In this document: positions 1-64,000 of the stretch, piece by piece
Layout: every line of letters starts with the position of its first letter
How positions within the stretch are numbered: position 1 is the first letter of the stretch
Assembly: GCA_963845085.1 (NCBI GenBank)
Contig: CAWJQI010000004.1
Span: 256,001 to 320,000 of the forward strand
Source of the DNA: Candidatus Fermentibacterota bacterium
GTDB lineage: Bacteria; Fermentibacterota; Fermentibacteria; Fermentibacterales; JCC-6
Reading direction: 5' to 3'
DNA length: 64,000 bases
The notes under the pieces: model-generated
Told to the model about the DNA's origin: nothing
Databases searched by the model: none
Seen by the model: the letters and a program-made list of their open reading frames with translations, nothing else
Made by a program: the position numbers and the translations under genes

Positions 1-3000
1 CGTTGCCCCGGCATGGACAGGAGGATGCTCGTCTTCCTCGGACTTCCTGGTATCGCGTGGAGCGAGGGGGAGAACGAGCGTAACGCTCGTGCCTTTTTCG
101 GGTTCGGAATGAATATCGACCTGACCACCGTGCGCGTTGACCGTTCCGTACACTGCGGGCAGCCCCATTCCTGTGCCGTGTCCCACCGGCTTGGTGGTGA
201 AAAAGGGCTCGAAAGCCCGCTCGACTACCGCCGGTTCCATGCCCTTTCCGTTGTCCTCGACCAGAATTTCGATGTGACCGCTGCGGGCACCGTCGACAAC
301 CCCGGGCAGGTTCCTTGTCGACACCCTGATGTATCCTCCCGAGGGGAGGGCGTCACGGGAGTTGAGAACGAGGTTCAGGATTGCGTTGTTGAGCTGCGAC
401 TCGTCACCCGCAACGATAGACTCGTCGGCACACAGCCTTGACACTATCTCGATGCGGCGGTCGATGCTTCGCTCAACCATGGACAGCACGTCCCTGATCA
501 CCTTGTGCATGTCCACGGCGCTGACAACGCTCATCCCCTTGCGGCTGAAGGCGAGGAGCTGCCTGATCAGATCGGCGGACCGCTCCGAGGCTCTCAGAAT
601 GCCCCGGATCATGCGCTTCAGTTCCGGGTCGTCAACGCGGGCCATCAGCCCCTCCGCGTACCCCACAATGCCCATGAGCTGGTTGTTGAAGTCATGGGCC
701 ACTCCCCCCGCAAGTTCGCCGACCGACCTGAGCTTCTCGGAGTGTTGAAGTTCCTGCTCAATCTGCCTGAGCCCGGTGACATCCATGATCACGCCGGTCG
801 TGGACATGACCGAGTCGCTTCTCTTCTCACTGGTCGCCCTGAGCCTGAAAACCCTCTTCTTCCTGCTGTCGTTCTCGGACAGCGTGAAGTCAACTTCGGC
901 TGTCTCCCCCTCCCGGGCGGATATGCGGAGAACGTCCTGTATCTTCTCCCACTCCTCGGTTGACACGATCTCCCGCAGGTGCACCCCGCGATCGTTTCTG
1001 TGCTCTATTCCAAGAATCTCGCACGCCTCGGTGGAAAGATCGACCCTTGAGCGACCGCTGTGGGTGCTCCACTCAATACGCACACCGCCCAGCGAGGCTG
1101 CATTCTGTATCCTCTTCAGGTAGTCGTGGGCTTCCTCGACGCTTCGGCGAGCCTCCATGATCCCTGTCACATCCTGCACGGCGCCGGACACCCTGATGGG
1201 CTCACCCCTGCTGTCGTACTCGAGTTCGGCAACCAGCCTGACCTGCCGCCCCGAGTCATCCACGATGGGCGTGGTAAAGTCCATCCTGGAGCGCGCATAG
1301 GCGAGTTCATCGAATGCGGCCTGAATATCACCGGGGTTCCGGAAAAGCCGGCAGAAAACTGTGAACGGTATTGTTTCATCGCTGCCGGAGTACCCAAGGA
1401 TTGCCCTGGTGTCGCCTGTGAACCAGATCAGGCCGTTCTCGGGTATGAAATCCCAGCAGCCGACCATCGCAATCGAGTGGGTTCTGCGAAGCCTTTTCTC
1501 AAGGCCGCGAAGCATGTTCTCGGCCTTCTTCAGCCCTGTAACATCGACAAAGCTGAGAATCGTGCCGGTCAGGTTGCCCTGTACATCCAGATGGGGCGAG
1601 GCCTTGGTTAGAAACCAGCCCAGTTCGCCTGCATCGAGCTCCCACTGGTCCGTGCCCCCCCTGGCCATAACCCGTTTCACCCTGTCCAGAATGTCGCTGA
1701 TGATGCAGCTGGAAAGATTCGATGCAATGTCAGTCACGACCCGTCCGAGATCCTTCTCATCGAAACGGAAGAAACGGCGAGCGGTCTCGTTGAATTTCCT
1801 GATCTCGAGCTTCTTTCCAAGAAAGATCGCAGCAACGTCGATGCTCTTGAGAAGATTCCCCATGTCGCTGTGAAGCTCGGAGAGCTGGAGGTTCCTGGAC
1901 TTGAGCTCCTCGTTGGCCGAAAGCAGCTCTTCGTTGATCGCCTGAAGCTCCTCGTTGGTGCTGCGGATCTCCTCGCCCCCGGTGAGCAGCTCCTCGTTGG
2001 CCGCCTGAAGCTCGCTGGTGCGGTTCGAAAGGTCATCACGGACCAGCCTGAGCTCCTGTTCAAGGGCGTCCAGCTGACTCTCCAGATCATCGATCCTTCC
2101 CCTGGCGTCGCTGGTAAGCTCGGCGTTGTCGATCACCTTCATGGCGGGAAGCACGCAGTGGGTGAAGGTAACAAGGCACACCCCCCCCATGCCGGAAGGA
2201 GAAACCCTGGTGATCCCGAGATTGACCCCTCCCTCGCGCCAGGGAAGATTCCTGATCTCAACAGGAACGCCCTCCCTGAGAACCTCCCGTACTCCTGCCC
2301 TGACCCTCCCACGGAAATCGGGTGGAAGCATCGTCAGAAGGTCAACATTGGGAAAACCCGAAGGGATTGTAAGGAACTCGTTCAGGTCTCCGTTCAGATG
2401 CAGCAGATGGAAGGACTCATCAACAAAGACACAGGATGGCACGAACGTCTGCATCAGGCATGTGTCGAAACTCGTCCGGGAAAGCCCCCTGCCGGGGTTC
2501 TCGCTGAAGGCTTCAGTTTTCGTCTGAGAGGCGGGTACGCCGTGACGCCTCGGAACATCACCGAAAAAGAAATCAATGGGTTTGCTCAACTCCGCGCATT
2601 TCCTGTAAACACGCCACGTTCCGTCCACCACTTCCAGGCATCCGCTGAACCCGGACGGGCTCTCCCCGTTGCCCATGAAAAGGAACCCGTCCTTCTTCAG
2701 ACTGAACAGAAGCCTTCCCATGACCTTCCGCTGGTTCTCCTCCTTCAGGTACATCACAAGGTTCCTGCAGCTGACCAGGTCGGTTCGCGAGAACGGGGGA
2801 TCCTCGAGGAGGTCATGCCTGTTGAAGACCAGCCTTCGCCTTATGTCAGGGCTGATGGTGAAGCCGAGTGAGGTTTCCGTGACCATTCCCCGATACCTCT
2901 CGGGAAGAGATTCAACGGTCTCGCGCTTGAAAACGGCCTTTGATGCGGAATGAACGGACTCTTCGGAGATGTCGGTGGCGAAGATGGTGAAGTCACCGCC

Positions 3001-3405
3001 GCAGCCCTTCGAGTAATCCTCGAGAAGCATCGCCAGGGAGTAGACCTCGTGGCCTCTGGAACAGCCCGCCACCCATACCCGCACGGGTTCCCCGCCCGCC
3101 CTTTCGAAGAGCTGCGGAAGAACCTTTTTCTCAATGACCTTGAAGGCCTCGGGATCCCTGAAGAAGGAGGTCACCCCGATGAGAAAATCCGCAGCAAGGG
3201 ATGAAACCTCTTCAGGTTCCTTCTCGAGGATCGTGACATACTCGGAAAGGGAGGTAAGGTTTCGGGCGGCCATTCTGCGCAGATACCTGCGGCGCAGGGT
3301 GTTCATCTTGTAGGAAAAGAAGTCGACCCCTGCCCGTTCGGAGGCGGTCTGAACCAGGAGGAACTCCCAGTCCTCCCTGCGGAAAACGCCCTTGTCACCT
3401 TCCAT
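1..3405 (-). CDS. CheR-type methyltransferase / PAS / histidine kinase fusion; partial, runs off the window start and probably ends in a receiver domain
   Basis: Missing from the ORF track because there is no stop in the window. Manual translation from ATG 3405: MEGDKGVF..., CheR motifs IGVTSFFRDPEAF, RVWVAGCSRGHEVYSLAM, IFATDIS and DLVSCRNLVMY, an ELQAANEEL coiled coil, PAS domains, H-box GELAGGVAHDFNNQL and ATPase box FEPFFTTKPVGHGTGMGL. Confidence 0.9.
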   Translation of the reverse strand, partial: MEGDKGVFRREDWEFLLVQTASERAGVDFFSYKMNTLRRRYLRRMAARNLTSLSEYVTILEKEPEEVSSLAADFLIGVTSFFRDPEAFKVIEKKVLPQLFERAGGEPVRVWVAGCSRGHEVYSLAMLLEDYSKGCGGDFTIFATDISEESVHSASKAVFKRETVESLPERYRGMVTETSLGFTISPDIRRRLVFNRHDLLEDPPFSRTDLVSCRNLVMYLKEENQRKVMGRLLFSLKKDGFLFMGNGESPSGFSGCLEVVDGTWRVYRKCAELSKPIDFFFGDVPRRHGVPASQTKTEAFSENPGRGLSRTSFDTCLMQTFVPSCVFVDESFHLLHLNGDLNEFLTIPSGFPNVDLLTMLPPDFRGRVRAGVREVLREGVPVEIRNLPWREGGVNLGITRVSPSGMGGVCLVTFTHCVLPAMKVIDNAELTSDARGRIDDLESQLDALEQELRLVRDDLSNRTSELQAANEELLTGGEEIRSTNEELQAINEELLSANEELKSRNLQLSELHSDMGNLLKSIDVAAIFLGKKLEIRKFNETARRFFRFDEKDLGRVVTDIASNLSSCIISDILDRVKRVMARGGTDQWELDAGELGWFLTKASPHLDVQGNLTGTILSFVDVTGLKKAENMLRGLEKRLRRTHSIAMVGCWDFIPENGLIWFTGDTRAILGYSGSDETIPFTVFCRLFRNPGDIQAAFDELAYARSRMDFTTPIVDDSGRQVRLVAELEYDSRGEPIRVSGAVQDVTGIMEARRSVEEAHDYLKRIQNAASLGGVRIEWSTHSGRSRVDLSTEACEILGIEHRNDRGVHLREIVSTEEWEKIQDVLRISAREGETAEVDFTLSENDSRKKRVFRLRATSEKRSDSVMSTTGVIMDVTGLRQIEQELQHSEKLRSVGELAGGVAHDFNNQLMGIVGYAEGLMARVDDPELKRMIRGILRASERSADLIRQLLAFSRKGMSVVSAVDMHKVIRDVLSMVERSIDRRIEIVSRLCADESIVAGDESQLNNAILNLVLNSRDALPSGGYIRVSTRNLPGVVDGARSGHIEILVEDNGKGMEPAVVERAFEPFFTTKPVGHGTGMGLPAVYGTVNAHGGQVDIHSEPEKGTSVTLVLPLAPRDTRKSEEDEHPPVHAGAT

Positions 3406-3465
3406 TGCGCGACAATACCTCACAACCGGAGTAAAATGCAACACAAATAACGGCTATCACACCTG

Positions 3466-4506
3466 TCAGTTCATCACCGCCACGGGAGCATCGTGGGCCA
3501 GGGAGTAGTGACCGCTCGTGATCACCTGGTCACCCTCGACGATACCCTCGGTGACCGACACGGTTCCCCTGCCCCGGGCACCCACCGTCACGTAGACCCA
3601 TTTTGCCCTGCCATCCTCCACCACGAAAACCATGTCGCGGTTGTCGCGGATAAGAACAGCCTCCTCCGGAATGACAAGGGAGCCGGGATTTTCCGAGACA
3701 ACGATCTCCACACGCGCAGTCGCGCCGGGGCGGAGGTTCAGAACGCCCGGCAGATCGATCATGACTGTTCCGGCACGGTATGACGGATTCACGACCGGGG
3801 AAACAGAAAACACCGTTCCGACAATGGTGGTGTCGACCAGCGACGGAATCGTGACAAACGCCCTGCTGCCCTGAACGCACCGGGCGAGCTGCCTTTCATC
3901 AAGTTCCACTCTCACCTGAAGGGCAAGCGGGTCAACAAGTTCACCAAGCAGTGTTCCGGGGTAGACCGTCATGCCCTCATGAGCCGAGACCGATGCCACA
4001 ACACCGTCGAAACCGGCCCTGATGGCGCTGTTCGAGTACTGCGTACCGGCCCTGGCAAGGGTGGCCTGGGCCTGCTCGAGGCCGGTGGTCTGCCGAAGCA
4101 TCTGCCGTACTTCTTCGGTGAGTTCGCCCTGATAGTTGTCACATTCGAACTGGTACATCACCTGGGCGCTTCTCTGTGCGCTGGAGGCGGCGGCCAGATT
4201 TGCGGAGTACTCTCCCGATGCAACCCTGAAGATCACGTCACCTGCCGAGAAGGCGGTTCCGTCGCAGAGGGGGGCCTGCACGACCTGCCCCTGGATCTGA
4301 GCCGTAAGTGTCTGATTCCTTTGGCTTTCCACCCTGCCGGTCGCATTGATCACTTCGAAGAGGGTGTCCACCATGGCTGCGGAGGCCGTGACCGGAAGCG
4401 GGGATGGCTCGAGCGCCTCCCTTTCGGTTTCCTCAGCCTCTCCTCCACAGCCGAAAACAGCCAGCAAACACACCGCTGCCGCCAGAAGACGGCTAGACCT
4501 TTTCAT
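3466..4506 (-). CDS. RND efflux periplasmic adaptor (membrane fusion protein), lipoprotein
   Basis: Start re-called at MKRSSRLL with GGAGGAGG RBS. Lipobox-like VFGC; IRAGFDGVV, IPEEAV and GDQVITSG adaptor motifs. Confidence 0.88.
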   Translation of the reverse strand: MKRSSRLLAAAVCLLAVFGCGGEAEETEREALEPSPLPVTASAAMVDTLFEVINATGRVESQRNQTLTAQIQGQVVQAPLCDGTAFSAGDVIFRVASGEYSANLAAASSAQRSAQVMYQFECDNYQGELTEEVRQMLRQTTGLEQAQATLARAGTQYSNSAIRAGFDGVVASVSAHEGMTVYPGTLLGELVDPLALQVRVELDERQLARCVQGSRAFVTIPSLVDTTIVGTVFSVSPVVNPSYRAGTVMIDLPGVLNLRPGATARVEIVVSENPGSLVIPEEAVLIRDNRDMVFVVEDGRAKWVYVTVGARGRGTVSVTEGIVEGDQVITSGHYSLAHDAPVAVMN

Positions 4507-7500
4507 TCCTCCTCCTTCGGGAAGTGACCTGAATGAGCGCGGGCAGGGCAACCAGGACCAGGGGAGTACTGACGACCATGCCACAGACCACCGTGAAGGA
4601 AAGCGTTCCCCAGAGGTCCTGACCCGAAATGGGCCACAGGACCAGGGGCAGAAGACCCACTATGGTTGTGGCGGTGGTCTGCAGAACCGGCCTCAGCCTT
4701 TCCTGTACCACCATGTCTACCGCCGTCTTCACGGGAATGCCTTCCTTCTCCTTCTTCACATAGCTGTCCACCAGGAGGATCGAGTTGTTCACCGCGATCC
4801 CCACAAGAAAAACGCTTCCCACGTATGCTTCGGGGCTGAACACCCTGCCGAAGGCCCAGAAGCCCGCAACCACTCCGACCAGGGCCATCGGCACGACCGC
4901 GAGCACCCACAGGGGTGCGGAAAGGCTTTCGAAGATAATTGCGGTCACCGCGAACACGGCAAGGATGGCAAGGACCACGAGCAGGTTCATGTCTGCGCCT
5001 TCGTCCCTTCGAAGCCACTCCGGCAGCCAGTCCGTGTCTTCGTATACCCTGTATCCCGACGGGAGTTCAAGGCTTTCCAGAAGGGTTGTTCTGAACCTTG
5101 CCGCCATGCGTTCCGCACCCATGAAGGAGTAGGCGATTGTTCGCAGATACTCGCCATTTTCCCTTGCGATCGAGCCCTGCACCGAGAGGGTGTCGATCTC
5201 AACAACGTCACCGAGCCGGATCGTGCCTCCGCTTGTTCTCACACCGCTTCCGAGAACATCAGCCAGATCGGGGTTTTCCCTGCCTTCAAGCCTGAATGAG
5301 AGATCCAGGGAGGTGTCGCCCACCCTCACCTGGCCGCCGTAACCTCCCGCAAAGTTGTATGCGAAGGCCTGGAGAAGCTGCACCGGGTTCAGACCAAGGT
5401 CAGCCAGTTCCTGTCTGTCGAATACGACAACAAGCTGGTCCCGGTTCATCTCCCTTCTTGAGAAGTTGATGTCGACGTCCTGGATTCGGGGATGCGAGGA
5501 CAGGAGGGCTTCGATGCTCAACGCGATATTCTTGAGCCCCTGGTAGTCATATCCGCGGATCTCGATGGTCTGCATCATGCCAGCGCTGGTTGTTGTTCTC
5601 CAGTATCCCTCCGGGCTGATGCCGCCCGCAAAGATCGTGCTGGCGCCACCTATCGCTGTAGCAAGGGCCATCGCCTCGGCCTCGACCTGAAGGGCCAGGC
5701 CGCTTTCAAGCGCCTCGTCTTCGAATTCGCTCCAGATGGATGCGGATTCACCCCATACGTAGGTTCGGGAGGCAGTGACACCTTCCCGTCCGGCCATGAT
5801 CTCCTCGAATTGTCTCGCAACGCCGTCAACGATGTCCTGCGGGGTTCCGGGAGGAAATTCGAAGGAGACGTAGACAATGTTCCTCTGCCACCCTCCGAAG
5901 TTCCACGTTTCGCCGTGCTCAACTTTCGCTATAAGCACGTAAATGGATGCGCAGACCAGGAGAATGGTCGAGTTCAGGACCAGCCACGGCCTGTGATGCA
6001 GCATGGAAACCCATCTCGCGAGCGTCCTGTCCCATAGCCTTTCCTTGTACCAGTCGCTTTTGCCGCGGTGGCCCGCGATCGACGGAACAAGCGAAAGACA
6101 GACCACATAGGAAGCCATGAGGGTCGCTGCCACGGTAAAGGCAAAGGGTTTGTAATAGAGCCTCAGAACACCTTCGCTGGCGAGCAGTGGAACAAGGGCC
6201 ACGAGGGTGGTGAGAATGCCTCCCATGATGGGTACCTTGACTTCAGCAGCGCCGACCAGGGCGGCCTGCATCGGGGGCATGCCCTGTCGCCTCCTGTAGG
6301 CGATGGCTTCGATCACCACGACCGCTCCGTCGACAAGAAGGCCGAAGGCAATTGCAAGGGCACTGAGTGTGAGGACATTGATGGTGTAGCCGGCGAGGAA
6401 AACCGCAGTGACAGCCATCGCTGCGCTGAAGAGTATCGAACTGAGAACAAGGGGCGTTGTCATGGGGCTTGGGTTGAGAAGAAGCAGGACCAGCGTGATG
6501 AGGACAACCGAGAGCAAGGCGCGCCAGGACAGCGAGTTCAGATCCTTGACGATGCCCTCGGTGCCATCCTCGGTGAGGTCGATTTCCACCCCTGCCGGAA
6601 GACTTTCCTGAAGGCTTTCGACCCTGTCGAAAACCCTTCGCGCCGTGGCAACGGCGTTACTTCCGGGGCTTCTGTCGACCTGGAGGGACACCTGGTCAAG
6701 ACCGTTGTAGCGGAAGACAGCGCCGGTCTGATCGGAATAGCTAACGCTGACGCCGTGCGAAATGTCGCCGATTGTCACGAACCGGCCACCCCGGTAGGCG
6801 AGCGGTATCGTCTCGATGCCTGAGGGGACCCCCGGCACGCTGCTGACCCTGAGAACGGCCTCGATGCCGGAGGAATCAGCCACGACGCCGACGTTCCTGT
6901 CCACGATGCCGCTGCGGATGGCGTACACTACCTGGGCGAGGGTGAGGTCGCAGGCTTTGAGGGCTTCAAGGTCGATGTCGATGATGATTTCCTCAGAGCC
7001 CAGCCCCTCCACTATCACGGAGCTGACCCCGTCGACCCTCTCAAGGGCGGGTACGATGACGTCTTCCGAGAGCTGCTTCAAGACCGGGCGCTCGGCTCCG
7101 ATCAGGCTGTAGACAAGGAAACCCTCGCTCTCCATCTCCCGTGGGACCGACTGTGTGATCTGGCTTGGCTGCACCGTGGCGGGCAGTTCCCGGCGGATCA
7201 TGCTGATCCTCTCGGTCAGTTCCATGGCCACAACGTCCATGTCAGTGCCCTTGGCGAACGAGACCGTCACGGTGCTGGCTCCGAGCATCGAAGTGGATGA
7301 AACCTCCTCCACTCCTCCCACCTGTCTGGCAGCCTCCTCGATCGGCCTGGTAACCTGTTCGCACACGGCTTCGGGATCGGCACCGGCCCACGTGGTGCTC
7401 ACGCTGAGGCTTGGCAGAGTGGTGTCGGGAGTGCCCTCAACGGGAATCCTGAAGACCGAAACCACCGCGAGGCCGAGAAGGGCGATGTACGCCATGGCCG

Positions 7501-7534
7501 TGCCCCGGGGGCGTCTGAGAACAAGGTCGATCAA
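4493..7534 (-). CDS. RND transporter permease (AcrB/AcrD/AcrF family), subunit 2
   Basis: 1013 aa; GLLVDGAVVVIE, GIAVNNSILLV and RLRPVLQTTATT; 12-TM layout with two large periplasmic loops. Confidence 0.92.
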   Translation of the reverse strand: MIDLVLRRPRGTAMAYIALLGLAVVSVFRIPVEGTPDTTLPSLSVSTTWAGADPEAVCEQVTRPIEEAARQVGGVEEVSSTSMLGASTVTVSFAKGTDMDVVAMELTERISMIRRELPATVQPSQITQSVPREMESEGFLVYSLIGAERPVLKQLSEDVIVPALERVDGVSSVIVEGLGSEEIIIDIDLEALKACDLTLAQVVYAIRSGIVDRNVGVVADSSGIEAVLRVSSVPGVPSGIETIPLAYRGGRFVTIGDISHGVSVSYSDQTGAVFRYNGLDQVSLQVDRSPGSNAVATARRVFDRVESLQESLPAGVEIDLTEDGTEGIVKDLNSLSWRALLSVVLITLVLLLLNPSPMTTPLVLSSILFSAAMAVTAVFLAGYTINVLTLSALAIAFGLLVDGAVVVIEAIAYRRRQGMPPMQAALVGAAEVKVPIMGGILTTLVALVPLLASEGVLRLYYKPFAFTVAATLMASYVVCLSLVPSIAGHRGKSDWYKERLWDRTLARWVSMLHHRPWLVLNSTILLVCASIYVLIAKVEHGETWNFGGWQRNIVYVSFEFPPGTPQDIVDGVARQFEEIMAGREGVTASRTYVWGESASIWSEFEDEALESGLALQVEAEAMALATAIGGASTIFAGGISPEGYWRTTTSAGMMQTIEIRGYDYQGLKNIALSIEALLSSHPRIQDVDINFSRREMNRDQLVVVFDRQELADLGLNPVQLLQAFAYNFAGGYGGQVRVGDTSLDLSFRLEGRENPDLADVLGSGVRTSGGTIRLGDVVEIDTLSVQGSIARENGEYLRTIAYSFMGAERMAARFRTTLLESLELPSGYRVYEDTDWLPEWLRRDEGADMNLLVVLAILAVFAVTAIIFESLSAPLWVLAVVPMALVGVVAGFWAFGRVFSPEAYVGSVFLVGIAVNNSILLVDSYVKKEKEGIPVKTAVDMVVQERLRPVLQTTATTIVGLLPLVLWPISGQDLWGTLSFTVVCGMVVSTPLVLVALPALIQVTSRRRRNEKV

Positions 7535-10500
7535 CGCCGGCCTTCCCTGAACAGGCTGTAGAGGATGGGAACAACGACAAGTGTGAGCAGTGTGGCAACC
7601 ATGATCCCCCCGATGACCGCCACGGCCAGGGGTTTTCTGAGGGCAGCGCCCGCACCGAGCCCGAGGGCCATGGGCAAAAGACCGAGGACGGTCGTGGCAG
7701 TGGTCATCAGAACCGGCCTGAACCTGTCGCGGCCCGCGCCGAGAATGGCGTCGTGGGTGGAATCCCCCTGCCTGCGAAGCTGGCTGATGCGCTCAACAAG
7801 AAGAATGCCGTCGTTCACCACGATCCCGGAAAGGATCACCAGCCCGATCCCGGACAGGGCGTTCCAGCTCTGGCCCGTGACGGCGAGAGCGAGAACCACG
7901 CCGATCACGCCAAGGGGTACGGTGAACATTATTATGAACGGCTCAATGAAATTCTCGAACTGCACCGCCAGAAGAACGTAAACCAGGGCGATGGCAAGCA
8001 CTGCGGCAAGCAGCAGGCTGGAGACGGTCCTGTCCATCTCCTCGATCTCGGGGCCGATGCGCAGCCTGACCGGCATGCCGGAGAGCACTGTGCCCGAAAG
8101 CCTTCTGACGCGCTCGGAGGTGCCCGCCATGTTGGCGCCCCCTCCGGCCACGGCGACTGCCACAGCCCGGTTGCCCTGGTAGTGTTCAATGAAACCGGGG
8201 GTGTCGCGAACGGCAGAGGATACGAGCCTGGAAAGCTGCACCAGGCCCCCCTCCGTTGGCATTGCCCGCGCAAGCAGAGAATCGAGGCGGATGCCTTCGC
8301 CCCTGTCCCCCAGCACGACCACGTCAACCCGCTCGTCCTGACGGTAGTAGGTGGTGGCGTTGAGTCCCCGCGAAAGGCTTTCAATAAAGTCCGCAACCTC
8401 GCCGATCGACAGCCCGAGCAGGGTGAGCAGTTCCTGGTCGGGAGTGAGGACTATCTCGGGTTTGCCCGGAAGGTACTGCACATCCGCACCCACCACTCCG
8501 GGAACATCCCTGATCACAGCAGCGGACAGTTCCTCGGCTGCGGCGAGGGTTATATCCAGGTTGTCACCCTCGAGAAAGACGGTAAATCCGCTTCCACCGC
8601 CAAGTATCTGCCCAAGAAGACCTTCCCTGACTGATACCTGAAGCGGGAAACTGAAGAGGGCATTCCATGAGTCCCTGATCGGACCCACGGCCTCCAGTGC
8701 CTCCCCCGAGTTCCGGTAGTAGGACGTGAGAAGTGCGTCAACACCCTCCTCGGCCCTCACGCCGACACGACCGCTCGTCCATTCGGCCCCGGAAAGGGCG
8801 GCCACCTCCTCTGCCGTTTCGGAAAGCTGCACGAGGCGATCCATCGACGTGCCCTCATCAGCACTGAACGAAAGCTCAAGCTGGTTCTCGGGCACCTCGG
8901 GCAGAAGCTGCATGGGCAGGAGTACGGCGCCCACGAGTGCAACGGCGGTTGCAGCGATTGTGGCGGTCAGAATGGTCCGGCGCCTTTTCAGGGCCTTCTC
9001 AAGGAACCGGCAGTACCAGTCCTTCAGGGAGGCAGTCACATCCTTCGAGGGGCCGGCATTGCCGATCCTGGCGGCGAGGGCGGGGATCACGGTGACGGCA
9101 ACGAGCAGGCTCGCCATGAGGGCGGAACCCACCGCAAGGGCCTGATCCCGGAAGAGCTGGCTGGTTATGCCTTCCATGTAGACAACGGGGAAGAACACGA
9201 CCACCGTCGTGAGAGTGCTTGCCACAATGGCCTGTCCGACCTCGTTCGTTCCGGTGATCGCCGAGGAATGCCGCCCTTCGCCGAGCTCGCGGCGCCTGTA
9301 AATCGCCTCGAGCACAACAACGGCGTTGTCCACCAGCAGACCCGAACCCAGCGCCAGCCCGCCCAGGCTCATGATGTTGACAGTCACTCCCGCGATGTAA
9401 AGGAAGAAAAGGGAGATCGCGATGCTCAGTGGAATTGAAATCCCGAGCACCAGCGGGCTCTTCCAGTCACGCAGGAAAAGGAACAGGATTCCGAAGGCCA
9501 GGAGACCTCCGAAGATGAGCGCTTCGACGACGCCGCCTATCGACTCGCGGATGAAGCCCGCATCGTTCTGAATCACCGACAGTGACAGTTCGGGGTAGGC
9601 GAGGGAGAGGTCTTCCATGAGGCCCTCGACACTGGCTGACACATCGACGGTGTTGGCCTCGGCCATTTTTCTGACGCGGAGGATGATGGCACGCCTGCCG
9701 TTGTAGCTGGCCCACTCGGAAGGAGGCCTCTCATCGAGGTAGACCTCGGCCACATCGCCGAGCAGAAGCGGCGAAGATCCGAGCGACCCGATCACGGTGT
9801 TCTCGACATCCTCGAGTGTTTCGAACTCGCCCTGAAGGGAGAGGAAAAACTCCTTCTGGCCGTCGAGGACCTCGCCTCCGCCACCCATGATGGCATTGGC
9901 CCCGGCAAGGGCTGCACTGATCATCGAGGGGTCGAGGCCGAGCTCCTCCATCACCCCGGGACGAAGCCTTACGAAAACGGCCGGGTCGGCACCGCCGTCG
10001 ACAGTAACGGATGCGACCCCGTCTGCCTGTTCGAGACGCGCAGTCACAACGCGGCGGGCAAAATCGGTTATGTCGGTCCAGGAGCCGTCCATCGTCAGGA
10101 GGATCTCCATGAAGGGGCGGGAGGAGGGGTCGTAGTCGACCATCGTGGGCCGGCCCGTACCATCGGGCAGCGACCAGCTCGCGATGTCGAGCTTCTCGCG
10201 CACCTCCAGCCTTGTGAAGTCCATGTTGGTGCCCCACTCGAACTCAAGTGTGATGCGGCTCATGTCGCCGTAGGAGCGCGATGTGTAGGACCGCAGCCCT
10301 CTTACGCCGGCCAGCGCGTCTTCGAGGGGGTCGGTCACAAGCCTTTCCACTTCGAAGGGGCTCGACGAAGGGTATGTGGTTTCAATCGTGAGCCGCGGGT
10401 ACTCGACTGAGGGCAGAAGGTCCACCGGCATTCGGATCACGGCTACGGCACCCAGCACAGCGGCCACAAGGGAAAGAACGGTCACCGCCACGGGGCGGGA

Positions 10501-10539
10501 AACGGCGGATCCGGTCAGCTTCAAAATCCCTCCCTTCAA
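7531..10539 (-). CDS. RND transporter permease (AcrB/AcrD/AcrF family), subunit 1
   Basis: 1002 aa; GLLVDNAVVVLE, GIVVNDGILLV and RFRPVLMTTATTVLGLLP; overlaps the next gene by 4 nt. Confidence 0.93.
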   Translation of the reverse strand: MKGGILKLTGSAVSRPVAVTVLSLVAAVLGAVAVIRMPVDLLPSVEYPRLTIETTYPSSSPFEVERLVTDPLEDALAGVRGLRSYTSRSYGDMSRITLEFEWGTNMDFTRLEVREKLDIASWSLPDGTGRPTMVDYDPSSRPFMEILLTMDGSWTDITDFARRVVTARLEQADGVASVTVDGGADPAVFVRLRPGVMEELGLDPSMISAALAGANAIMGGGGEVLDGQKEFFLSLQGEFETLEDVENTVIGSLGSSPLLLGDVAEVYLDERPPSEWASYNGRRAIILRVRKMAEANTVDVSASVEGLMEDLSLAYPELSLSVIQNDAGFIRESIGGVVEALIFGGLLAFGILFLFLRDWKSPLVLGISIPLSIAISLFFLYIAGVTVNIMSLGGLALGSGLLVDNAVVVLEAIYRRRELGEGRHSSAITGTNEVGQAIVASTLTTVVVFFPVVYMEGITSQLFRDQALAVGSALMASLLVAVTVIPALAARIGNAGPSKDVTASLKDWYCRFLEKALKRRRTILTATIAATAVALVGAVLLPMQLLPEVPENQLELSFSADEGTSMDRLVQLSETAEEVAALSGAEWTSGRVGVRAEEGVDALLTSYYRNSGEALEAVGPIRDSWNALFSFPLQVSVREGLLGQILGGGSGFTVFLEGDNLDITLAAAEELSAAVIRDVPGVVGADVQYLPGKPEIVLTPDQELLTLLGLSIGEVADFIESLSRGLNATTYYRQDERVDVVVLGDRGEGIRLDSLLARAMPTEGGLVQLSRLVSSAVRDTPGFIEHYQGNRAVAVAVAGGGANMAGTSERVRRLSGTVLSGMPVRLRIGPEIEEMDRTVSSLLLAAVLAIALVYVLLAVQFENFIEPFIIMFTVPLGVIGVVLALAVTGQSWNALSGIGLVILSGIVVNDGILLVERISQLRRQGDSTHDAILGAGRDRFRPVLMTTATTVLGLLPMALGLGAGAALRKPLAVAVIGGIMVATLLTLVVVPILYSLFREGRR

Positions 10540-10589
10540 GGCGGAACAAGTATTTCCCGAAAGCTAATAAAAACCGGAGGAACAGCGCA

Positions 10590-10622
10590 AACCGGCAGAT
10601 GCTTATCGGCGTATTGCCGGTT
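10590..10622. terminator. Inverted repeat downstream of ptrB, possible terminator
   Basis: AACCGGCA...TGCCGGTT arms with further internal pairing; no clear U-tract. Confidence 0.35.
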
Positions 10623-10692
10623 GATTATGGACCTATCCGATTATTAATACTGCCAAATACCGATGCCCTGGCGAAAACCGCCCCGCCCCGTT

Positions 10693-12762
10693 CTATTCCG
10701 GTCCCTCTCCGGCCGTGGTGATAAGAAAGGCGTACTGGTTTGCGAGGTCGGAAAGCCAGGAATACCTGCCCGAGGAACCTCCGTGGCCGGCCCCCATATT
10801 TGTGATAAAGAGGAGCGGCTCACTTCCGGTACCCTCGTGGCGCATAGCGGCCACCCACTTGGCCGGTTCCCAGTAACCGACCTGGGAGTCGTAAAGACCG
10901 GCGGTCACGAGCATTGCGGGGTAATCCACCGGGGCGACGTTGTCATACGGGGAGTACGAGAGCATGTAGTCGTAAAAGACCGGATCGGCGGGATTTCCCC
11001 ACTCGCTGTACTCGTTGGTGGTGAGGGGGATAGTCTCATCCATCATCGTTGTGACCACATCGACGAAAGGCACCCCCGCAACCAGCCCCCGCCAGAGGTC
11101 CGGGCGCATGTTCGCGACCGCCCCGATCAGAAGCCCGCCGGCCGACTCACCCATTGCGAAAACCCTGTTCGGATCGCACCAGCCCTCGGCGACAAGATAC
11201 TCGGCGCACGCAATGAAATCGGTGAACGTGTTCCTCTTCGAGAGAAGCCTTCCGTCCAGATACCACCTTCGTCCGAGTTCCTGCCCTCCCCTGACGTGTG
11301 CGATGGCCGATACGAAGCCCCGGTCGAGCAGGCTGAGCATGCTCGAACTGAACATGGGGTCGTTGCTGTATCCGTATGCTCCGTAGCCGTACAGAAGAAG
11401 GGGGTTCCCACCGGGAGTGAGCAGATCCTTCCTGTACACCAGGGAAACGGGAACCATCTCGCCGTCATCAGCGGGAGCCATCAGCCACTCCGTGCCGTAA
11501 AGGGATGGATCGTAACCGATCACCTCGTCGGTCTTCAGGAACGTGAGCTCCCCTGTGGCCAGATCACAGGAAACCGTTGACCAGGGAGTTACGAGTGATG
11601 AGAACTCGAAGCGGAAGGAAGAGGCATCGAAGACCCGGTTGGATGACGGGTAAAGCGATGCAGGCTCGTCGGGCAGTGCAACCCTCGACCACTCCCCGTC
11701 GGGCAGACCGAGGATCCTGATACCCTGCCTTCCTTCAACCCTGTCCATGAGAACGAGGTGGTTACGGAAACCGTGGATGCCCTCCAGCAGTATTTCAGGG
11801 TCGTTCGGAAGCACGGGCACCGGTTCTTCGCCCGAGAACGGAAGGGTTCGGAGCAGCCTGAAGTTCATTGCAGAGCCGTTGGTCAGTATGAAGAGCGAAT
11901 CGCCCGCGAACTCGATGGAGTAGAGCACTCCGGTCTGTCTCGTAAACACCGGTTCCGGAGGAGCCTGCGGATCAGTGGCCGGGATGAGCCAGAACTCGGA
12001 GGTGTCGGTGCTCTCGGTACCTATGATTATCCATTCCCTGTCGGTTGACTCGTACATCCATGGCCAGAACGTCGAATCAGCCTCAACGAAGACCTGATCG
12101 GACGGGCAGCCCGAGCCCAGCGTGTATCTCGCAAATCCCGCGGTCCGCCGGGTATCGTCCTGAAAACCATAGAAAAAGGTTCGGCTGTCGGCGCCCCACG
12201 CCATGTCACTGCTGGTGTCGTCGAGGGTGTCGGGGAGAAAGGCGCCCGACCTCGTGTCGAGGAAAACGGTCATTCCCCTGTGATCACCGAGCGTGTCGAT
12301 GCACAGGGCCACCAGCGCGCCGTCGGAGCTCACGCTCATGCCCTCGAGCGAGAAGTACTCCCTTTCCCCCGCAAGCTCATTCATGTCAAAGAGCACACTT
12401 TCCGCGCCGTCAGGCGCCCCCTGGCGCCGGAAATAAACGGGATACTCGGCTCCGGCCTCGTATCGGGTGCCGTACCACCAGCCGTCGAGCTCCCAGGGCA
12501 CCGAGGCATCCTCGTTGGGCAGCCTGGCGGCCATCTCCTCGTAGAGCGCCTCCCTCATGTCGCCGGATGCCGCGAAGAAGGCTTCCGCATATTCATTCTC
12601 GGCCTCGAGGTATTCGATTATTCCGGTTTCGCTGCCGTCGCGGAGCCAGTAATAGTGGTCGGTTCTGACACCGAACGGTGATACGACATCGTGCGCGATG
12701 CGGGGGGCGACAGGGGGAGTCGGCATTGTGTAAAGAAAGACAAGGGCGGTGAACAGGAACAT
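10693..12762 (-). CDS. ptrB: Oligopeptidase B (S9A peptidase)
   Basis: DHYYWLRD N-terminus, HVRGGQELG, nucleophile GESAGG, YDSQV and GAGHGG catalytic motifs. Confidence 0.95.
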   Translation of the reverse strand: MFLFTALVFLYTMPTPPVAPRIAHDVVSPFGVRTDHYYWLRDGSETGIIEYLEAENEYAEAFFAASGDMREALYEEMAARLPNEDASVPWELDGWWYGTRYEAGAEYPVYFRRQGAPDGAESVLFDMNELAGEREYFSLEGMSVSSDGALVALCIDTLGDHRGMTVFLDTRSGAFLPDTLDDTSSDMAWGADSRTFFYGFQDDTRRTAGFARYTLGSGCPSDQVFVEADSTFWPWMYESTDREWIIIGTESTDTSEFWLIPATDPQAPPEPVFTRQTGVLYSIEFAGDSLFILTNGSAMNFRLLRTLPFSGEEPVPVLPNDPEILLEGIHGFRNHLVLMDRVEGRQGIRILGLPDGEWSRVALPDEPASLYPSSNRVFDASSFRFEFSSLVTPWSTVSCDLATGELTFLKTDEVIGYDPSLYGTEWLMAPADDGEMVPVSLVYRKDLLTPGGNPLLLYGYGAYGYSNDPMFSSSMLSLLDRGFVSAIAHVRGGQELGRRWYLDGRLLSKRNTFTDFIACAEYLVAEGWCDPNRVFAMGESAGGLLIGAVANMRPDLWRGLVAGVPFVDVVTTMMDETIPLTTNEYSEWGNPADPVFYDYMLSYSPYDNVAPVDYPAMLVTAGLYDSQVGYWEPAKWVAAMRHEGTGSEPLLFITNMGAGHGGSSGRYSWLSDLANQYAFLITTAGEGPE

Positions 12763-12850
12763 CGTTTCCTCCTAATAAAGCAAAAGAACGGTACGCTGTT
12801 TTGCAGGGAATATATGGGGCGCGGCATGGCGCCATCCCCCGCGTCGGGGT

Positions 12851-12879
12851 TTGCGTGGAACGCGTTTTGCCGGTATACT
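12851..12879 (+). promoter_or_regulatory. Sigma70-like promoter for the ferredoxin-aor operon
   Basis: TTGCGT (12851-12856), 17-nt spacer, TATACT (12874-12879), about 105 nt upstream of the GTG start. Confidence 0.5.
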
Positions 12880-12985
12880 TTTGCGATACATCAAGGCTAT
12901 TTGAGCTTTCAACCGCACCCGGGCCTGCCCGGGCACGGATTGCGCTGTGCAAAAAAAGCGCGATATGAACAGGAGGTTCACAACA

Positions 12986-13447
12986 GTGATCAAGTACCTG
13001 AAACTGCACGATGAAAAGTGCGTTGGCTGCCTGAACTGCGTCGCCACTTGCTCGCGCCTGTACTTCAAGCAGGAGGACCCAGCCAAGTCAAGGATACAGG
13101 TCCTTCCCATGGGACCCGGCACGCACCACATCGTGGCATGCGACCAGGAGTGCCGCAGGTGCGTAATGGAGTGCCCGACGCAGGCCATAACCGTCAACGC
13201 ACAGGGTGTTGTGATGATCAACGGCAAACTGTGCGTGGGCTGCCTCGCGTGCGTGGCGGTCTGCCCCATCGGCGCGATGCGCTACTTCCCGGGCGATCCC
13301 ACCCCCTTCAAGTGCATAGCGTGCGGAGCATGCGTCAAGACCTGTCCTTCGGATGCGCTCGAGATCGCCGAGAAGGACGAAAGCCCGGCCTCCCGACTTC
13401 CCTTCGAGCTGGCCGAAGCGGCGAGAAGGAAGGAGGTCACGAAATGA
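12986..13447 (+). CDS. Multi-[4Fe-4S] ferredoxin-like subunit, partner of AOR
   Basis: AGGAGG RBS at 12971 then GTG. Four Cys clusters: CVGCLNCVATC, CDQECRRCVMECP, CVGCLACVAVCP, CIACGACVKTCP. Confidence 0.9.
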   Translation: MIKYLKLHDEKCVGCLNCVATCSRLYFKQEDPAKSRIQVLPMGPGTHHIVACDQECRRCVMECPTQAITVNAQGVVMINGKLCVGCLACVAVCPIGAMRYFPGDPTPFKCIACGACVKTCPSDALEIAEKDESPASRLPFELAEAARRKEVTK

Positions 13448-15609
13448 GCACATGGAACAGGAAGGACTTCAGGCTTCTCGGCGAGTACAGGTTCGAGACC
13501 AGGGCGGTCGTTCGCGGCTATGCGATGCGCACCCTCCATGTTGACGTTGGTTCGAGGAAGGTGACCGAGAAGCCGGTTTCCGAGGACATGAAAAAGCGCT
13601 TCACGGGAGGAAAGGGATTCGGTCTCAAGCTTCTCTGGGACGCGACCGGCCCCCAAACCAGGTGGAACGACCCCGAGAACGAAATAGTGATCGGCGTCGG
13701 CCCCATCGGTGGAAACACCAACTACCCGGGCTCGGGCAAGAGCCTCGTTGTAAGCCTTTCACCCATGACCGGCGTGCCCATCGACTCGAATGTAGGCGGC
13801 TTCTTCGGCCCCTATCTCAAGTTCGGCGGCTGGGACGCCATGGAGATCCAGGGCAAGGCCGACCTCGAAACTATCGTCTTCATCGATTCAAATGAAGGCA
13901 CCGTGCAGTTCTACGAAGCCCCGGCGGGGCTCCAGTACGATACCCACCTCATGGCCGAGGAACTCACCCACGCATTTGCACGGGATGAGAAGGACCTGCA
14001 GTCGGTCTCCGTGGTGAGCGCGGGACGCGGTGCCGACCACTCCCCGATGGGCATCCTCAACTTCAGCCTTTACGACAAGAGACGCCAGGGCATCCGCGTG
14101 AAGCAGGCCGGGCGTGGCGGAATAGGAACCGTTCTGCGCGACAAGAAGATCCGGGCCCTGATCTGCCGTTTCAGCGGCGTCGGGCCGAACCTCAACAACG
14201 CGGCCGACCCTGCCGAGATCCAGCGCATCGGCCTCAAGCTGCACCGCGAGATAGTCGTGAACGACGACGCCCAGTGCAAGATGAGGAAGCAGGGAACCGC
14301 GCATCTCATGGAGATCATGAACGCGTACGACCTCCTTCCGACCAAGAACCACAAATACGGCCAGGACTCCCAGTGCGACGGCATAGCGAGCTGGGTCTGG
14401 GAAAAGCTGTTCAGCCAGAACCTGCCCGACGGCTGCTGGTACGGCTGCACCATGGCATGCGCTCACGCGGTCGATCATTTCGAGCTCCAAACCGGCCCCT
14501 ACAAGGGTTCAAAGGTCTGTGTCGACGGCCCCGAGTATGAAACCGCGGCAGGCGTTGGCAGCAATCTCTACGTCTACGATCCGCACGGCATTCTTGAACT
14601 GAACTTCTACTGCGACACCTACGGAATCGACACCATCAGCTTCGGAACCATGACGGGCTTCCTCATGGAATGCTGGGAGCTCGGAGTGCTGAACGCCGAG
14701 AGAACCGACGGCATCGACCTCTCGTGGGGCAACTGGAAGGGCGCCGCCCAGATCCTGCACGACATGGCGGACGGCAAGCGTTTCGGAGTGCTCGCCGGCA
14801 GGGGAGTGAAGGTTCTTGCCGAGCATTTCGCCAGGGAGTACGGCGCCGACGCCCAGCTCATGAAGGACATCGCCCTTCACGGCAAGGGCCTCGAGCAGTC
14901 CGAGTACATCTCGAAGGAATCGCTCGCGCAGCAGGGCGGCTACTACCTCACCAACAAGGGCCCCCAGCACGATGAAGCCTGGCTCATCTTCATGGACATG
15001 GTGAACAACCACATCCCTACATTCGAAAAGAAGGCGGAAGCTCTCCACTACTTCCCGATGTTCCGGACCTGGTTCGGTCTGCAGGGGCTGTGCAAGCTCC
15101 CCTGGAACGACGTCGAGCCGGCCGACAACTCGAAGCACCCCGAGCCCAACAAGGTGCCCGAACATGTCGGGAACTACATGAAGCTCTACACCGCCGTCAC
15201 GGGTGAACCGCTCACCTGGGATGACCTCATCAGGCAGAGCGAGCGGGTCTACAACTTCCAGCGCACCTTCAACGTGCGCCAGGGGTACGGCCACAGGAAG
15301 GACGATTACCCTGCGTACAGGGCAATGGGACCCGTATTCGAGGACGAGTACCTGGCCCGCGAGGAACGCTACGACAAGCAGATGAAGGAGAAGATCGGCA
15401 TCGATCCCGAGGGGAAGAGCCTGACCGAGAAGGTCAGGATCACAAGGGAATACAGGATGGGACAGTACAACTCCCTCATCGACGCTGTTTTCAAGAGGCG
15501 CGGCTGGACGTCCGACGGCTGCCCCACCCCGGAGCACATGAAGGAAATAGGCATGGACCTCCCCGAAGTGCTCGAGGTAATAAACGCAAGGATCGCCGGC
15601 AGGGCGTGA
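13444..15609 (+). CDS. aor: Aldehyde:ferredoxin oxidoreductase (tungstopterin AOR family)
   Basis: Start re-called at MSTWNRK (ATGA overlap, AAGGAGG RBS). Motifs DSNVGG.FG, GWDAMEIQGKA, QAGRGGIG, CWYGCTMAC, GPEYET and CDTYGIDTIS. Confidence 0.92.
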   Translation: MSTWNRKDFRLLGEYRFETRAVVRGYAMRTLHVDVGSRKVTEKPVSEDMKKRFTGGKGFGLKLLWDATGPQTRWNDPENEIVIGVGPIGGNTNYPGSGKSLVVSLSPMTGVPIDSNVGGFFGPYLKFGGWDAMEIQGKADLETIVFIDSNEGTVQFYEAPAGLQYDTHLMAEELTHAFARDEKDLQSVSVVSAGRGADHSPMGILNFSLYDKRRQGIRVKQAGRGGIGTVLRDKKIRALICRFSGVGPNLNNAADPAEIQRIGLKLHREIVVNDDAQCKMRKQGTAHLMEIMNAYDLLPTKNHKYGQDSQCDGIASWVWEKLFSQNLPDGCWYGCTMACAHAVDHFELQTGPYKGSKVCVDGPEYETAAGVGSNLYVYDPHGILELNFYCDTYGIDTISFGTMTGFLMECWELGVLNAERTDGIDLSWGNWKGAAQILHDMADGKRFGVLAGRGVKVLAEHFAREYGADAQLMKDIALHGKGLEQSEYISKESLAQQGGYYLTNKGPQHDEAWLIFMDMVNNHIPTFEKKAEALHYFPMFRTWFGLQGLCKLPWNDVEPADNSKHPEPNKVPEHVGNYMKLYTAVTGEPLTWDDLIRQSERVYNFQRTFNVRQGYGHRKDDYPAYRAMGPVFEDEYLAREERYDKQMKEKIGIDPEGKSLTEKVRITREYRMGQYNSLIDAVFKRRGWTSDGCPTPEHMKEIGMDLPEVLEVINARIAGRA

Positions 15610-15615
15610 CAGATA

Positions 15616-15650
15616 CGTGACGGCGGCTCCCTGTCGGGGCCGCCGTCACG
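15616..15650. terminator. GC-rich hairpin between convergent genes, probable bidirectional terminator
   Basis: CGTGACGGCGGC...GCCGCCGTCACG perfect 12-bp arms, 6 nt after the aor stop. Confidence 0.7.
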
Positions 15651-15681
15651 CTCGCTCTTCCATGGCGCAAGGATCAGAGTT

Positions 15682-18600
15682 TCACTGTGTGGGAAACTCA
15701 TGCCCCCGGGGGGGGAAGCACAGCCCCGCCCTGTCAAGTTCCGCGAGAAAACCGGAAATCTCACCGCGCCCCACGATGCTGTTTCGCGCCGACGCGGATC
15801 GGATCCTTCCAAGCTCGTCAGCCAGGCGCACGCTTCCCTCGACAAGTGCTTCCCGGGCCTCTGAATCGCTCCCGGTGCGCGCGAGAAGCTCGGAAAGAAC
15901 AGAATACCTTCGGGCAACCTCGGGAGTTGACTGGCTGTCGGAAACGGCGGGGATCGAAGCGCGCAGCAACCCTGCGGCTTCCTCCAGCGAAGCGGGGCCT
16001 GCCTGGGGATCGTGCATGACAACAAGTCCCCGAATGAAAAGCACAAGGGCCTCGGTCGAGGGCGAATGCTTCATTCCTTCAAGCTTTTCCAGCTGCGTGA
16101 CGGCTTCACCCGACCTGCCCGATTCGACAAGCAGCTCGGCAAGGCTTAGTCTGCAGCCGGCCAGCGGTTCGGCGCACTCGAGGCTCTCGAACACCTGAAT
16201 CGACCGTCTGAAACAGCTCTCGGCTTCGTCATTGCCGCCTTCCAGCCGGTTGAGCATACCGAGGCCATAGTGACCGAAGCCCAGCCCGAGCATGTTGCCG
16301 ATCTCCCTGCTCAGGTCCATGTACTTTTCGAAGTACGCCCTGGCGGCCGACAGCCGGTTCAGTTGAAGGTTGTGCTCGGCGATGTTGTAGTAGGCGATGG
16401 CAAGCCCGAGCCTGTCGTCCAGCCTTCGGGTGAGGTCCACCACCCTCTCGAGCGTGTCGATCGCCCTGTCATAGTCGCCCGTTCCCGAATAACTTCCGTG
16501 CATGTTGTTCAGCACAAGGGCTTCCTCGGTCTGGTCGCCCATCTTCCGGCAGAGCTCGAGAGCCCGGTTGTAAAGGCTGAGTGCCTCGGCCGCTTCCCCC
16601 TGCTCGGCAAGCACATCGGCCCTCCGGGTGTAGTAATGGGCCCAGAGATCGTCCCTGATTCCGCTTCCAATGTCTTGAAGCAGGGTCAGGGCGCCGTCAA
16701 GCCACTGAAACGCCGCGTCGTAGTCACCGCGAAGCCTGCAGATGAACGAAATGGCCAGCCTGGCCTCGACTGCAGTACCCATGACCCCCGGATCGCCCGG
16801 ATCGCACTCGTCGCAAAGGTTCACAGTCTTCCTGAAGTGCTCCATCGCCTCGGGGAACCTGCTTCTCTGGTGGCAACTCCTGCCCAGCCGGAACTCAACC
16901 GCAGCGTGTTCCTCCGGACCCTCCGCCAGGGCAAGGGCCTTCCCAAGAAATGCCTCGGCCCTTTCGGCTTCGGCCGTGATCACCAGAAGCATGCCCAGGT
17001 TCATGTTTGCCATGAACATGGTTCTGCGGTCGGCCTGAGCTTTTTCAGCCCTTGCGAGGAACTCACCGTACCAGACAATGGCGTCACGGTTCGCCCCCAT
17101 GGAAAAGGCCTGGCGGGCCGCCTTCAGGGAGTACTCCGCGGCTTTCGCGGCATCACGGCTGCGCGTGTAGTGGTAGGCAACGGTACTGAGCAGATCGTCG
17201 CGCCCGGGAAGGAGTTCCTTTTCAAGATGGCGGGCGATCCGCTGATGAAGGACCTGCTTCAGGGATTCAGATATTTCCCGGCAAAGGTATTCCCGAACCG
17301 CTCCGTTCGAGAAGCTGAAACCGACCTCGCCCCCGGTCTCGACGGTTTCTGCCAGAAGCCCCGTCTGGACACAGTGGTCGAGGCTAACCGCAAGACCCGA
17401 CGGATCCTCGCCGACAACGTTCTCAAGAAGGTCAAGCGTGAGGTAGTCGGGAGAAAGCGAGGCGATGCGAAGGATGCCCCGTGCCCGGTCGTCAAGGCGG
17501 TCGAGCCTGGCGGCGATGATCTGCCCCATGCTCTCCGGAATGTCGGTACGGTCAGGAATGTTGTAAAGCTTTTCACCCGATGTGCCCGTTGTGACGGCCC
17601 CTGAATTGACGAGGGACAGGATCAGCTCGCGGAGGAACATGGGATTGCCCCCGCTCTGACGGATCAGGAAGCCCTGCAGTTCCTCGGGAACATTCGGATC
17701 CTTGAGGGCGAACAGGATCATGTTCCGTGACTCCTGCTGCGTCAGGTTGCCGAGTTCGATGTGCAGCAGGGGTATCGACGAACGGATGGACAAAAGCTTC
17801 TGGAAAACCCCCGGCTCCTCGTCGTTCCTTCGCAGCAGGCACACGAAGAGGATCCTTGAGGTGGCGGTGTTCCTGGCGACGTAGGAGAGCATGTCCAGAT
17901 CCTGCTCGGACGCCCACTGAAGATTGTCGGTGATCACAGCCAGGGGGCGCATGGACGAAACCGCGGCATAAATGGCTGCAACATCCTGGAAGATGCGGAA
18001 CCTGAGCCTTTCCTCCCGGAAATACACCGTGTCATCCAGCGCTGCCGCCCCGAGCCCGGGGAACAGCTCAAGGGTCGCAGGGTGTACTGAACCCATCTTC
18101 AGGCGAAGTTCCCGGGATTCGTCTTCCGCAAGAAGCGCAAGGGCCTGCTGCAGTGGCTGGATCACAAGGTCGTAGGGCTGATGTCTCACATGCTCGGAAG
18201 CGTCGCTTCGAACCGTTGTCACCTTCCTGAAACGGCAGTAGTTCAGCAGCTCCTCGACGAGCCTGTTCTTCCCGACCCCGGCCTCTCCGGTCACAAGTGC
18301 CATTCTGGCGGTATCTGCCAGTGTCTCATCCAGCAGCTGCCTCAGCTTGGTGAGTTCGGGGCGCCTTCCGACCATGTGGGAGAAGCTTGTTTCCGAGCCC
18401 CCGTCCTCCCTGTTGTCATCGGAGAACATGCAGAACCTTCCCCGCCCCGTTTCCTTCGCGCGGTAGAGAGCTTTGTCCGCCCTGTCTATGAGGCATGTGA
18501 TTGCGGTGTCGGAAGGGCGGCACTGGCTCACCCCCATCGAAAGGCTTACAAGGGGACCGGATGGGTGTCCCCTGCGCCGCACTTCGTGCATCAGCCGTTC

Positions 18601-18909
18601 AGCGAGACTCATGGCGCCCTCGCCGGTCGTGTCGGGCAGGACAAGGATGAATTCGTCACCGCCGAAGCGAATAGGAACGTCCGTGCCCTTGAGACCGACG
18701 CGGATCGTGTGGGCGACCTGCCTGAGAACGTCGTCGCCCGCGAGGTGACCGTATATGTCGTTGATCAGTTTGAAATGGTCAACGTCGAGGATGATCAGTG
18801 ACCATGTTTTTTCACGGTTGGCGAATGCAACCTCAAGGAAATCAAGGTACGACCTGTTCCGTAGACCGGTCAGGGGATCGACGCCTGCTGGTTCCCTTTT
18901 GCTTTCCAT
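15682..18909 (-). CDS. Diguanylate cyclase (GGDEF) - STAND-like AAA ATPase - TPR protein
   Basis: DPLTGLRNR, DVDHFKLIND.YGHLAGD, RFGGDEF and ADKALYRAK; then MVGRRPEL, Walker A GEAGVGKN, Walker B-like VITDNLQWA and SGGNPMFL; then many TPR-like repeats. Start set at MESKRE. Confidence 0.88.
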   Translation of the reverse strand: MESKREPAGVDPLTGLRNRSYLDFLEVAFANREKTWSLIILDVDHFKLINDIYGHLAGDDVLRQVAHTIRVGLKGTDVPIRFGGDEFILVLPDTTGEGAMSLAERLMHEVRRRGHPSGPLVSLSMGVSQCRPSDTAITCLIDRADKALYRAKETGRGRFCMFSDDNREDGGSETSFSHMVGRRPELTKLRQLLDETLADTARMALVTGEAGVGKNRLVEELLNYCRFRKVTTVRSDASEHVRHQPYDLVIQPLQQALALLAEDESRELRLKMGSVHPATLELFPGLGAAALDDTVYFREERLRFRIFQDVAAIYAAVSSMRPLAVITDNLQWASEQDLDMLSYVARNTATSRILFVCLLRRNDEEPGVFQKLLSIRSSIPLLHIELGNLTQQESRNMILFALKDPNVPEELQGFLIRQSGGNPMFLRELILSLVNSGAVTTGTSGEKLYNIPDRTDIPESMGQIIAARLDRLDDRARGILRIASLSPDYLTLDLLENVVGEDPSGLAVSLDHCVQTGLLAETVETGGEVGFSFSNGAVREYLCREISESLKQVLHQRIARHLEKELLPGRDDLLSTVAYHYTRSRDAAKAAEYSLKAARQAFSMGANRDAIVWYGEFLARAEKAQADRRTMFMANMNLGMLLVITAEAERAEAFLGKALALAEGPEEHAAVEFRLGRSCHQRSRFPEAMEHFRKTVNLCDECDPGDPGVMGTAVEARLAISFICRLRGDYDAAFQWLDGALTLLQDIGSGIRDDLWAHYYTRRADVLAEQGEAAEALSLYNRALELCRKMGDQTEEALVLNNMHGSYSGTGDYDRAIDTLERVVDLTRRLDDRLGLAIAYYNIAEHNLQLNRLSAARAYFEKYMDLSREIGNMLGLGFGHYGLGMLNRLEGGNDEAESCFRRSIQVFESLECAEPLAGCRLSLAELLVESGRSGEAVTQLEKLEGMKHSPSTEALVLFIRGLVVMHDPQAGPASLEEAAGLLRASIPAVSDSQSTPEVARRYSVLSELLARTGSDSEAREALVEGSVRLADELGRIRSASARNSIVGRGEISGFLAELDRAGLCFPPRGHEFPTQ

Positions 18910-19001
18910 ACGAACGGTTACTAACAGGCAGAACCGCCGGTGTCCAGTGGAAACCACACCGGTCCGAATGCCCCGGCAGAAACGATAAACGCTTCAGCCA
19001 A

Positions 19002-20108
19002 CTACCTTCCGGCGGCGTCCCATCTGAGAAGCGATGCCCCCGTGACCGGCAGGAGAACAGCAGCGCTCTCGCCGGCCGGAACCCAGAAAAGCCTTCCGTC
19101 ACTGCTTTCGATGAGCAGGCCGTTGCCGGTTCGGGACCAGAGCGCCTCGCTGAGGGTGTAGCTGTCTATCCTGATGATTGCTGCGCCCTCGCCCCCGGCG
19201 TTCACACGGTACAGGGTGAACGAGCCGTCGGAGGCCATGGGATCTGCTCCGGACGCGATGAGTACCTGCACGCTTCCATCGGGTGCCACATTGGGGTAGC
19301 CGTAGAAGTAGTAGGACCTTGAGGGCACTTCCTCGCCTATCTGTGTGCAGCTCCATTCGGGGGCGTCGAGCCTGCAGAATGACTGCCGCCCGCCCGACCG
19401 CGGGTAGGCGATGTAAAGGACCTGGCCGTCGGATTTCCACCCGGGGGTTCCGATACCCTCCTGCAGGATGGTGAGGCTTCCGCCCATCTCCTTGAGCGCC
19501 ATGGATACCCCGTATATGCTTTCGAGAGGGTAGTCGTAGCAGGTGACGAGAAGCCGCACGCCGTCGGGAGACCATGAATCGACACCGATTATGATACGGC
19601 ACCCGCCTGACCCGCCGGATGCAAGGGGATCGCCGTTGGGGTGCAGAACGGTCACCGAGCTGTCGGATGGATTGACCATCATGAGCCCGTTGTGGACGAA
19701 AGCTATCGAGGAGCCGTCGGGAGACCACCTGGGCGAGGCGATCCTTCCGGTGATTCGCGCGGTGTCGTTGTGGGGGGCCACACCGCTTCCGGCGGGGGGC
19801 AGCACTGCTCCCTCGACAAGAACCCTTCTCACGCCGTCCCCGTCAAGCAGGACGAGGGCGTTGCCGGAAACGAACGCGATGTCGCCGTTCACGGGGGAAA
19901 CATCGAAGTCCTCGATGGGCAGCGTCTCCCCGGTCAACCGTTCAAGCGATTCCCCGTTCCGGGAGAGCCTGTGGATCTGCCCATCCATCACGAAGCAGAC
20001 CGATGAGGGCAGAATGTTCCTCTGGCCGGCCGGCGCCGGGAACGTGAAAGCCTGGAAAGCATTCAAGGCGGACACAGCCATGAGCACAACTCCCAATGGT
20101 TTTATCAT
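19002..20108 (-). CDS. Secreted TolB-like (PD40/WD40) beta-propeller protein
   Basis: Start MIKPLGVVLMAVSALNA after GGGAGGG RBS; repeated PRWSPDG, SWSPDG, PGWKSDG and ALWSRTG blades. Confidence 0.75.
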   Translation of the reverse strand: MIKPLGVVLMAVSALNAFQAFTFPAPAGQRNILPSSVCFVMDGQIHRLSRNGESLERLTGETLPIEDFDVSPVNGDIAFVSGNALVLLDGDGVRRVLVEGAVLPPAGSGVAPHNDTARITGRIASPRWSPDGSSIAFVHNGLMMVNPSDSSVTVLHPNGDPLASGGSGGCRIIIGVDSWSPDGVRLLVTCYDYPLESIYGVSMALKEMGGSLTILQEGIGTPGWKSDGQVLYIAYPRSGGRQSFCRLDAPEWSCTQIGEEVPSRSYYFYGYPNVAPDGSVQVLIASGADPMASDGSFTLYRVNAGGEGAAIIRIDSYTLSEALWSRTGNGLLIESSDGRLFWVPAGESAAVLLPVTGASLLRWDAAGR

Positions 20109-20136
20109 CGCCACCCTCCCCTCGAAAAACCGCCTG

Positions 20137-21134
20137 TCAACGCAAAACAGAGAAGTCCGCAGACTGCCTCCAGCCCGCGCCCGAGACAAGCAGATGATAA
20201 GCACCGGATGGCAGCCCATCAACGACCACGGTACAACCGCCGGCTTCGAACACGCCGTCCTGCATGAACACGGTTCGGCCAGCGGTGTCGAACACCTCGA
20301 CCGCCACCCGTTCTTCACCACCGAGCGTGAACATGACATCGACAGCACCCATGGAGGGGTTGGGAGTCACTCTCAATTCGGAACGCAGCGGGATTAGCGT
20401 GCCTTCCTCGATTGCTCCCATGTCCATGCAGTATCGGTTGATGACCCCGAGGACGGGATCGCTGAAGTAGAACCGGTTGTTCTCGGCTTGCCGCCCCAAC
20501 CCCCACTGCGCCAGCGAATTCGACCATTATAAAGCACCTCGTAGGCATCGGGTTCGTAGTACATCCTCACCGGCGAGACCGGATCGTTGCACGCCACGGG
20601 GTAGAACATGTCTCCGTATCTCGGAGCGGAGATGTCGTGCACCTCGGGGCAGTTCAATAACGCGATCCGCTCGACCGGGTCACTGGTACCCAGTGGCAAA
20701 TCAATGCTGTAGATGACGTTGGCAGCGGAGTCGATGAAGTACAGACGCCAAGTTCCGCCCCAGTAATACTCGTCCAGCCCCGTAATGCTTGCGATGCCAA
20801 AGCCGGAATAGTCCCATGTGCCGGCCGGCTGGCCGCCCGTCGTCATCGCATGCACAACGGCCGTGCCGCTCTCGGCGAAGTACAGGGTGTCATCCGAGAG
20901 TGCGAGCCCGACAGCCTTCTTTTCCATCGTCGGCAGCTGAACCGTGCCCAGAAGAGCTCCGGTATGGTAGTTAACGGCGTAGACCATGCAATCAAGCGAA
21001 TCAACGGCATAGACTGTTTGGCCTTCGCACGCAAGGCCGGTGATGTGATCAGAGGGCGCGGGGAAGCTCCATTCGATCGCCTGGCTGAATGCGGTACAGG
21101 CAAGAAGGATGATGAGCAAAGCTGAAAGTCTCAT
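20137..21134 (-). pseudogene. Secreted beta-propeller protein with T9SS type-A-like C-terminal domain, frameshifted near 20490-20525 (true pseudogene or sequencing error)
   Basis: Signal peptide MRLSALLIILLACTAFS after AGGAGG. The reading continues across three frames: ...EVLYNG / EFAGAVGVG / AENNRFYFSDP...LRVTPNPS...VEVFDTAGRTV...LPSGAYHLLV. Confidence 0.7.
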
Positions 21135-21256
21135 TATCATACCTCCTGACATATATTAAGACACCTGTTAGAATATATTAAGTGAGCTGACGGAACGCAA
21201 TCGGGGGCTTTACATTCCCTACCTTTCATGTATGTATTGCGGGAAAGGAGGTTCCC

Positions 21257-21877
21257 ATGAAATCACTCGCGGGAACGTTGCTGCTCTGTACCGGTCTATG
21301 CTGGGCAGCGGTGATAGTCGGATCACCCGAGACCCCCTCGATGGACCCTTTCTGCGCGTCTTGAGGAAGCCAGATGCGCTATCAGGTGATGGCGCTCTCT
21401 TCCGAGATGGACGGAGCCATGACGATCGGTTCGATAGCATGGCAGAGGGGCGGATCAGCCGGTTCAACCACCGGCTACTACAACAGCTTCAAGCTCTATG
21501 TGGGCGTCGCCTCGACTGACGAGCTCACAACAACCTTCGAGGACAACTACGTCCCCGGCACCAGGACCCTGGTTTACGAAACAGCATCGCAGACCATGAC
21601 CGCCGGACCCGATGAGTGGATGACGATCAACCTCGACACCCCCTTCTGGTACAACGGCACGGATAACCTTGTGGTTGAGCTTGTGTGGATCGGCGGCTCC
21701 AACATGTTCTACACGTACAAGTGGAATGCCGGTTCGAATCGCGCGCTCGAGAACGGCGACGACATCACCTCCCCCACGGGCACGCTCAGCCAGAGCATGT
21801 CCGAACTCGCTTTCGACGGTCCCCTGAGCCTGACCAGGTACAGTTTCGGAGCCATCAAGGCGTTCTGGGCGGAGTAG
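21257..21877 (+). CDS. Putative secreted selenoprotein, 206 aa, Sec at codon 36 in a CxxU motif
   Basis: AAAGGAGG RBS, then ATG 21257: MKSLAGTLLLCTGLCWAAVIVGSPETPSMDPFCAS-TGA(21362-21364)-GSQMRYQ..., in frame with the 21374..21877 ORF. A SECIS-like hairpin follows the TGA. Confidence 0.8.
21365..21403 (+). promoter_or_regulatory. Bacterial SECIS-like stem-loop
   Basis: GGAAG-cc-AGA-u-GCGCUAUC-[AGGU]-GAUGGCGC-UCU-CUUCC: 16 bp by manual pairing, a bulged U, and an apical AGGU loop at +20 to +23 after the UGA. Confidence 0.75.
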
Positions 21878-21918
21878 GACAAGACCGAGCCGTGCATCGG
21901 TTACGGCCCCGATCAGAC

Positions 21919-21952
21919 AGAAGGGGTGGGGAAAAATCCCACCCCTTCTTTG
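21919..21952 (+). terminator. Intrinsic terminator of the candidate selenoprotein gene
   Basis: AGAAGGGGTGGG-gaaaaat-CCCACCCCTTCT followed by TT. Confidence 0.75.
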
Positions 21953-22033
21953 ATCCATCCCTGACGGGAACTTTCAGTCAAAGTGGAAAACTGATTGGAC
22001 GGAAGTTCCTAAAACGAGGGAGAAGCGCTCCGA

Positions 22034-23614
22034 TCAGGCTTTCATCGGTGAGCCGACGATGCTTTCCTTCGCCCTGTCCAGCTTGCGGGCAAACGGGCTT
22101 CGCCTGAAGTTCGACGCCCACTGTCTCGATATCATCCAGCCGCCGAACCGGAGGAGGTCGTTCCTCCATATCCTGTGCCACCTGGACCAGCTCATCCGCA
22201 CGTTCCAGAGCGGGAGCAGCATCGCAGGGAAGATCAGGATGTTCCTTCCGATGGAGAAAAGGCGGCTGAACCGGTAGAAACGGCTGGTTATGGTTCTGAT
22301 GGCCCACTGCATGTCCTCGGGCGCCATCGGGGCATCGGGCATGAAGAGGGGGAAGTTGCCGTCGTAGTATTCCCAGCCCACATGGTCCAGCGAGAACACC
22401 CGGTTCTCGAGTGACAGACGCCTTGTGAGCCCGGTACCCGGAAGCGTGACAGGAAGAAGGATCTGAACAGTGTCTATCCTGCTGCGGCGGATGAACTTCT
22501 CGAAACAGCGAACCCTCTCCGCCGTGGGCACCTGCACTTCGACGCCTGCCGGCAGCGGGTAGCCAAAAATGAACATGCCGTGTACGCGAAAGCCCGCCCT
22601 GTGGTAGAGGTCGGTCAGTTTGACCATCTCGTCGGGGCGGATCCTTTTGTCCATGGCTTCGAGCTCTTCCGGAATGGGCGACTCGTAGCCGATGCAGACA
22701 GTGTTCACCCCCGCGCTTCTCATGGCCTCGAGCATCCCCCTGTCGCCCGCATGGTCAAGCCTGATCTGAACCGTGATGTCCAGCCGGATGCCCACGGCCT
22801 TCTGGAAGTCGGCAAGGATGCTGCAGAGGCGCATGGTCTCCCTGCGGAACTGCCCGAAGAGGTCGTCGACTATGAAAAACCTGCGGGCTCCGTGAACTTC
22901 CGTCAGAACGGCTATCTGCTCTACTACACGTTCGACCGAGGATGCCCTCGGCTTTCCCTTGACCGTGCAGAACTCGCAGTTCATGCCGCAGCCGCGTATC
23001 CAGGATACAGGAAACAGCCTGACCCGGGCGTAACGCAGAAGGCTGAAATCGGGAAGCGGCAGGGCGTCGAACTCGGTTATGGGAGGCCGCTCGCGGGTAC
23101 TGACCAGGTTTCCGTCACGGATGAAGGAAATCCCGTCAACCCCCGCAGGGTCACCCCCCTCTGCGATAACGGTAAGAAGCTCCCGGATGGCGAAGTCGCC
23201 CTCCCCTCGAACTATGTAGTCGATGCCCGCTTCAAGGGCTGCGGGGATGGTCTCTTCCGTGAAGTGCTGACCGCCCGCCACGGTTACGGCGCCCGTCTTC
23301 CTGTAGAACTGCGCGAGCTTCACAAGCCTCGGTATCGTGCTGCTGAGACCGCCGTACAACCCAACAACATCGGCACGCCTTATGTTCTGAAGGGTGCTGT
23401 GATCGGGAAGGCCACCGGCGTCCCTCGGCCCCATGCCGCGGTAGTTGTTCTCGTCGATAACCTCGGCGTGCCAACCCGGGGTGCGGTCCGCTACGGTGGC
23501 GATGCTGAGCGGCCCGAGGGCCGTGGTCTGCCTGGCCACCCTCGAGTAGATGTTGAACGCCGGATAAGCCGGCGCGATCATTCTGAACCTGCGGTCGTGC
23601 GTGAATGGTTCCAA
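22034..23614 (-). CDS. B12-binding domain radical SAM protein
   Basis: AGGQHFT and IVRGEGD B12-binding region; CxxxCxxC RGCGMNCEFC; FIVDDLF, IGYES and HGMFIFG. The start may be 23581. Confidence 0.9.
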   Translation of the reverse strand: MEPFTHDRRFRMIAPAYPAFNIYSRVARQTTALGPLSIATVADRTPGWHAEVIDENNYRGMGPRDAGGLPDHSTLQNIRRADVVGLYGGLSSTIPRLVKLAQFYRKTGAVTVAGGQHFTEETIPAALEAGIDYIVRGEGDFAIRELLTVIAEGGDPAGVDGISFIRDGNLVSTRERPPITEFDALPLPDFSLLRYARVRLFPVSWIRGCGMNCEFCTVKGKPRASSVERVVEQIAVLTEVHGARRFFIVDDLFGQFRRETMRLCSILADFQKAVGIRLDITVQIRLDHAGDRGMLEAMRSAGVNTVCIGYESPIPEELEAMDKRIRPDEMVKLTDLYHRAGFRVHGMFIFGYPLPAGVEVQVPTAERVRCFEKFIRRSRIDTVQILLPVTLPGTGLTRRLSLENRVFSLDHVGWEYYDGNFPLFMPDAPMAPEDMQWAIRTITSRFYRFSRLFSIGRNILIFPAMLLPLWNVRMSWSRWHRIWRNDLLRFGGWMISRQWASNFRRSPFARKLDRAKESIVGSPMKA

Positions 23615-23950
23615 GAAATGCTGCCTTTCGATGGGCCTGCCGGTGCGCTGTTGAAGCTGCCGGTGTGATGTTTAGCATATAACCCATGAGTTCCGGTATG
23701 TCAATAATGAATGGATGTAAATATTATATTACAGGATATTCATATGCTTATTAAAATAATCAATGTTTTTACTTGTCAGTGATGGTATGTCTGAAATGAA
23801 GTTGCTTTCGCCCGTTTTCCATGTTGTTCTCATCGATTATCGCTTCATTTCGTGGCATGCCGTGTACCCGGGCTTAGCCGACCGGCAGTGCCATCAGGAA
23901 TGCAGGAAGTGTTGAGCGGAACGGGCCGGTCCGCTACCGGGAGCGAATGG

Positions 23951-24502
23951 TCACAGGCCGGTTGAAACGGCTGCAGCCGCTGCGATCACACTGAGAATCA
24001 GTGCGAGAAGGGCCGGTATCAGGCTCCCCTTCCCGAGGAAGGCTTCGTCCGGTTTTGCGGGGTTGTAGATGACCGTCACCGGGGCGCCCAGGGGGTATTT
24101 TTCAATAAGCCTGTTCCATGTTCCCTCGAACGATGAGGAACGGTGCTCGAAGCCGGGACGAATAGAACCGCTTGCATACTCCCGCCCGTCCACCAGGTAT
24201 GTGAACAGAACGGCGGGTTTGTAGATGATGCTCTCACCGTCGTCAATCCTTGCAACCTCGGAACGGGTAACTGCACCCTGTGTCTGCGGCCACCTGCCCA
24301 TTCTCAGCCTGAGCAGAAGCTCCCTTATGAAAAGGGCCGCGCCCACTGTCGTCACACCGAGCAGCGCATGAGGAACCACATCCCTCTGAAGCACCGGCAG
24401 CCTGTCGCTCAGGCGGCCGAAAAGCACCGCCGCGACGACCATGCCCATGATCACGAGGATGTTCCATGGTTTCACAACTGCCCGCCTGCGCTGCTCCATC
24501 AT
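23951..24502 (-). CDS. DUF3592-like membrane protein
   Basis: TM helices flanking WPQTQGAV...YKPAVLFTYLVDGREY...YPLGAPVTVIYNPAKPDEA. Confidence 0.75.
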   Translation of the reverse strand: MMEQRRRAVVKPWNILVIMGMVVAAVLFGRLSDRLPVLQRDVVPHALLGVTTVGAALFIRELLLRLRMGRWPQTQGAVTRSEVARIDDGESIIYKPAVLFTYLVDGREYASGSIRPGFEHRSSSFEGTWNRLIEKYPLGAPVTVIYNPAKPDEAFLGKGSLIPALLALILSVIAAAAAVSTGL

Positions 24503-24566
24503 ATTGTCCCTTCTGGGCTTCCCCTCTGCAGAACATTCAAGGGAGCATCCCGGTCCGCCAAAAGCA

Positions 24567-26392
24567 TTACCTCACCACAACTACCCGGGCATCGGCAGCG
24601 AAACCCGCACCCGAGGCACGCACGAGATATACACCCGATGGAGTTTCGAAGGCGTTCCACCGGAGCAGATTCTCTCCGGAATCAAGAACACCCCGGTGCA
24701 ACTCTTCCACCAGACGGCCGTCCAGTCCGTATACCGAGACGATGCAGTCAACGGGTTCCGGAAGGCTCAGGTGAACGACTGCTGTTGTGGTTGCAGGGCT
24801 GGGGCTGACACTGAGCCGGAGTGCAGGCTCCTCCTCTATCCCCAGTGGATCGTAGGTCACAGTGACCGAGTTGAGCTGGGGGGAGACTGAGGGATTGTCG
24901 CTGAGCATCGTCACCCGGTACTGCAGGTAGCTCTCGCCGTCGGCAAGGTATGTGGACAGGTCAGCAGGGGCGTAGAGCAATGCACTCCACTCCCCGAGGT
25001 TCCCGGGATCATCGGAACCCCTCACCTGGAAGCAGAGCTGGGTCTCGGCGGGAACAGAAGCATCCCAGGAAAGCTCTCCCCACGAAGCGTCGTTCACGTA
25101 CAGAATGTCGCTGTTGAGCCAGCCCGAAGAACAGAAGTCCTCACCAAGACGCCACCAGTAGAGGTCGGGATGCTTGTCACCGTAGAAGCTGCACACAAAG
25201 TCTTCCACCCCGTTGCCGTCGAAGTCGCCAGGGGCGACAAGACCACCGGCGCTTTCGGAATCGAGACCGTTTGAGAACGGGTACTCCATGAGAACCCTCT
25301 GGACGAACCTCTCCTGTGGGCTCCGGGTATTCTCGAACATCCCCACGCTGTTCTCTCCCCGGTAGATGATGTCCATGTCGCCGTCGCTGTCGTAGTCGAT
25401 GGATGCCAGGCCGTAGACGTTGTCATTGGTCTCCAGGTTGTAGTAGGGGTAGAACTCGGGTCCCTTGTACCAGCGGATGCGGCCGTAGTCGTAGCTCTGT
25501 CCCCCAGCCATCAAATCAGCAGTTCCGTCGGTATCAAGATCAACGAAGCTGGGAAACACTCTGAAGTATTTATGCAGGGTGGAGATACTACTTTATAGGC
25601 GTACCAGCCGGAAGGACCATCTCTCAAGAATGTAGACCATGCTCGCTGGTTCCTGCGACAAGCATGACAGCGACAGAAAGATACCCGTCGCCTGTGATGT
25701 AGGCTGCAGCCATTTCTGGACCACTGTAGCCTCCAGCTACTTCATGGATATACAGAACAGACTTAGTCCAGGTAAGTCCGCCTCCAAGGTTCCTGTAGAA
25801 AAGAAGTCTCGCACTGTCATTTACATAATCATTTAGCATGCTAATAATATCATTTTTGCCATCTCCATCCAAGTCCACAACAACACCCGAAACAGGATCG
25901 ATCTGTCTCCACCAGTCTTCTCTGCCATTCCTGGTTGGGGTCGTTCGGGTTCTCCCACCAGAAGAGAGAGTCTGCTCCTCCGACTGCATCATCAAGACCA
26001 TCACCATTCAAGATCGCCTGCGAAGATCGTCACGATGCTGTCGGCGGAACCAACGAACTGGCTTGGCCACAGGTACGGATTACCATTGAGATGGATACGC
26101 CCAAATGGACTGTCCGAAGGCACATGAGCAGATCTGTGTAAGTCATCGCCATTGATGTGTGCGTGCTCTGAGAAGGAACGTCGCCATTATCAGACACCTT
26201 TGCCGATTCCAGCGCCGCACCCAGAGTCAAAGCTCCCTGAGCCTGCCATCCCATGCCGGAGCAGGAGCCGAAGTCCGATCCCCAGTCTGTTGTTGTGACT
26301 TCTCCCGAGGGGCCGCCGCTCCAGTCGGTCTGAACCATCGATGCCGCAAGAACCATGCCGGTTGTCAGAAGAACAAGCGCTGCGCTTTTCAT
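24567..26392 (-). pseudogene. FG-GAP/VCBS repeat secreted protein with T9SS-like C-terminal domain; N-terminal half broken by several indels and stops
   Basis: Signal peptide plus QTDWSGG at 26392. FG-GAP repeats (DLDGDGKND, DLDTDGTAD, DYDSDGDMD, GDFDGNGVED) are spread over different frames between about 25560 and 26170. The 3' part is intact and ends VYGLDGRLV...PSGVYLVRA. Confidence 0.75.
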
Positions 26393-26595
26393 GCCGCTAC
26401 CTCCCCCCGTCCAGAAGGACGAGCTTCTCTATGAACAATGGTGTGTTTTCATCCGAAAGAACAGTGAAGTGAATTCCTGCGGGATGAGCGAAGGAGGAGA
26501 GTTAAGGACAATTATCGCAGGAACCTGCTCAGCACGCCAAATATCCGGCAATACAGGGGAGGTTCACCGGCTTACCTGCCTGGAAGTCCGGGCGT

Positions 26596-26611
26596 GCAAC
26601 ATTCCGTTACA
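26596..26611 (+). promoter_or_regulatory. Direct-repeat operator candidate GCAACA-N4-GTTACA
   Basis: 13 of 16 bases match the motif at 33349-33364 (minus strand); about 70 nt upstream of a DUF2141-like gene. Confidence 0.45.
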
Positions 26612-26681
26612 TGTGGTTCACATCCCGTGCAAATCGCTCCGGCAGAGTACCAACGGGTCATCAACCAAAGGAGTGTATGAA

Positions 26682-27254
26682 ATGACCACCATTTTTACGC
26701 TGTTCATGGTGCTCGCCTCGGAACAGGCCGGAACCTCCGGGATCGTCAGGGTTACGGTGGAGGGTTTCAACTCGAGGGAGGGTCGGCTTGTTGCTTTTCT
26801 CTTTCAGGAGGAGGCGGGATTGCCCCCTTCCGTGGATGAGATATTCGCCGGCAGTTCGGCCGTCATCGCCGACAGTGCTTTGACCGTATCGTTCATGGGC
26901 GTTCCTGACGGAGAGTATGCACTGTTGGCCTTCCAGGACCTGAACGGCAACGGGATGCCCGACATCGGGGCATCCTCAGGTCTCTCGGAACCTTTTTGCT
27001 ACTCGCGCTCCGGATGCACGGAGACACCGCCCTTCGGACCCGGCGAGGGCGCCGGGCCGATCCCGGGAGAACGTCCCGGAAACCGTTCGGGCGAGATTGT
27101 CTTCGACATGATCTCGTTCCGGCATGAGGGGGATGAAACCCTTGTGGAATTGACCCTGTCGGAGGGAAGACGGCCGGCGGACAGGCCCGATGGCGCTCCT
27201 GAAGGTGCACCCGGGGGAGGCCCCGGCGGAATGCCGGGAGGGGGCTTTCGTTAG
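26682..27254 (+). CDS. DUF2141-like secreted protein with Gly/Pro-rich tail
   Basis: AAGGAG RBS; start MTTIFTLF; G.YALLAFQDLNGNG motif; tail GAPGGGPGGMPGGGFR. Confidence 0.7.
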   Translation: MTTIFTLFMVLASEQAGTSGIVRVTVEGFNSREGRLVAFLFQEEAGLPPSVDEIFAGSSAVIADSALTVSFMGVPDGEYALLAFQDLNGNGMPDIGASSGLSEPFCYSRSGCTETPPFGPGEGAGPIPGERPGNRSGEIVFDMISFRHEGDETLVELTLSEGRRPADRPDGAPEGAPGGGPGGMPGGGFR

Positions 27255-28477
27255 GAGTGGGCAAGAGCGGTAACAGGTTCCATGGCGGAAGCCCTGGCGG
27301 CGGGAAACAGGCCCGCCGCCACACCAACGACCGCGCTGGTGAGGAAGGCGATGATAATGCTCAGCGGCTCGATCCCGGCCGGAACCCCGGTGAATGCTGA
27401 AATGATGCGCGCCAGCCAGATCCCCGCGAAAATGCCTCCAAACCCGCCGACAATTGAGAGGACCGCCGATTCGGTTATGAACTGGCCCAGGATCTGGGGT
27501 TTTCCGGCGCCAAGGGCCTTTCTCAAGCCGATCTCCCTTGTCCTCTGGGTCACACTCACCAGCATGATGTTCGCAATTCCGACCGAGCCGATCAGAAGCG
27601 AGAGGCCGGACAGCCCCAGAAGCCCGATGAAAAGCCACTTCGAAACATCAGAGAATCCCTCCTGGAGCTGGCTCGGCGTCATGATGTCGAAATTGTTGTC
27701 ATCCTCAACGCCGAGGCCCCGAAGCTGCCTCATGCATGTTTCCACAACGGTGGTCATGCTGTCGAGCGCTGCGGGGTCACTTATCTCAACCATGAGGGAG
27801 AGGTTTTGTCCAAGGTTTCCCCACCTGCGGAACACGGTCCAGGGGATGACCACCACGTTGTCCTGCTCTGCTCCCATCATCTGACCCTCGTCGGTCAGGG
27901 TACCGATCACCATGAGGCTTACACCCTGGGCTTCAATCCTGCGCCCCACTGCCGATTCCCCTTCGAACAGCCTTTCCGAAACCCCCGTTCCCAGAATGCA
28001 CACATCCTGCCCCACGGCGATCTCGTACTCCGTGAGGAACCTTCCTTCGGAGAGGTTTCGATGGCCTGCATCAAGCCACCCCTCCGAGGTGCCGAGAAGG
28101 CTGACGCTCATCTCCACGCCGTCGGTTGTCTTCACGGTGGAAACGGTCCGGGCCAGAGGAACCACTGCGCTCACGCCCTGAATCGCCTCCAGTGCGTCTG
28201 CGTAGCCGGTCTCCAACTCGGGCCGGCTTTCCTGCAACCTGCCCATACCGCCCCCCATTGCCGGTCCGGCTGTCCGCTGGATGTAGATCGTGCCGGTTCC
28301 CATGCTCTCGAACGAATCCTCGACCTCGGCGCTGAAGCCCTGCAAAAGGCTTGTGACGGCCGTCATGGCGGCAATCCCTATCGCCACTCCGAGCATCGTC
28401 AGAAAGCTTCTCATCCTGTTCGCGCCGAGTGCTCCGAAGGCGGTCGTGATGTGCTGCAGCAGCAGGCGGCTATTCAT
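27251..28477 (-). CDS. MacB/FtsX-family ABC permease
   Basis: RSFLTMLGVAIG, GIANIMLVSVTQRTREIGLRKALGA and FPAARAS; start MNSRLL. Confidence 0.93.
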   Translation of the reverse strand: MNSRLLLQHITTAFGALGANRMRSFLTMLGVAIGIAAMTAVTSLLQGFSAEVEDSFESMGTGTIYIQRTAGPAMGGGMGRLQESRPELETGYADALEAIQGVSAVVPLARTVSTVKTTDGVEMSVSLLGTSEGWLDAGHRNLSEGRFLTEYEIAVGQDVCILGTGVSERLFEGESAVGRRIEAQGVSLMVIGTLTDEGQMMGAEQDNVVVIPWTVFRRWGNLGQNLSLMVEISDPAALDSMTTVVETCMRQLRGLGVEDDNNFDIMTPSQLQEGFSDVSKWLFIGLLGLSGLSLLIGSVGIANIMLVSVTQRTREIGLRKALGAGKPQILGQFITESAVLSIVGGFGGIFAGIWLARIISAFTGVPAGIEPLSIIIAFLTSAVVGVAAGLFPAARASAMEPVTALAHS

Positions 28478-29696
28478 ATCTGAGAGCCTCAATGGGAACG
28501 AGCTCCGCGGCTTTCCACGCAGGGAATACTCCGAAGAGAAGACCCACCAGCACTGAAAAACCCATTGCCACCGCCACCGACCAGCCTGATACAACTGCTG
28601 GCAGAGGGGTAAGCCGGTTCACAGCGGTTATCACGGCGACCCCCAGCAGGAGTCCGGCGATTCCGCCGTTGACCGACACGATCACCGCTTCGGCAAGGAA
28701 CTGAAGCACGATGTCGGATTTCCTTGCACCTATGGCCCTTCTCGTACCGATCTCCCTTGTCCTCTCGGTCACGCTCACCAGGGTTATGTTCATTATTCCT
28801 ATTCCGCCCACCAGCAGCGAGATGGCTGCTATGCCGATCGTCACTGCGGCAACCGTCGACAGCAGCTCATCGATCGAGCTCAGCGCGCTTTCCTGGGTGA
28901 TGATGTAGAAGTTGTCTTCATCGTCCGCCGACAGCCCCCTGACCCTGCGCAGAATGCTCGCGGCCTCCTCCCCGCAGGCTTCCATTGTCACTTCAGTTCT
29001 GGGAAGCACTGTGATTCGAACATCGCCGTCCGGTCTTGAGAACAGGCTCTGGAAAGTCTTGAAGGGCACGGTTATCTCATTGTCCAGCCCCATGCCGAAC
29101 ATGCTCCCGGATTCCTCGCCGATCCCCGTCACCGTGAACCTGTGCCCGTCCACCGTCACAGCTGACCCGATGTCGGCGCTGGTGAAGGAAAGCACCTCTG
29201 CCAGACCGGCTCCGAGAATGCACACCCTTGAGCGGGCTTCGTCCTCGGCCCAGGTGAAAAACCTCCCGGAAGCGACATCGGAGCCCGACACCACTTCGGT
29301 CGAGGGCGACACTCCCTGGATCATGACGTCCGATGCGCTGCTGCCGCCATACACAACCGATCCTGAGCCACTGCTGCTCCACGCGACCGCCTCGGCCGAG
29401 CCCATGTACTCCTCCAGCGATTCCGCATCATCCGATGTGAGTGCGGGCCACGAGCGAGACCTTGTCATCGATTCGAAATCGTGGAAGCCTGGGTTGTGCC
29501 TCGATACCTCGAACACCCTTGCGCTCAGCATGCTCTCGAACTGCTGCTCCACGAATCCTCCAACACCTGCGACGACCCCGACGAGAACCACAACTGCCGT
29601 CACGCCGACAAGCACGCCGAAGGATGTGAGGAAGCTCCGGACAGGGTTCGAGCGGAGGGAATGCAGCGCCGACAGGCAGATCTCCCACCACCTCAT
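28470..29696 (-). CDS. MacB/FtsX-family ABC permease
   Basis: RSFLTSFGV, GGIGIMNITLVSVTERTREIG and PIEALRYE. Confidence 0.93.
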   Translation of the reverse strand: MRWWEICLSALHSLRSNPVRSFLTSFGVLVGVTAVVVLVGVVAGVGGFVEQQFESMLSARVFEVSRHNPGFHDFESMTRSRSWPALTSDDAESLEEYMGSAEAVAWSSSGSGSVVYGGSSASDVMIQGVSPSTEVVSGSDVASGRFFTWAEDEARSRVCILGAGLAEVLSFTSADIGSAVTVDGHRFTVTGIGEESGSMFGMGLDNEITVPFKTFQSLFSRPDGDVRITVLPRTEVTMEACGEEAASILRRVRGLSADDEDNFYIITQESALSSIDELLSTVAAVTIGIAAISLLVGGIGIMNITLVSVTERTREIGTRRAIGARKSDIVLQFLAEAVIVSVNGGIAGLLLGVAVITAVNRLTPLPAVVSGWSVAVAMGFSVLVGLLFGVFPAWKAAELVPIEALRYE

Positions 29697-30412
29697 GCTC
29701 CGGTGTCCTCAACGATCGAGCCGTCCCTGAGTTTGATCGCCCTCGTTCCCATGGACGCAACCTGCTGGTCGTGTGTCACAAGGAGGATCGTGTTGCCCTC
29801 GTCGTGAACCTGCATGATGAGTTCCATGATGGAAAGGCCGGTGTGGCTGTCGAGATTTCCCGTCGGCTCGTCTGCGAGAAGCAGTGACGGCCCTGTTACG
29901 AGCGCCCTTGCAATCGCAACCCGCTGCCTCTCCCCCCCGGAAAGCTGGTTGGATCTGTGATGCGCGCGGGAGGCCAGCCCGGTCTTCGAAAGCATTGCGA
30001 GTGACCGGCTCCTTCTCTCCTCGCGGGAAACCCCCGCGTACATCAGCGGCAGCTCTACGTTCTGAATGGCTGTCATGCGGGGCAGCAGGTTGAACGTCTG
30101 GAAGATGAAGCCGATGTGACGGTTCCTTATGCCGGCAAGCGTGCTGTCGTTCATCCCCCCCACCTGTCGGCCCATGAGCAGGTAGCTCCCGGAAGTCGGC
30201 TTGTCCAGGCACCCGATGATGCTCAGCAGTGTGCTCTTCCCCGATCCCGACGCCCCCATGATCGTGGTGAAAGCCCCCCGGTCGAGCCTGAGGTCGACAC
30301 CGGCAAGCGCCTCCACAAGAACCTCTCCCATCAGGTAGGATTTCCTGAGGCCCGATGCGTCAACTACCGGCGTGCGGGAAGCCGGGGCCTGCACTTCCGT
30401 CATCTCCTCCAC
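29693..30412 (-). CDS. ABC transporter ATP-binding protein (LolD/MacB-like)
   Basis: [34 protein letters not shown] and VTHD. Confidence 0.95.
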
Positions 30413-31532
30413 CCCCCTCCGGCGCTCCGGGGACGTCGCCGTCGCCCAGGGTGCGCAGCAGTGCGGTGGGGCCGCTCACTATGCTGTCCCCGGGGGTCAC
30501 CCCGGTTACCTCGATCTCCATTACGCTGTTCACTCCGGTCTCCACCGGGACCACATGAACCCTGCCGTTCTCAACCCTGAGCACCGCCGACACTTCCCCT
30601 GCGTCGCCAACCTGCCTCCGTACAATGCTCTGGATGGGCACTATCACGCAGGAATCGCTTCTTGCTGTGAGGATCCCAACCGAGGCTGACATTCCCGAGC
30701 GCATCCTCGGGTCAACGGCATCCAGCTTCACCAGCACCTCGTACTCGGCTGCGGTCTCGCCGCCCGCGTCGTTGGACGAAGCCAGCCCGACGCTCTCGAC
30801 AACCCCCGGGAACGTCATGTCGGGCAGGGCGTCAAGCGTGGCCTCGGCTGCCATGCCCTCCCGAACGTTCACCACCTCGCTCTCGACCATGGTCACGCGC
30901 ACAAGGAAAGCGGACATGTCCTCGATGGTGAGAAGCACCGTCCCGGCGTTGTTCATGGTACCCACCACGGCCATCTCACCCTCCTCCACGTTCACCGCGG
31001 TAACTGTGCCGTCAACCGGCGCGGTGTAGGAAGTCTCCCCCATGTCGTCCTCGGCACGGGTTTCACCGGCGAGCGCCATGGTCAGCTCCGCCCTCGCCGT
31101 GGCCACGTCCTCATCCGCCGCCGTGAGTTCCTCCCGGTTGGACAGACCGGCATCCCACAGGGCATGGATGCGCGTCTGCTGTCTTATGGCCCTCTCGACG
31201 GCGACCGTTGCCATCCCCACCTGGGCGCGGGCTTCGGAAAGCCCCGCCCGGGCGTCACTCGTTTCGAGCGTCAGAAGGAGCTGGCCGGCCGCAACCGTAT
31301 CGCCCTCCTGTACCGTTATTGATTCGATGAGCCCAGCCCTTGCGGCACTGATCGAAACCTTGCGCACGCCCTCGAGTGTGCCTGACCCGTCCGCACGCTC
31401 CGAAAGGCTGCCCAGCCTGGCCAAAGTTATCTGCACCCCGGTTTCCACAGGAGCCGGTTTTCCTGCAAGGCCGGCTACCAGAACGGCGACCGGAATCACA
31501 AGAAGAAGCAGGAATCCATTCCGCCTTTTCAT
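30360..31532 (-). CDS. MacA-like periplasmic adaptor
   Basis: Start MKRRNG; VQEGDTV, YTAPVDGTV, MRSGMSA and VPIQSI motifs. Confidence 0.9.
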   Translation of the reverse strand: MKRRNGFLLLLVIPVAVLVAGLAGKPAPVETGVQITLARLGSLSERADGSGTLEGVRKVSISAARAGLIESITVQEGDTVAAGQLLLTLETSDARAGLSEARAQVGMATVAVERAIRQQTRIHALWDAGLSNREELTAADEDVATARAELTMALAGETRAEDDMGETSYTAPVDGTVTAVNVEEGEMAVVGTMNNAGTVLLTIEDMSAFLVRVTMVESEVVNVREGMAAEATLDALPDMTFPGVVESVGLASSNDAGGETAAEYEVLVKLDAVDPRMRSGMSASVGILTARSDSCVIVPIQSIVRRQVGDAGEVSAVLRVENGRVHVVPVETGVNSVMEIEVTGVTPGDSIVSGPTALLRTLGDGDVPGAPEGGGGDDGSAGPGFPHAGS

Positions 31533-31533
31533 T

Positions 31534-32787
31534 TCATTCTCCAACTCTCGGGCTGATGCCGCACAGGACAAGGTAGTCGACCTCGGCGATCAGGCAGTCT
31601 GCAACGGCAGTCACCCGGGCAGCTTCGGCTTCTGCGAGTTCCGCCTGCGCCTCGAGCAGCCCTGCCAGTTCAAGCGCCCCCATCCGGTGACGCAGTAGAG
31701 CCAGTTCGGCCTTCTCAGAGGCATATTCAACCCGCAGCTTCGACAGCTCAAGGCCCCTGATCGATGAGAGCAGGGCTTCCCTCAACTGCACGGCCGCCGC
31801 CGCATTTTCATCGCCGGCTTCGGAAAGCTCCGCCCCGGCCCTGAGAAGTGAGGCGCGCGCGCTCATGAGCTGCCCGTTTCGGAGCCAGCCGTCGTAAAGC
31901 GGCCAGTCGAGGCTCAGCTTCACATTCCATGAGGTGTTTTCATCCAGGTCTCCGAAATCGGGTTCGTCGTTGTTCCACCCCACCGACCCACCGACGGACA
32001 GGGAGGGAAGAAATGAGGCCGACGCTGCGGCTGCCTCGAGTTCCGCCCTTTCGAGGCCGATGCGGGAAGCATCGAGCGATGGGCTATTGCCCGTGTATTC
32101 CGGCAGCGACGAAAATGCTGCCTCGTCCATGGGTTCGGGCACACCCGAGGTATCGACCGACAGCGACCGGTCGCCTGCGACCCCGGCCGCAACCCTCAGG
32201 TCCGCCAGCGCGTTTTCATAGTCGGAAAGCCTCTCCATAACAGCGAGGCGGTCCCCGGTCTCCTGCACCCTTGCGCTGCTGAGATCGAGAGCATTTGCGG
32301 CACCGAGTTCAAAGAGCATCCCGGCCCTTGAAAGAACAGCAGTGCTCCTCGTGTGGGCGGCCTCCGCCGAGCGTGCGAGCCCGCCCGCCTCGACCACCCT
32401 GTAGAAGGCCCTGGCCACGGTCTGCTCTAGGGCGAGGATCGCAGCCTCCCGCTCAAGTTCCGTCTCCCTTCTCCCCAGCGATGCAGCCTGCGTTGTCCGC
32501 ACACCGGCCAGACCGGCAAGAACGGGAAGCTCCTGGGAAAGAGAAAAGCCTGCGGAATAGGAAGCTGATTCCCGGTCGGCCCATGAATAGCCGCCTGCGG
32601 CGGAGAAGTTGATTTTCGGAAGCAGCGCAGCCCTCGTGGTTATGAACGATGCCTCGGCCTGCATCCGCGATGCGGAAAGCTGTTCGACCACCGGCGAATT
32701 CTCATGGGCAAGCCGCATCCACCCTTCAAGATCGAGCCCGGCCGGTGTTTCCGCCACCAGCGCCATCATCAGTAGAGAAACGAGCAT
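31534..32787 (-). CDS. tolC: TolC-family outer membrane efflux protein
   Basis: Two OEP repeats (LLPKINFSA; FLPSLSVGG...LDWPLYDG) and Ala-rich helices; located in the adaptor/ABC operon. Confidence 0.85.
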   Translation of the reverse strand: MLVSLLMMALVAETPAGLDLEGWMRLAHENSPVVEQLSASRMQAEASFITTRAALLPKINFSAAGGYSWADRESASYSAGFSLSQELPVLAGLAGVRTTQAASLGRRETELEREAAILALEQTVARAFYRVVEAGGLARSAEAAHTRSTAVLSRAGMLFELGAANALDLSSARVQETGDRLAVMERLSDYENALADLRVAAGVAGDRSLSVDTSGVPEPMDEAAFSSLPEYTGNSPSLDASRIGLERAELEAAAASASFLPSLSVGGSVGWNNDEPDFGDLDENTSWNVKLSLDWPLYDGWLRNGQLMSARASLLRAGAELSEAGDENAAAAVQLREALLSSIRGLELSKLRVEYASEKAELALLRHRMGALELAGLLEAQAELAEAEAARVTAVADCLIAEVDYLVLCGISPRVGE

Positions 32788-33290
32788 GACGGCTCCTGGT
32801 TCAAGGGCACAGCGGAGTGCAGGACAGTTGGTGTCCCGCCTGTCTCACAACCCTCCGCCGGCGCGGCTGCCACCGGCTCCTCCTGTACGCTCAGGCACAG
32901 GCTGGTTTCAAGGGCCTTGTTCATCACGGCGAGTTCTTCGAAGGAAGGGCCCGTCCCGCCGGTTGCGAACGGGCTCCCGGAGAGCACGGCTTCCTCGCCG
33001 GGTCCGGGCCTCCCGTTCATGTCTGCGTCATGGAAAACAAGGATCACGTAGCTGCCGTGAGGCAGCCCTTCGATCTCGGCGTACGCCCTGTGGCCGAGGA
33101 TCGGGCAGGCAACGGTGCATAAAGCGTTTTCGGGATCGGGGGGAACCCCCCAGCCGTCCCTGTCGAAGAAGGCCACCAGGGCAATTCCATCCGAGGATGC
33201 AAACCCCGTGGCCTCGACGCTGAACGTTGTCACTGTCGGCGCGGCGACCTGAAGGATCACCGCAGCGGTTAAAGAAAGCATGTCCGCCAT
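32769..33290 (-). CDS. DUF2141-like protein, first gene of the exporter operon
   Basis: G.ALVAFF...LPHGSYVILVFHDADMNG...PSFEE; paralog-like to 26682..27254. Confidence 0.7.
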   Translation of the reverse strand: MADMLSLTAAVILQVAAPTVTTFSVEATGFASSDGIALVAFFDRDGWGVPPDPENALCTVACPILGHRAYAEIEGLPHGSYVILVFHDADMNGRPGPGEEAVLSGSPFATGGTGPSFEELAVMNKALETSLCLSVQEEPVAAAPAEGCETGGTPTVLHSAVPLNQEPSCSFLY

Positions 33291-33348
33291 CCCTTCGCTG
33301 GTTGCGAAGGGATGATACCGAAGCGTTGTTGCTCTTCTTTTTCAGCCC

Positions 33349-33364
33349 TGTAACAGAATGTAAC
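33349..33364 (-). promoter_or_regulatory. Direct-repeat operator candidate GTTACA-TTCT-GTTACA
   Basis: Perfect hexamer direct repeat with a 10-bp period, 60-70 nt upstream of the DUF2141-like/tolC operon. Confidence 0.5.
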
Positions 33365-33376
33365 GCCCCGGGGCGG

Positions 33377-35137
33377 CTACTCCCCCGCCACCCTGAAGAC
33401 CCGTTCCGTCATAAGGCCGGCTTCGCGAAGCACCTGCTGACGCCTGATCTTTTTGGTCGTCGTCTTGGGGAACTCGAGGTCACGAAGGATGAAGTTGGTT
33501 ATCCTCTTGAACAGGGGGTTCTGGGAGTTCACCCTGCCTATCTCGCCGCGTATCACCCCGAGGCCGAACTCCTCGGTCAGCTTCTCGCCGCGGCTTTCAG
33601 CAAGGCTTATCAGGGCGTCATAGTCGGGAAAGATGATGCACCAGATCTCCTCGCCCTTTGTCTCCGACACCCGGCCGAACACAAGGCTCTCGGAAATGTA
33701 GCCGCTCCGGTTGAGTATGTGCTCGAGTTCCTCGGGGTAGACGTTCTTCCCGTTCTTTGCCACGATGACGTTCTTCTTCCGGCCGGTCACACGGAGAATG
33801 CCGTTGCGGTAGATCCCGAAGTCACCGGTGCGGAACCAGCCGTCGGGCGAGAGGACCTCGGCGGTGGCCCTGGGGTCGTTGTGGTAGCCTATCATCACGT
33901 TGGGTCCCCTGACGAGTATCTCTCCGGCCCCCTCGGGGTCGGGGTCGACGATCTTCACCTCGACGTCGGGCAGGGGTGGGCCGACCGTGCCGGGTTCCCG
34001 AACATCGTACCGGCAGACTGCAACGATCGGTGAGCATTCCGTAAGCCCGTAACCCTGCAGCATCCTGATGCCCAGGTCGCCGAAGCCCTTCATCACCTGG
34101 GCGTCGAGCGCAGCGCCGCCCGAAACGAGGGTGCGGAGTTTGCCGCCGAAACGGTTATGGACCTGCGAGAAAACCTTCTTCCTTATGCCATGGCTTCCCA
34201 GCAGTTCACCGGCGCTGCAGAAAGCCTTCCCCAGGGCGAACTTGAAGCGGCCGCCCTTCATGCTTCTGATCTGCCCGATTATCCTCCGGTACATCCCCTC
34301 CCAGAGGAGAGGGACGCCCAGCATCAGTGTAATGCCGTTCTCGGCGAGATCTTCCAGGATGTATCTGAGCCCCCGCGCAACGACCACGGTGCAGCCGTGC
34401 TGAAGCGGGCAGAGGAAGCCGCACACGCACTCGTACATGTGATGGAAGGGAAGGACGGAAAGGAAAACCTCGTCGTTCTCGATGTAGGCCGACGAGAGCA
34501 TCATCTGGATGTCGCTCGTGATGTTGCGGTGAGAGAGCACCACGCCCTTGGCAGCACCCATCGTTCCGGAGGTGTACGAGATTACCGCCACATCGTTGGA
34601 GTCGATGTCGGAAGGCAGCAGGTTGCCCGCCCTGCCTCCGCCCGAAAGCACCTGTCCGAAGGTCTGGAAGTGCTGCGATTCGCTGCAGTTCATCACTATG
34701 TACCGGCTGCAGCCGGTTTTACCGTCGTGTGCACCACCCAGCACGGCCTCCTGGAAGCTGCTGTCGAACACGAAGATGCCGGCGCCCGAGTAGTGGATGA
34801 TCGCGCTTATGTCGGAAGGGGGGAGTTCCTTGTCTATCGGCACGACCACCCCGCCCGCCTTCAGGGTTCCAAGGAAAGCCACCGCCCATTGGATGCAGTT
34901 CCTGCCGCAGATGGCGACAACCGGCTTGCCTCCCGTTTCCAGGAGTCCGCGGGCGAAGTCTTCGGCCATCTCATGAATGCGCCGGAAGGAAACCTCTGCG
35001 GTCTTCCCGTCCGGGGAGGGCTCCCGCATGAACACCCTGTCCCCCCACCTGGCCGCCGAAGCGTCAAGCATCCCGGGAATGGTATCGAACCGCTCTATAT
35101 CCCTAAGAGGACCGCCTGGAAACGAAGACCTGCTCAT
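33377..35137 (-). CDS. fadD: Long-chain fatty acid--CoA ligase (AMP-binding)
   Basis: YTSGTMGAAKG, QGYGLTE, WFRTGD and GRKKNVIV...GKNVYPEE. Confidence 0.9.
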   Translation of the reverse strand: MSRSSFPGGPLRDIERFDTIPGMLDASAARWGDRVFMREPSPDGKTAEVSFRRIHEMAEDFARGLLETGGKPVVAICGRNCIQWAVAFLGTLKAGGVVVPIDKELPPSDISAIIHYSGAGIFVFDSSFQEAVLGGAHDGKTGCSRYIVMNCSESQHFQTFGQVLSGGGRAGNLLPSDIDSNDVAVISYTSGTMGAAKGVVLSHRNITSDIQMMLSSAYIENDEVFLSVLPFHHMYECVCGFLCPLQHGCTVVVARGLRYILEDLAENGITLMLGVPLLWEGMYRRIIGQIRSMKGGRFKFALGKAFCSAGELLGSHGIRKKVFSQVHNRFGGKLRTLVSGGAALDAQVMKGFGDLGIRMLQGYGLTECSPIVAVCRYDVREPGTVGPPLPDVEVKIVDPDPEGAGEILVRGPNVMIGYHNDPRATAEVLSPDGWFRTGDFGIYRNGILRVTGRKKNVIVAKNGKNVYPEELEHILNRSGYISESLVFGRVSETKGEEIWCIIFPDYDALISLAESRGEKLTEEFGLGVIRGEIGRVNSQNPLFKRITNFILRDLEFPKTTTKKIRRQQVLREAGLMTERVFRVAGE

Positions 35138-35224
35138 GGAACCCTTTCCGTTCGAAAAACCCCTTGAGAGTTAAAGAATACAGTGACGCAGCACCGAAAA
35201 CAACGGGGAACTGCGCGCGAAGTG

Positions 35225-36136
35225 TCACCTCATGAGCTCGGACAGGTTGAAGTCGACCCAGAAGAGGCCGCACTCCTGCTGTGTCTGCCCGGCGAGTGCC
35301 GCGCCTATGGCAGTCGGCGGGGAGTCGAGCGTTTCCCACCACACCCTGTCGCTCTCGTACCCGTACTGGAAGAACACGCGGTTCGGATGGAATGCCCCTG
35401 CCCACTCCCCTGCCGCCGCAAGGAATGTGTTCATATCGGCAAACCCCTGCCCGTCGTCGACGAAGATGATGTCACCCCGGAAGGAGGGCGGCATGAATCC
35501 TGAATCCCAGTGCTTAAGGAAAAGGTCATAACCTGCATCATGCGAGGCGACAAGGCTGTCCCACAGCATCGCTGCGGAGTCGCTGACGGGAACTCCCGTC
35601 CCGCCCTCCGTCACGTTCCCGTACCACTCCACGTCCACGCCGAACCCGGCAACACAGGGGTGGCTGCCGTACCTGTCAAGCACGAGGTCGACAAGGGTCG
35701 GAACATCAGCGAAGCCCGGTTCCACCTGAAGGAACACCCTGACGCCGTGGCTGTCGAACCAGGTCAGGTATTCCTCGTGCATGTCCTCTTCCGAAAAACT
35801 GATGTGCGGATAGGATGTTCCGCCCGAGGGGAACTCGAGGTTCACCCCGCCCACACCCTCGTCAATCGTGCCGACTATCCAGAGCGCTGCGGGAGCGGAG
35901 CCCTGAAATGCATCCGACATGACCCTGATGCAGGCCTCCCAGGTGGCGGGGTCGGGGAACGGATCGACGCCGTAGCTCGATGAGCGCACCCCCGCAAAAC
36001 CCACGCCGTCTTCAGTGCCGGGACCGCTCGGTGACTGCGGACCGCAGCCCGCGGCAAGCATGATGGCAAGCGCTGCGGCTGCGAGGAGTGCCCTTGCGGG
36101 GGCCGTCATCCCGATGGAAATTGCTGCAACTGCCAT
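35225..36136 (-). CDS. Hypothetical lipoprotein, possibly a glycoside-hydrolase-like TIM barrel
   Basis: Lipobox LAAGC; VFLQVEPG, GFGVDVEW and FVDDGQ; ends GLFWVDF. Confidence 0.6.
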   Translation of the reverse strand: MAVAAISIGMTAPARALLAAAALAIMLAAGCGPQSPSGPGTEDGVGFAGVRSSSYGVDPFPDPATWEACIRVMSDAFQGSAPAALWIVGTIDEGVGGVNLEFPSGGTSYPHISFSEEDMHEEYLTWFDSHGVRVFLQVEPGFADVPTLVDLVLDRYGSHPCVAGFGVDVEWYGNVTEGGTGVPVSDSAAMLWDSLVASHDAGYDLFLKHWDSGFMPPSFRGDIIFVDDGQGFADMNTFLAAAGEWAGAFHPNRVFFQYGYESDRVWWETLDSPPTAIGAALAGQTQQECGLFWVDFNLSELMR

Positions 36137-36209
36137 GAATGTCCCCCTTTTCTGCTTCCGCTGCGAACAGCCCGTTCCGCCACCGGCATCAGACAAACGC
36201 AGCCCTTCC

Positions 36210-37049
36210 TCACCTCCGGGAATCATTCGGAGAACCCGGCAACTGAGCCCCGTGCATGTGCACGTCGCTCTGGGGGAAGGGGATGGTTATGCCCTCGGCG
36301 TCGAAGCGCTTCTTGATCTCCTCATGAAGGTGGAAATAAACATCCCAGTAGTCCTGCGTTTTTACCCACGGACGTACCGCGAAATTGACGCTGCTCTCGG
36401 CCAGATCAAGCACGCCGATGACCGGGGCGGGGTCCTTCAGTATCCTGCCGTCGGCCTGGAGGATGCCCTCGAGAACCTTGCGAACCCTGTCCAGGTTGTC
36501 GGCATAGCTGACCCCGACGACGATGTCAACGCGGCGTTCCTCCTTGGCCGAGTAGTTCGTGATGTTGTCTGTCACGAGCTTGCCGTTCGGCACGATTACC
36601 TTCTTGTTGTCGGGAGTTCGCAGGTCGGTCGTGAAGATGCCTATGGCCTCGACGATGCCGGCCGTGCCTCCCCCTTCGATGAAGTCGCCCACCTTGAACG
36701 GTTTGAAGATCACCATGAGCACGCCTGCCGCGAAGTTGGACAGCGACCCCTGGAGGGCAAGGCCAATGGCAAGGCCCACGGCTCCCAGGATGGCCACGAA
36801 CGAAGCGGTCTGGACCCCGAGCTGGCTCAGGGCGGCAATGATGACCAGCGCCAGCACGGCCACGTAGGACAGGCTGCATGCGAACGACACCAGCGTCTCG
36901 TCGACGCTGTGCTTTCTGAGAAGTCTTCTGAGCACCTTCCTTGTGCCCCTGGCCGCCAGTCGGCCCAGGAACAGAATGACCGCTGCGCCGATGACCTTGA
37001 GCCCGTAAAGCGCGACCCACTCCCTGAGGGTGTTGAGAACCAGCTCCAC
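36210..37049 (-). CDS. mscS: Small-conductance mechanosensitive channel
   Basis: GLAIGLALQGSLSNFAAG, KPFKVGDFI and IPFPQ. Confidence 0.95.
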   Translation of the reverse strand: MELVLNTLREWVALYGLKVIGAAVILFLGRLAARGTRKVLRRLLRKHSVDETLVSFACSLSYVAVLALVIIAALSQLGVQTASFVAILGAVGLAIGLALQGSLSNFAAGVLMVIFKPFKVGDFIEGGGTAGIVEAIGIFTTDLRTPDNKKVIVPNGKLVTDNITNYSAKEERRVDIVVGVSYADNLDRVRKVLEGILQADGRILKDPAPVIGVLDLAESSVNFAVRPWVKTQDYWDVYFHLHEEIKKRFDAEGITIPFPQSDVHMHGAQLPGSPNDSRR

Positions 37050-37094
37050 CTATGACCTCCCGAGTTCAGCCATTCAGGGGGCGGGGCCCTGCAT

Positions 37095-38597
37095 CTACCG
37101 GCCCTTCAGCACCCCGGCGACCTTTTCCAAAAGGCCGGTCACCGAGAACGGCTTTCTTATGAAATTGATCGAGTCGGGCGAGAAGCCCTGGCTCGTGATG
37201 ACACCGCTTGCGTAACCCGACATGAAGAGCACCTTCGCTTCAGAGTGGGTTTCGAGGATCGCCCGGTACACTTCGGGGCCTTTCATCCCCGGCATGACCA
37301 TGTCGGTCAGAACCAGCGTGACGGGCTCGCTCTGTTCCTTCGCCATCCGCACCGCCTCGTCGGTGGAGTCCGGAACAAGGACCCTGTAGCCGGCGCTCTC
37401 AAGGATTCCGGCGGCGAGGTTCCTCACGATGGGCTCATCCTCGATGACCATCACCGTGGCCGAGCCGGCGGCAGGTTTCTCCTCCGGGGCGCGTTCATCC
37501 CTTCCTTCAAGCTCTTCGACCGGTGCCGCCGGGAGGAGGATGGTGAACGTCGAACCCTGGCCGGGCTGGCTTTCCACCTGAATGCTGCCGCCATGCTGCT
37601 TCACGATTCCGTAGACGGTGGAAAGCCCGAGCCCCGTTCCCTTCTCCTGCGGCTTGGTGGTGAAGAAGGGCTCGAAGATGTTCCGAAGGAGCTCCGGGCT
37701 CATTCCGATACCCTGGTCGCTGACCCTGATGAACGCCTGCCCGACTGTCCCCGCCCCTGTCTCCGGGCCGCCGGCATCAGCATCCGGATCGCAACGGCCG
37801 GACTCGATGGTGAGGATGCCCCCGTCGGGCATGGCGTCACGTGCGTTGATGGCCAGATTCATGATGACCTGTTCCAGCTGGGACTTGTCGGCCTTCACGG
37901 GGAGGGGATCGGCCGGGAGAAGCATCTCGAGCACGATGTCATCGCCGAGTGTGCGTCTGAGAAGGTTCGTCAGGCCGGTGAGCACGGAATTGACGTCGAG
38001 TGTTCTGATCTCGAGAACCTGCCTTCTGCTGAAGGCCACGAGCTGCCTTGTGAGGTCCCTTGCCTTGCACCCGGCATCGAGTATGGCTTCAAGGCCGCTT
38101 CTGACCCTGTCCGACGATCCCTCCTCCAGAAGCAGCAGCTCGCAGTAACCGAGAACGACCGACAACAGGTTGTTGAAATCGTGCGCAACGCCGCCCGCAA
38201 GCCTCCCCACAGCCTCCATCTTGCGGGCCTGCAAAAGCTGCTCGAGAAGCCCGGCCCTCTCCGTGGTGTCGCGGATGAAGCCGCCAACGCCCGTCCTTCC
38301 GTCCCCGAGGTGTACCGGGAACTTGCGGACCTCGAATGTGCTTGCGCCTATCGTTTCGGATGAGATGACGAGGCTGTTCCCCCTGATCGCCGCGAGGTCG
38401 CTCTCACGGCATGCAGCCGCGGCCTCCTCCGGGAGAAGTTCGGAATCGGAAAGGCCGACCACCTCTTCCGGCGTTCTTCCCAGGTACTTCGCATTGGCGT
38501 TGTTGACGAACAGGTAGCGCAGGTGTTCGTCCTTCAGAAACGCCATGTCGTCTATGGCGTTCAGCAGGGCTGCGCTCAGCCTGTCATCGTACCCCAA
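37095..38597 (-). CDS. PAS - histidine kinase - receiver hybrid
   Basis: GRLAGGVAHDFNNLL, NLAINARDAM, GTGLGLSTVYG, and receiver TDMVMPG...RKPF. Confidence 0.93.
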   Translation of the reverse strand: MGYDDRLSAALLNAIDDMAFLKDEHLRYLFVNNANAKYLGRTPEEVVGLSDSELLPEEAAAACRESDLAAIRGNSLVISSETIGASTFEVRKFPVHLGDGRTGVGGFIRDTTERAGLLEQLLQARKMEAVGRLAGGVAHDFNNLLSVVLGYCELLLLEEGSSDRVRSGLEAILDAGCKARDLTRQLVAFSRRQVLEIRTLDVNSVLTGLTNLLRRTLGDDIVLEMLLPADPLPVKADKSQLEQVIMNLAINARDAMPDGGILTIESGRCDPDADAGGPETGAGTVGQAFIRVSDQGIGMSPELLRNIFEPFFTTKPQEKGTGLGLSTVYGIVKQHGGSIQVESQPGQGSTFTILLPAAPVEELEGRDERAPEEKPAAGSATVMVIEDEPIVRNLAAGILESAGYRVLVPDSTDEAVRMAKEQSEPVTLVLTDMVMPGMKGPEVYRAILETHSEAKVLFMSGYASGVITSQGFSPDSINFIRKPFSVTGLLEKVAGVLKGR

Positions 38598-38603
38598 GGG
38601 CGC

Positions 38604-39708
38604 CTACGGTTTCAGCGGTCTGATGGTCCGAAGCACCGTATAGAGAAGTGCGGTCCCCCCGAATGCGGCTGCGGCGTACATTGCCCAGCCGGCTTCAGGC
38701 GAGCTTCCGATGAGCGCGAGAACCAGCGGCGATGATAACGAAGAGAATGTCGAAGTTGATTATACGGGCGAGCTTTCCCACAGGGTATTCGGCTGCCATC
38801 ACTTCGCCGTTCGCGGCGCTGAGAAGCGCCCGGTACTGCTTTCCGCCGTAGCTGTAGGAGAGGAGCCAGAGCGGAAGGTATACGAGGTCGACCTTTGAGA
38901 CCTCGACCGTGGTGTCGCAGTCGGAGATGGTCGTGGCACAGCTCTCCGCCCTCTTTGCGTGGCGGTCGATTATGCGGCTCCGCGCGTTGGCCTCGGCCCT
39001 TTCCTGGGTGATCTGGCCGTTTACCAGGTTCTTCTCCATCCCCGATTCCTTCACCTTGTCGATCGAGAAGGGAACGGTTCCCTCGAGAAGGTTCCTGTTG
39101 GGGGCCGCCGCGCTGCCGCCGAGTTTGAGGAAGAACTTGCCCCAGTCGGCGTGGACGTTCAGCTTCCCTGGCTCAAGCATGTCTATGCCCCAGAACTCGG
39201 TAGTTTTCTCCCTGGCGTAGACGGGCCATGTGAAGTCCTCGGTGAACCGGCCGCTCGCGGGCTCCCAGTAGGTTTCCGTCTTCTTGCTGTCGCCGGTGCC
39301 GACCGTTCTGGTCTTCCTGTTCTGCCCCCGCCAGGAGGTGGAGGCATGCGAAGTGACAATCCAGTAGGGGAGCACCAGAGGCTGGTCGTCTTTGATTGAG
39401 GCCGCTGCGGGAAGGTCTTTCGGCTTCCGGAAGCCCTTCTGCATCCACTTGCGGAGGGCTGTGCCGGCCATGCCGGCGTTGAGTTCGGGGCTGAGCATGT
39501 AGTGCGAATCAACCCTGATAATGTTGTCGAGCCCTGCGAGCATGGTCGTTGTTCCGCAGTAGGAACAGGTTATGACCGCCTCGCCCTCCATGTAGGACAG
39601 CGGCGCCCCGCAGTTGGAGCAGCTGATCTCCTTCCCGTTGAGGGCCGATTTCTTAGGCTGCTGGGAAGTATCCTGCTGAACGTTTTCCTGGACGGTTCCC
39701 TCTTCCAC
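38604..39708 (-). CDS. Zn-ribbon membrane protein (CSNCG...CSYCG); single-base frameshift near 38724
   Basis: GTG start at 39708; Zn ribbon, LPYW and YLPLW..Y.YGGK.Y. Removing one base restores a C-terminal TM hairpin (VLALIG...AMYAAAAFGGTALLY) and a TAG 6 nt before the next gene's start. Confidence 0.7.
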
Positions 39709-39799
39709 GACTCCACCCCTTTTCACATGCATTTCATGGCTGGTTTTCCGAATTATGACGCGGAAAGACGAAAAGGAAAAGGGGAAGGGCTCTGAGGGC

Positions 39800-39829
39800 A
39801 AAGGAAAGGGGGCGCCGGATGGCGCCCCC
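39800..39829 (-). terminator. Intrinsic terminator after the porin gene
   Basis: Minus strand reads GGGGGCGCC-ATCC-GGCGCCCCC followed by TTTCCTTT. Confidence 0.75.
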
Positions 39830-39845
39830 GAAGGTTCGGAAATGG

Positions 39846-40904
39846 CTAGAAGTTCATCCGCCAGTTGGCGTAGATGTCGGTGTAGCCTTCGAGCATTCTC
39901 ATCCTCGAAGCCGTAGTTGCGGCCGCCGAGCTGAAGCGTGTTCTTCTCGCTGAAGAGGTCGAGGTTCACGCAGAAGTCGATGGCGGTGGAGTTGTCTTCA
40001 GTTTCCTCGCCATATGCCATCGGGCTGAACGTCTCGTAGCGAAGGGCCGGGCGGACCGCCTGGATGGCGTCGGAACCGGTTTCGAAGTTGACGTCGAGCG
40101 CGAAGATCATGGCGCTGCCGTCGATCTGGTCGACGCCTTCAACTTCGGCGCCAACCTGGCCGAGGCTGAGGTACTCGCCCGAGAACTGGAGGCCGACGGT
40201 TTCGGCCACGGGGTACTTGGCAACGGCGTAGGCGTCGATGCCCATGCTGCTCCAGCTGTCAACGGTGATTGTTGTCAAGAATCAATAACAACCTCATGCT
40301 CAGGCGCGCCGACCATGGCAACGCTGGCGCCGACATTCAGCCACTCCATGGGGCTTGCAACAGCCCTGGCGGTGAACTGGTTGTTTACGTTGTTCTCGGC
40401 AGTGTTGTTGTCGCCGGTGCCGTTGGTGAGTGCGAGGTCGAAATCGACGGCGTCGAGGTCGACGACGAGGCAGGCGCCTATGTCACGGCCGCCGTAAACA
40501 TTGAAGTTGGGGTGGCCGGCGGTTGCGGCCCTGCTGCCGAACGGCATGGTGCTGCTGGGAAGGGTGTAGGCGTAGCCGAAGGGCACCTTGAACTGGCCGC
40601 CCCTGAGGGCCACGTTCTCGGTGAGGTGGAGGTTGAGGAAAAGGTCGGTGAGCTTGAAGTTGCCGCTGTTGCTGTAGAGCTCGATGGAGAACTGGCCGTC
40701 GACGTACTCGTTGAGGGTGGGAAGCCAGTCGATGATGGCGCATGAGCTCATGTTGTTGTCGGGATCAATGTTCTCGGTTCCGTAAAAATCCCACCTGAAG
40801 CTGCCCGTTCCCTTGAACTTGAGAAGCTCGGACCCCCCGGTGGAGAACTCACCGGCTGCGAATGCCAGCGCGCTGAGAATCATGACGAATGCAAGTGCCT
40901 TCAT
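39846..40904 (-). CDS. Outer membrane porin (OprO/P-like), interrupted by indels near 40277 and 39891
   Basis: Signal peptide MKALAFVMILSALAFA; GQFKVPFG and GRDIG porin motifs. Frame-corrected C-terminus is EGYTDIYANWRMNF-TAG (terminal Phe), followed by a terminator. Confidence 0.75.
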
Positions 40905-40960
40905 TCTATTCAGCCCCTTCTGTTCGATGATTGCCGGTCTTCCGGCGAACACTCGGCGGG

Positions 40961-40990
40961 ATTATATATGCTTTGAATGCAACCCTGCAA
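40961..40990 (-). promoter_or_regulatory. Sigma70-like promoter for the porin
   Basis: Minus strand TTGCAG, 18-nt spacer, TATAAT. Confidence 0.4.
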
Positions 40991-41024
40991 GTCAACACGC
41001 TTCATATCGTTGGGAGACAACCTG

Positions 41025-41867
41025 ATGACCGGAATGCCCCCTGCCGTCTTTCTTCTGTTCGCGGGCCTTTTCGGCCTTGCCGTGGGAAGTTTCCTCAATG
41101 TGGTCGCATGGAGGGTGCCGCTCGGCCGGTCGATAGTGCGCCCCGGCAGCGCCTGCCCGTCCTGCGGAACGCCCATCGCGCCGCATGACAACATTCCGGT
41201 TCTCAGCTGGCTTCTTCTCAGGGGAAAATGCCGTTCCTGCGGGGCTTCGATATCGATCCTGTACCCGCTTGTCGAACTCGCCACCGGGCTCATATTCTTG
41301 GCGGCCGCCCTCAAAACGGGCATGACGCCCCTCTTCCTTCACCACGCAGTCTTCCTCGCGCTGATGGTTCTCGCCCTGAGAACCGACCTCGAACACTTCA
41401 TCATCCTTGATTCGGTTTCGGTCGGGGGAACAGCCGCAGGGCTCTGTCTTTCACTCGTTCCGGGCGCACCCGGCATAATCCCGGCCCTTCTCTCAGCGGG
41501 CGGGGCCTTTCTGTTCTTCCTTCTCATAAGGGCCTTCTCGGTCGCGTACCTGAGGTCGCGGAAGGTAAGGGTCGAGGCGCCCGAGGGGTTCGAGGACGAG
41601 GAGGAGGATTTCCAGTCAGGGCTGGGCTGGGGTGACGTGAAGCTTGCCGCCTGCCTGGGCGCTTTCCTCGGCCCCGGACCGGGAACGGCCGGGCTCTTCA
41701 TCTCGTTCCTTTTCGGGGCCTTGACCGGCGTTGTCATACTTCTCAGGGGGGGCCGCCGGACGAGGCCGATACCGTTCGGCCCCTTCATGGCGGTCGGGGG
41801 GGCGGCAGCGCTCTTCTTCGGCGAAACCCTCTGGAATGCCTACAGCGGCTTCGGGTTCTACCGCTGA
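41025..41867 (+). CDS. pilD: Prepilin peptidase (A24)
   Basis: GSFLNVV, SACPSC...NIPVLSWLLLRGKCRSC, GWGDVKL and IPFGPFM. Confidence 0.93.
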   Translation: MTGMPPAVFLLFAGLFGLAVGSFLNVVAWRVPLGRSIVRPGSACPSCGTPIAPHDNIPVLSWLLLRGKCRSCGASISILYPLVELATGLIFLAAALKTGMTPLFLHHAVFLALMVLALRTDLEHFIILDSVSVGGTAAGLCLSLVPGAPGIIPALLSAGGAFLFFLLIRAFSVAYLRSRKVRVEAPEGFEDEEEDFQSGLGWGDVKLAACLGAFLGPGPGTAGLFISFLFGALTGVVILLRGGRRTRPIPFGPFMAVGGAAALFFGETLWNAYSGFGFYR

Positions 41868-42802
41868 AGCATGAACAGCCTTCCCATCCCGGGGCTTGTC
41901 ACCACCGCACGGGTGGAGTTGTCGTTCACGGCCATGTCGGCCGGAGCGCCGTAGGTTGAGGCCTGAGCCTCGATGGTGTTGTCAAGCGAGTTCACAACGA
42001 CTATCCCGTAACCCGGCACCGAGGCGTAGATGTAGTTGCCGTCGCCGGTCGTGCACACCGCCTCCCCTGCGGCGGGAATGTCGAAACCCCCGGAATGAAG
42101 GCCGGTGTTCACGTCGACCGCCCACACCTGTGATACGCCCTCGACTGTCATGAACATCTCCTGACCCGGGCCGGCGCATATGTCGGTGACGGTTCCGGGC
42201 GCCTGGAACATCGATTCGGCGGAAAGATCGACCATGGAAACCCTGTACACATTGCCCTGGGCATCGGCTGCGAAGAAGTAACGGCCGTCGGAGCACACTG
42301 CGGCGGCTGTCGGCCCCTGCACTCCGGTCTGCCCCTCGATGGTGATCTGCCAGTCGAGCGTGCTTACCTCGACCGCCGTACCATTGCTGCAGAGCACTGC
42401 GATCGTGCCCGATTCGGGCTTTGGAAGGATGAAGGCGCCTCCGGACGGAAGTGCTACCGAAGGCCGCTGTATGTACGTTTCGTTGCTCACGACATGAAGT
42501 TCCGGGCCGGACAGCGCAAGGCCGTACCCGCCGTCGGGACTCGATGCCGCATGGCCAATGGTCACCCCGAGATCGACCTCGGCCTTCACATACCCGGCCT
42601 CGCGGTCGATGAAGAGGAGCTTCTCGCCGGCCGCCGCAAGGGCGTCGCCCTGTTGGCCGAGAAAGCAGCAACTCCCGACCGACTCGCCAGTTTCCACGTC
42701 CATCAGATAGTTGAGCGGGAAATCGATTGTGAAGGAGGGTGACGAAGTGCCGCAACCAAGCCCCATTGCAAGAGCGGCAAGTGCAAACGAAAGCCTTTTC
42801 AT
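41858..42802 (-). CDS. YncE-like beta-propeller lipoprotein
   Basis: Lipobox GLGC after MKRLSFALAALAM; repeated SPDG, SDGRY and TGDGNY blades. Confidence 0.7.
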   Translation of the reverse strand: MKRLSFALAALAMGLGCGTSSPSFTIDFPLNYLMDVETGESVGSCCFLGQQGDALAAAGEKLLFIDREAGYVKAEVDLGVTIGHAASSPDGGYGLALSGPELHVVSNETYIQRPSVALPSGGAFILPKPESGTIAVLCSNGTAVEVSTLDWQITIEGQTGVQGPTAAAVCSDGRYFFAADAQGNVYRVSMVDLSAESMFQAPGTVTDICAGPGQEMFMTVEGVSQVWAVDVNTGLHSGGFDIPAAGEAVCTTGDGNYIYASVPGYGIVVVNSLDNTIEAQASTYGAPADMAVNDNSTRAVVTSPGMGRLFMLQR

Positions 42803-43605
42803 GACTGCTCCTCGAGTATTCTTCCCATGGCCGCGGCATCGAGCGCGGCGCGGCCCATGTGACAGTTGTTGAAGAAAACATAAGCGCCCCCGCTGCTTCG
42901 GGCCATCGCCCCTGCTCTCCCCGCCCATTCGCGGAGTTCAAAGGGGGTGTAGCCGTAGTCGTACCGCTTCGCTCCGCCGCCCCACCAGTCCGCCTTGTTG
43001 CGCCCGTGCAGTCTGGCGTATTCGAAGCCTCCCGTCACGGGAAGGTCGGGCCCCGGAAGCCCCGGAAGGGCCGGAAGATCGACCGCCACGGGTGAGAAGC
43101 CGGCCTCGACGACCTGTTCCAGCACATCGCGCGAGTACCAGCGTTCGTGTCTGAACTCGGCGGCGGCTGGAAGATCGCCGAGTTTTTCCCTCATTATCGA
43201 AAGCATCGCGAAGCTTTCCCGGGAAAGAGGCAGCGACCACGGAAACTGGGCAAGCACCGGCCCGAGGCAGCCCGCTTCGCGGAGCGGCCCGAGCATTGCG
43301 TGGAACGCCTTCCAATCGGCGTCGCCGGCGTTCCTTTCGTGCGTCATCCCGGAATGGAGTTTCACGCAGAAGATGAACCCCGGCGGCACGGCGCCGACCA
43401 TCCCGGCCGTGGACGAGGGGGGGAGGATGCGGTAATAGCTTGCGTTTATCTCGAGCGAGTTGAAGCGCGAGGCGTAGAAGGCGAGCTGGTTCTTCTTCGG
43501 CAGCCCTGCGGGATAGAACACCCCGGCCCAGTCCGGGAAGGAGAAGCCCGAGGTTCCAAGCCTGACCCCGGACGGGTTCACGGCGCTCCGGCTGAAAAGG
43601 TCCAT
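42799..43605 (-). CDS. DUF72 (YecE/YunF) family protein
   Basis: GTSGFSFPDW, LEINASYY, EFRH..W, YARLHGRN, YDYGY and YVFFNN. Confidence 0.92.
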   Translation of the reverse strand: MDLFSRSAVNPSGVRLGTSGFSFPDWAGVFYPAGLPKKNQLAFYASRFNSLEINASYYRILPPSSTAGMVGAVPPGFIFCVKLHSGMTHERNAGDADWKAFHAMLGPLREAGCLGPVLAQFPWSLPLSRESFAMLSIMREKLGDLPAAAEFRHERWYSRDVLEQVVEAGFSPVAVDLPALPGLPGPDLPVTGGFEYARLHGRNKADWWGGGAKRYDYGYTPFELREWAGRAGAMARSSGGAYVFFNNCHMGRAALDAAAMGRILEEQS

Positions 43606-43617
43606 CGAATGCCCCCT

Positions 43618-44775
43618 CTACAGTGGTGAATATAGGGCCCTTGCACTTGATATGACCCTTTCGCCGTACATGCCCCGCACCTGGTCGGCGGCGCGGTTCA
43701 ACGCTTCGGTGCCTTCGGGGAAAAGGCTGAGCTGGGCCTGGCCCGAAGGTTCAAGGTCGGATATGGAAACACCGATAAGGCGGATCGGGGTTTTCACCGC
43801 TGCAAGCGCCATGTCCATCGCCACGCGGAAAAGTGTCTGGTCCTGGTCGCTTGGAGCGGAGAGGGGTCTTCTCACGGAGAGGCGCTTCAGGTTTCGAAGG
43901 CGGTACTTCAGGGTGAGGGTGCGCCCTCGGAAGCCGGAATCGCGCGCGCGCCTGGCCGTTTTCTGGCAGACCCTGGAAAGGGCCGGAAGGTACTCGGAAG
44001 GGGTGAGCACGTCTCGCGAGAACGTGTGCTCGTGCCCTATGGACTTCGGGGGCTCGCTTTGGCCGAAGGGCTGCACCGGCCTGTCATCGTGGCCGCGGGC
44101 CTGCAGGTAAAGCTCTTCGCCGTGGATTCCCAGAACGGCCCGAAGCTGCCCCCGGGAAAGGTTTCTCAGCTTCCCGATCGTGTCAACACCGAGCGAGCAG
44201 AGCTTGACCGAGGTTTCCGGGCCGACGCCCCATATGGCCGAGACTGAAAGCGGCGGCATGCCGTCCGGCTCGAGGAGGGCGACGCCCCTGGGTTTGGCCA
44301 GTTTGGAAGCCATCTTGGCGAGAAGCCTGTTGGGGCCGCATCCCACGCTGGCCCAAAGCCCCACCTCGCGGTAGACTGCCTCCTGTACGGCCCCGCCCTT
44401 CAACTTTATGCCGCCCGGAAGCGCCGTAACATCCATGAAGGCTTCGTCGATGCTGGCGGCATGCACAAGCGGTGTGAACCTGAGAAGCACCCTGAGAATT
44501 CTCTCGGTGTACGTCTGGTAGCGCCCGAAACTTCCCTGGAGCACCGCTGCGCCCGGAGCGAGACGAAGGGCCCTTGCCATGGGCATTCCGGCATGAACCC
44601 CGAGGGCCCGGGCCTCGTAGGTGCAGGAGGTGACCACGGAGCGGAAGCCGGGGTCGCCCCCGACTATCACGGGCCTGCCCTTCAGCTCCTCGCGGCCCAG
44701 CAGCTCGATGGAGGCGAAGTAGGCGTCCATGTCGACATGAAGGATGTGCCTCTCAGGCGCCGGGCGAGTAGGCAT
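43618..44775 (-). CDS. dinB: DNA polymerase IV (Y family)
   Basis: HVDMDAYFAS, YEARALGV, SIDEAFMD, LAKMASKLAKP and KSIGHEHTF. Confidence 0.95.
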   Translation of the reverse strand: MPTRPAPERHILHVDMDAYFASIELLGREELKGRPVIVGGDPGFRSVVTSCTYEARALGVHAGMPMARALRLAPGAAVLQGSFGRYQTYTERILRVLLRFTPLVHAASIDEAFMDVTALPGGIKLKGGAVQEAVYREVGLWASVGCGPNRLLAKMASKLAKPRGVALLEPDGMPPLSVSAIWGVGPETSVKLCSLGVDTIGKLRNLSRGQLRAVLGIHGEELYLQARGHDDRPVQPFGQSEPPKSIGHEHTFSRDVLTPSEYLPALSRVCQKTARRARDSGFRGRTLTLKYRLRNLKRLSVRRPLSAPSDQDQTLFRVAMDMALAAVKTPIRLIGVSISDLEPSGQAQLSLFPEGTEALNRAADQVRGMYGERVISSARALYSPL

Positions 44776-45016
44776 AGTCAACCGTCCAGCCCAGGGTGTG
44801 GGTGTTGAAACTGATCTCGTACACGTCCCCGGCGGATGTGCGCACCACGAAATGGTAGTTCATTATTCCGCCCCGGCGGCTTTCCCAGGAGGATGAAACC
44901 CTTGCAACCCTGTATACCTGCCCCTTCCACCGGAAGCGGCATGGAACGACCCTTCCGCTCTGGAAGTGGCCTATCATCTCTATGGGTTCGCCAAGTTCCT
45001 GCACCGCCTTCACCAT
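44753..45016 (-). CDS. Small DUF6504-like protein
   Basis: 87 aa; P.RFRWKGQVYRV...W...HFVVRT..G.VYEI....GW pattern; GGAAGG RBS; overlaps dinB. Confidence 0.7.
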   Translation of the reverse strand: MVKAVQELGEPIEMIGHFQSGRVVPCRFRWKGQVYRVARVSSSWESRRGGIMNYHFVVRTSAGDVYEISFNTHTLGWTVDYAYSPGA

Positions 45017-45028
45017 CCTTCCGACCGA

Positions 45029-45057
45029 AGAATGGTGAACTTATGTTTACATGTCAA
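45029..45057 (-). promoter_or_regulatory. Sigma70 promoter with an SOS-box-like palindrome in the spacer
   Basis: Minus strand TTGACA (45057-45052), 17 nt, CATTCT (45034-45029). The spacer holds GTAAAC-ATAA-GTTCAC (45035-45050). Confidence 0.65.
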
Positions 45058-45322
45058 GCTCCCGGGCGGGAAGAATTCCTGCGGGTCAAAACGATGAAAA
45101 CCCCGGAAGAAGCGGCAGAACGACTACCATGGCACACAGGGCTGCAGTGACGGCGCTGTCCCGGGGCATCGGTTTCCTTTCCGCTTCCCGGTGTGCACGG
45201 ATTTCATCAGTATGCATTGCAGGGAAATATGCAGCGGGTTGCGCTTTACGGCAGCTTTCGGCATTGCTTGCGCGGAGCCTGCTTTAATGCTCTTGAAGAG
45301 GGGGTCCGAAACCGCTCGGGCA

Positions 45323-46090
45323 TCAGACGGAACTGCCCCGCCTTCCTCCCAGTGCCCGGCGCAGCCGCACGATGTCCCTTACGGCCCTTGGAACCCTTTT
45401 TACGAGCGGAAGGGGCGTTGTTCTTATCTCCCTGAGGTGAATGGGGATCTCCCTTATCCTGATCCCCCTTCTCTGGGCTCTTATCACAAGCTCCGTCGGA
45501 AAAAGGTCCAGCTCGAAGGTGCACTCGGGCAGGACCGGTGTCATTGCGCTCCGGAACATCACTTTGGGCCCGTGTGTGTCGGTTCCCCTGTAACCGAGCA
45601 AAGCCCTGAGAAGGAAGGTCAGCGTGAGTGTGGCCGCCCTTCGAAGCAGGGGGCGCGCATCGCCCCTGCCCGCAAGCACCTTGGAGCCTTGGACAAGGTC
45701 CACACCGCCGCCCGAAAGAATTGAGAGCCCCCTGCCCCAGAAGTCCATGTCCAGAACATCAAGGTCATCAATGATTATCACATCACCGGTGGCTGCGGTC
45801 AGGCCGTGCTTCATGGCAAGGCCGTAGTTCGGCCTGGGAAGGGAGTCATGGCTGATGAGAGAGCCGAAGCGGGCCTCGATTTCTTTTAGGATGACCGTCG
45901 TGCGATCGGTGGAGCCGTTCTCCACGATAAATACCGAGAAGCCTGCGGGCAGGGCTTCGAGCACCGGCACGAGCTGTTCCTCAAGGATGCCCTCCTCGTT
46001 GAACACCGGGATGATTATCTGCACTGTGGCGCCGTTTGGGCGCAGCCGTTCAAGGTCCGGCATACCGGGGGCTGGCTGGGTCGTTTTCAT
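45323..46090 (-). CDS. Glycosyltransferase family 2
   Basis: IIIPVFNEE, VENGSTD, DxD-like DDLD and TDTHGPK. Confidence 0.88.
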   Translation of the reverse strand: MKTTQPAPGMPDLERLRPNGATVQIIIPVFNEEGILEEQLVPVLEALPAGFSVFIVENGSTDRTTVILKEIEARFGSLISHDSLPRPNYGLAMKHGLTAATGDVIIIDDLDVLDMDFWGRGLSILSGGGVDLVQGSKVLAGRGDARPLLRRAATLTLTFLLRALLGYRGTDTHGPKVMFRSAMTPVLPECTFELDLFPTELVIRAQRRGIRIREIPIHLREIRTTPLPLVKRVPRAVRDIVRLRRALGGRRGSSV

Positions 46091-46137
46091 AGAAAACTAA
46101 AATACACCCGGAAGGGGCTTTTTCAAAACGGAACGGC

Positions 46138-46863
46138 TCACTGCACGCACCGGTCCCTCTTGCCTTCCCGGGCGACAAGTCTCGCGATCAGAAGGCTCAT
46201 CTCGAACAGCAGGTACAGCGGAACCGCAAGGATGATCTGTGTCACCGGGTCGGGGGGGGTGAGAATGGCTGCGATTATGAGAACCCCCACGATGACATGC
46301 CTTCTGGCCTTGCCCAGTGTCTGCGGTGACACAATTCCAAGCTTCGTGAGGATCAGGATCGCCAGGGGGAGCTGAAAGGCAATGCCGAATACCATTATGA
46401 AATTGCCCAGGAAGCTGATGTAACCCGAAATGCTCCAGGTCCCCTCGATCACCCCGGTCTCGAAGCTTCGGAACAACAACAGCGTGGGTTCGAGCATGAC
46501 GAACCATCCGAAGGCAGCGCCGGCGGCGAAAAGGATCAGGCATGAGAGGACTGCGGTGAGAAAACCTCTTTTCTCGTTCCTGTAGAGCCCGGGGGCTATG
46601 AACGCCCAGATCTGGACAAAGGCCACGGGAACAGCTGCCAGAAGCCCGGCCACGAGGGAAACCTTGAGGCTGGCCGTAACCGCTTCCTCCGGTGACAACG
46701 CAAGCAGGGTTCCGCCCGCAGGCGCCGTTGCAATTCTCATGATGCGGCCGCTGAAGAAGAACGAGGCTCCCGTCGTGACAACCAGGGCAATCAGGATGAT
46801 GAACAGCCTTTTTCTGAGTTCCTCGAGGTGTTCCCAAAAGGAAACCTCCTGCTTCCCCTTCAC
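46138..46863 (-). CDS. tatC: Twin-arginine translocase subunit TatC
   Basis: HLEELRKRL, FIAPGLY..E, FQLP and AAILTPPDP. Confidence 0.95.
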   Translation of the reverse strand: MKGKQEVSFWEHLEELRKRLFIILIALVVTTGASFFFSGRIMRIATAPAGGTLLALSPEEAVTASLKVSLVAGLLAAVPVAFVQIWAFIAPGLYRNEKRGFLTAVLSCLILFAAGAAFGWFVMLEPTLLLFRSFETGVIEGTWSISGYISFLGNFIMVFGIAFQLPLAILILTKLGIVSPQTLGKARRHVIVGVLIIAAILTPPDPVTQIILAVPLYLLFEMSLLIARLVAREGKRDRCVQ

Positions 46864-47870
46864 GCCCGGATCACCCCCAGGGCTTCTTCAAGCAGCTTTT
46901 CCTCGGTATCCCGGGGAACGGCAACGAGCTCGCAGTGTTCCCATCCCCTCGGTATGACCCAGGTTCTCCCGGAACCGCCTGTCTTTTTGTCCCTGTCAAT
47001 AAGGGGCAGCACCTGGCTGGCCGATACGGGCTTCGGCAGCCGCACAGGGAGCCCCAGGGAGGCGAGCTCGCGCTCGAGTTCGCGCGCAAAGCCTTCCCCA
47101 CCGCCGATTCTGGCTGCCGCGGGGATGCCGAGCGCCACCGCCTCACCATGGGAAATGTGCAGAAGCGCCTCAAGTGCGTGACCCAGGGTGTGACCCAGGT
47201 TCAGAAGCCTCCTGTCACCCCTCTCGTGAAGGTCCTGCTCTGCGATTCGGCCCTTCACGCGCAGGCACCCGAGGACGGCACCGGTGCAATCGCCGCTCCG
47301 GAGGGCATCGAGTATGCCCCTGTCACCGATCACTGCGGTCTTGAGAACTTCGGCCCGGCCGGAACGCAGTTCATGTTCGGGAAGGGTTCCAAGGAAACTG
47401 CCGCATATGGTGACGCGTTCCGCGGGATGGAACGTGCCGGCCTGGTTCTTGACGCCGTGAAGGTTCAGGGCCGTCTTCCCCCCAAGGCATGCATCGGCCA
47501 TGCAGAGCAGCGTTGTCGGGATCAGTTCGAGGCGCACCCCCCGAAGCCATGTTGAGGCTGCCATCGCGCCGAGATCGCAGAGAGAACCCCCGCCTGCAGC
47601 GCAGATCGTGCCTTCCCTGTTCACGCCGGCCCCGGCAAATGCCTTCCAGAGCTTTTCGAGGTTGCCCGGGGTCTTGCAGGCCTCGCCGCCCTCGACCACG
47701 ACCCTGGGAATGTTCCGGAGAAGCCTGCCCCCCCACAGGGAATCCACCATCGAGTCGATCACGAGCAGGTCGGCACGGGAAACGATCTCCTCGGGGCTCG
47801 CCGCAGTCGAAACGGCAGTGGTGAGCGTTTCAACGCGCCAGTTGAACGTCAGGGGTGCCAGAATATCCAT
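46860..47870 (-). CDS. aroB: 3-dehydroquinate synthase
   Basis: GGEACK, GGG..CD, PTTLL..DA..GGKT, LNLGHTLGHALE and HGEAVA. Confidence 0.88.
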   Translation of the reverse strand: MDILAPLTFNWRVETLTTAVSTAASPEEIVSRADLLVIDSMVDSLWGGRLLRNIPRVVVEGGEACKTPGNLEKLWKAFAGAGVNREGTICAAGGGSLCDLGAMAASTWLRGVRLELIPTTLLCMADACLGGKTALNLHGVKNQAGTFHPAERVTICGSFLGTLPEHELRSGRAEVLKTAVIGDRGILDALRSGDCTGAVLGCLRVKGRIAEQDLHERGDRRLLNLGHTLGHALEALLHISHGEAVALGIPAAARIGGGEGFARELERELASLGLPVRLPKPVSASQVLPLIDRDKKTGGSGRTWVIPRGWEHCELVAVPRDTEEKLLEEALGVIRA

Positions 47871-49171
47871 ATGAAGAGCCCTCCGGCTGCTGTTGCCGCA
47901 AGTGTGAAGGGAAGCCCTATCTTCGTGAAATCCCAGAACGAGACCCTGTGTCCCTGCTTCCGAAGCATCGACACTGCAACGATGTTCGCACTCGCCCCCA
48001 CCGGGGAGATATTCCCCCCAAGGCAGCTTCCGATGAGAAGGCCGAACACCAGGTAGTAATGGCTTCCATCGGGGCCCGCCATGTTCATGGCAAGCGCCTT
48101 TGTGACCGGGATCATGGCTGTCACGAACGGCACGTTGTCAACGAAGGCGCTGATGATCATCGAGCCGGCAACTATCATCAGGTACGCCGTGAGCGGGCTC
48201 GAACCGGCGACCCCGGCGAGATAGGATCCGGTGGCCTGCATCACGCCGTACTCCTCGAGTGCGGCCACCATGAAGAAGATGCCTCCGAGCAGGAAAAGGG
48301 TGTCGAGGTCGAAGGCCTTCACAAGTTGCCAGGGGGTTCTCTCCATCGAGCCCGGGGACGGCCTTCTCTTCCGATGGAGCCCGTACCAGATGACCGATGC
48401 GGCTCCGCCGCCTGCGCACAGAATGCCTGCCGCAGTGCCCACCCCGCTCTCGTGAAAGCTCAGCAGCACGAGTCCCGCTATGACTGCCCCGAGGATGTAC
48501 ACCGGCGTCCAGCTGGCCACGGGCGTCACCCTGACCTGCGAGACAGCATCCCGGTTCCTTCCGATGTGCTTCCAGAGGATGGCGAACGATGCAAGCGCCC
48601 CTGCCTGGACCGCGAAGAATATGCCCGGCCTGCCGAACATGAAGAAGAAATCGTTGAAGCCCATGTTCTCGCTGGCGGCGAGGATCATGCTGGGAGGGTC
48701 GCCGACCAGGGTCGCGGTTCCCTGAAGGTTGCTCGATATCGCGATGCCCACGAGAAGCGGCACCGGGTTCGCCCCGTGTTTTCTGCAGACCTCGAAGGCG
48801 ATCGGGGCAACGATCATCACGGTGGCTACGTTTTCTACGAAGATGCTCAGAAAGCCCGAAAGGGCGCAGATCAAAAGGGCCGCCCAACCGTAGTTCCTGC
48901 TGCCGTTGATTATGCGGCTCGCGAGGTTCGCGGGAATGCCTACGTCTATCATTACTTCGGCGATGAACAGGATTCCCCCGAATATCAGAAGCACGTTCCA
49001 GTTGACGCCAGCCAGCAGCCCGGGCACGTCGATGAAGTACCCGAGGCCGCCCCCCGCAAACACTGCGAGGGCTGCGCCGATCCACACCACAACTCCGCGG
49101 TGCCTGTGGGCCATGGCGATGTAGATGTAGATGAGGCCGAAGACTATGGAGAACAGGGCTCCCAGGCTCAA
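47849..49171 (-). CDS. ArsB/NhaD (ion transporter superfamily) permease
   Basis: ENVATV, SSNLQGTATLVGDPP, DNVPFV and GGNISPVGASANIV; TTG start re-called at 49171. Confidence 0.88.
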   Translation of the reverse strand: MSLGALFSIVFGLIYIYIAMAHRHRGVVVWIGAALAVFAGGGLGYFIDVPGLLAGVNWNVLLIFGGILFIAEVMIDVGIPANLASRIINGSRNYGWAALLICALSGFLSIFVENVATVMIVAPIAFEVCRKHGANPVPLLVGIAISSNLQGTATLVGDPPSMILAASENMGFNDFFFMFGRPGIFFAVQAGALASFAILWKHIGRNRDAVSQVRVTPVASWTPVYILGAVIAGLVLLSFHESGVGTAAGILCAGGGAASVIWYGLHRKRRPSPGSMERTPWQLVKAFDLDTLFLLGGIFFMVAALEEYGVMQATGSYLAGVAGSSPLTAYLMIVAGSMIISAFVDNVPFVTAMIPVTKALAMNMAGPDGSHYYLVFGLLIGSCLGGNISPVGASANIVAVSMLRKQGHRVSFWDFTKIGLPFTLAATAAGGLFIWIFWHP

Positions 49172-49172
49172 G

Positions 49173-49820
49173 TTACAGCCCCGGGGTGTAGCTCGTGAGG
49201 TACAGGGTGCTGTCCGGCGTGATCTTGGCCACCATTCCCACATCGGGCGCAAGCCAGATGTCTCGTACGGACATGATGGTGTCGGGATCGTAACCGGCTG
49301 TCTGAACCCAGTTTATGACCGTTTCTTCCTGGTGTACCCTGTAGCAGTTGTCCCACATGCCGTCAGGCGATTCCTCAGGTCCCGTAACAAGGGTGTTCCT
49401 TGTCCAGACGTGGCTGAGGGTGATGCCCTGGCTCACGGCCTGGGCTGAGGCCGAGTCCCTTCTCGTCATTCCGTCGGCAAGCGGCCATTCAAGGTAGGTC
49501 ACCCATGCCTGGTAGACCGGCACCTCGTAGCCGTTGAAAAGCACCCGCCGGTCCTCATAATGCTCGAGACGGCCCTTCTCGTTGATCCAGTAATCGTAGC
49601 CCGCACCGGACTGAAGCCTGTAGCAGGGTCTCTGACCCACTATCACCTGGTCGACCACTGAGACGATCCTGGTGCCGCCGCCCTCGACGGAGTACTCCCA
49701 GACGCTGCCGGTGATATCCACGGGGTAGTAGTCCGAACTGATACGGAAATACACGGGGTTGCTTTCGCATCCCGACGCCATGACGGCGAGGCACACCCCT
49801 GCAGCGATGATGCGTTTCAC
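49173..49820 (-). CDS. Hypothetical lipoprotein
   Basis: Lipobox ASGC; DYYP...GSVWEY and WLAPDVGMV. Confidence 0.7.
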   Translation of the reverse strand: MKRIIAAGVCLAVMASGCESNPVYFRISSDYYPVDITGSVWEYSVEGGGTRIVSVVDQVIVGQRPCYRLQSGAGYDYWINEKGRLEHYEDRRVLFNGYEVPVYQAWVTYLEWPLADGMTRRDSASAQAVSQGITLSHVWTRNTLVTGPEESPDGMWDNCYRVHQEETVINWVQTAGYDPDTIMSVRDIWLAPDVGMVAKITPDSTLYLTSYTPGL

Positions 49821-50350
49821 AGTCCGACCTCCCTGGATACCGCGAGAACGAGCTTGAATGTGTCGCCTGATTTCTGCGAAGCCATGACGCTTTCAAGGTC
49901 GATGCCAAGCCCTGCGCGCCATGGATGGCCGAGGCTCATGTCCCATCTGATCCCGGCCCTCCAGAAGGGATCCCAGCTTGGAGTGTCGGCCCCGCCCCCT
50001 GATTCGAGGGATGTTCTGCACATGCCGAACGTGGCAACGATCCCGGGGTTGAAGGACGGGCTGCCCGGGTTCAGGTAGAAGGCTGTCCTCACTGCCGGCC
50101 TCAGCATGAACAGGGTTGCGTCGCCGCTGTGGCTGTGGGAGAAGGAGGATACGTCTACCGTGCCCCCGGCTCTGAGTTTGGAGGTAACCCTCCACTCCGC
50201 TCCAAGGCCGAGGTTGAAACCGGGGCCGAAGCTTTCGCCCCATCCACCCATGGCGAACCCGGTGCCGATTTCGGCCAGGAGATCCACGGTTCCCGCAGAG
50301 GCCGCCGCTGAGATCAGCAGGGCGGCAAGGATTGCCCTTTTCAAAAGCAC
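49817..50350 (-). CDS. Small outer-membrane beta-barrel protein (hypothetical)
   Basis: Signal peptide followed by about 8 amphipathic Gly/aromatic strands; AGGAG RBS. Confidence 0.6.
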   Translation of the reverse strand: MLLKRAILAALLISAAASAGTVDLLAEIGTGFAMGGWGESFGPGFNLGLGAEWRVTSKLRAGGTVDVSSFSHSHSGDATLFMLRPAVRTAFYLNPGSPSFNPGIVATFGMCRTSLESGGGADTPSWDPFWRAGIRWDMSLGHPWRAGLGIDLESVMASQKSGDTFKLVLAVSREVGL

Positions 50351-50353
50351 CTC

Positions 50354-51121
50354 CTACACTACCTGTATCATTGGCAGGGCATGATGCCTGCTGCCCGCGA
50401 CCAGAGTAAACCTGTCCTCAGATACCCGGCTGGCGCTCGAGAGCGCGAGTTCGGGAGTGTTGTTCTCCTGGCTGAGGTGTGCCAGAACGCATACCTCAAG
50501 CCCGGTGTGGGCCAGTCTTCCGAGAAGTGCAGCCGCATCCTCGTTGCTCAGGTGCCCCAACCCCGAAGAGATCCTCTGTTTGAGGGGCCAGGGATAGGGT
50601 CCGTCCCAGAGCATTTCAAGATCGTGGTTGAATTCAAGCACCAGTCCGTTGCATCCCGAGAGCATCCGCAGAACGAGAGGCCCCGCTTCTCCCATGTCCG
50701 TCGCTATCCCCAGTCTTGCGCCTCCGGCTTCCACCACGAAACCCGACGGATCCGATGCATCGTGCGAGATGCGGAAGGATGTGACGGTAAAGGGACCGAC
50801 ATTCACGGTATCGCCGTTCTCGAACCTTTCCGCTCCGGCCGGCAGCTTCTGCCGGTTGAAGCCCGAGCTGAAAAAAGTGCCCTTCGTCGAGAAGAGAGGC
50901 ACATTCCACTTCCTGGCGAGAACCCCCGCCCCGCGGGAATGATCGCAGTGCTCGTGGCTGACGAACAACCCAAGGGGGGTCATCGCCCCGAAGCCGGCCT
51001 GTTGAAGCCTTTTCAGGTGTTCGCAGCCGCTGAGACCGGCGTCGAAGAAGATGCACCGTCCTTCATGCTCAACGATCAGCGCATTCCCGCTGGAGCCCGA
51101 TGAGAGAATACCCAGGTTCAT
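50354..51121 (-). CDS. MBL-fold metallo-hydrolase (YycJ/WalJ-like)
   Basis: SGSSGN, SHEHCDH, SHDA, EFNHD, GHLSN and HLSQENN; start MNLGIL. Confidence 0.9.
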   Translation of the reverse strand: MNLGILSSGSSGNALIVEHEGRCIFFDAGLSGCEHLKRLQQAGFGAMTPLGLFVSHEHCDHSRGAGVLARKWNVPLFSTKGTFFSSGFNRQKLPAGAERFENGDTVNVGPFTVTSFRISHDASDPSGFVVEAGGARLGIATDMGEAGPLVLRMLSGCNGLVLEFNHDLEMLWDGPYPWPLKQRISSGLGHLSNEDAAALLGRLAHTGLEVCVLAHLSQENNTPELALSSASRVSEDRFTLVAGSRHHALPMIQVV

Positions 51122-52239
51122 GGCGCGACCACCATGTGGAAGAGATGAGGGCCGTACTCGTGAGCCTGTGAACCGGTGCCCCAGAATTCCCTGAGTGCAG
51201 CCTCGCCGCCGGATGGCAGCGTGTTGAGGCTGTAAACGCATATTCCGCCGGCGCCCCTTGCGACGGCTTCATTGGCCGCGGCAAGAGCCGCCTGAACGCT
51301 CTGGTTGAAAACAGCGATGCCGTAGACCACGTCGGAGGGGTGTTCAGCTGTTGTCAAACGGGCCAGCTCGAGGGCACGCCCGCGATCAGTGGAGTAGGCC
51401 ATTGGGCAAACGAAATCTACGAGTCCGTCCGACAGCCAGTCCTGCCAGGGGCTTCCGTACTCGCCCGCGGCGGTGCCGGGATCAGCCATCACCGCACAGG
51501 AGAGAAGGGTGGAAGGAGCCGCGGAATTAAGGCGGAACCTCACCGTTTCGATGGTCATCGTCACCTGGTCGGCCTTCCAGCTCTCCCAGCGGTCGGGGGC
51601 TTCAGAGGGCATGAAACCGGTTTCATTGAAGAACATCGAGACTGCAACCGGCTCGTAGCCGAACGATGAGTTCGGGTACCGAACGTAGTCGAGGTGAATA
51701 CCCTCTACCTGGTAGTTCATCGCTATTTCCAGCGCGATCGATGCGATGAAAGCCCTCACCTCGGGAAGTGCGGGTGAAAGGGTTGCCCCAACTATCCCGG
51801 CCGCCTCTGCTTCGCTTCGCGAATACTCACGGGTGGACCTTCCAGATGCGTCGGCCATGAACCACTCGGGATGGGTGTGCCAGACGTGGCTTGAGTCGGA
51901 GGGCGCCTGCGGGGCTGACCAGACCAGAAAAGCGTTCACCCATGCATGAACCTCCATGCCCCTGGGCTTTGCCCTGGCGATCAGATAGGCAAGCGGGTCA
52001 TCAAATCCGGAAAACTCGGCGCGGGGAAGGATGTCGGAGTTGTAGTAGGCCTCGCCCCTGCCCATCACCTGAACGACAAGGCCGTTGGCTCCGGCAGCCT
52101 CGGCCATCAGGATCAGCCTGTCCAGTGAGTCGGGGTGCACCATTGCATCCCGGGATACCCAGAAGTAACGGCAATCCTCCTCGCCGTAGGAAATCCCGGC
52201 AAGAAGGACGACAAAGAACAGGCAGAGAATTCTTCCCAT
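51118..52239 (-). CDS. GHL10 (YddW/DigH-like) glycoside hydrolase
   Basis: GMEVHAW, GIHLDYVRYP and W..WL..G.VD..CPMAY; signal peptide from MGRILCLFF. Confidence 0.85.
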   Translation of the reverse strand: MGRILCLFFVVLLAGISYGEEDCRYFWVSRDAMVHPDSLDRLILMAEAAGANGLVVQVMGRGEAYYNSDILPRAEFSGFDDPLAYLIARAKPRGMEVHAWVNAFLVWSAPQAPSDSSHVWHTHPEWFMADASGRSTREYSRSEAEAAGIVGATLSPALPEVRAFIASIALEIAMNYQVEGIHLDYVRYPNSSFGYEPVAVSMFFNETGFMPSEAPDRWESWKADQVTMTIETVRFRLNSAAPSTLLSCAVMADPGTAAGEYGSPWQDWLSDGLVDFVCPMAYSTDRGRALELARLTTAEHPSDVVYGIAVFNQSVQAALAAANEAVARGAGGICVYSLNTLPSGGEAALREFWGTGSQAHEYGPHLFHMVVAP

Positions 52240-52287
52240 AAGTGGTAAGATACTTTCGGGGAAGACGGTTTCAAAACGGCCCGGCAA

Positions 52288-53262
52288 TCACCTCAGGCAA
52301 TCCGGGAACTCCTCTTTTCTGGGCCTCCCGAAAAGCATTTCGATGGCCTCTCCAAAACTTATGCTCCCCCTGATCATGCCTGCAACGGCAGCCGTTATCG
52401 GCAGTTCAACGCCGAGGTCGCATGCGAGTCTGAGAAGGGCTTCACTGGTGGCAACCCCTTCTGCGAGGCCTTTTGAACTTTCGCCCCTGGCAAATGCTTC
52501 ACCCCACGCCCGGTTACGGCTCCAGGGGGAGAAGAGCGTTGCCTCGTAGTCACCGAGATGGCTCAGCCCGTAGACGCTCCGCCAATCCCCGCCCGCCGCC
52601 GAAACAAGCCGTGCAACCTCCTGGGGTCCCCTTGCCATCAGCGCGCCCTTCAGCCCCGTCATCCCTTTGCCGTCAAGCATTCCTGCGGCGATCCCGATCA
52701 CATTCTTTGCTGCGGCGCCTATCTCGCAGCCGGGGAGGTCACGACTGTGGTATATCCTTACCAGTTGGGAAGATGCACTCTCCGAGACCCGCAGGGCGCA
52801 GGCTTCGTCCTCCGACGCCACGATCATGCACCCGGGAACTCCCTTCACGAATTCCTGTGGATGGCCGGGACCAACCCAGGCGCATATGGACCGCGGGGCG
52901 ACGCCCTCTTCCAGCGCCACAATTGAAAGCCGTTTCCCGGTGTCCTCCTCGAGGCCCTTCATGCAAAGAACCAGGTCGGACTGCGACAGATCCTGTCCGG
53001 AGAGAATCCGGGCAAGGTTCCTGAAACTCTGGGCGGGGCAGGACACGACCACCTGGTCGGCATCCAGAAGGGCTTCACCGAGGTCGGATGTGAGAATGAC
53101 ACTCTCGGGAAGGGCAAGGTAGTCGTTCCTGCGGGCAGCTCTCAACCGGTCGAACGGTCCGCTGTCCGCAGGCTCCCAGCCGACAACGGAATGGCCGAGC
53201 CTCGCCCCGTACCACAGGTGAAAGCTTCCCCACCTTCCGCACCCGAGAACCGCTGACTTCAT
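52288..53262 (-). CDS. gpsA: NAD(P)H-dependent glycerol-3-phosphate dehydrogenase
   Basis: GCGRWG, CMKGLE, AAKNVIGIAAG, GDYEAT..S..SRN and AEGV.T. Confidence 0.92.
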   Translation of the reverse strand: MKSAVLGCGRWGSFHLWYGARLGHSVVGWEPADSGPFDRLRAARRNDYLALPESVILTSDLGEALLDADQVVVSCPAQSFRNLARILSGQDLSQSDLVLCMKGLEEDTGKRLSIVALEEGVAPRSICAWVGPGHPQEFVKGVPGCMIVASEDEACALRVSESASSQLVRIYHSRDLPGCEIGAAAKNVIGIAAGMLDGKGMTGLKGALMARGPQEVARLVSAAGGDWRSVYGLSHLGDYEATLFSPWSRNRAWGEAFARGESSKGLAEGVATSEALLRLACDLGVELPITAAVAGMIRGSISFGEAIEMLFGRPRKEEFPDCLR

Positions 53263-54572
53263 CTTTCCTGCCTTCTGAGGAACTGCACGTCCCCCCAGTC
53301 CCAGACACGGCCCGGATCTTCATCCACGCTTGCCGGGATGTAATTCCATTCAACGGTCCCGAAGCACACCGAGCAACGGAACTGCACAAGAAAACTCCAC
53401 GCGCACAGGAGCAGGATGACGAAGGCCTGCAAAAGCCGCCTGCGTCCTTCAAGAAGCCTGACCTCATTCACAACGGGGACCAGAAAGTATACCATGAACG
53501 GAACCGCATCGGTGAAAAACCTCGGGCCGGTGCAATGGCCGCCCCACCAGTGGGGAAACATCGAGATAAGGATCCAGTGGAGGAATACGGCGGACGCGAG
53601 TGACCATTCGATCAGCCCGAATTTTCCGTTCCGAACAAGTCGCCAGGCCCCGAAGAACGCCAGGCAAAGCACCGGGGAGAACACGAACAGGCCGCGGTTG
53701 GGGCTGAAAAGGTTCGCAGCGAGCGCCTCGGCGAAAAATGGACCGAACGTTATCCGCGCGGCCTGAAAGTAGGGGGGCAGGAGCGATCCGTACACTCCGA
53801 GGTTGTATGCAACGAACAGCCCCGCCATGGGCAGCATGAAAAGAAGCCCTGCAAATGACCGGCGCGGGTGTTTCACAAATGCAACCAGGGCAAGGCAGAA
53901 GGATGTTACGAGCGTTGTCGGCCTGACAATGTAGGCCAGGAACAAGACCGGGAACAGGAGCGGAATGAAGCGGTCGTTCTCCCTGCCGCGCATCAGCAGG
54001 TAGAGCGCCGAGGAAAGAAGAAGGAGCACCGGACCGTGCTGCCAGAGCGCCCGGCTGGCGGTTGACCATGCCGGCGTGCAGAATGCGTAGATGAAGGTGA
54101 TGAAAAGCGCTTCCGGTATTCGTGCCGCGCATCCTCTCGAGATGAGGAACACGAACACCGCCGACATGGCGACGAAGACCGAGGCGATGAGACGCTCCAC
54201 CCACTCGGCCCGGTCGTGCTGCAGGTACTGCTCGAACGACTCTCCGGTGAACACCCGCATTGCCGTGTCCACCCCCCAGACCATCGGCAGCGAAAGCAGT
54301 GCGGTGCCTATGGGAAAGTGGTTGTAAAGCCCTCCGTCGAGCCCCTCCACGGGTGCGTAGCCGTCCCCGCGGATCCTTTCCCCGTACTCGTTTATATCTG
54401 CATCACCGTGCCTGATGATGCTCTCCGCCACCGGCAGGAACCAGCGTGAGTCGCTGGCCGTGATGACCGGGCAGCTCACATGCGCTGCAAACACGAACAG
54501 GAATACCGCCAGTGGTGCGGACCGAACGAACAGGTTGCTTTTCAATGCTTCCTCTTCAAGGGGAACCGGCAC
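53259..54572 (-). CDS. Polytopic membrane protein, GT-C-like glycosyltransferase candidate
   Basis: Multiple TMs; SD after TM1, ALWQH, RGLFVFSP and WWGG...GPRF. Start uncertain. Confidence 0.65.
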   Translation of the reverse strand: MPVPLEEEALKSNLFVRSAPLAVFLFVFAAHVSCPVITASDSRWFLPVAESIIRHGDADINEYGERIRGDGYAPVEGLDGGLYNHFPIGTALLSLPMVWGVDTAMRVFTGESFEQYLQHDRAEWVERLIASVFVAMSAVFVFLISRGCAARIPEALFITFIYAFCTPAWSTASRALWQHGPVLLLLSSALYLLMRGRENDRFIPLLFPVLFLAYIVRPTTLVTSFCLALVAFVKHPRRSFAGLLFMLPMAGLFVAYNLGVYGSLLPPYFQAARITFGPFFAEALAANLFSPNRGLFVFSPVLCLAFFGAWRLVRNGKFGLIEWSLASAVFLHWILISMFPHWWGGHCTGPRFFTDAVPFMVYFLVPVVNEVRLLEGRRRLLQAFVILLLCAWSFLVQFRCSVCFGTVEWNYIPASVDEDPGRVWDWGDVQFLRRQER

Positions 54573-54665
54573 CCGGGGACTGCGGTGTCAATCGGGCTCC
54601 GATTTCATTTATAATCGTCTTCACAGGTCAAGAAAAGCGTACACCTGATCACAGGGAGGTTCGAG

Positions 54666-55772
54666 ATGAATCGGAAACGTGTTGCTCTGATTCTTGTTCT
54701 TCTGGCTGCCGCATGCGGCGACCAGCCTTCACAGACCGGGCAGGCTGCAGGGCTTCCTGTCGATACGCTTTCAGCAGCCCTTTCAATAGGGGTCGAGCTC
54801 GGTGATTCCACGAACACCTTCGGGGTCATCCAGGATGCATTGGTACTTCCCGACAGCCGACTGCTTGTTCTCGACAGGCAATCCGCCTGCATGAAGCTCT
54901 TCGATTCGGATGGAGAATATGTCAGGCAACTTTCGCGAAGGGGCGGCGGTCCGGGCGAGCTCAACATGCCCTGGGAATTGTTCCTCATGCCGGATGGCAG
55001 GCTTCTCGTCCTTGAGATGATGAAACAGGGCTATGTGGTCTTTGACGAGGATCTTCAGTTCACCGAGGAGATCAGTCACTGGGCGCAGAACCCCCCGATG
55101 CTGGCCTCGCCCCTTTCCGACAGCACCTTTTCCGCCTACAAGATCGACACTGACATGGTGGACGAAAGAATCGTCATGAACCGCCGCATCGTCGTCTACA
55201 GGGTGGGAGAGCAGGATTATGACACCGTCCTCTGGGAGGACTCCCTCACCGCGACACCCGACGACATCATGGAAAACCCATCGATGTTCGTGACCGACCT
55301 TCTGGATGCGTTCTGTCTTGCCGGCGACGAAAACGGTACGGTCTACTTCGCCGAGAAGAGCGGCGAGGTCTACGAGATACTGGGATGGAACTCCTCCGGC
55401 GCGGAGGTCTTCAGGGCAACCATGGCCCTTGAGCCTGTTCCGAAGACCCCCGAGGAGATCGAGGAGGAGAAGGCCTACATGAACCGCTTCTTCGCGGGGA
55501 TGGGAGGCGGAATGTCCTTCGACTTCGAACCCGAGCCCAACCGGAACATGATCGTGGCCCTCGGGATCGGGCCGGGGGGTAACGTATGGGCACAGAGAGG
55601 CACCACTGATACTCCCTTTTTCGACATCTTCGACACTTCAGGCAATCTACTGGGTCACGCCGTTTTCCCCGAACCGGGCTGGAGCTGGACCTTCAGCATC
55701 TCGCCCCGGGGAATCCTTGCATGGGAGGCCGACCCGCCCGAGGGGTACCAGGTGTTGCACCTGCTGCAGTGA
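54666..55772 (+). CDS. Six-bladed beta-propeller lipoprotein
   Basis: GGGAGG RBS; lipobox AAAC; IGVELGD...FG.I and FDSDG..VR...RRGGGPGE. Confidence 0.85.
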   Translation: MNRKRVALILVLLAAACGDQPSQTGQAAGLPVDTLSAALSIGVELGDSTNTFGVIQDALVLPDSRLLVLDRQSACMKLFDSDGEYVRQLSRRGGGPGELNMPWELFLMPDGRLLVLEMMKQGYVVFDEDLQFTEEISHWAQNPPMLASPLSDSTFSAYKIDTDMVDERIVMNRRIVVYRVGEQDYDTVLWEDSLTATPDDIMENPSMFVTDLLDAFCLAGDENGTVYFAEKSGEVYEILGWNSSGAEVFRATMALEPVPKTPEEIEEEKAYMNRFFAGMGGGMSFDFEPEPNRNMIVALGIGPGGNVWAQRGTTDTPFFDIFDTSGNLLGHAVFPEPGWSWTFSISPRGILAWEADPPEGYQVLHLLQ

Positions 55773-55823
55773 AACCTGAAAACAATTCTGATGCATGCAG
55801 TTAGCGCAGCAATCTAAGTTATC

Positions 55824-56867
55824 TTAGTCCGTCCCCAAAAAATCGACGAGGATGGCGCGGAAAAGGTCGCCGTCGAAGCGGTGATCGCCCTGGAATGTGC
55901 TGAGCTCAACATCGCACCCGTGCGAGGCAAGCACCGAGACCGCCTGCAGCGCGGCGTCGAAGTCGACGGCATCATCCTGCTCGCCGTGCACTATCCGTAC
56001 CGGCAGGCTCCGGGCGGCCTCGATCTCCGCGTCGGTGACCCCGTCCGGCAGCCAGCCGCTGAACGGGGCGATGCCGGCGAACCTTGCGGGCTCGCGAAAG
56101 CCGACGAGGTACGTGAGACCGGCGCCCTGCGAGTACCCGAACAGGTAGACTTCGCCGACGTTGTACTCGCCCTCGAGATAGTCGAGAACGGAGAGGACGT
56201 AATCCGTTGCCTGTGCTTCGGAGTACCCCTCCTCGAACCAGCTGTAGCCCGGCCCGTCGCCCGTGTCGAAGGCGAACGGAGCCTGCGGGGCCGCCAGAAT
56301 GCACCGGAACTCACCGGCAATGTTCCAGAGCCTGATGAAACGTTCGGGAGTGCCGCCGTAGCCGTGAAGCCCCAGCAGAAGAGGCAGGGGTTCGCTTCCA
56401 TCGTAGTCCTCCGGTGTTTTTACAACGCACCGGAACGGCCCCGTCGTGCTTACGATGTGTGTAACGCCCACGAGGTCGGTCTCAAGGGAACGAAGCTGAA
56501 CCAGGCTGTCGACGAGCGAGCTGAAGGCGGCGTCGTTCCTTACCGCGTCGAAGTCGGTGTCTCGCCCGAGCAGCTCCATGTCGCGGAAGCCTGCCCGCCA
56601 GGCCCTCCGGAGGTAGGTTGTCGCCAGGTCGGCCCGTTCGAGCAGGCCGTAGCAGCAGGCGAGGTTGTAGATGTAGATCTCATCCCAGGGCTGGGCTCTC
56701 AGACCCTCGATGTAGTATCCGACCGCGCCCTCGTAATCCTGCACCCTGTAGCACGAATCGCCGCTGGCAAATGCCTGGTCGTAGAACCCGGCTTCATCGA
56801 GGAACGAACCCGCAGCGGGATCGTACAGGTCTCCGGACGCCGCGATGGAAAGAAGCATGAAGATCAC
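55824..56867 (-). CDS. TPR + alpha/beta-hydrolase (esterase/phospholipase)
   Basis: N-terminal TPR YNLACCY...DTDFD.VR; LHGYGG, GYSQG, HGEQD and GDH. Confidence 0.82.
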   Translation of the reverse strand: MIFMLLSIAASGDLYDPAAGSFLDEAGFYDQAFASGDSCYRVQDYEGAVGYYIEGLRAQPWDEIYIYNLACCYGLLERADLATTYLRRAWRAGFRDMELLGRDTDFDAVRNDAAFSSLVDSLVQLRSLETDLVGVTHIVSTTGPFRCVVKTPEDYDGSEPLPLLLGLHGYGGTPERFIRLWNIAGEFRCILAAPQAPFAFDTGDGPGYSWFEEGYSEAQATDYVLSVLDYLEGEYNVGEVYLFGYSQGAGLTYLVGFREPARFAGIAPFSGWLPDGVTDAEIEAARSLPVRIVHGEQDDAVDFDAALQAVSVLASHGCDVELSTFQGDHRFDGDLFRAILVDFLGTD

Positions 56868-56926
56868 TCTACGCCCTCCGTTTCTTTACCAATGGAGCAC
56901 AAAAACACGAGCGGCACGGGCAGCCG

Positions 56927-58330
56927 TCATGACAGCCCGCCCCTCACGAGAACGAAATAGAGCACCAGTACAAGAGCCATGAAGTACGAGAGCCAACCGA
57001 CGCGCCTGCCTTTTCCGGCCAGCAGCTTCACGACCGGGTAGCTGATGAACCCCACGGCGAGGCCGTCACCGATCGAGTAGGTGAAGGGGATGGCTATCAT
57101 CGTGAAAAACGCCGGCAGTGCCTCTGAGAAGTCCTTCCAGTCAATCCCTGCAATTCCCTGTATCATCAGGGCGCCGACCACCACAAGGGCCGGGGCGGTT
57201 ATAACCGCGTACCCGCCGACCATGGAAAAGAGCGGCGCGAAGAACAGCGCAACAAGGAAGAGAAGCCCCGCTGTCACGGCCGTAAGGCCGGTTCGCCCCC
57301 CCTGCTCGACCCCTGCGGCGCTCTCGATGAAGCTGGTCACCGTGCTGGTGCCGGCGACTGCCCCCACGACCGTTCCGACGGCATCCGACACCAGTACCTT
57401 CTCCACGTTCGGCAGCCGCCCGTTCCTCATGAACCCGGCCATCGATGCAACTCCGACGAGGGTTCCCATGGTGTCGAAAACGTCCATGAACAGCAGGACG
57501 ATGATGAAGGGAAGCATGGTCAGGTTCAGGGCGCCCGCGATATCCATCTTCATGAAGGTTGGCGCCATCGAGGGCGGGGCGGAAATGATCCTGGCGCCGG
57601 GGGTGAACCCGGCGAGCATCGTTCCGGACATGGACTGCTCGGGAAGGGTCAAACGCAGTACGACGGCCATGGCGGTCACGATGATGATGCCCCAGAAGAT
57701 GCTTCCCCGTACCTTTCTCGCAGCCAGGGCTCCGGTGATGAAGAGTCCGGCCAGGAAGAGCCAGATATCGGGGTTTGAGAAATCGGTGTTGAGCCTGACC
57801 GCCGTTCCCGGGTCGGCAAGCACGAAGCCCGAGTTGCGAAGGCCGATGAATGCGATGAAGAGCCCGATACCACCTGCTATGCCGGCCTTCATGCCGGGGC
57901 TCAGCGCGGTGATCAGCCTGCTTCTCACTCCGAAAACCGAAATGGCGAGGAAAAGCACACCGCTCACGAACACCGCACCGAGTGCAACCTGCCAGGCTGT
58001 CGTTGCCCCCGCCCTGACGGCTGTCAGGGTTGCGGCCGCGGGGATGACGCTGAAAACCATGAAGAAATTCTCGCCCATTCCCGGGGCCTGGGCGATGGGG
58101 TAGCGGGCGTACAGCCCCATGATGATCGATGCGACGGCGGCCGAGATACAGGTGGCGGTCATCACGGCGCCCGCGTCGAGGCCGGTCTCGATCCCGAACA
58201 ACTGCCCCGACAGTATCGCGGGTTGTAGAAAGATGATGTAGGACATCGTGAGAAATACGGTCAAGCCGGCGCCAAGCTCGGTTCCCGCCGTGGTGCCCCG
58301 CGCGGTCAGCCCGAAGATGCGATCAAGCAT
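56927..58330 (-). CDS. NCS2/AzgA family nucleobase permease
   Basis: AQAPGMGENFF, DVFDTMGT and FIESAAGVEQGGRTGL. Confidence 0.93.
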   Translation of the reverse strand: MLDRIFGLTARGTTAGTELGAGLTVFLTMSYIIFLQPAILSGQLFGIETGLDAGAVMTATCISAAVASIIMGLYARYPIAQAPGMGENFFMVFSVIPAAATLTAVRAGATTAWQVALGAVFVSGVLFLAISVFGVRSRLITALSPGMKAGIAGGIGLFIAFIGLRNSGFVLADPGTAVRLNTDFSNPDIWLFLAGLFITGALAARKVRGSIFWGIIIVTAMAVVLRLTLPEQSMSGTMLAGFTPGARIISAPPSMAPTFMKMDIAGALNLTMLPFIIVLLFMDVFDTMGTLVGVASMAGFMRNGRLPNVEKVLVSDAVGTVVGAVAGTSTVTSFIESAAGVEQGGRTGLTAVTAGLLFLVALFFAPLFSMVGGYAVITAPALVVVGALMIQGIAGIDWKDFSEALPAFFTMIAIPFTYSIGDGLAVGFISYPVVKLLAGKGRRVGWLSYFMALVLVLYFVLVRGGLS

Positions 58331-59234
58331 TCCCCACTCTCCTGTAAAGCCCGGTGGACTTCCAGCGGCGGTGCGCCCACCAGTAGTGATCCGGGTTCTC
58401 CCTCACCGCTTCCTCAAGAACCCTGGTGTACCTGGCCGTGATCTCGAGTTCTGCCTCTTCCTTCGATAGATCGGTCCGCGGGTAAAGCACCGCCCGCAAT
58501 ACATACCTCTGATACGGGCCACGGGTTCTCACCATGAAACTGCAGGAGATAGGAACTCCGAGTTTCACGCTGAACGCGGCGGCGCCCCTTGGGGTCGAAG
58601 CGGGGAATCCGAAGAACGGCACCACCAGGCCGCTCTTTCCGGCGTCCTGGTCACTGAGCCATGAAGCTGCGCCCCCGTTCTTCGCAATTTCAATTATGCC
58701 GCGCATCGCTGCGTCACGGGTGAGCAGCCTGTTCCCGTGCGAGCCTCTCAGACGGTTTATATGGCCGTCGACAAGGGCGTTCCTCTGCTCGCCCACGAGA
58801 AAGGCCGTTCCGGGCTTCAGGAACCCCGTCATTATCCCGCCGTACTCCCAGTTGCCGTAGTGAAAGCTTATCGCAAGCAGACCGGTTCCGCAGGCGAGGA
58901 ATTGCTCGAGTGCCGGGGTCTGTTCCACCGAGACGTACTTCCCGGCGTATTCCCTGTTCATGCGGGGCTGCCTTGCAAACTCCACCATGAACCTTCCGGC
59001 GTTCCGGTAGGAGTCGCGTCCGATCCTGTCGATGCCCCGAGGGTCAAGGTCGGGGAACGCCTGGCGGATGTTGATGCGGCAGACGCCCTTCCTCAAGCCG
59101 AAAACGCTCCAGCAGATCCGTCCGAGAAGGGACCCCATGGCCAGGGCCGCCCTGAGGGGCAACGCGTTGACAAACGCCGACACCGCCATCAGTGCACAGT
59201 ATTGCACGCCGTGACTGAACCCGCGTTTGCTCAT
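58323..59234 (-). CDS. lpxL: Lipid A biosynthesis acyltransferase (LpxL/HtrB family)
   Basis: HYGNWE, SDQD, VPFFG and PDHYWW.HRRWK. Confidence 0.88.
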   Translation of the reverse strand: MSKRGFSHGVQYCALMAVSAFVNALPLRAALAMGSLLGRICWSVFGLRKGVCRINIRQAFPDLDPRGIDRIGRDSYRNAGRFMVEFARQPRMNREYAGKYVSVEQTPALEQFLACGTGLLAISFHYGNWEYGGIMTGFLKPGTAFLVGEQRNALVDGHINRLRGSHGNRLLTRDAAMRGIIEIAKNGGAASWLSDQDAGKSGLVVPFFGFPASTPRGAAAFSVKLGVPISCSFMVRTRGPYQRYVLRAVLYPRTDLSKEEAELEITARYTRVLEEAVRENPDHYWWAHRRWKSTGLYRRVGNA

Positions 59235-60364
59235 TGCTTCGCCGTCCTGACAAACAGGGACTTTATCCCGACGGCGTTCTCGGGGCAGAGCTCATGGCAG
59301 CACAGGCACATAATGCATTTTCCCCGCTTCATGTAGGCGCGCCCCTTTCTTATCTCGATGGCGTCGACGGGGCAGCTTCTGGCACAGAACCCGCAACCCG
59401 TGCATCTTTCGTTCGACCTGGGAGCAACCCTGAAAAGACCCCTTGCCACGGTGCCCAGGAACGGAGGCACGCTGTTCAGCCATGACCTTCCGGGTATCCG
59501 AAAATCCTCGAACCTGTGGGAACCGTGGATGGAAATATCCTTCAGGTCCTTCCCGAGCCCCCTCTTTCTGGCTTCCCGGGTGGTGTCGAGTTCCTGCGGT
59601 GGAAGGCCTGCCATCGCGCACATCGCAGAATCGAGGCACACGCCGTCCCTGGCGACGGCCAAAACCCCGTCGAGCCTCGGCCTTCCGTCGGTGCTCGGTC
59701 CCCTGCCATCCATCGCGAGGATGCAGTCGGAAATGTGAAGGTCGAAACGGGCGGCCTCGTAGAGGTCCACGATGTTCACGGCCAGATCCCTGGGTCGGGG
59801 CGAGCGTGTGTGAAGCATGGCTTTGCCCAGCCCCGGCACGATCCCGAAGCAGTTCTTCACCGCGTTCGTCATGCGGGTGTACGAGTGAGTCTTGAACTTG
59901 CAGAGGTTGATCCTGAGATCGAAGCCTTCAAGAATGGGGATTGCGATGTCGTACTCCCTGCCCCGTACAACGACCTTCCTGGAGCCTGAGCTCTCGAAGT
60001 TGACAAGACCGATGCCGGTCTCCCTGCACATTTCGAGGTAGCCGCAGTTCTTCCAGTACCTTTCCACGCCCCTCACCGCGCCGCCCGGGCTGTCGCCGAG
60101 AAAAACGGTGCAGCCCCTGGCCATGAGACAGAGCCCCACTGCGGCTGCAACCTCGGGATGCGTTGTGATTCCCCTCTCGGGGCTCTTGGCGGCGAGCATG
60201 TTCACCTTGAGAAGGACCCTTGCGCCGGGAACGGCCGACCCGGGCCATCCCCCCGCAAGGGGCACCATCTCCTCAAGCGCTGCGATGATCGTTTCACGCC
60301 GGTACCCGTCGAAACCGTCCCGCAGCACCACGTCAAAGGTGTTCGTACTACCGGGCGCAGACAC
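59231..60364 (-). CDS. DUF362 domain + 2x[4Fe-4S] protein
   Basis: VLLKVN, TTHPEV, KFKTH...T.AVKN.FG and MDG.GP; CTGCGFCARSCP and CIMCLCCHELCP. Confidence 0.9.
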   Translation of the reverse strand: MSAPGSTNTFDVVLRDGFDGYRRETIIAALEEMVPLAGGWPGSAVPGARVLLKVNMLAAKSPERGITTHPEVAAAVGLCLMARGCTVFLGDSPGGAVRGVERYWKNCGYLEMCRETGIGLVNFESSGSRKVVVRGREYDIAIPILEGFDLRINLCKFKTHSYTRMTNAVKNCFGIVPGLGKAMLHTRSPRPRDLAVNIVDLYEAARFDLHISDCILAMDGRGPSTDGRPRLDGVLAVARDGVCLDSAMCAMAGLPPQELDTTREARKRGLGKDLKDISIHGSHRFEDFRIPGRSWLNSVPPFLGTVARGLFRVAPRSNERCTGCGFCARSCPVDAIEIRKGRAYMKRGKCIMCLCCHELCPENAVGIKSLFVRTAKQ

Positions 60365-62657
60365 GGTTCTTGCCGGCTCTCTTTGCGCAGTACATCCGTT
60401 GATCGGCCATCTCGAAAAGCTCGTCCCGCTCGCGGCTGTCGGCGGGGAAACTTGCGACCCCGAGGCTCACGCTTACACACCCGCCGGGCTGCGTATCGGC
60501 GTGGGGAATGTCGGAGTTGGCGTCGAGCACCCGCTGGCGTATGCGTTCCGCGACCTCCTCGGCGACCCTTATGTCGGTGAGGGGGAGGATGCAAACGAAT
60601 TCCTCGCCCCCGTACCGCACAGGGATGTCAACCTCGCGAAGGGCGTTCCGCACTGCGACGGTGAGCCGCTTGAGAAGAAGGTTTCCCATGGGATGGCCGA
60701 AGGCGTCGTTGTACACCTTGAAATCGTCGATGTCCAGAACGATGAGGGAGAAGGGGTACCCGTATCTGCTTGCCCTGTCGAACTCCTCGGCGTACTTCTC
60801 CTCGAAGTATCTCAGGTTGTGAAGGCCGGTCAGCCTGTCCCGGCGGGCCATGTCGAAGAGCTCGTCCTGCATGAGGGCGCTCTCCACGGCGCCTGCGGCC
60901 TGCTCGGCTATCTTCTGTATCCTTCTCACGTCACCGGATTCGTAGCGGTATGCGACCGGGCTCTGAAGGTCGATGGCGCCGACGACCCTGCCCTGGCTGA
61001 CCATGGGCACGACCAGCTCGCTCGCGGTGCCCTCCTGGTTGGCCACGTAGTCAATGGTCTGGCTGGTGTCGCGGATGTTCACGGGCCTCGCGGAGTAGAC
61101 GGCCCGAAGAACCGCCCCCCTGCCGCCAGGCGTCATCTTGAGGACCTGCCCGACGGGCGACCATTCCTCCCTGTAGCCCCTCTCGGCCTTCACCACCATC
61201 ACTTCGGGAACAGCCCCCTCGTCGAGGTTTCCGGCCAGCAGGACGGATATGCTCTCCCGCGGGTAAAGCCTTTGCAGAGTCTTCAGGAGTGTGCTGCAGA
61301 CCGAGTCGATGTCGGACACGGCCTGAAGCTCGCGGGATATGCCGGAGATGGTCTCGAGCTCCTGGGTCCTGTCCTGCAGCTCGAGACCCAGCTGGTACTC
61401 CCTCGTCATGTCGCTGAATACGATCTTCACCTTCTCCACGACCCTCGTCCTGCCTGAAACGGGAAGGTACCGCACCTCGAGAACCCTCTCGTTCGCATTG
61501 TCCGCTATCACGCCCGACGCTGATTCCGGGTTGCCCTCGAATGCGGAAGCTGCAAGGTCCTCCTGATCAACGCCCCGCAGAGTGATGGAAGCGTTGAATG
61601 CCTCTCCGACAAGCTGGTGCGGTTCGCGGCCGAGGAGGGAGGCCGTGTTCCCCCTTGCCTCGGTGATCAGGCCTTCGGAGTTCACGCAGATGACGGCGCT
61701 GCCGAGGATGTCGAGCAGTTCGGCCGATTCATCGTTGAACCTGTTCACCTTTTCCTGAGTGATCAGACCCAGAAGGTTTCCGGCAGCCATGTCGGCGAGC
61801 ATTTTCACGCCTTCGGCGGCCCAGGGCCTGAACGGTCTTCCGGTTACGCCCCGGTCGGCCCGGATAAGTCCCAGCACTTCCCCCCCCGCCACAATGGGCG
61901 TGTCGAGGTAGTCGTGGGTTCCGGACCATTCGATTATCCCGGCCGGAGTGTCGAGGGTCACGGAGTGAACCTGCCTTCTGTCCCTGACTGCGATGACGGC
62001 AGGAGCCTCGGACTTTCTCAGCTCGATGGGCTTGTTCGAGATGCCTGTACCCATCGCCACCTGAACGTCGAACCGGGAACCCTCCGATTGCCGGCAGCCG
62101 CCCCAGACACGTTCAAATCCCATCCCGACAAGCACCGCCACGGCAATCCTTCTGAAAAGGTCCTGCACCGTGACGGAATTCCTGATCCCCTCGGCGAGAC
62201 CCGTAACCGTTTCGAGCCGTTCCAGCTGTTCAAGAAGGCTTTCGGACAGGGCGTGGAGAACCTGCTCACCGTCGAGGCGCGTGACGGACTGGCTGCCGCG
62301 GCCGCCGTCCATGAGGGCATTGAGTTTTCTCGCAAGGCTTTCCGGGGGGTGGGAATAGGGAAGCACCGCATCGGCCCGTGCGAGTTCGGATCTTGAACGG
62401 AGATGCCTGTTGCCGTCGGGGATGGAGAGGATCACCGGAATGCCGGAGGTGCACGGGTGTGATTTGAGGAAGCGGCAAAGACGGATTCCGTCGAGGAAGG
62501 GCAGAAGCGCCGATGCAACCACTGCTCCGGGCTGGCTTTCGCAGGCGCGCCCCGCGGCCTCCATGCCGTTCTCGGCGGTAAGCACCGCAAGACCCTCCTT
62601 CTGGAGGGCCTTGACGGTGGTTTCCCTGAGCGTGGAACCGCCCATGGCCAGAAGCAC
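60348..62657 (-). CDS. Diguanylate cyclase: receiver-like / GAF / PAS / GAF / GGEEF
   Basis: DRLTGLHN, DIDDFKVYND.FGH, RxxD I-site REVD and RYGGEEF. The N-terminal receiver-like domain lacks the phospho-Asp. Confidence 0.9.
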   Translation of the reverse strand: MLLAMGGSTLRETTVKALQKEGLAVLTAENGMEAAGRACESQPGAVVASALLPFLDGIRLCRFLKSHPCTSGIPVILSIPDGNRHLRSRSELARADAVLPYSHPPESLARKLNALMDGGRGSQSVTRLDGEQVLHALSESLLEQLERLETVTGLAEGIRNSVTVQDLFRRIAVAVLVGMGFERVWGGCRQSEGSRFDVQVAMGTGISNKPIELRKSEAPAVIAVRDRRQVHSVTLDTPAGIIEWSGTHDYLDTPIVAGGEVLGLIRADRGVTGRPFRPWAAEGVKMLADMAAGNLLGLITQEKVNRFNDESAELLDILGSAVICVNSEGLITEARGNTASLLGREPHQLVGEAFNASITLRGVDQEDLAASAFEGNPESASGVIADNANERVLEVRYLPVSGRTRVVEKVKIVFSDMTREYQLGLELQDRTQELETISGISRELQAVSDIDSVCSTLLKTLQRLYPRESISVLLAGNLDEGAVPEVMVVKAERGYREEWSPVGQVLKMTPGGRGAVLRAVYSARPVNIRDTSQTIDYVANQEGTASELVVPMVSQGRVVGAIDLQSPVAYRYESGDVRRIQKIAEQAAGAVESALMQDELFDMARRDRLTGLHNLRYFEEKYAEEFDRASRYGYPFSLIVLDIDDFKVYNDAFGHPMGNLLLKRLTVAVRNALREVDIPVRYGGEEFVCILPLTDIRVAEEVAERIRQRVLDANSDIPHADTQPGGCVSVSLGVASFPADSRERDELFEMADQRMYCAKRAGKNRVCAR

Positions 62658-62684
62658 TTCAGGCCTGTTCAGGGCGTGTCCCTC

Positions 62685-64000
<1,316 letters not shown>

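Follow-up and report, generated by a model that had tools for sequence, protein, structure and literature searches.

Catalogued bacterial selenoproteins are mostly thioredoxin-like proteins or metalloenzymes, and those placed outside the cytoplasm provide the closest points of comparison for the locus described here. The Omp28-related selenoprotein (GOS_C; NF045500) has a signal peptide, a thioredoxin-like UxxC motif and a T9SS type A C-terminal domain. SaoB (CU) and SaoX of the SAO system, in the portion of the account available (10.1101/2022.07.06.499078), are extracytoplasmic, non-thioredoxin proteins of the ABC substrate-binding fold that carry Cys or Sec at the binding site, and belong to a nine-gene operon that often lies beside double-cubane proteins. 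The TonB-dependent receptor of the FCYXU type (NF049945), as entered in the accessible Table 1 of PMC13188914, is an envelope selenoprotein with an F-C-x-x-U motif, built as an outer-membrane barrel.

We analysed a window of 64,000 nt from a Candidatus Fermentibacterota genome, in which the gene at 21257-21877 on the forward strand very probably encodes a selenoprotein. Judged on its sequence, this gene belongs to an uncatalogued family of predicted exported jelly-roll selenoproteins that is of the SelB/SECIS class on every feature tested. With other selenoproteins of that class the family shares the in-frame UGA, the downstream hairpin, selABCD, Cys homologs and a CxxU or CU motif, but unlike the catalogued families it reaches 12-13 Sec paralogs per genome. 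Like the Omp28-related selenoprotein it has a predicted signal peptide, and distant relatives of that protein are found in the same genomes, often adjoining, but the two have no sequence match. The family recalls the SAO proteins in its predicted extracytoplasmic location, its non-thioredoxin fold, its Cys/Sec at a putative binding site and the double-cubane neighbours of some loci. However, its genes form paralog arrays with no sao gene among the annotated neighbours, and no NCBIfam Sao model gave a match. The FCYXU receptor is alike in motif and envelope setting, but its model, NF049945, does not match the query. Whereas most catalogued selenoproteins have thioredoxin-like or metalloenzyme scaffolds, in this family Sec is carried by a lectin-type fold that follows a predicted signal peptide.

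The initial annotation had suggested that the family was possibly undescribed, and our comparisons agree. NCBIfam 20.0 and Pfam models gave no meaningful match, in a scan that left outside a few entries of PMC13188914 Table 1 defined by CDD/PANTHER identifiers or by none. In the accessible form of that table, the descriptions of the 119 families name no CBM, lectin or jelly-roll protein. Literature searches, in which most subscription papers were out of reach, returned no description of a jelly-roll selenoprotein family. According to the available part of its description, the inputs of BSepDB (PMC13326102) include Fermentibacterota genomes.

The full coding sequence, as delimited by sequence, homologs and structural model, comprises 206 codons including Sec36. 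The initial annotation had placed the true start at ATG 21257 behind a strong ribosome-binding site, which was borne out: a Shine–Dalgarno sequence, AAAGGAGG at 21244-21251 (as a feature, AAAGGAGGT at 21244-21252), precedes this codon. Codons 33-36 read C33-A-S-U36, with Cys33 at 21353-21355 and the in-frame UGA at 21362-21364, and the frame is open through to the TAG at 21877. C12 and C15 sit within the predicted signal peptide, and Cys33 is, as proposed, the only Cys of the predicted mature chain. The ATG chosen by gene callers (21374-21376) is an unconserved false start that yields a truncated 167-aa form, in frame with the TGA back to ATG 21257. An ATG within eight codons past the UGA is found in only 16/54 Sec members from Fermentibacterota and 3/77 from a second phylum (see below). 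Gene callers shorten most members of the family, and the predicted misannotation was evident in the databases, where 59 homologs, from Ca. Aegiribacteria and Ca. Fermentibacteria, are mostly N-truncated forms of 150-168 aa, 'hypothetical' where named. Upstream, a weak sigma70-like promoter candidate, CTGACA-17-TG-TAGAAT, lies at 21146-21174 (one found against 0.6 expected in shuffles). The gene had also been credited with its own terminator. A strong GC-rich hairpin at 21919-21949 (-24 kcal/mol, z -3.7) makes one probable, but its U-tract is short and a consensus terminator scan around the gene called 0 terminators.

Absent from the initial annotation was a bacterial SECIS element at 21365-21403, with a core stem at 21376-21395 and an energy of -21.3 kcal/mol (z -3.2) that was reached by 0/200 shuffles. 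[quoted passage not shown] The query hairpin fits this model in energy, in its apical loop (AGGU) and in the 19 nt between UGA and loop. Across 30 Fermentibacterota sequences, 90.8% of cells were paired with 19 two-sided changes; 0/500 shuffles reached this covariation and slid registers gave at most eight two-sided changes, in a test that kinship among the sequences can inflate. A stem of at least 6 bp was present in 53/54 Fermentibacterota Sec genes from fetched loci and in 0/11 Cys genes (one partial gene left out); it should be noted that the TGA-free loci were picked deliberately, so the Sec:Cys ratio of this sample is no population figure. The second phylum (Ca. Coatesbacteria by one named match) has a different hairpin, centred one codon later, CCAG-GNN-CTGG, at 21 or 24 nt. 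It falls at the same Gln codon, with 90.9% of cells paired and 39 two-sided cells (0/500 shuffles), and with a number of further pair types no higher than in shuffles. Under a strict 6-bp rule the hairpin was found in 55/77 second-phylum Sec genes and 0/22 others. Two lineage-specific SECIS shapes on the same Gln codon give a clear example of how an RNA structure has evolved within a protein-coding strand.

The source genome (88% complete) appears equipped to decode such an element. As the initial annotation had required of a true selenoprotein, selA, selB, selD and tRNA-Sec (selC, one copy) were all above cut-off, and selD itself contains an in-frame TGA. Could TGA 21362 instead be a true stop, a sequencing error or a codon reassigned to Trp, Gly or Cys? 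Such a reading gains something from the probable indel errors near the gene in this assembly, seen in the frameshifted neighbour at 20137-21152. However, TGA is the commonest stop codon in the source genome, ending 646/961 long ORFs, which shows that it is not reassigned there, and one tRNA-Sec stands above cut-off. Dozens of species from both phyla also retain the TGA, each lineage having its own covarying SECIS element, which is absent from Cys genes. Homologs show TGA or TGC/TGT at the column of codon 36, the pattern that the initial annotation had named as support for Sec; among the eight family paralogs of the source genome, seven have TGA and one has Cys-Cys. Conservation extends to either side of the UGA, which the initial annotation had likewise named as support. 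The downstream ATG is unconserved, and in the eight codons before the TGA, 13 orthologs differ 216 times at codon position 3 against 59 times at positions 1 and 2 together. We therefore consider a true stop, an error or a reassigned codon very unlikely, and already largely refuted. Contig evidence was weak: a DNA contig from a relative covers the TGA, and none of the changes listed falls there. In a search of sequencing runs, no run contained half of the query's words, and three RNA-library contigs matched only downstream parts (21408-21758), which is not a sign of transcription. Taken on sequence evidence, translation would almost certainly start at ATG 21257, SelB would read the SECIS within the ORF, UGA 36 would be decoded as Sec, and export across the inner membrane would be directed by a signal peptide of 17 residues.

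The family was detected in 69/70 Fermentibacterota genomes with 355 matches, and an internal TGA was present in 131 among the 150 matches listed; 67/70 of the genomes have a selA match, 63 of them above cut-off. The motif is CxxU in 50/54 Fermentibacterota Sec members, and the Cys homologs carry TGC/TGT at the Sec column without the hairpin. Variant motifs include C-A-P-I-G-I-G-U, with Cys seven residues before Sec, in loci L074, L076 and L077, and S-G-S-U in L025. Among 331 sampled genomes outside Fermentibacterota, with seven candidates per genome scored, 11 matched at E 1e-8. In nine of these the module lacks an internal TGA and nearly always sits in a long frame; the other two, which belong to the second phylum, have full TGA copies. 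The second phylum, identified as Ca. Coatesbacteria by one named match (an 87%-identical protein of Ca. Coatesbacteria RBG_13_66_14), has the family in 21/25 genomes at up to 29 copies per genome. A selA match occurs in 25/25 of these genomes (21 above cut-off), with selB and tRNA-Sec in 5/5 genomes checked. TGA copies number 13/29, 12/29 and 13/22 in three genomes of one genus. The 101 second-phylum genes read from fetched loci comprise 77 Sec, 2 Cys, 20 with neither and 2 partial genes. CxxU accounts for 30/77 of the Sec members and most others are CU (FRGCU, FYGCU, FSACU). The 20 genes without Cys or Sec have aromatic-rich loops, lack the hairpin and form a subgroup seen only in this phylum. 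Arrays of 7-9 paralog types hold a similar order among second-phylum genomes; in L111, L113-L115 and L117 they lie between a double-cubane reductase and surE-secDF and mix CU, CxxU and Sec-free (YYGGGG) loops. In a midpoint-rooted tree with weak deep support, the two phyla are largely apart and the Cys and Sec-free forms nest among Sec forms. Insensitive pattern scans found two loci in genome_contigs and none confirmed in metagenome_contigs.

The AF2 model, built from 88 sequences with U modelled as C, is all-beta save for the signal and tail helices (pLDDT 91.8, pTM 0.85). AF2, Foldseek and VIA together predict a galactose-binding-like jelly-roll domain at residues 19-187 (21311-21817). The initial annotation had described an apparently non-thioredoxin protein with a body resembling beta-sandwich modules of surface proteins, and both parts gained support: no Pfam thioredoxin match was obtained, no thioredoxin chain was among the listed Foldseek and VIA fold matches, and the module is repeated in large surface proteins without CxxU. 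The top fold match was the phage tail-tip chain 9d93 (Z 11.7, rmsd 5.4, 164 aligned), followed by the N-terminal CBM-like domain of acetyl xylan esterase PbeAcXE (7tog; Z 11.1, rmsd 3.4, 156 aligned), a PVA esterase (9kqz; Z 10.2, rmsd 4.4, 159 aligned), the lectin-like domain of Cwp84 (4ci7; Z 9.9, rmsd 3.3, 145 aligned) and a PHR domain (3gbw; Z 9.4, rmsd 3.8, 144 aligned). The galactose-binding-like jelly rolls among them (7tog, 9kqz, 4ci7, 3gbw) are alike in fold but only 6-14% identical, and fold alone gives no function. A PDB sequence search with the query protein gave no match, and short family members had no Pfam match to a named CBM family. An ESM Atlas query with a natural Cys homolog returned as nearest clusters 'hypothetical' Fermentibacterota proteins with no Pfam assignment; a DUF7451 match at 0.84 is a lead only.

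Searched against 1.84 billion representatives, the jelly-roll domain had 677 matches. Among the best 150 of these, the domain recurs two to seven times in lipoprotein-like proteins of 550-600 aa, and it also occurs in large proteins alongside CBM96, PKD, Ig, fn3, MAM or T9SS domains. P0070, P0105 and about 55 similar lipoprotein-like proteins of 550-600 aa have three jelly-roll copies, and five of them tested had no Pfam match. Only 1/180 domains covering the loop in long homologs has CxxC there, which indicates that CxxU was added to a pre-existing surface binding module. The C33-x-x-U36 loop may lie at the same end of the model as the variable loops 65-71, 116-120 and 146-152, to judge by strand order alone. 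In CBM32-type modules the variable-loop end is the ligand end. We rejected the idea that C33 was ancestrally disulfide-bonded to a Cys at 147-158, as the two showed no association in long homologs (2/8; p=1.0). A thioester or selenoester adhesin acting through the invariant Gln43, modelled on TED domains, was set aside because Gln43 is retained in Cys-free long homologs too.

The predicted signal peptide (residues 1-17; 21257-21307) would be of the SPI type of the Sec pathway, with neither a twin-arginine motif nor a lipobox. A crude hydrophobicity test was positive for 53/54 Fermentibacterota Sec members, where the start lay 26-45 codons upstream, and for 76/77 second-phylum Sec members. A script found a Tat motif in 0 of the Sec members tested, and the Fermentibacterota Sec genes also lack a lipobox. 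The protein ends in a 17-residue tail, L-x-L-x-x-x-[ST]-[FW]-G-x-I-K-A-x-[FW] (21824-21874), a candidate sorting or docking tag that forms a helix at residues 197-204 of the AF2 model. This motif ends 30 ORFs of the source genome against 0.6 expected, including unrelated exported proteins. SprA and PorV are present in the source genome. The query protein had no match to the T9SS C-terminal domain of about 70 Ig-like residues (TIGR04183 / PF18962), and may therefore stay periplasmic. A short form of the tail, [TS][FW][GA]x[ILV]K, was also seen on second-phylum proteins, and six tandem paralogs of another exported protein of ~205 aa, ending TTWGAVKALF, lie at G000:C5:541581-545954 (-).

The neighbours of the query gene itself were uninformative on function, and related loci were more revealing. 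An Omp28-like thioredoxin gene lies at most 1.5 kb from 14 of the 19 TGA-free family matches listed, and one further pair was found by direct reading (L080). The neighbouring Omp28-like proteins are exported CxxC thioredoxins with a T9SS domain. In L066 and L069, Sec-Sec pairs of a family gene and an Omp28-like gene lie between yedF and selD, beside selA, and in L067 a family gene is flanked by a yedF-like gene and a selD gene. In 11/59 loci examined, from 10 genomes, the next gene on that strand, 63-191 nt downstream, is a Fer4_5 NapH/NosR-like one.

Because of these Omp28-like/sel-cluster and Fer4_5 neighbours, we favour an exported thiol/selenol relay. For the CxxU query gene, an exported redox site, in which the Cys/Sec pair of the jelly roll works with an Omp28-like thioredoxin and a NapH/NosR-like protein, is the best reading, at a little short of even odds. 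A redox-active Cys/Sec pair would have been grafted onto an existing surface binding module, and the jelly-roll domain would bind its target outside the cytoplasm. The selenolate would attack a disulfide, polysulfide or peroxide-type bond, a C33-U36 selenenylsulfide would close, and this could be re-reduced by the exported Omp28-like thioredoxin (CxxC/UxxC), with electrons supplied by the NapH/NosR-like 4Fe-4S protein in the membrane. Targets would differ among paralogs according to their loops, and the C-terminal tail may be an address for the outer membrane or the surface. In the available parts of the literature, Fermentibacterota are anaerobic fermenters of sulfur-rich habitats (PMC5030696, PMC5763382), a setting that fits sulfur-bond chemistry without testing it.

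Several observations weigh against an exported relay. Many family members are CU, SxxU or GxxU (47/77 second-phylum Sec members are not CxxU) and 20/101 second-phylum genes have neither Cys nor Sec, so redox chemistry is unnecessary for the family as a whole. The source genome encodes four Sec-type Omp28-like genes, but none lies within 3.5 kb of its eight family copies. The query's own neighbours are silent, and the neighbour counts come from related genomes that are not phylogenetically independent. The lack of a canonical T9SS C-terminal domain, with the periplasmic location that this allows, also counts against the relay. When a Cys-form jelly roll was modelled in complex with the Omp28-like protein encoded next to it, the runs scored 0.02, 0.78 and 0.02, a median below the 0.32 mark, and we give them no weight for or against the relay.

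Omp28-like genes with an in-frame TGA, a GU-x-x-C motif and a hairpin at 19 nt are found at G000:C5:499622(-), C5:786648(+), C4:684398(-) and C4:51844(+). In-frame TGA (GU-x-x-C) genes of the same kind occur at L066:4418-5416 and L069:2378-3376. Relatives of the Sec-type Omp28-like genes score far under the NF045500 cut-off. The Fer4_5 protein encoded directly downstream of family genes at L023:2265-3560 (G000:C4:763928-765298) and L072:6318-7724 has at its N-terminus three Cys-rich repeats (CPLG...ACP...CAL...D-D-DG-CDNP) with no Pfam match.

A different set of neighbours points towards metals. In the second phylum, L112 and L116 each have a pair of CU paralogs behind nikR-cbiM-N-Q-O, in the same orientation. 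Two CU paralogs also stand behind a partial operon in L125 (from cbiN) and L123 (from cbiO), and one in L124. Six second-phylum loci have a CU array that begins next to, and runs away from, a divergent double-cubane reductase gene (NF040772, above cut-off). In Fermentibacterota, a family gene lies at most 1.7 kb away in 4/21 loci of one double-cubane subtype, against 0.3 expected, and three of these four genes are CU forms with SECIS. These links would suit an exported capture site for soft metals, by analogy with SaoB/SaoX but on a different fold. Its tip would present a Cys/Sec pair (CxxU or CU) as chelator for Ni, Co, Cu, Hg or an organometallic compound, and the bound ligand would go on to uptake or a double-cubane reductase. 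CU motifs, metal transport and double-cubane proteins have been linked by Haft and Gwadz, in the available part of their account (10.1101/2022.07.06.499078). However, the second-phylum loci, whether linked to nikR-cbiMNQO or to a double-cubane reductase, all come from one Coatesbacteria genus and three of the four Fermentibacterota loci from one genus, which reduces the association to about three independent events. Furthermore, 17/21 double-cubane loci lack a family gene, and the query is CxxU with no nikR-cbi or double-cubane neighbour. Overall we regard metal capture as possible but rather improbable; by analogy, the nikR-cbiMNQO and double-cubane links would favour metal or organometal capture most for the CU forms.

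The resemblance of the fold to CBM-like and lectin-like domains, the aromatic-rich loops of Sec-free paralogs and the conserved order of arrays of 7-9 paralog types, which resemble a binding repertoire, could also be explained by a lectin or adhesin with a structural Cys-Sec bond, an Se-S staple closed in anoxic, sulfidic surroundings. The copies inside the yedF/selD/selA cluster would suit a non-catalytic selenium store or carrier. We consider either role unlikely: vicinal CU and Cys-less SxxU would make poor staples, a single Sec per protein is a poor store, and C33 is unlinked to a second Cys in long homologs (2/8; p=1.0).

Returning to redox and metal chemistry together, we tentatively speculate, while thinking it improbable as a whole, that an exported repertoire of selenium-tipped binding proteins operates in two uncultured anaerobic phyla. 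Arrays of tailed lectin-fold proteins, up to 29 copies with about 13 Sec, would carry CxxU, CU or aromatic tips and be wired to Sec-thioredoxins, membrane ferredoxin, Ni/Co uptake and double-cubane reductase, for redox chemistry or metal/organometal capture outside the cytoplasm. If true, this would represent a new kind of envelope selenium biochemistry, beyond one more selenoprotein. The family offers a single small, well-folding domain in natural Sec, Cys and residue-free forms, making the contribution of selenium outside the cell directly testable.

Finally, two loci near the gene in the window encode secreted proteins of other kinds. The divergent neighbour at 20137-21152 (-) is propeller-like, with a T9SS-type tail in another frame; it is frameshifted near G-runs at about 20500, a probable assembly indel or pseudogene. 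At 24567-26392 (-), a secreted protein made of repeats and ending in a T9SS-like tail seems to be split into several short ORFs.
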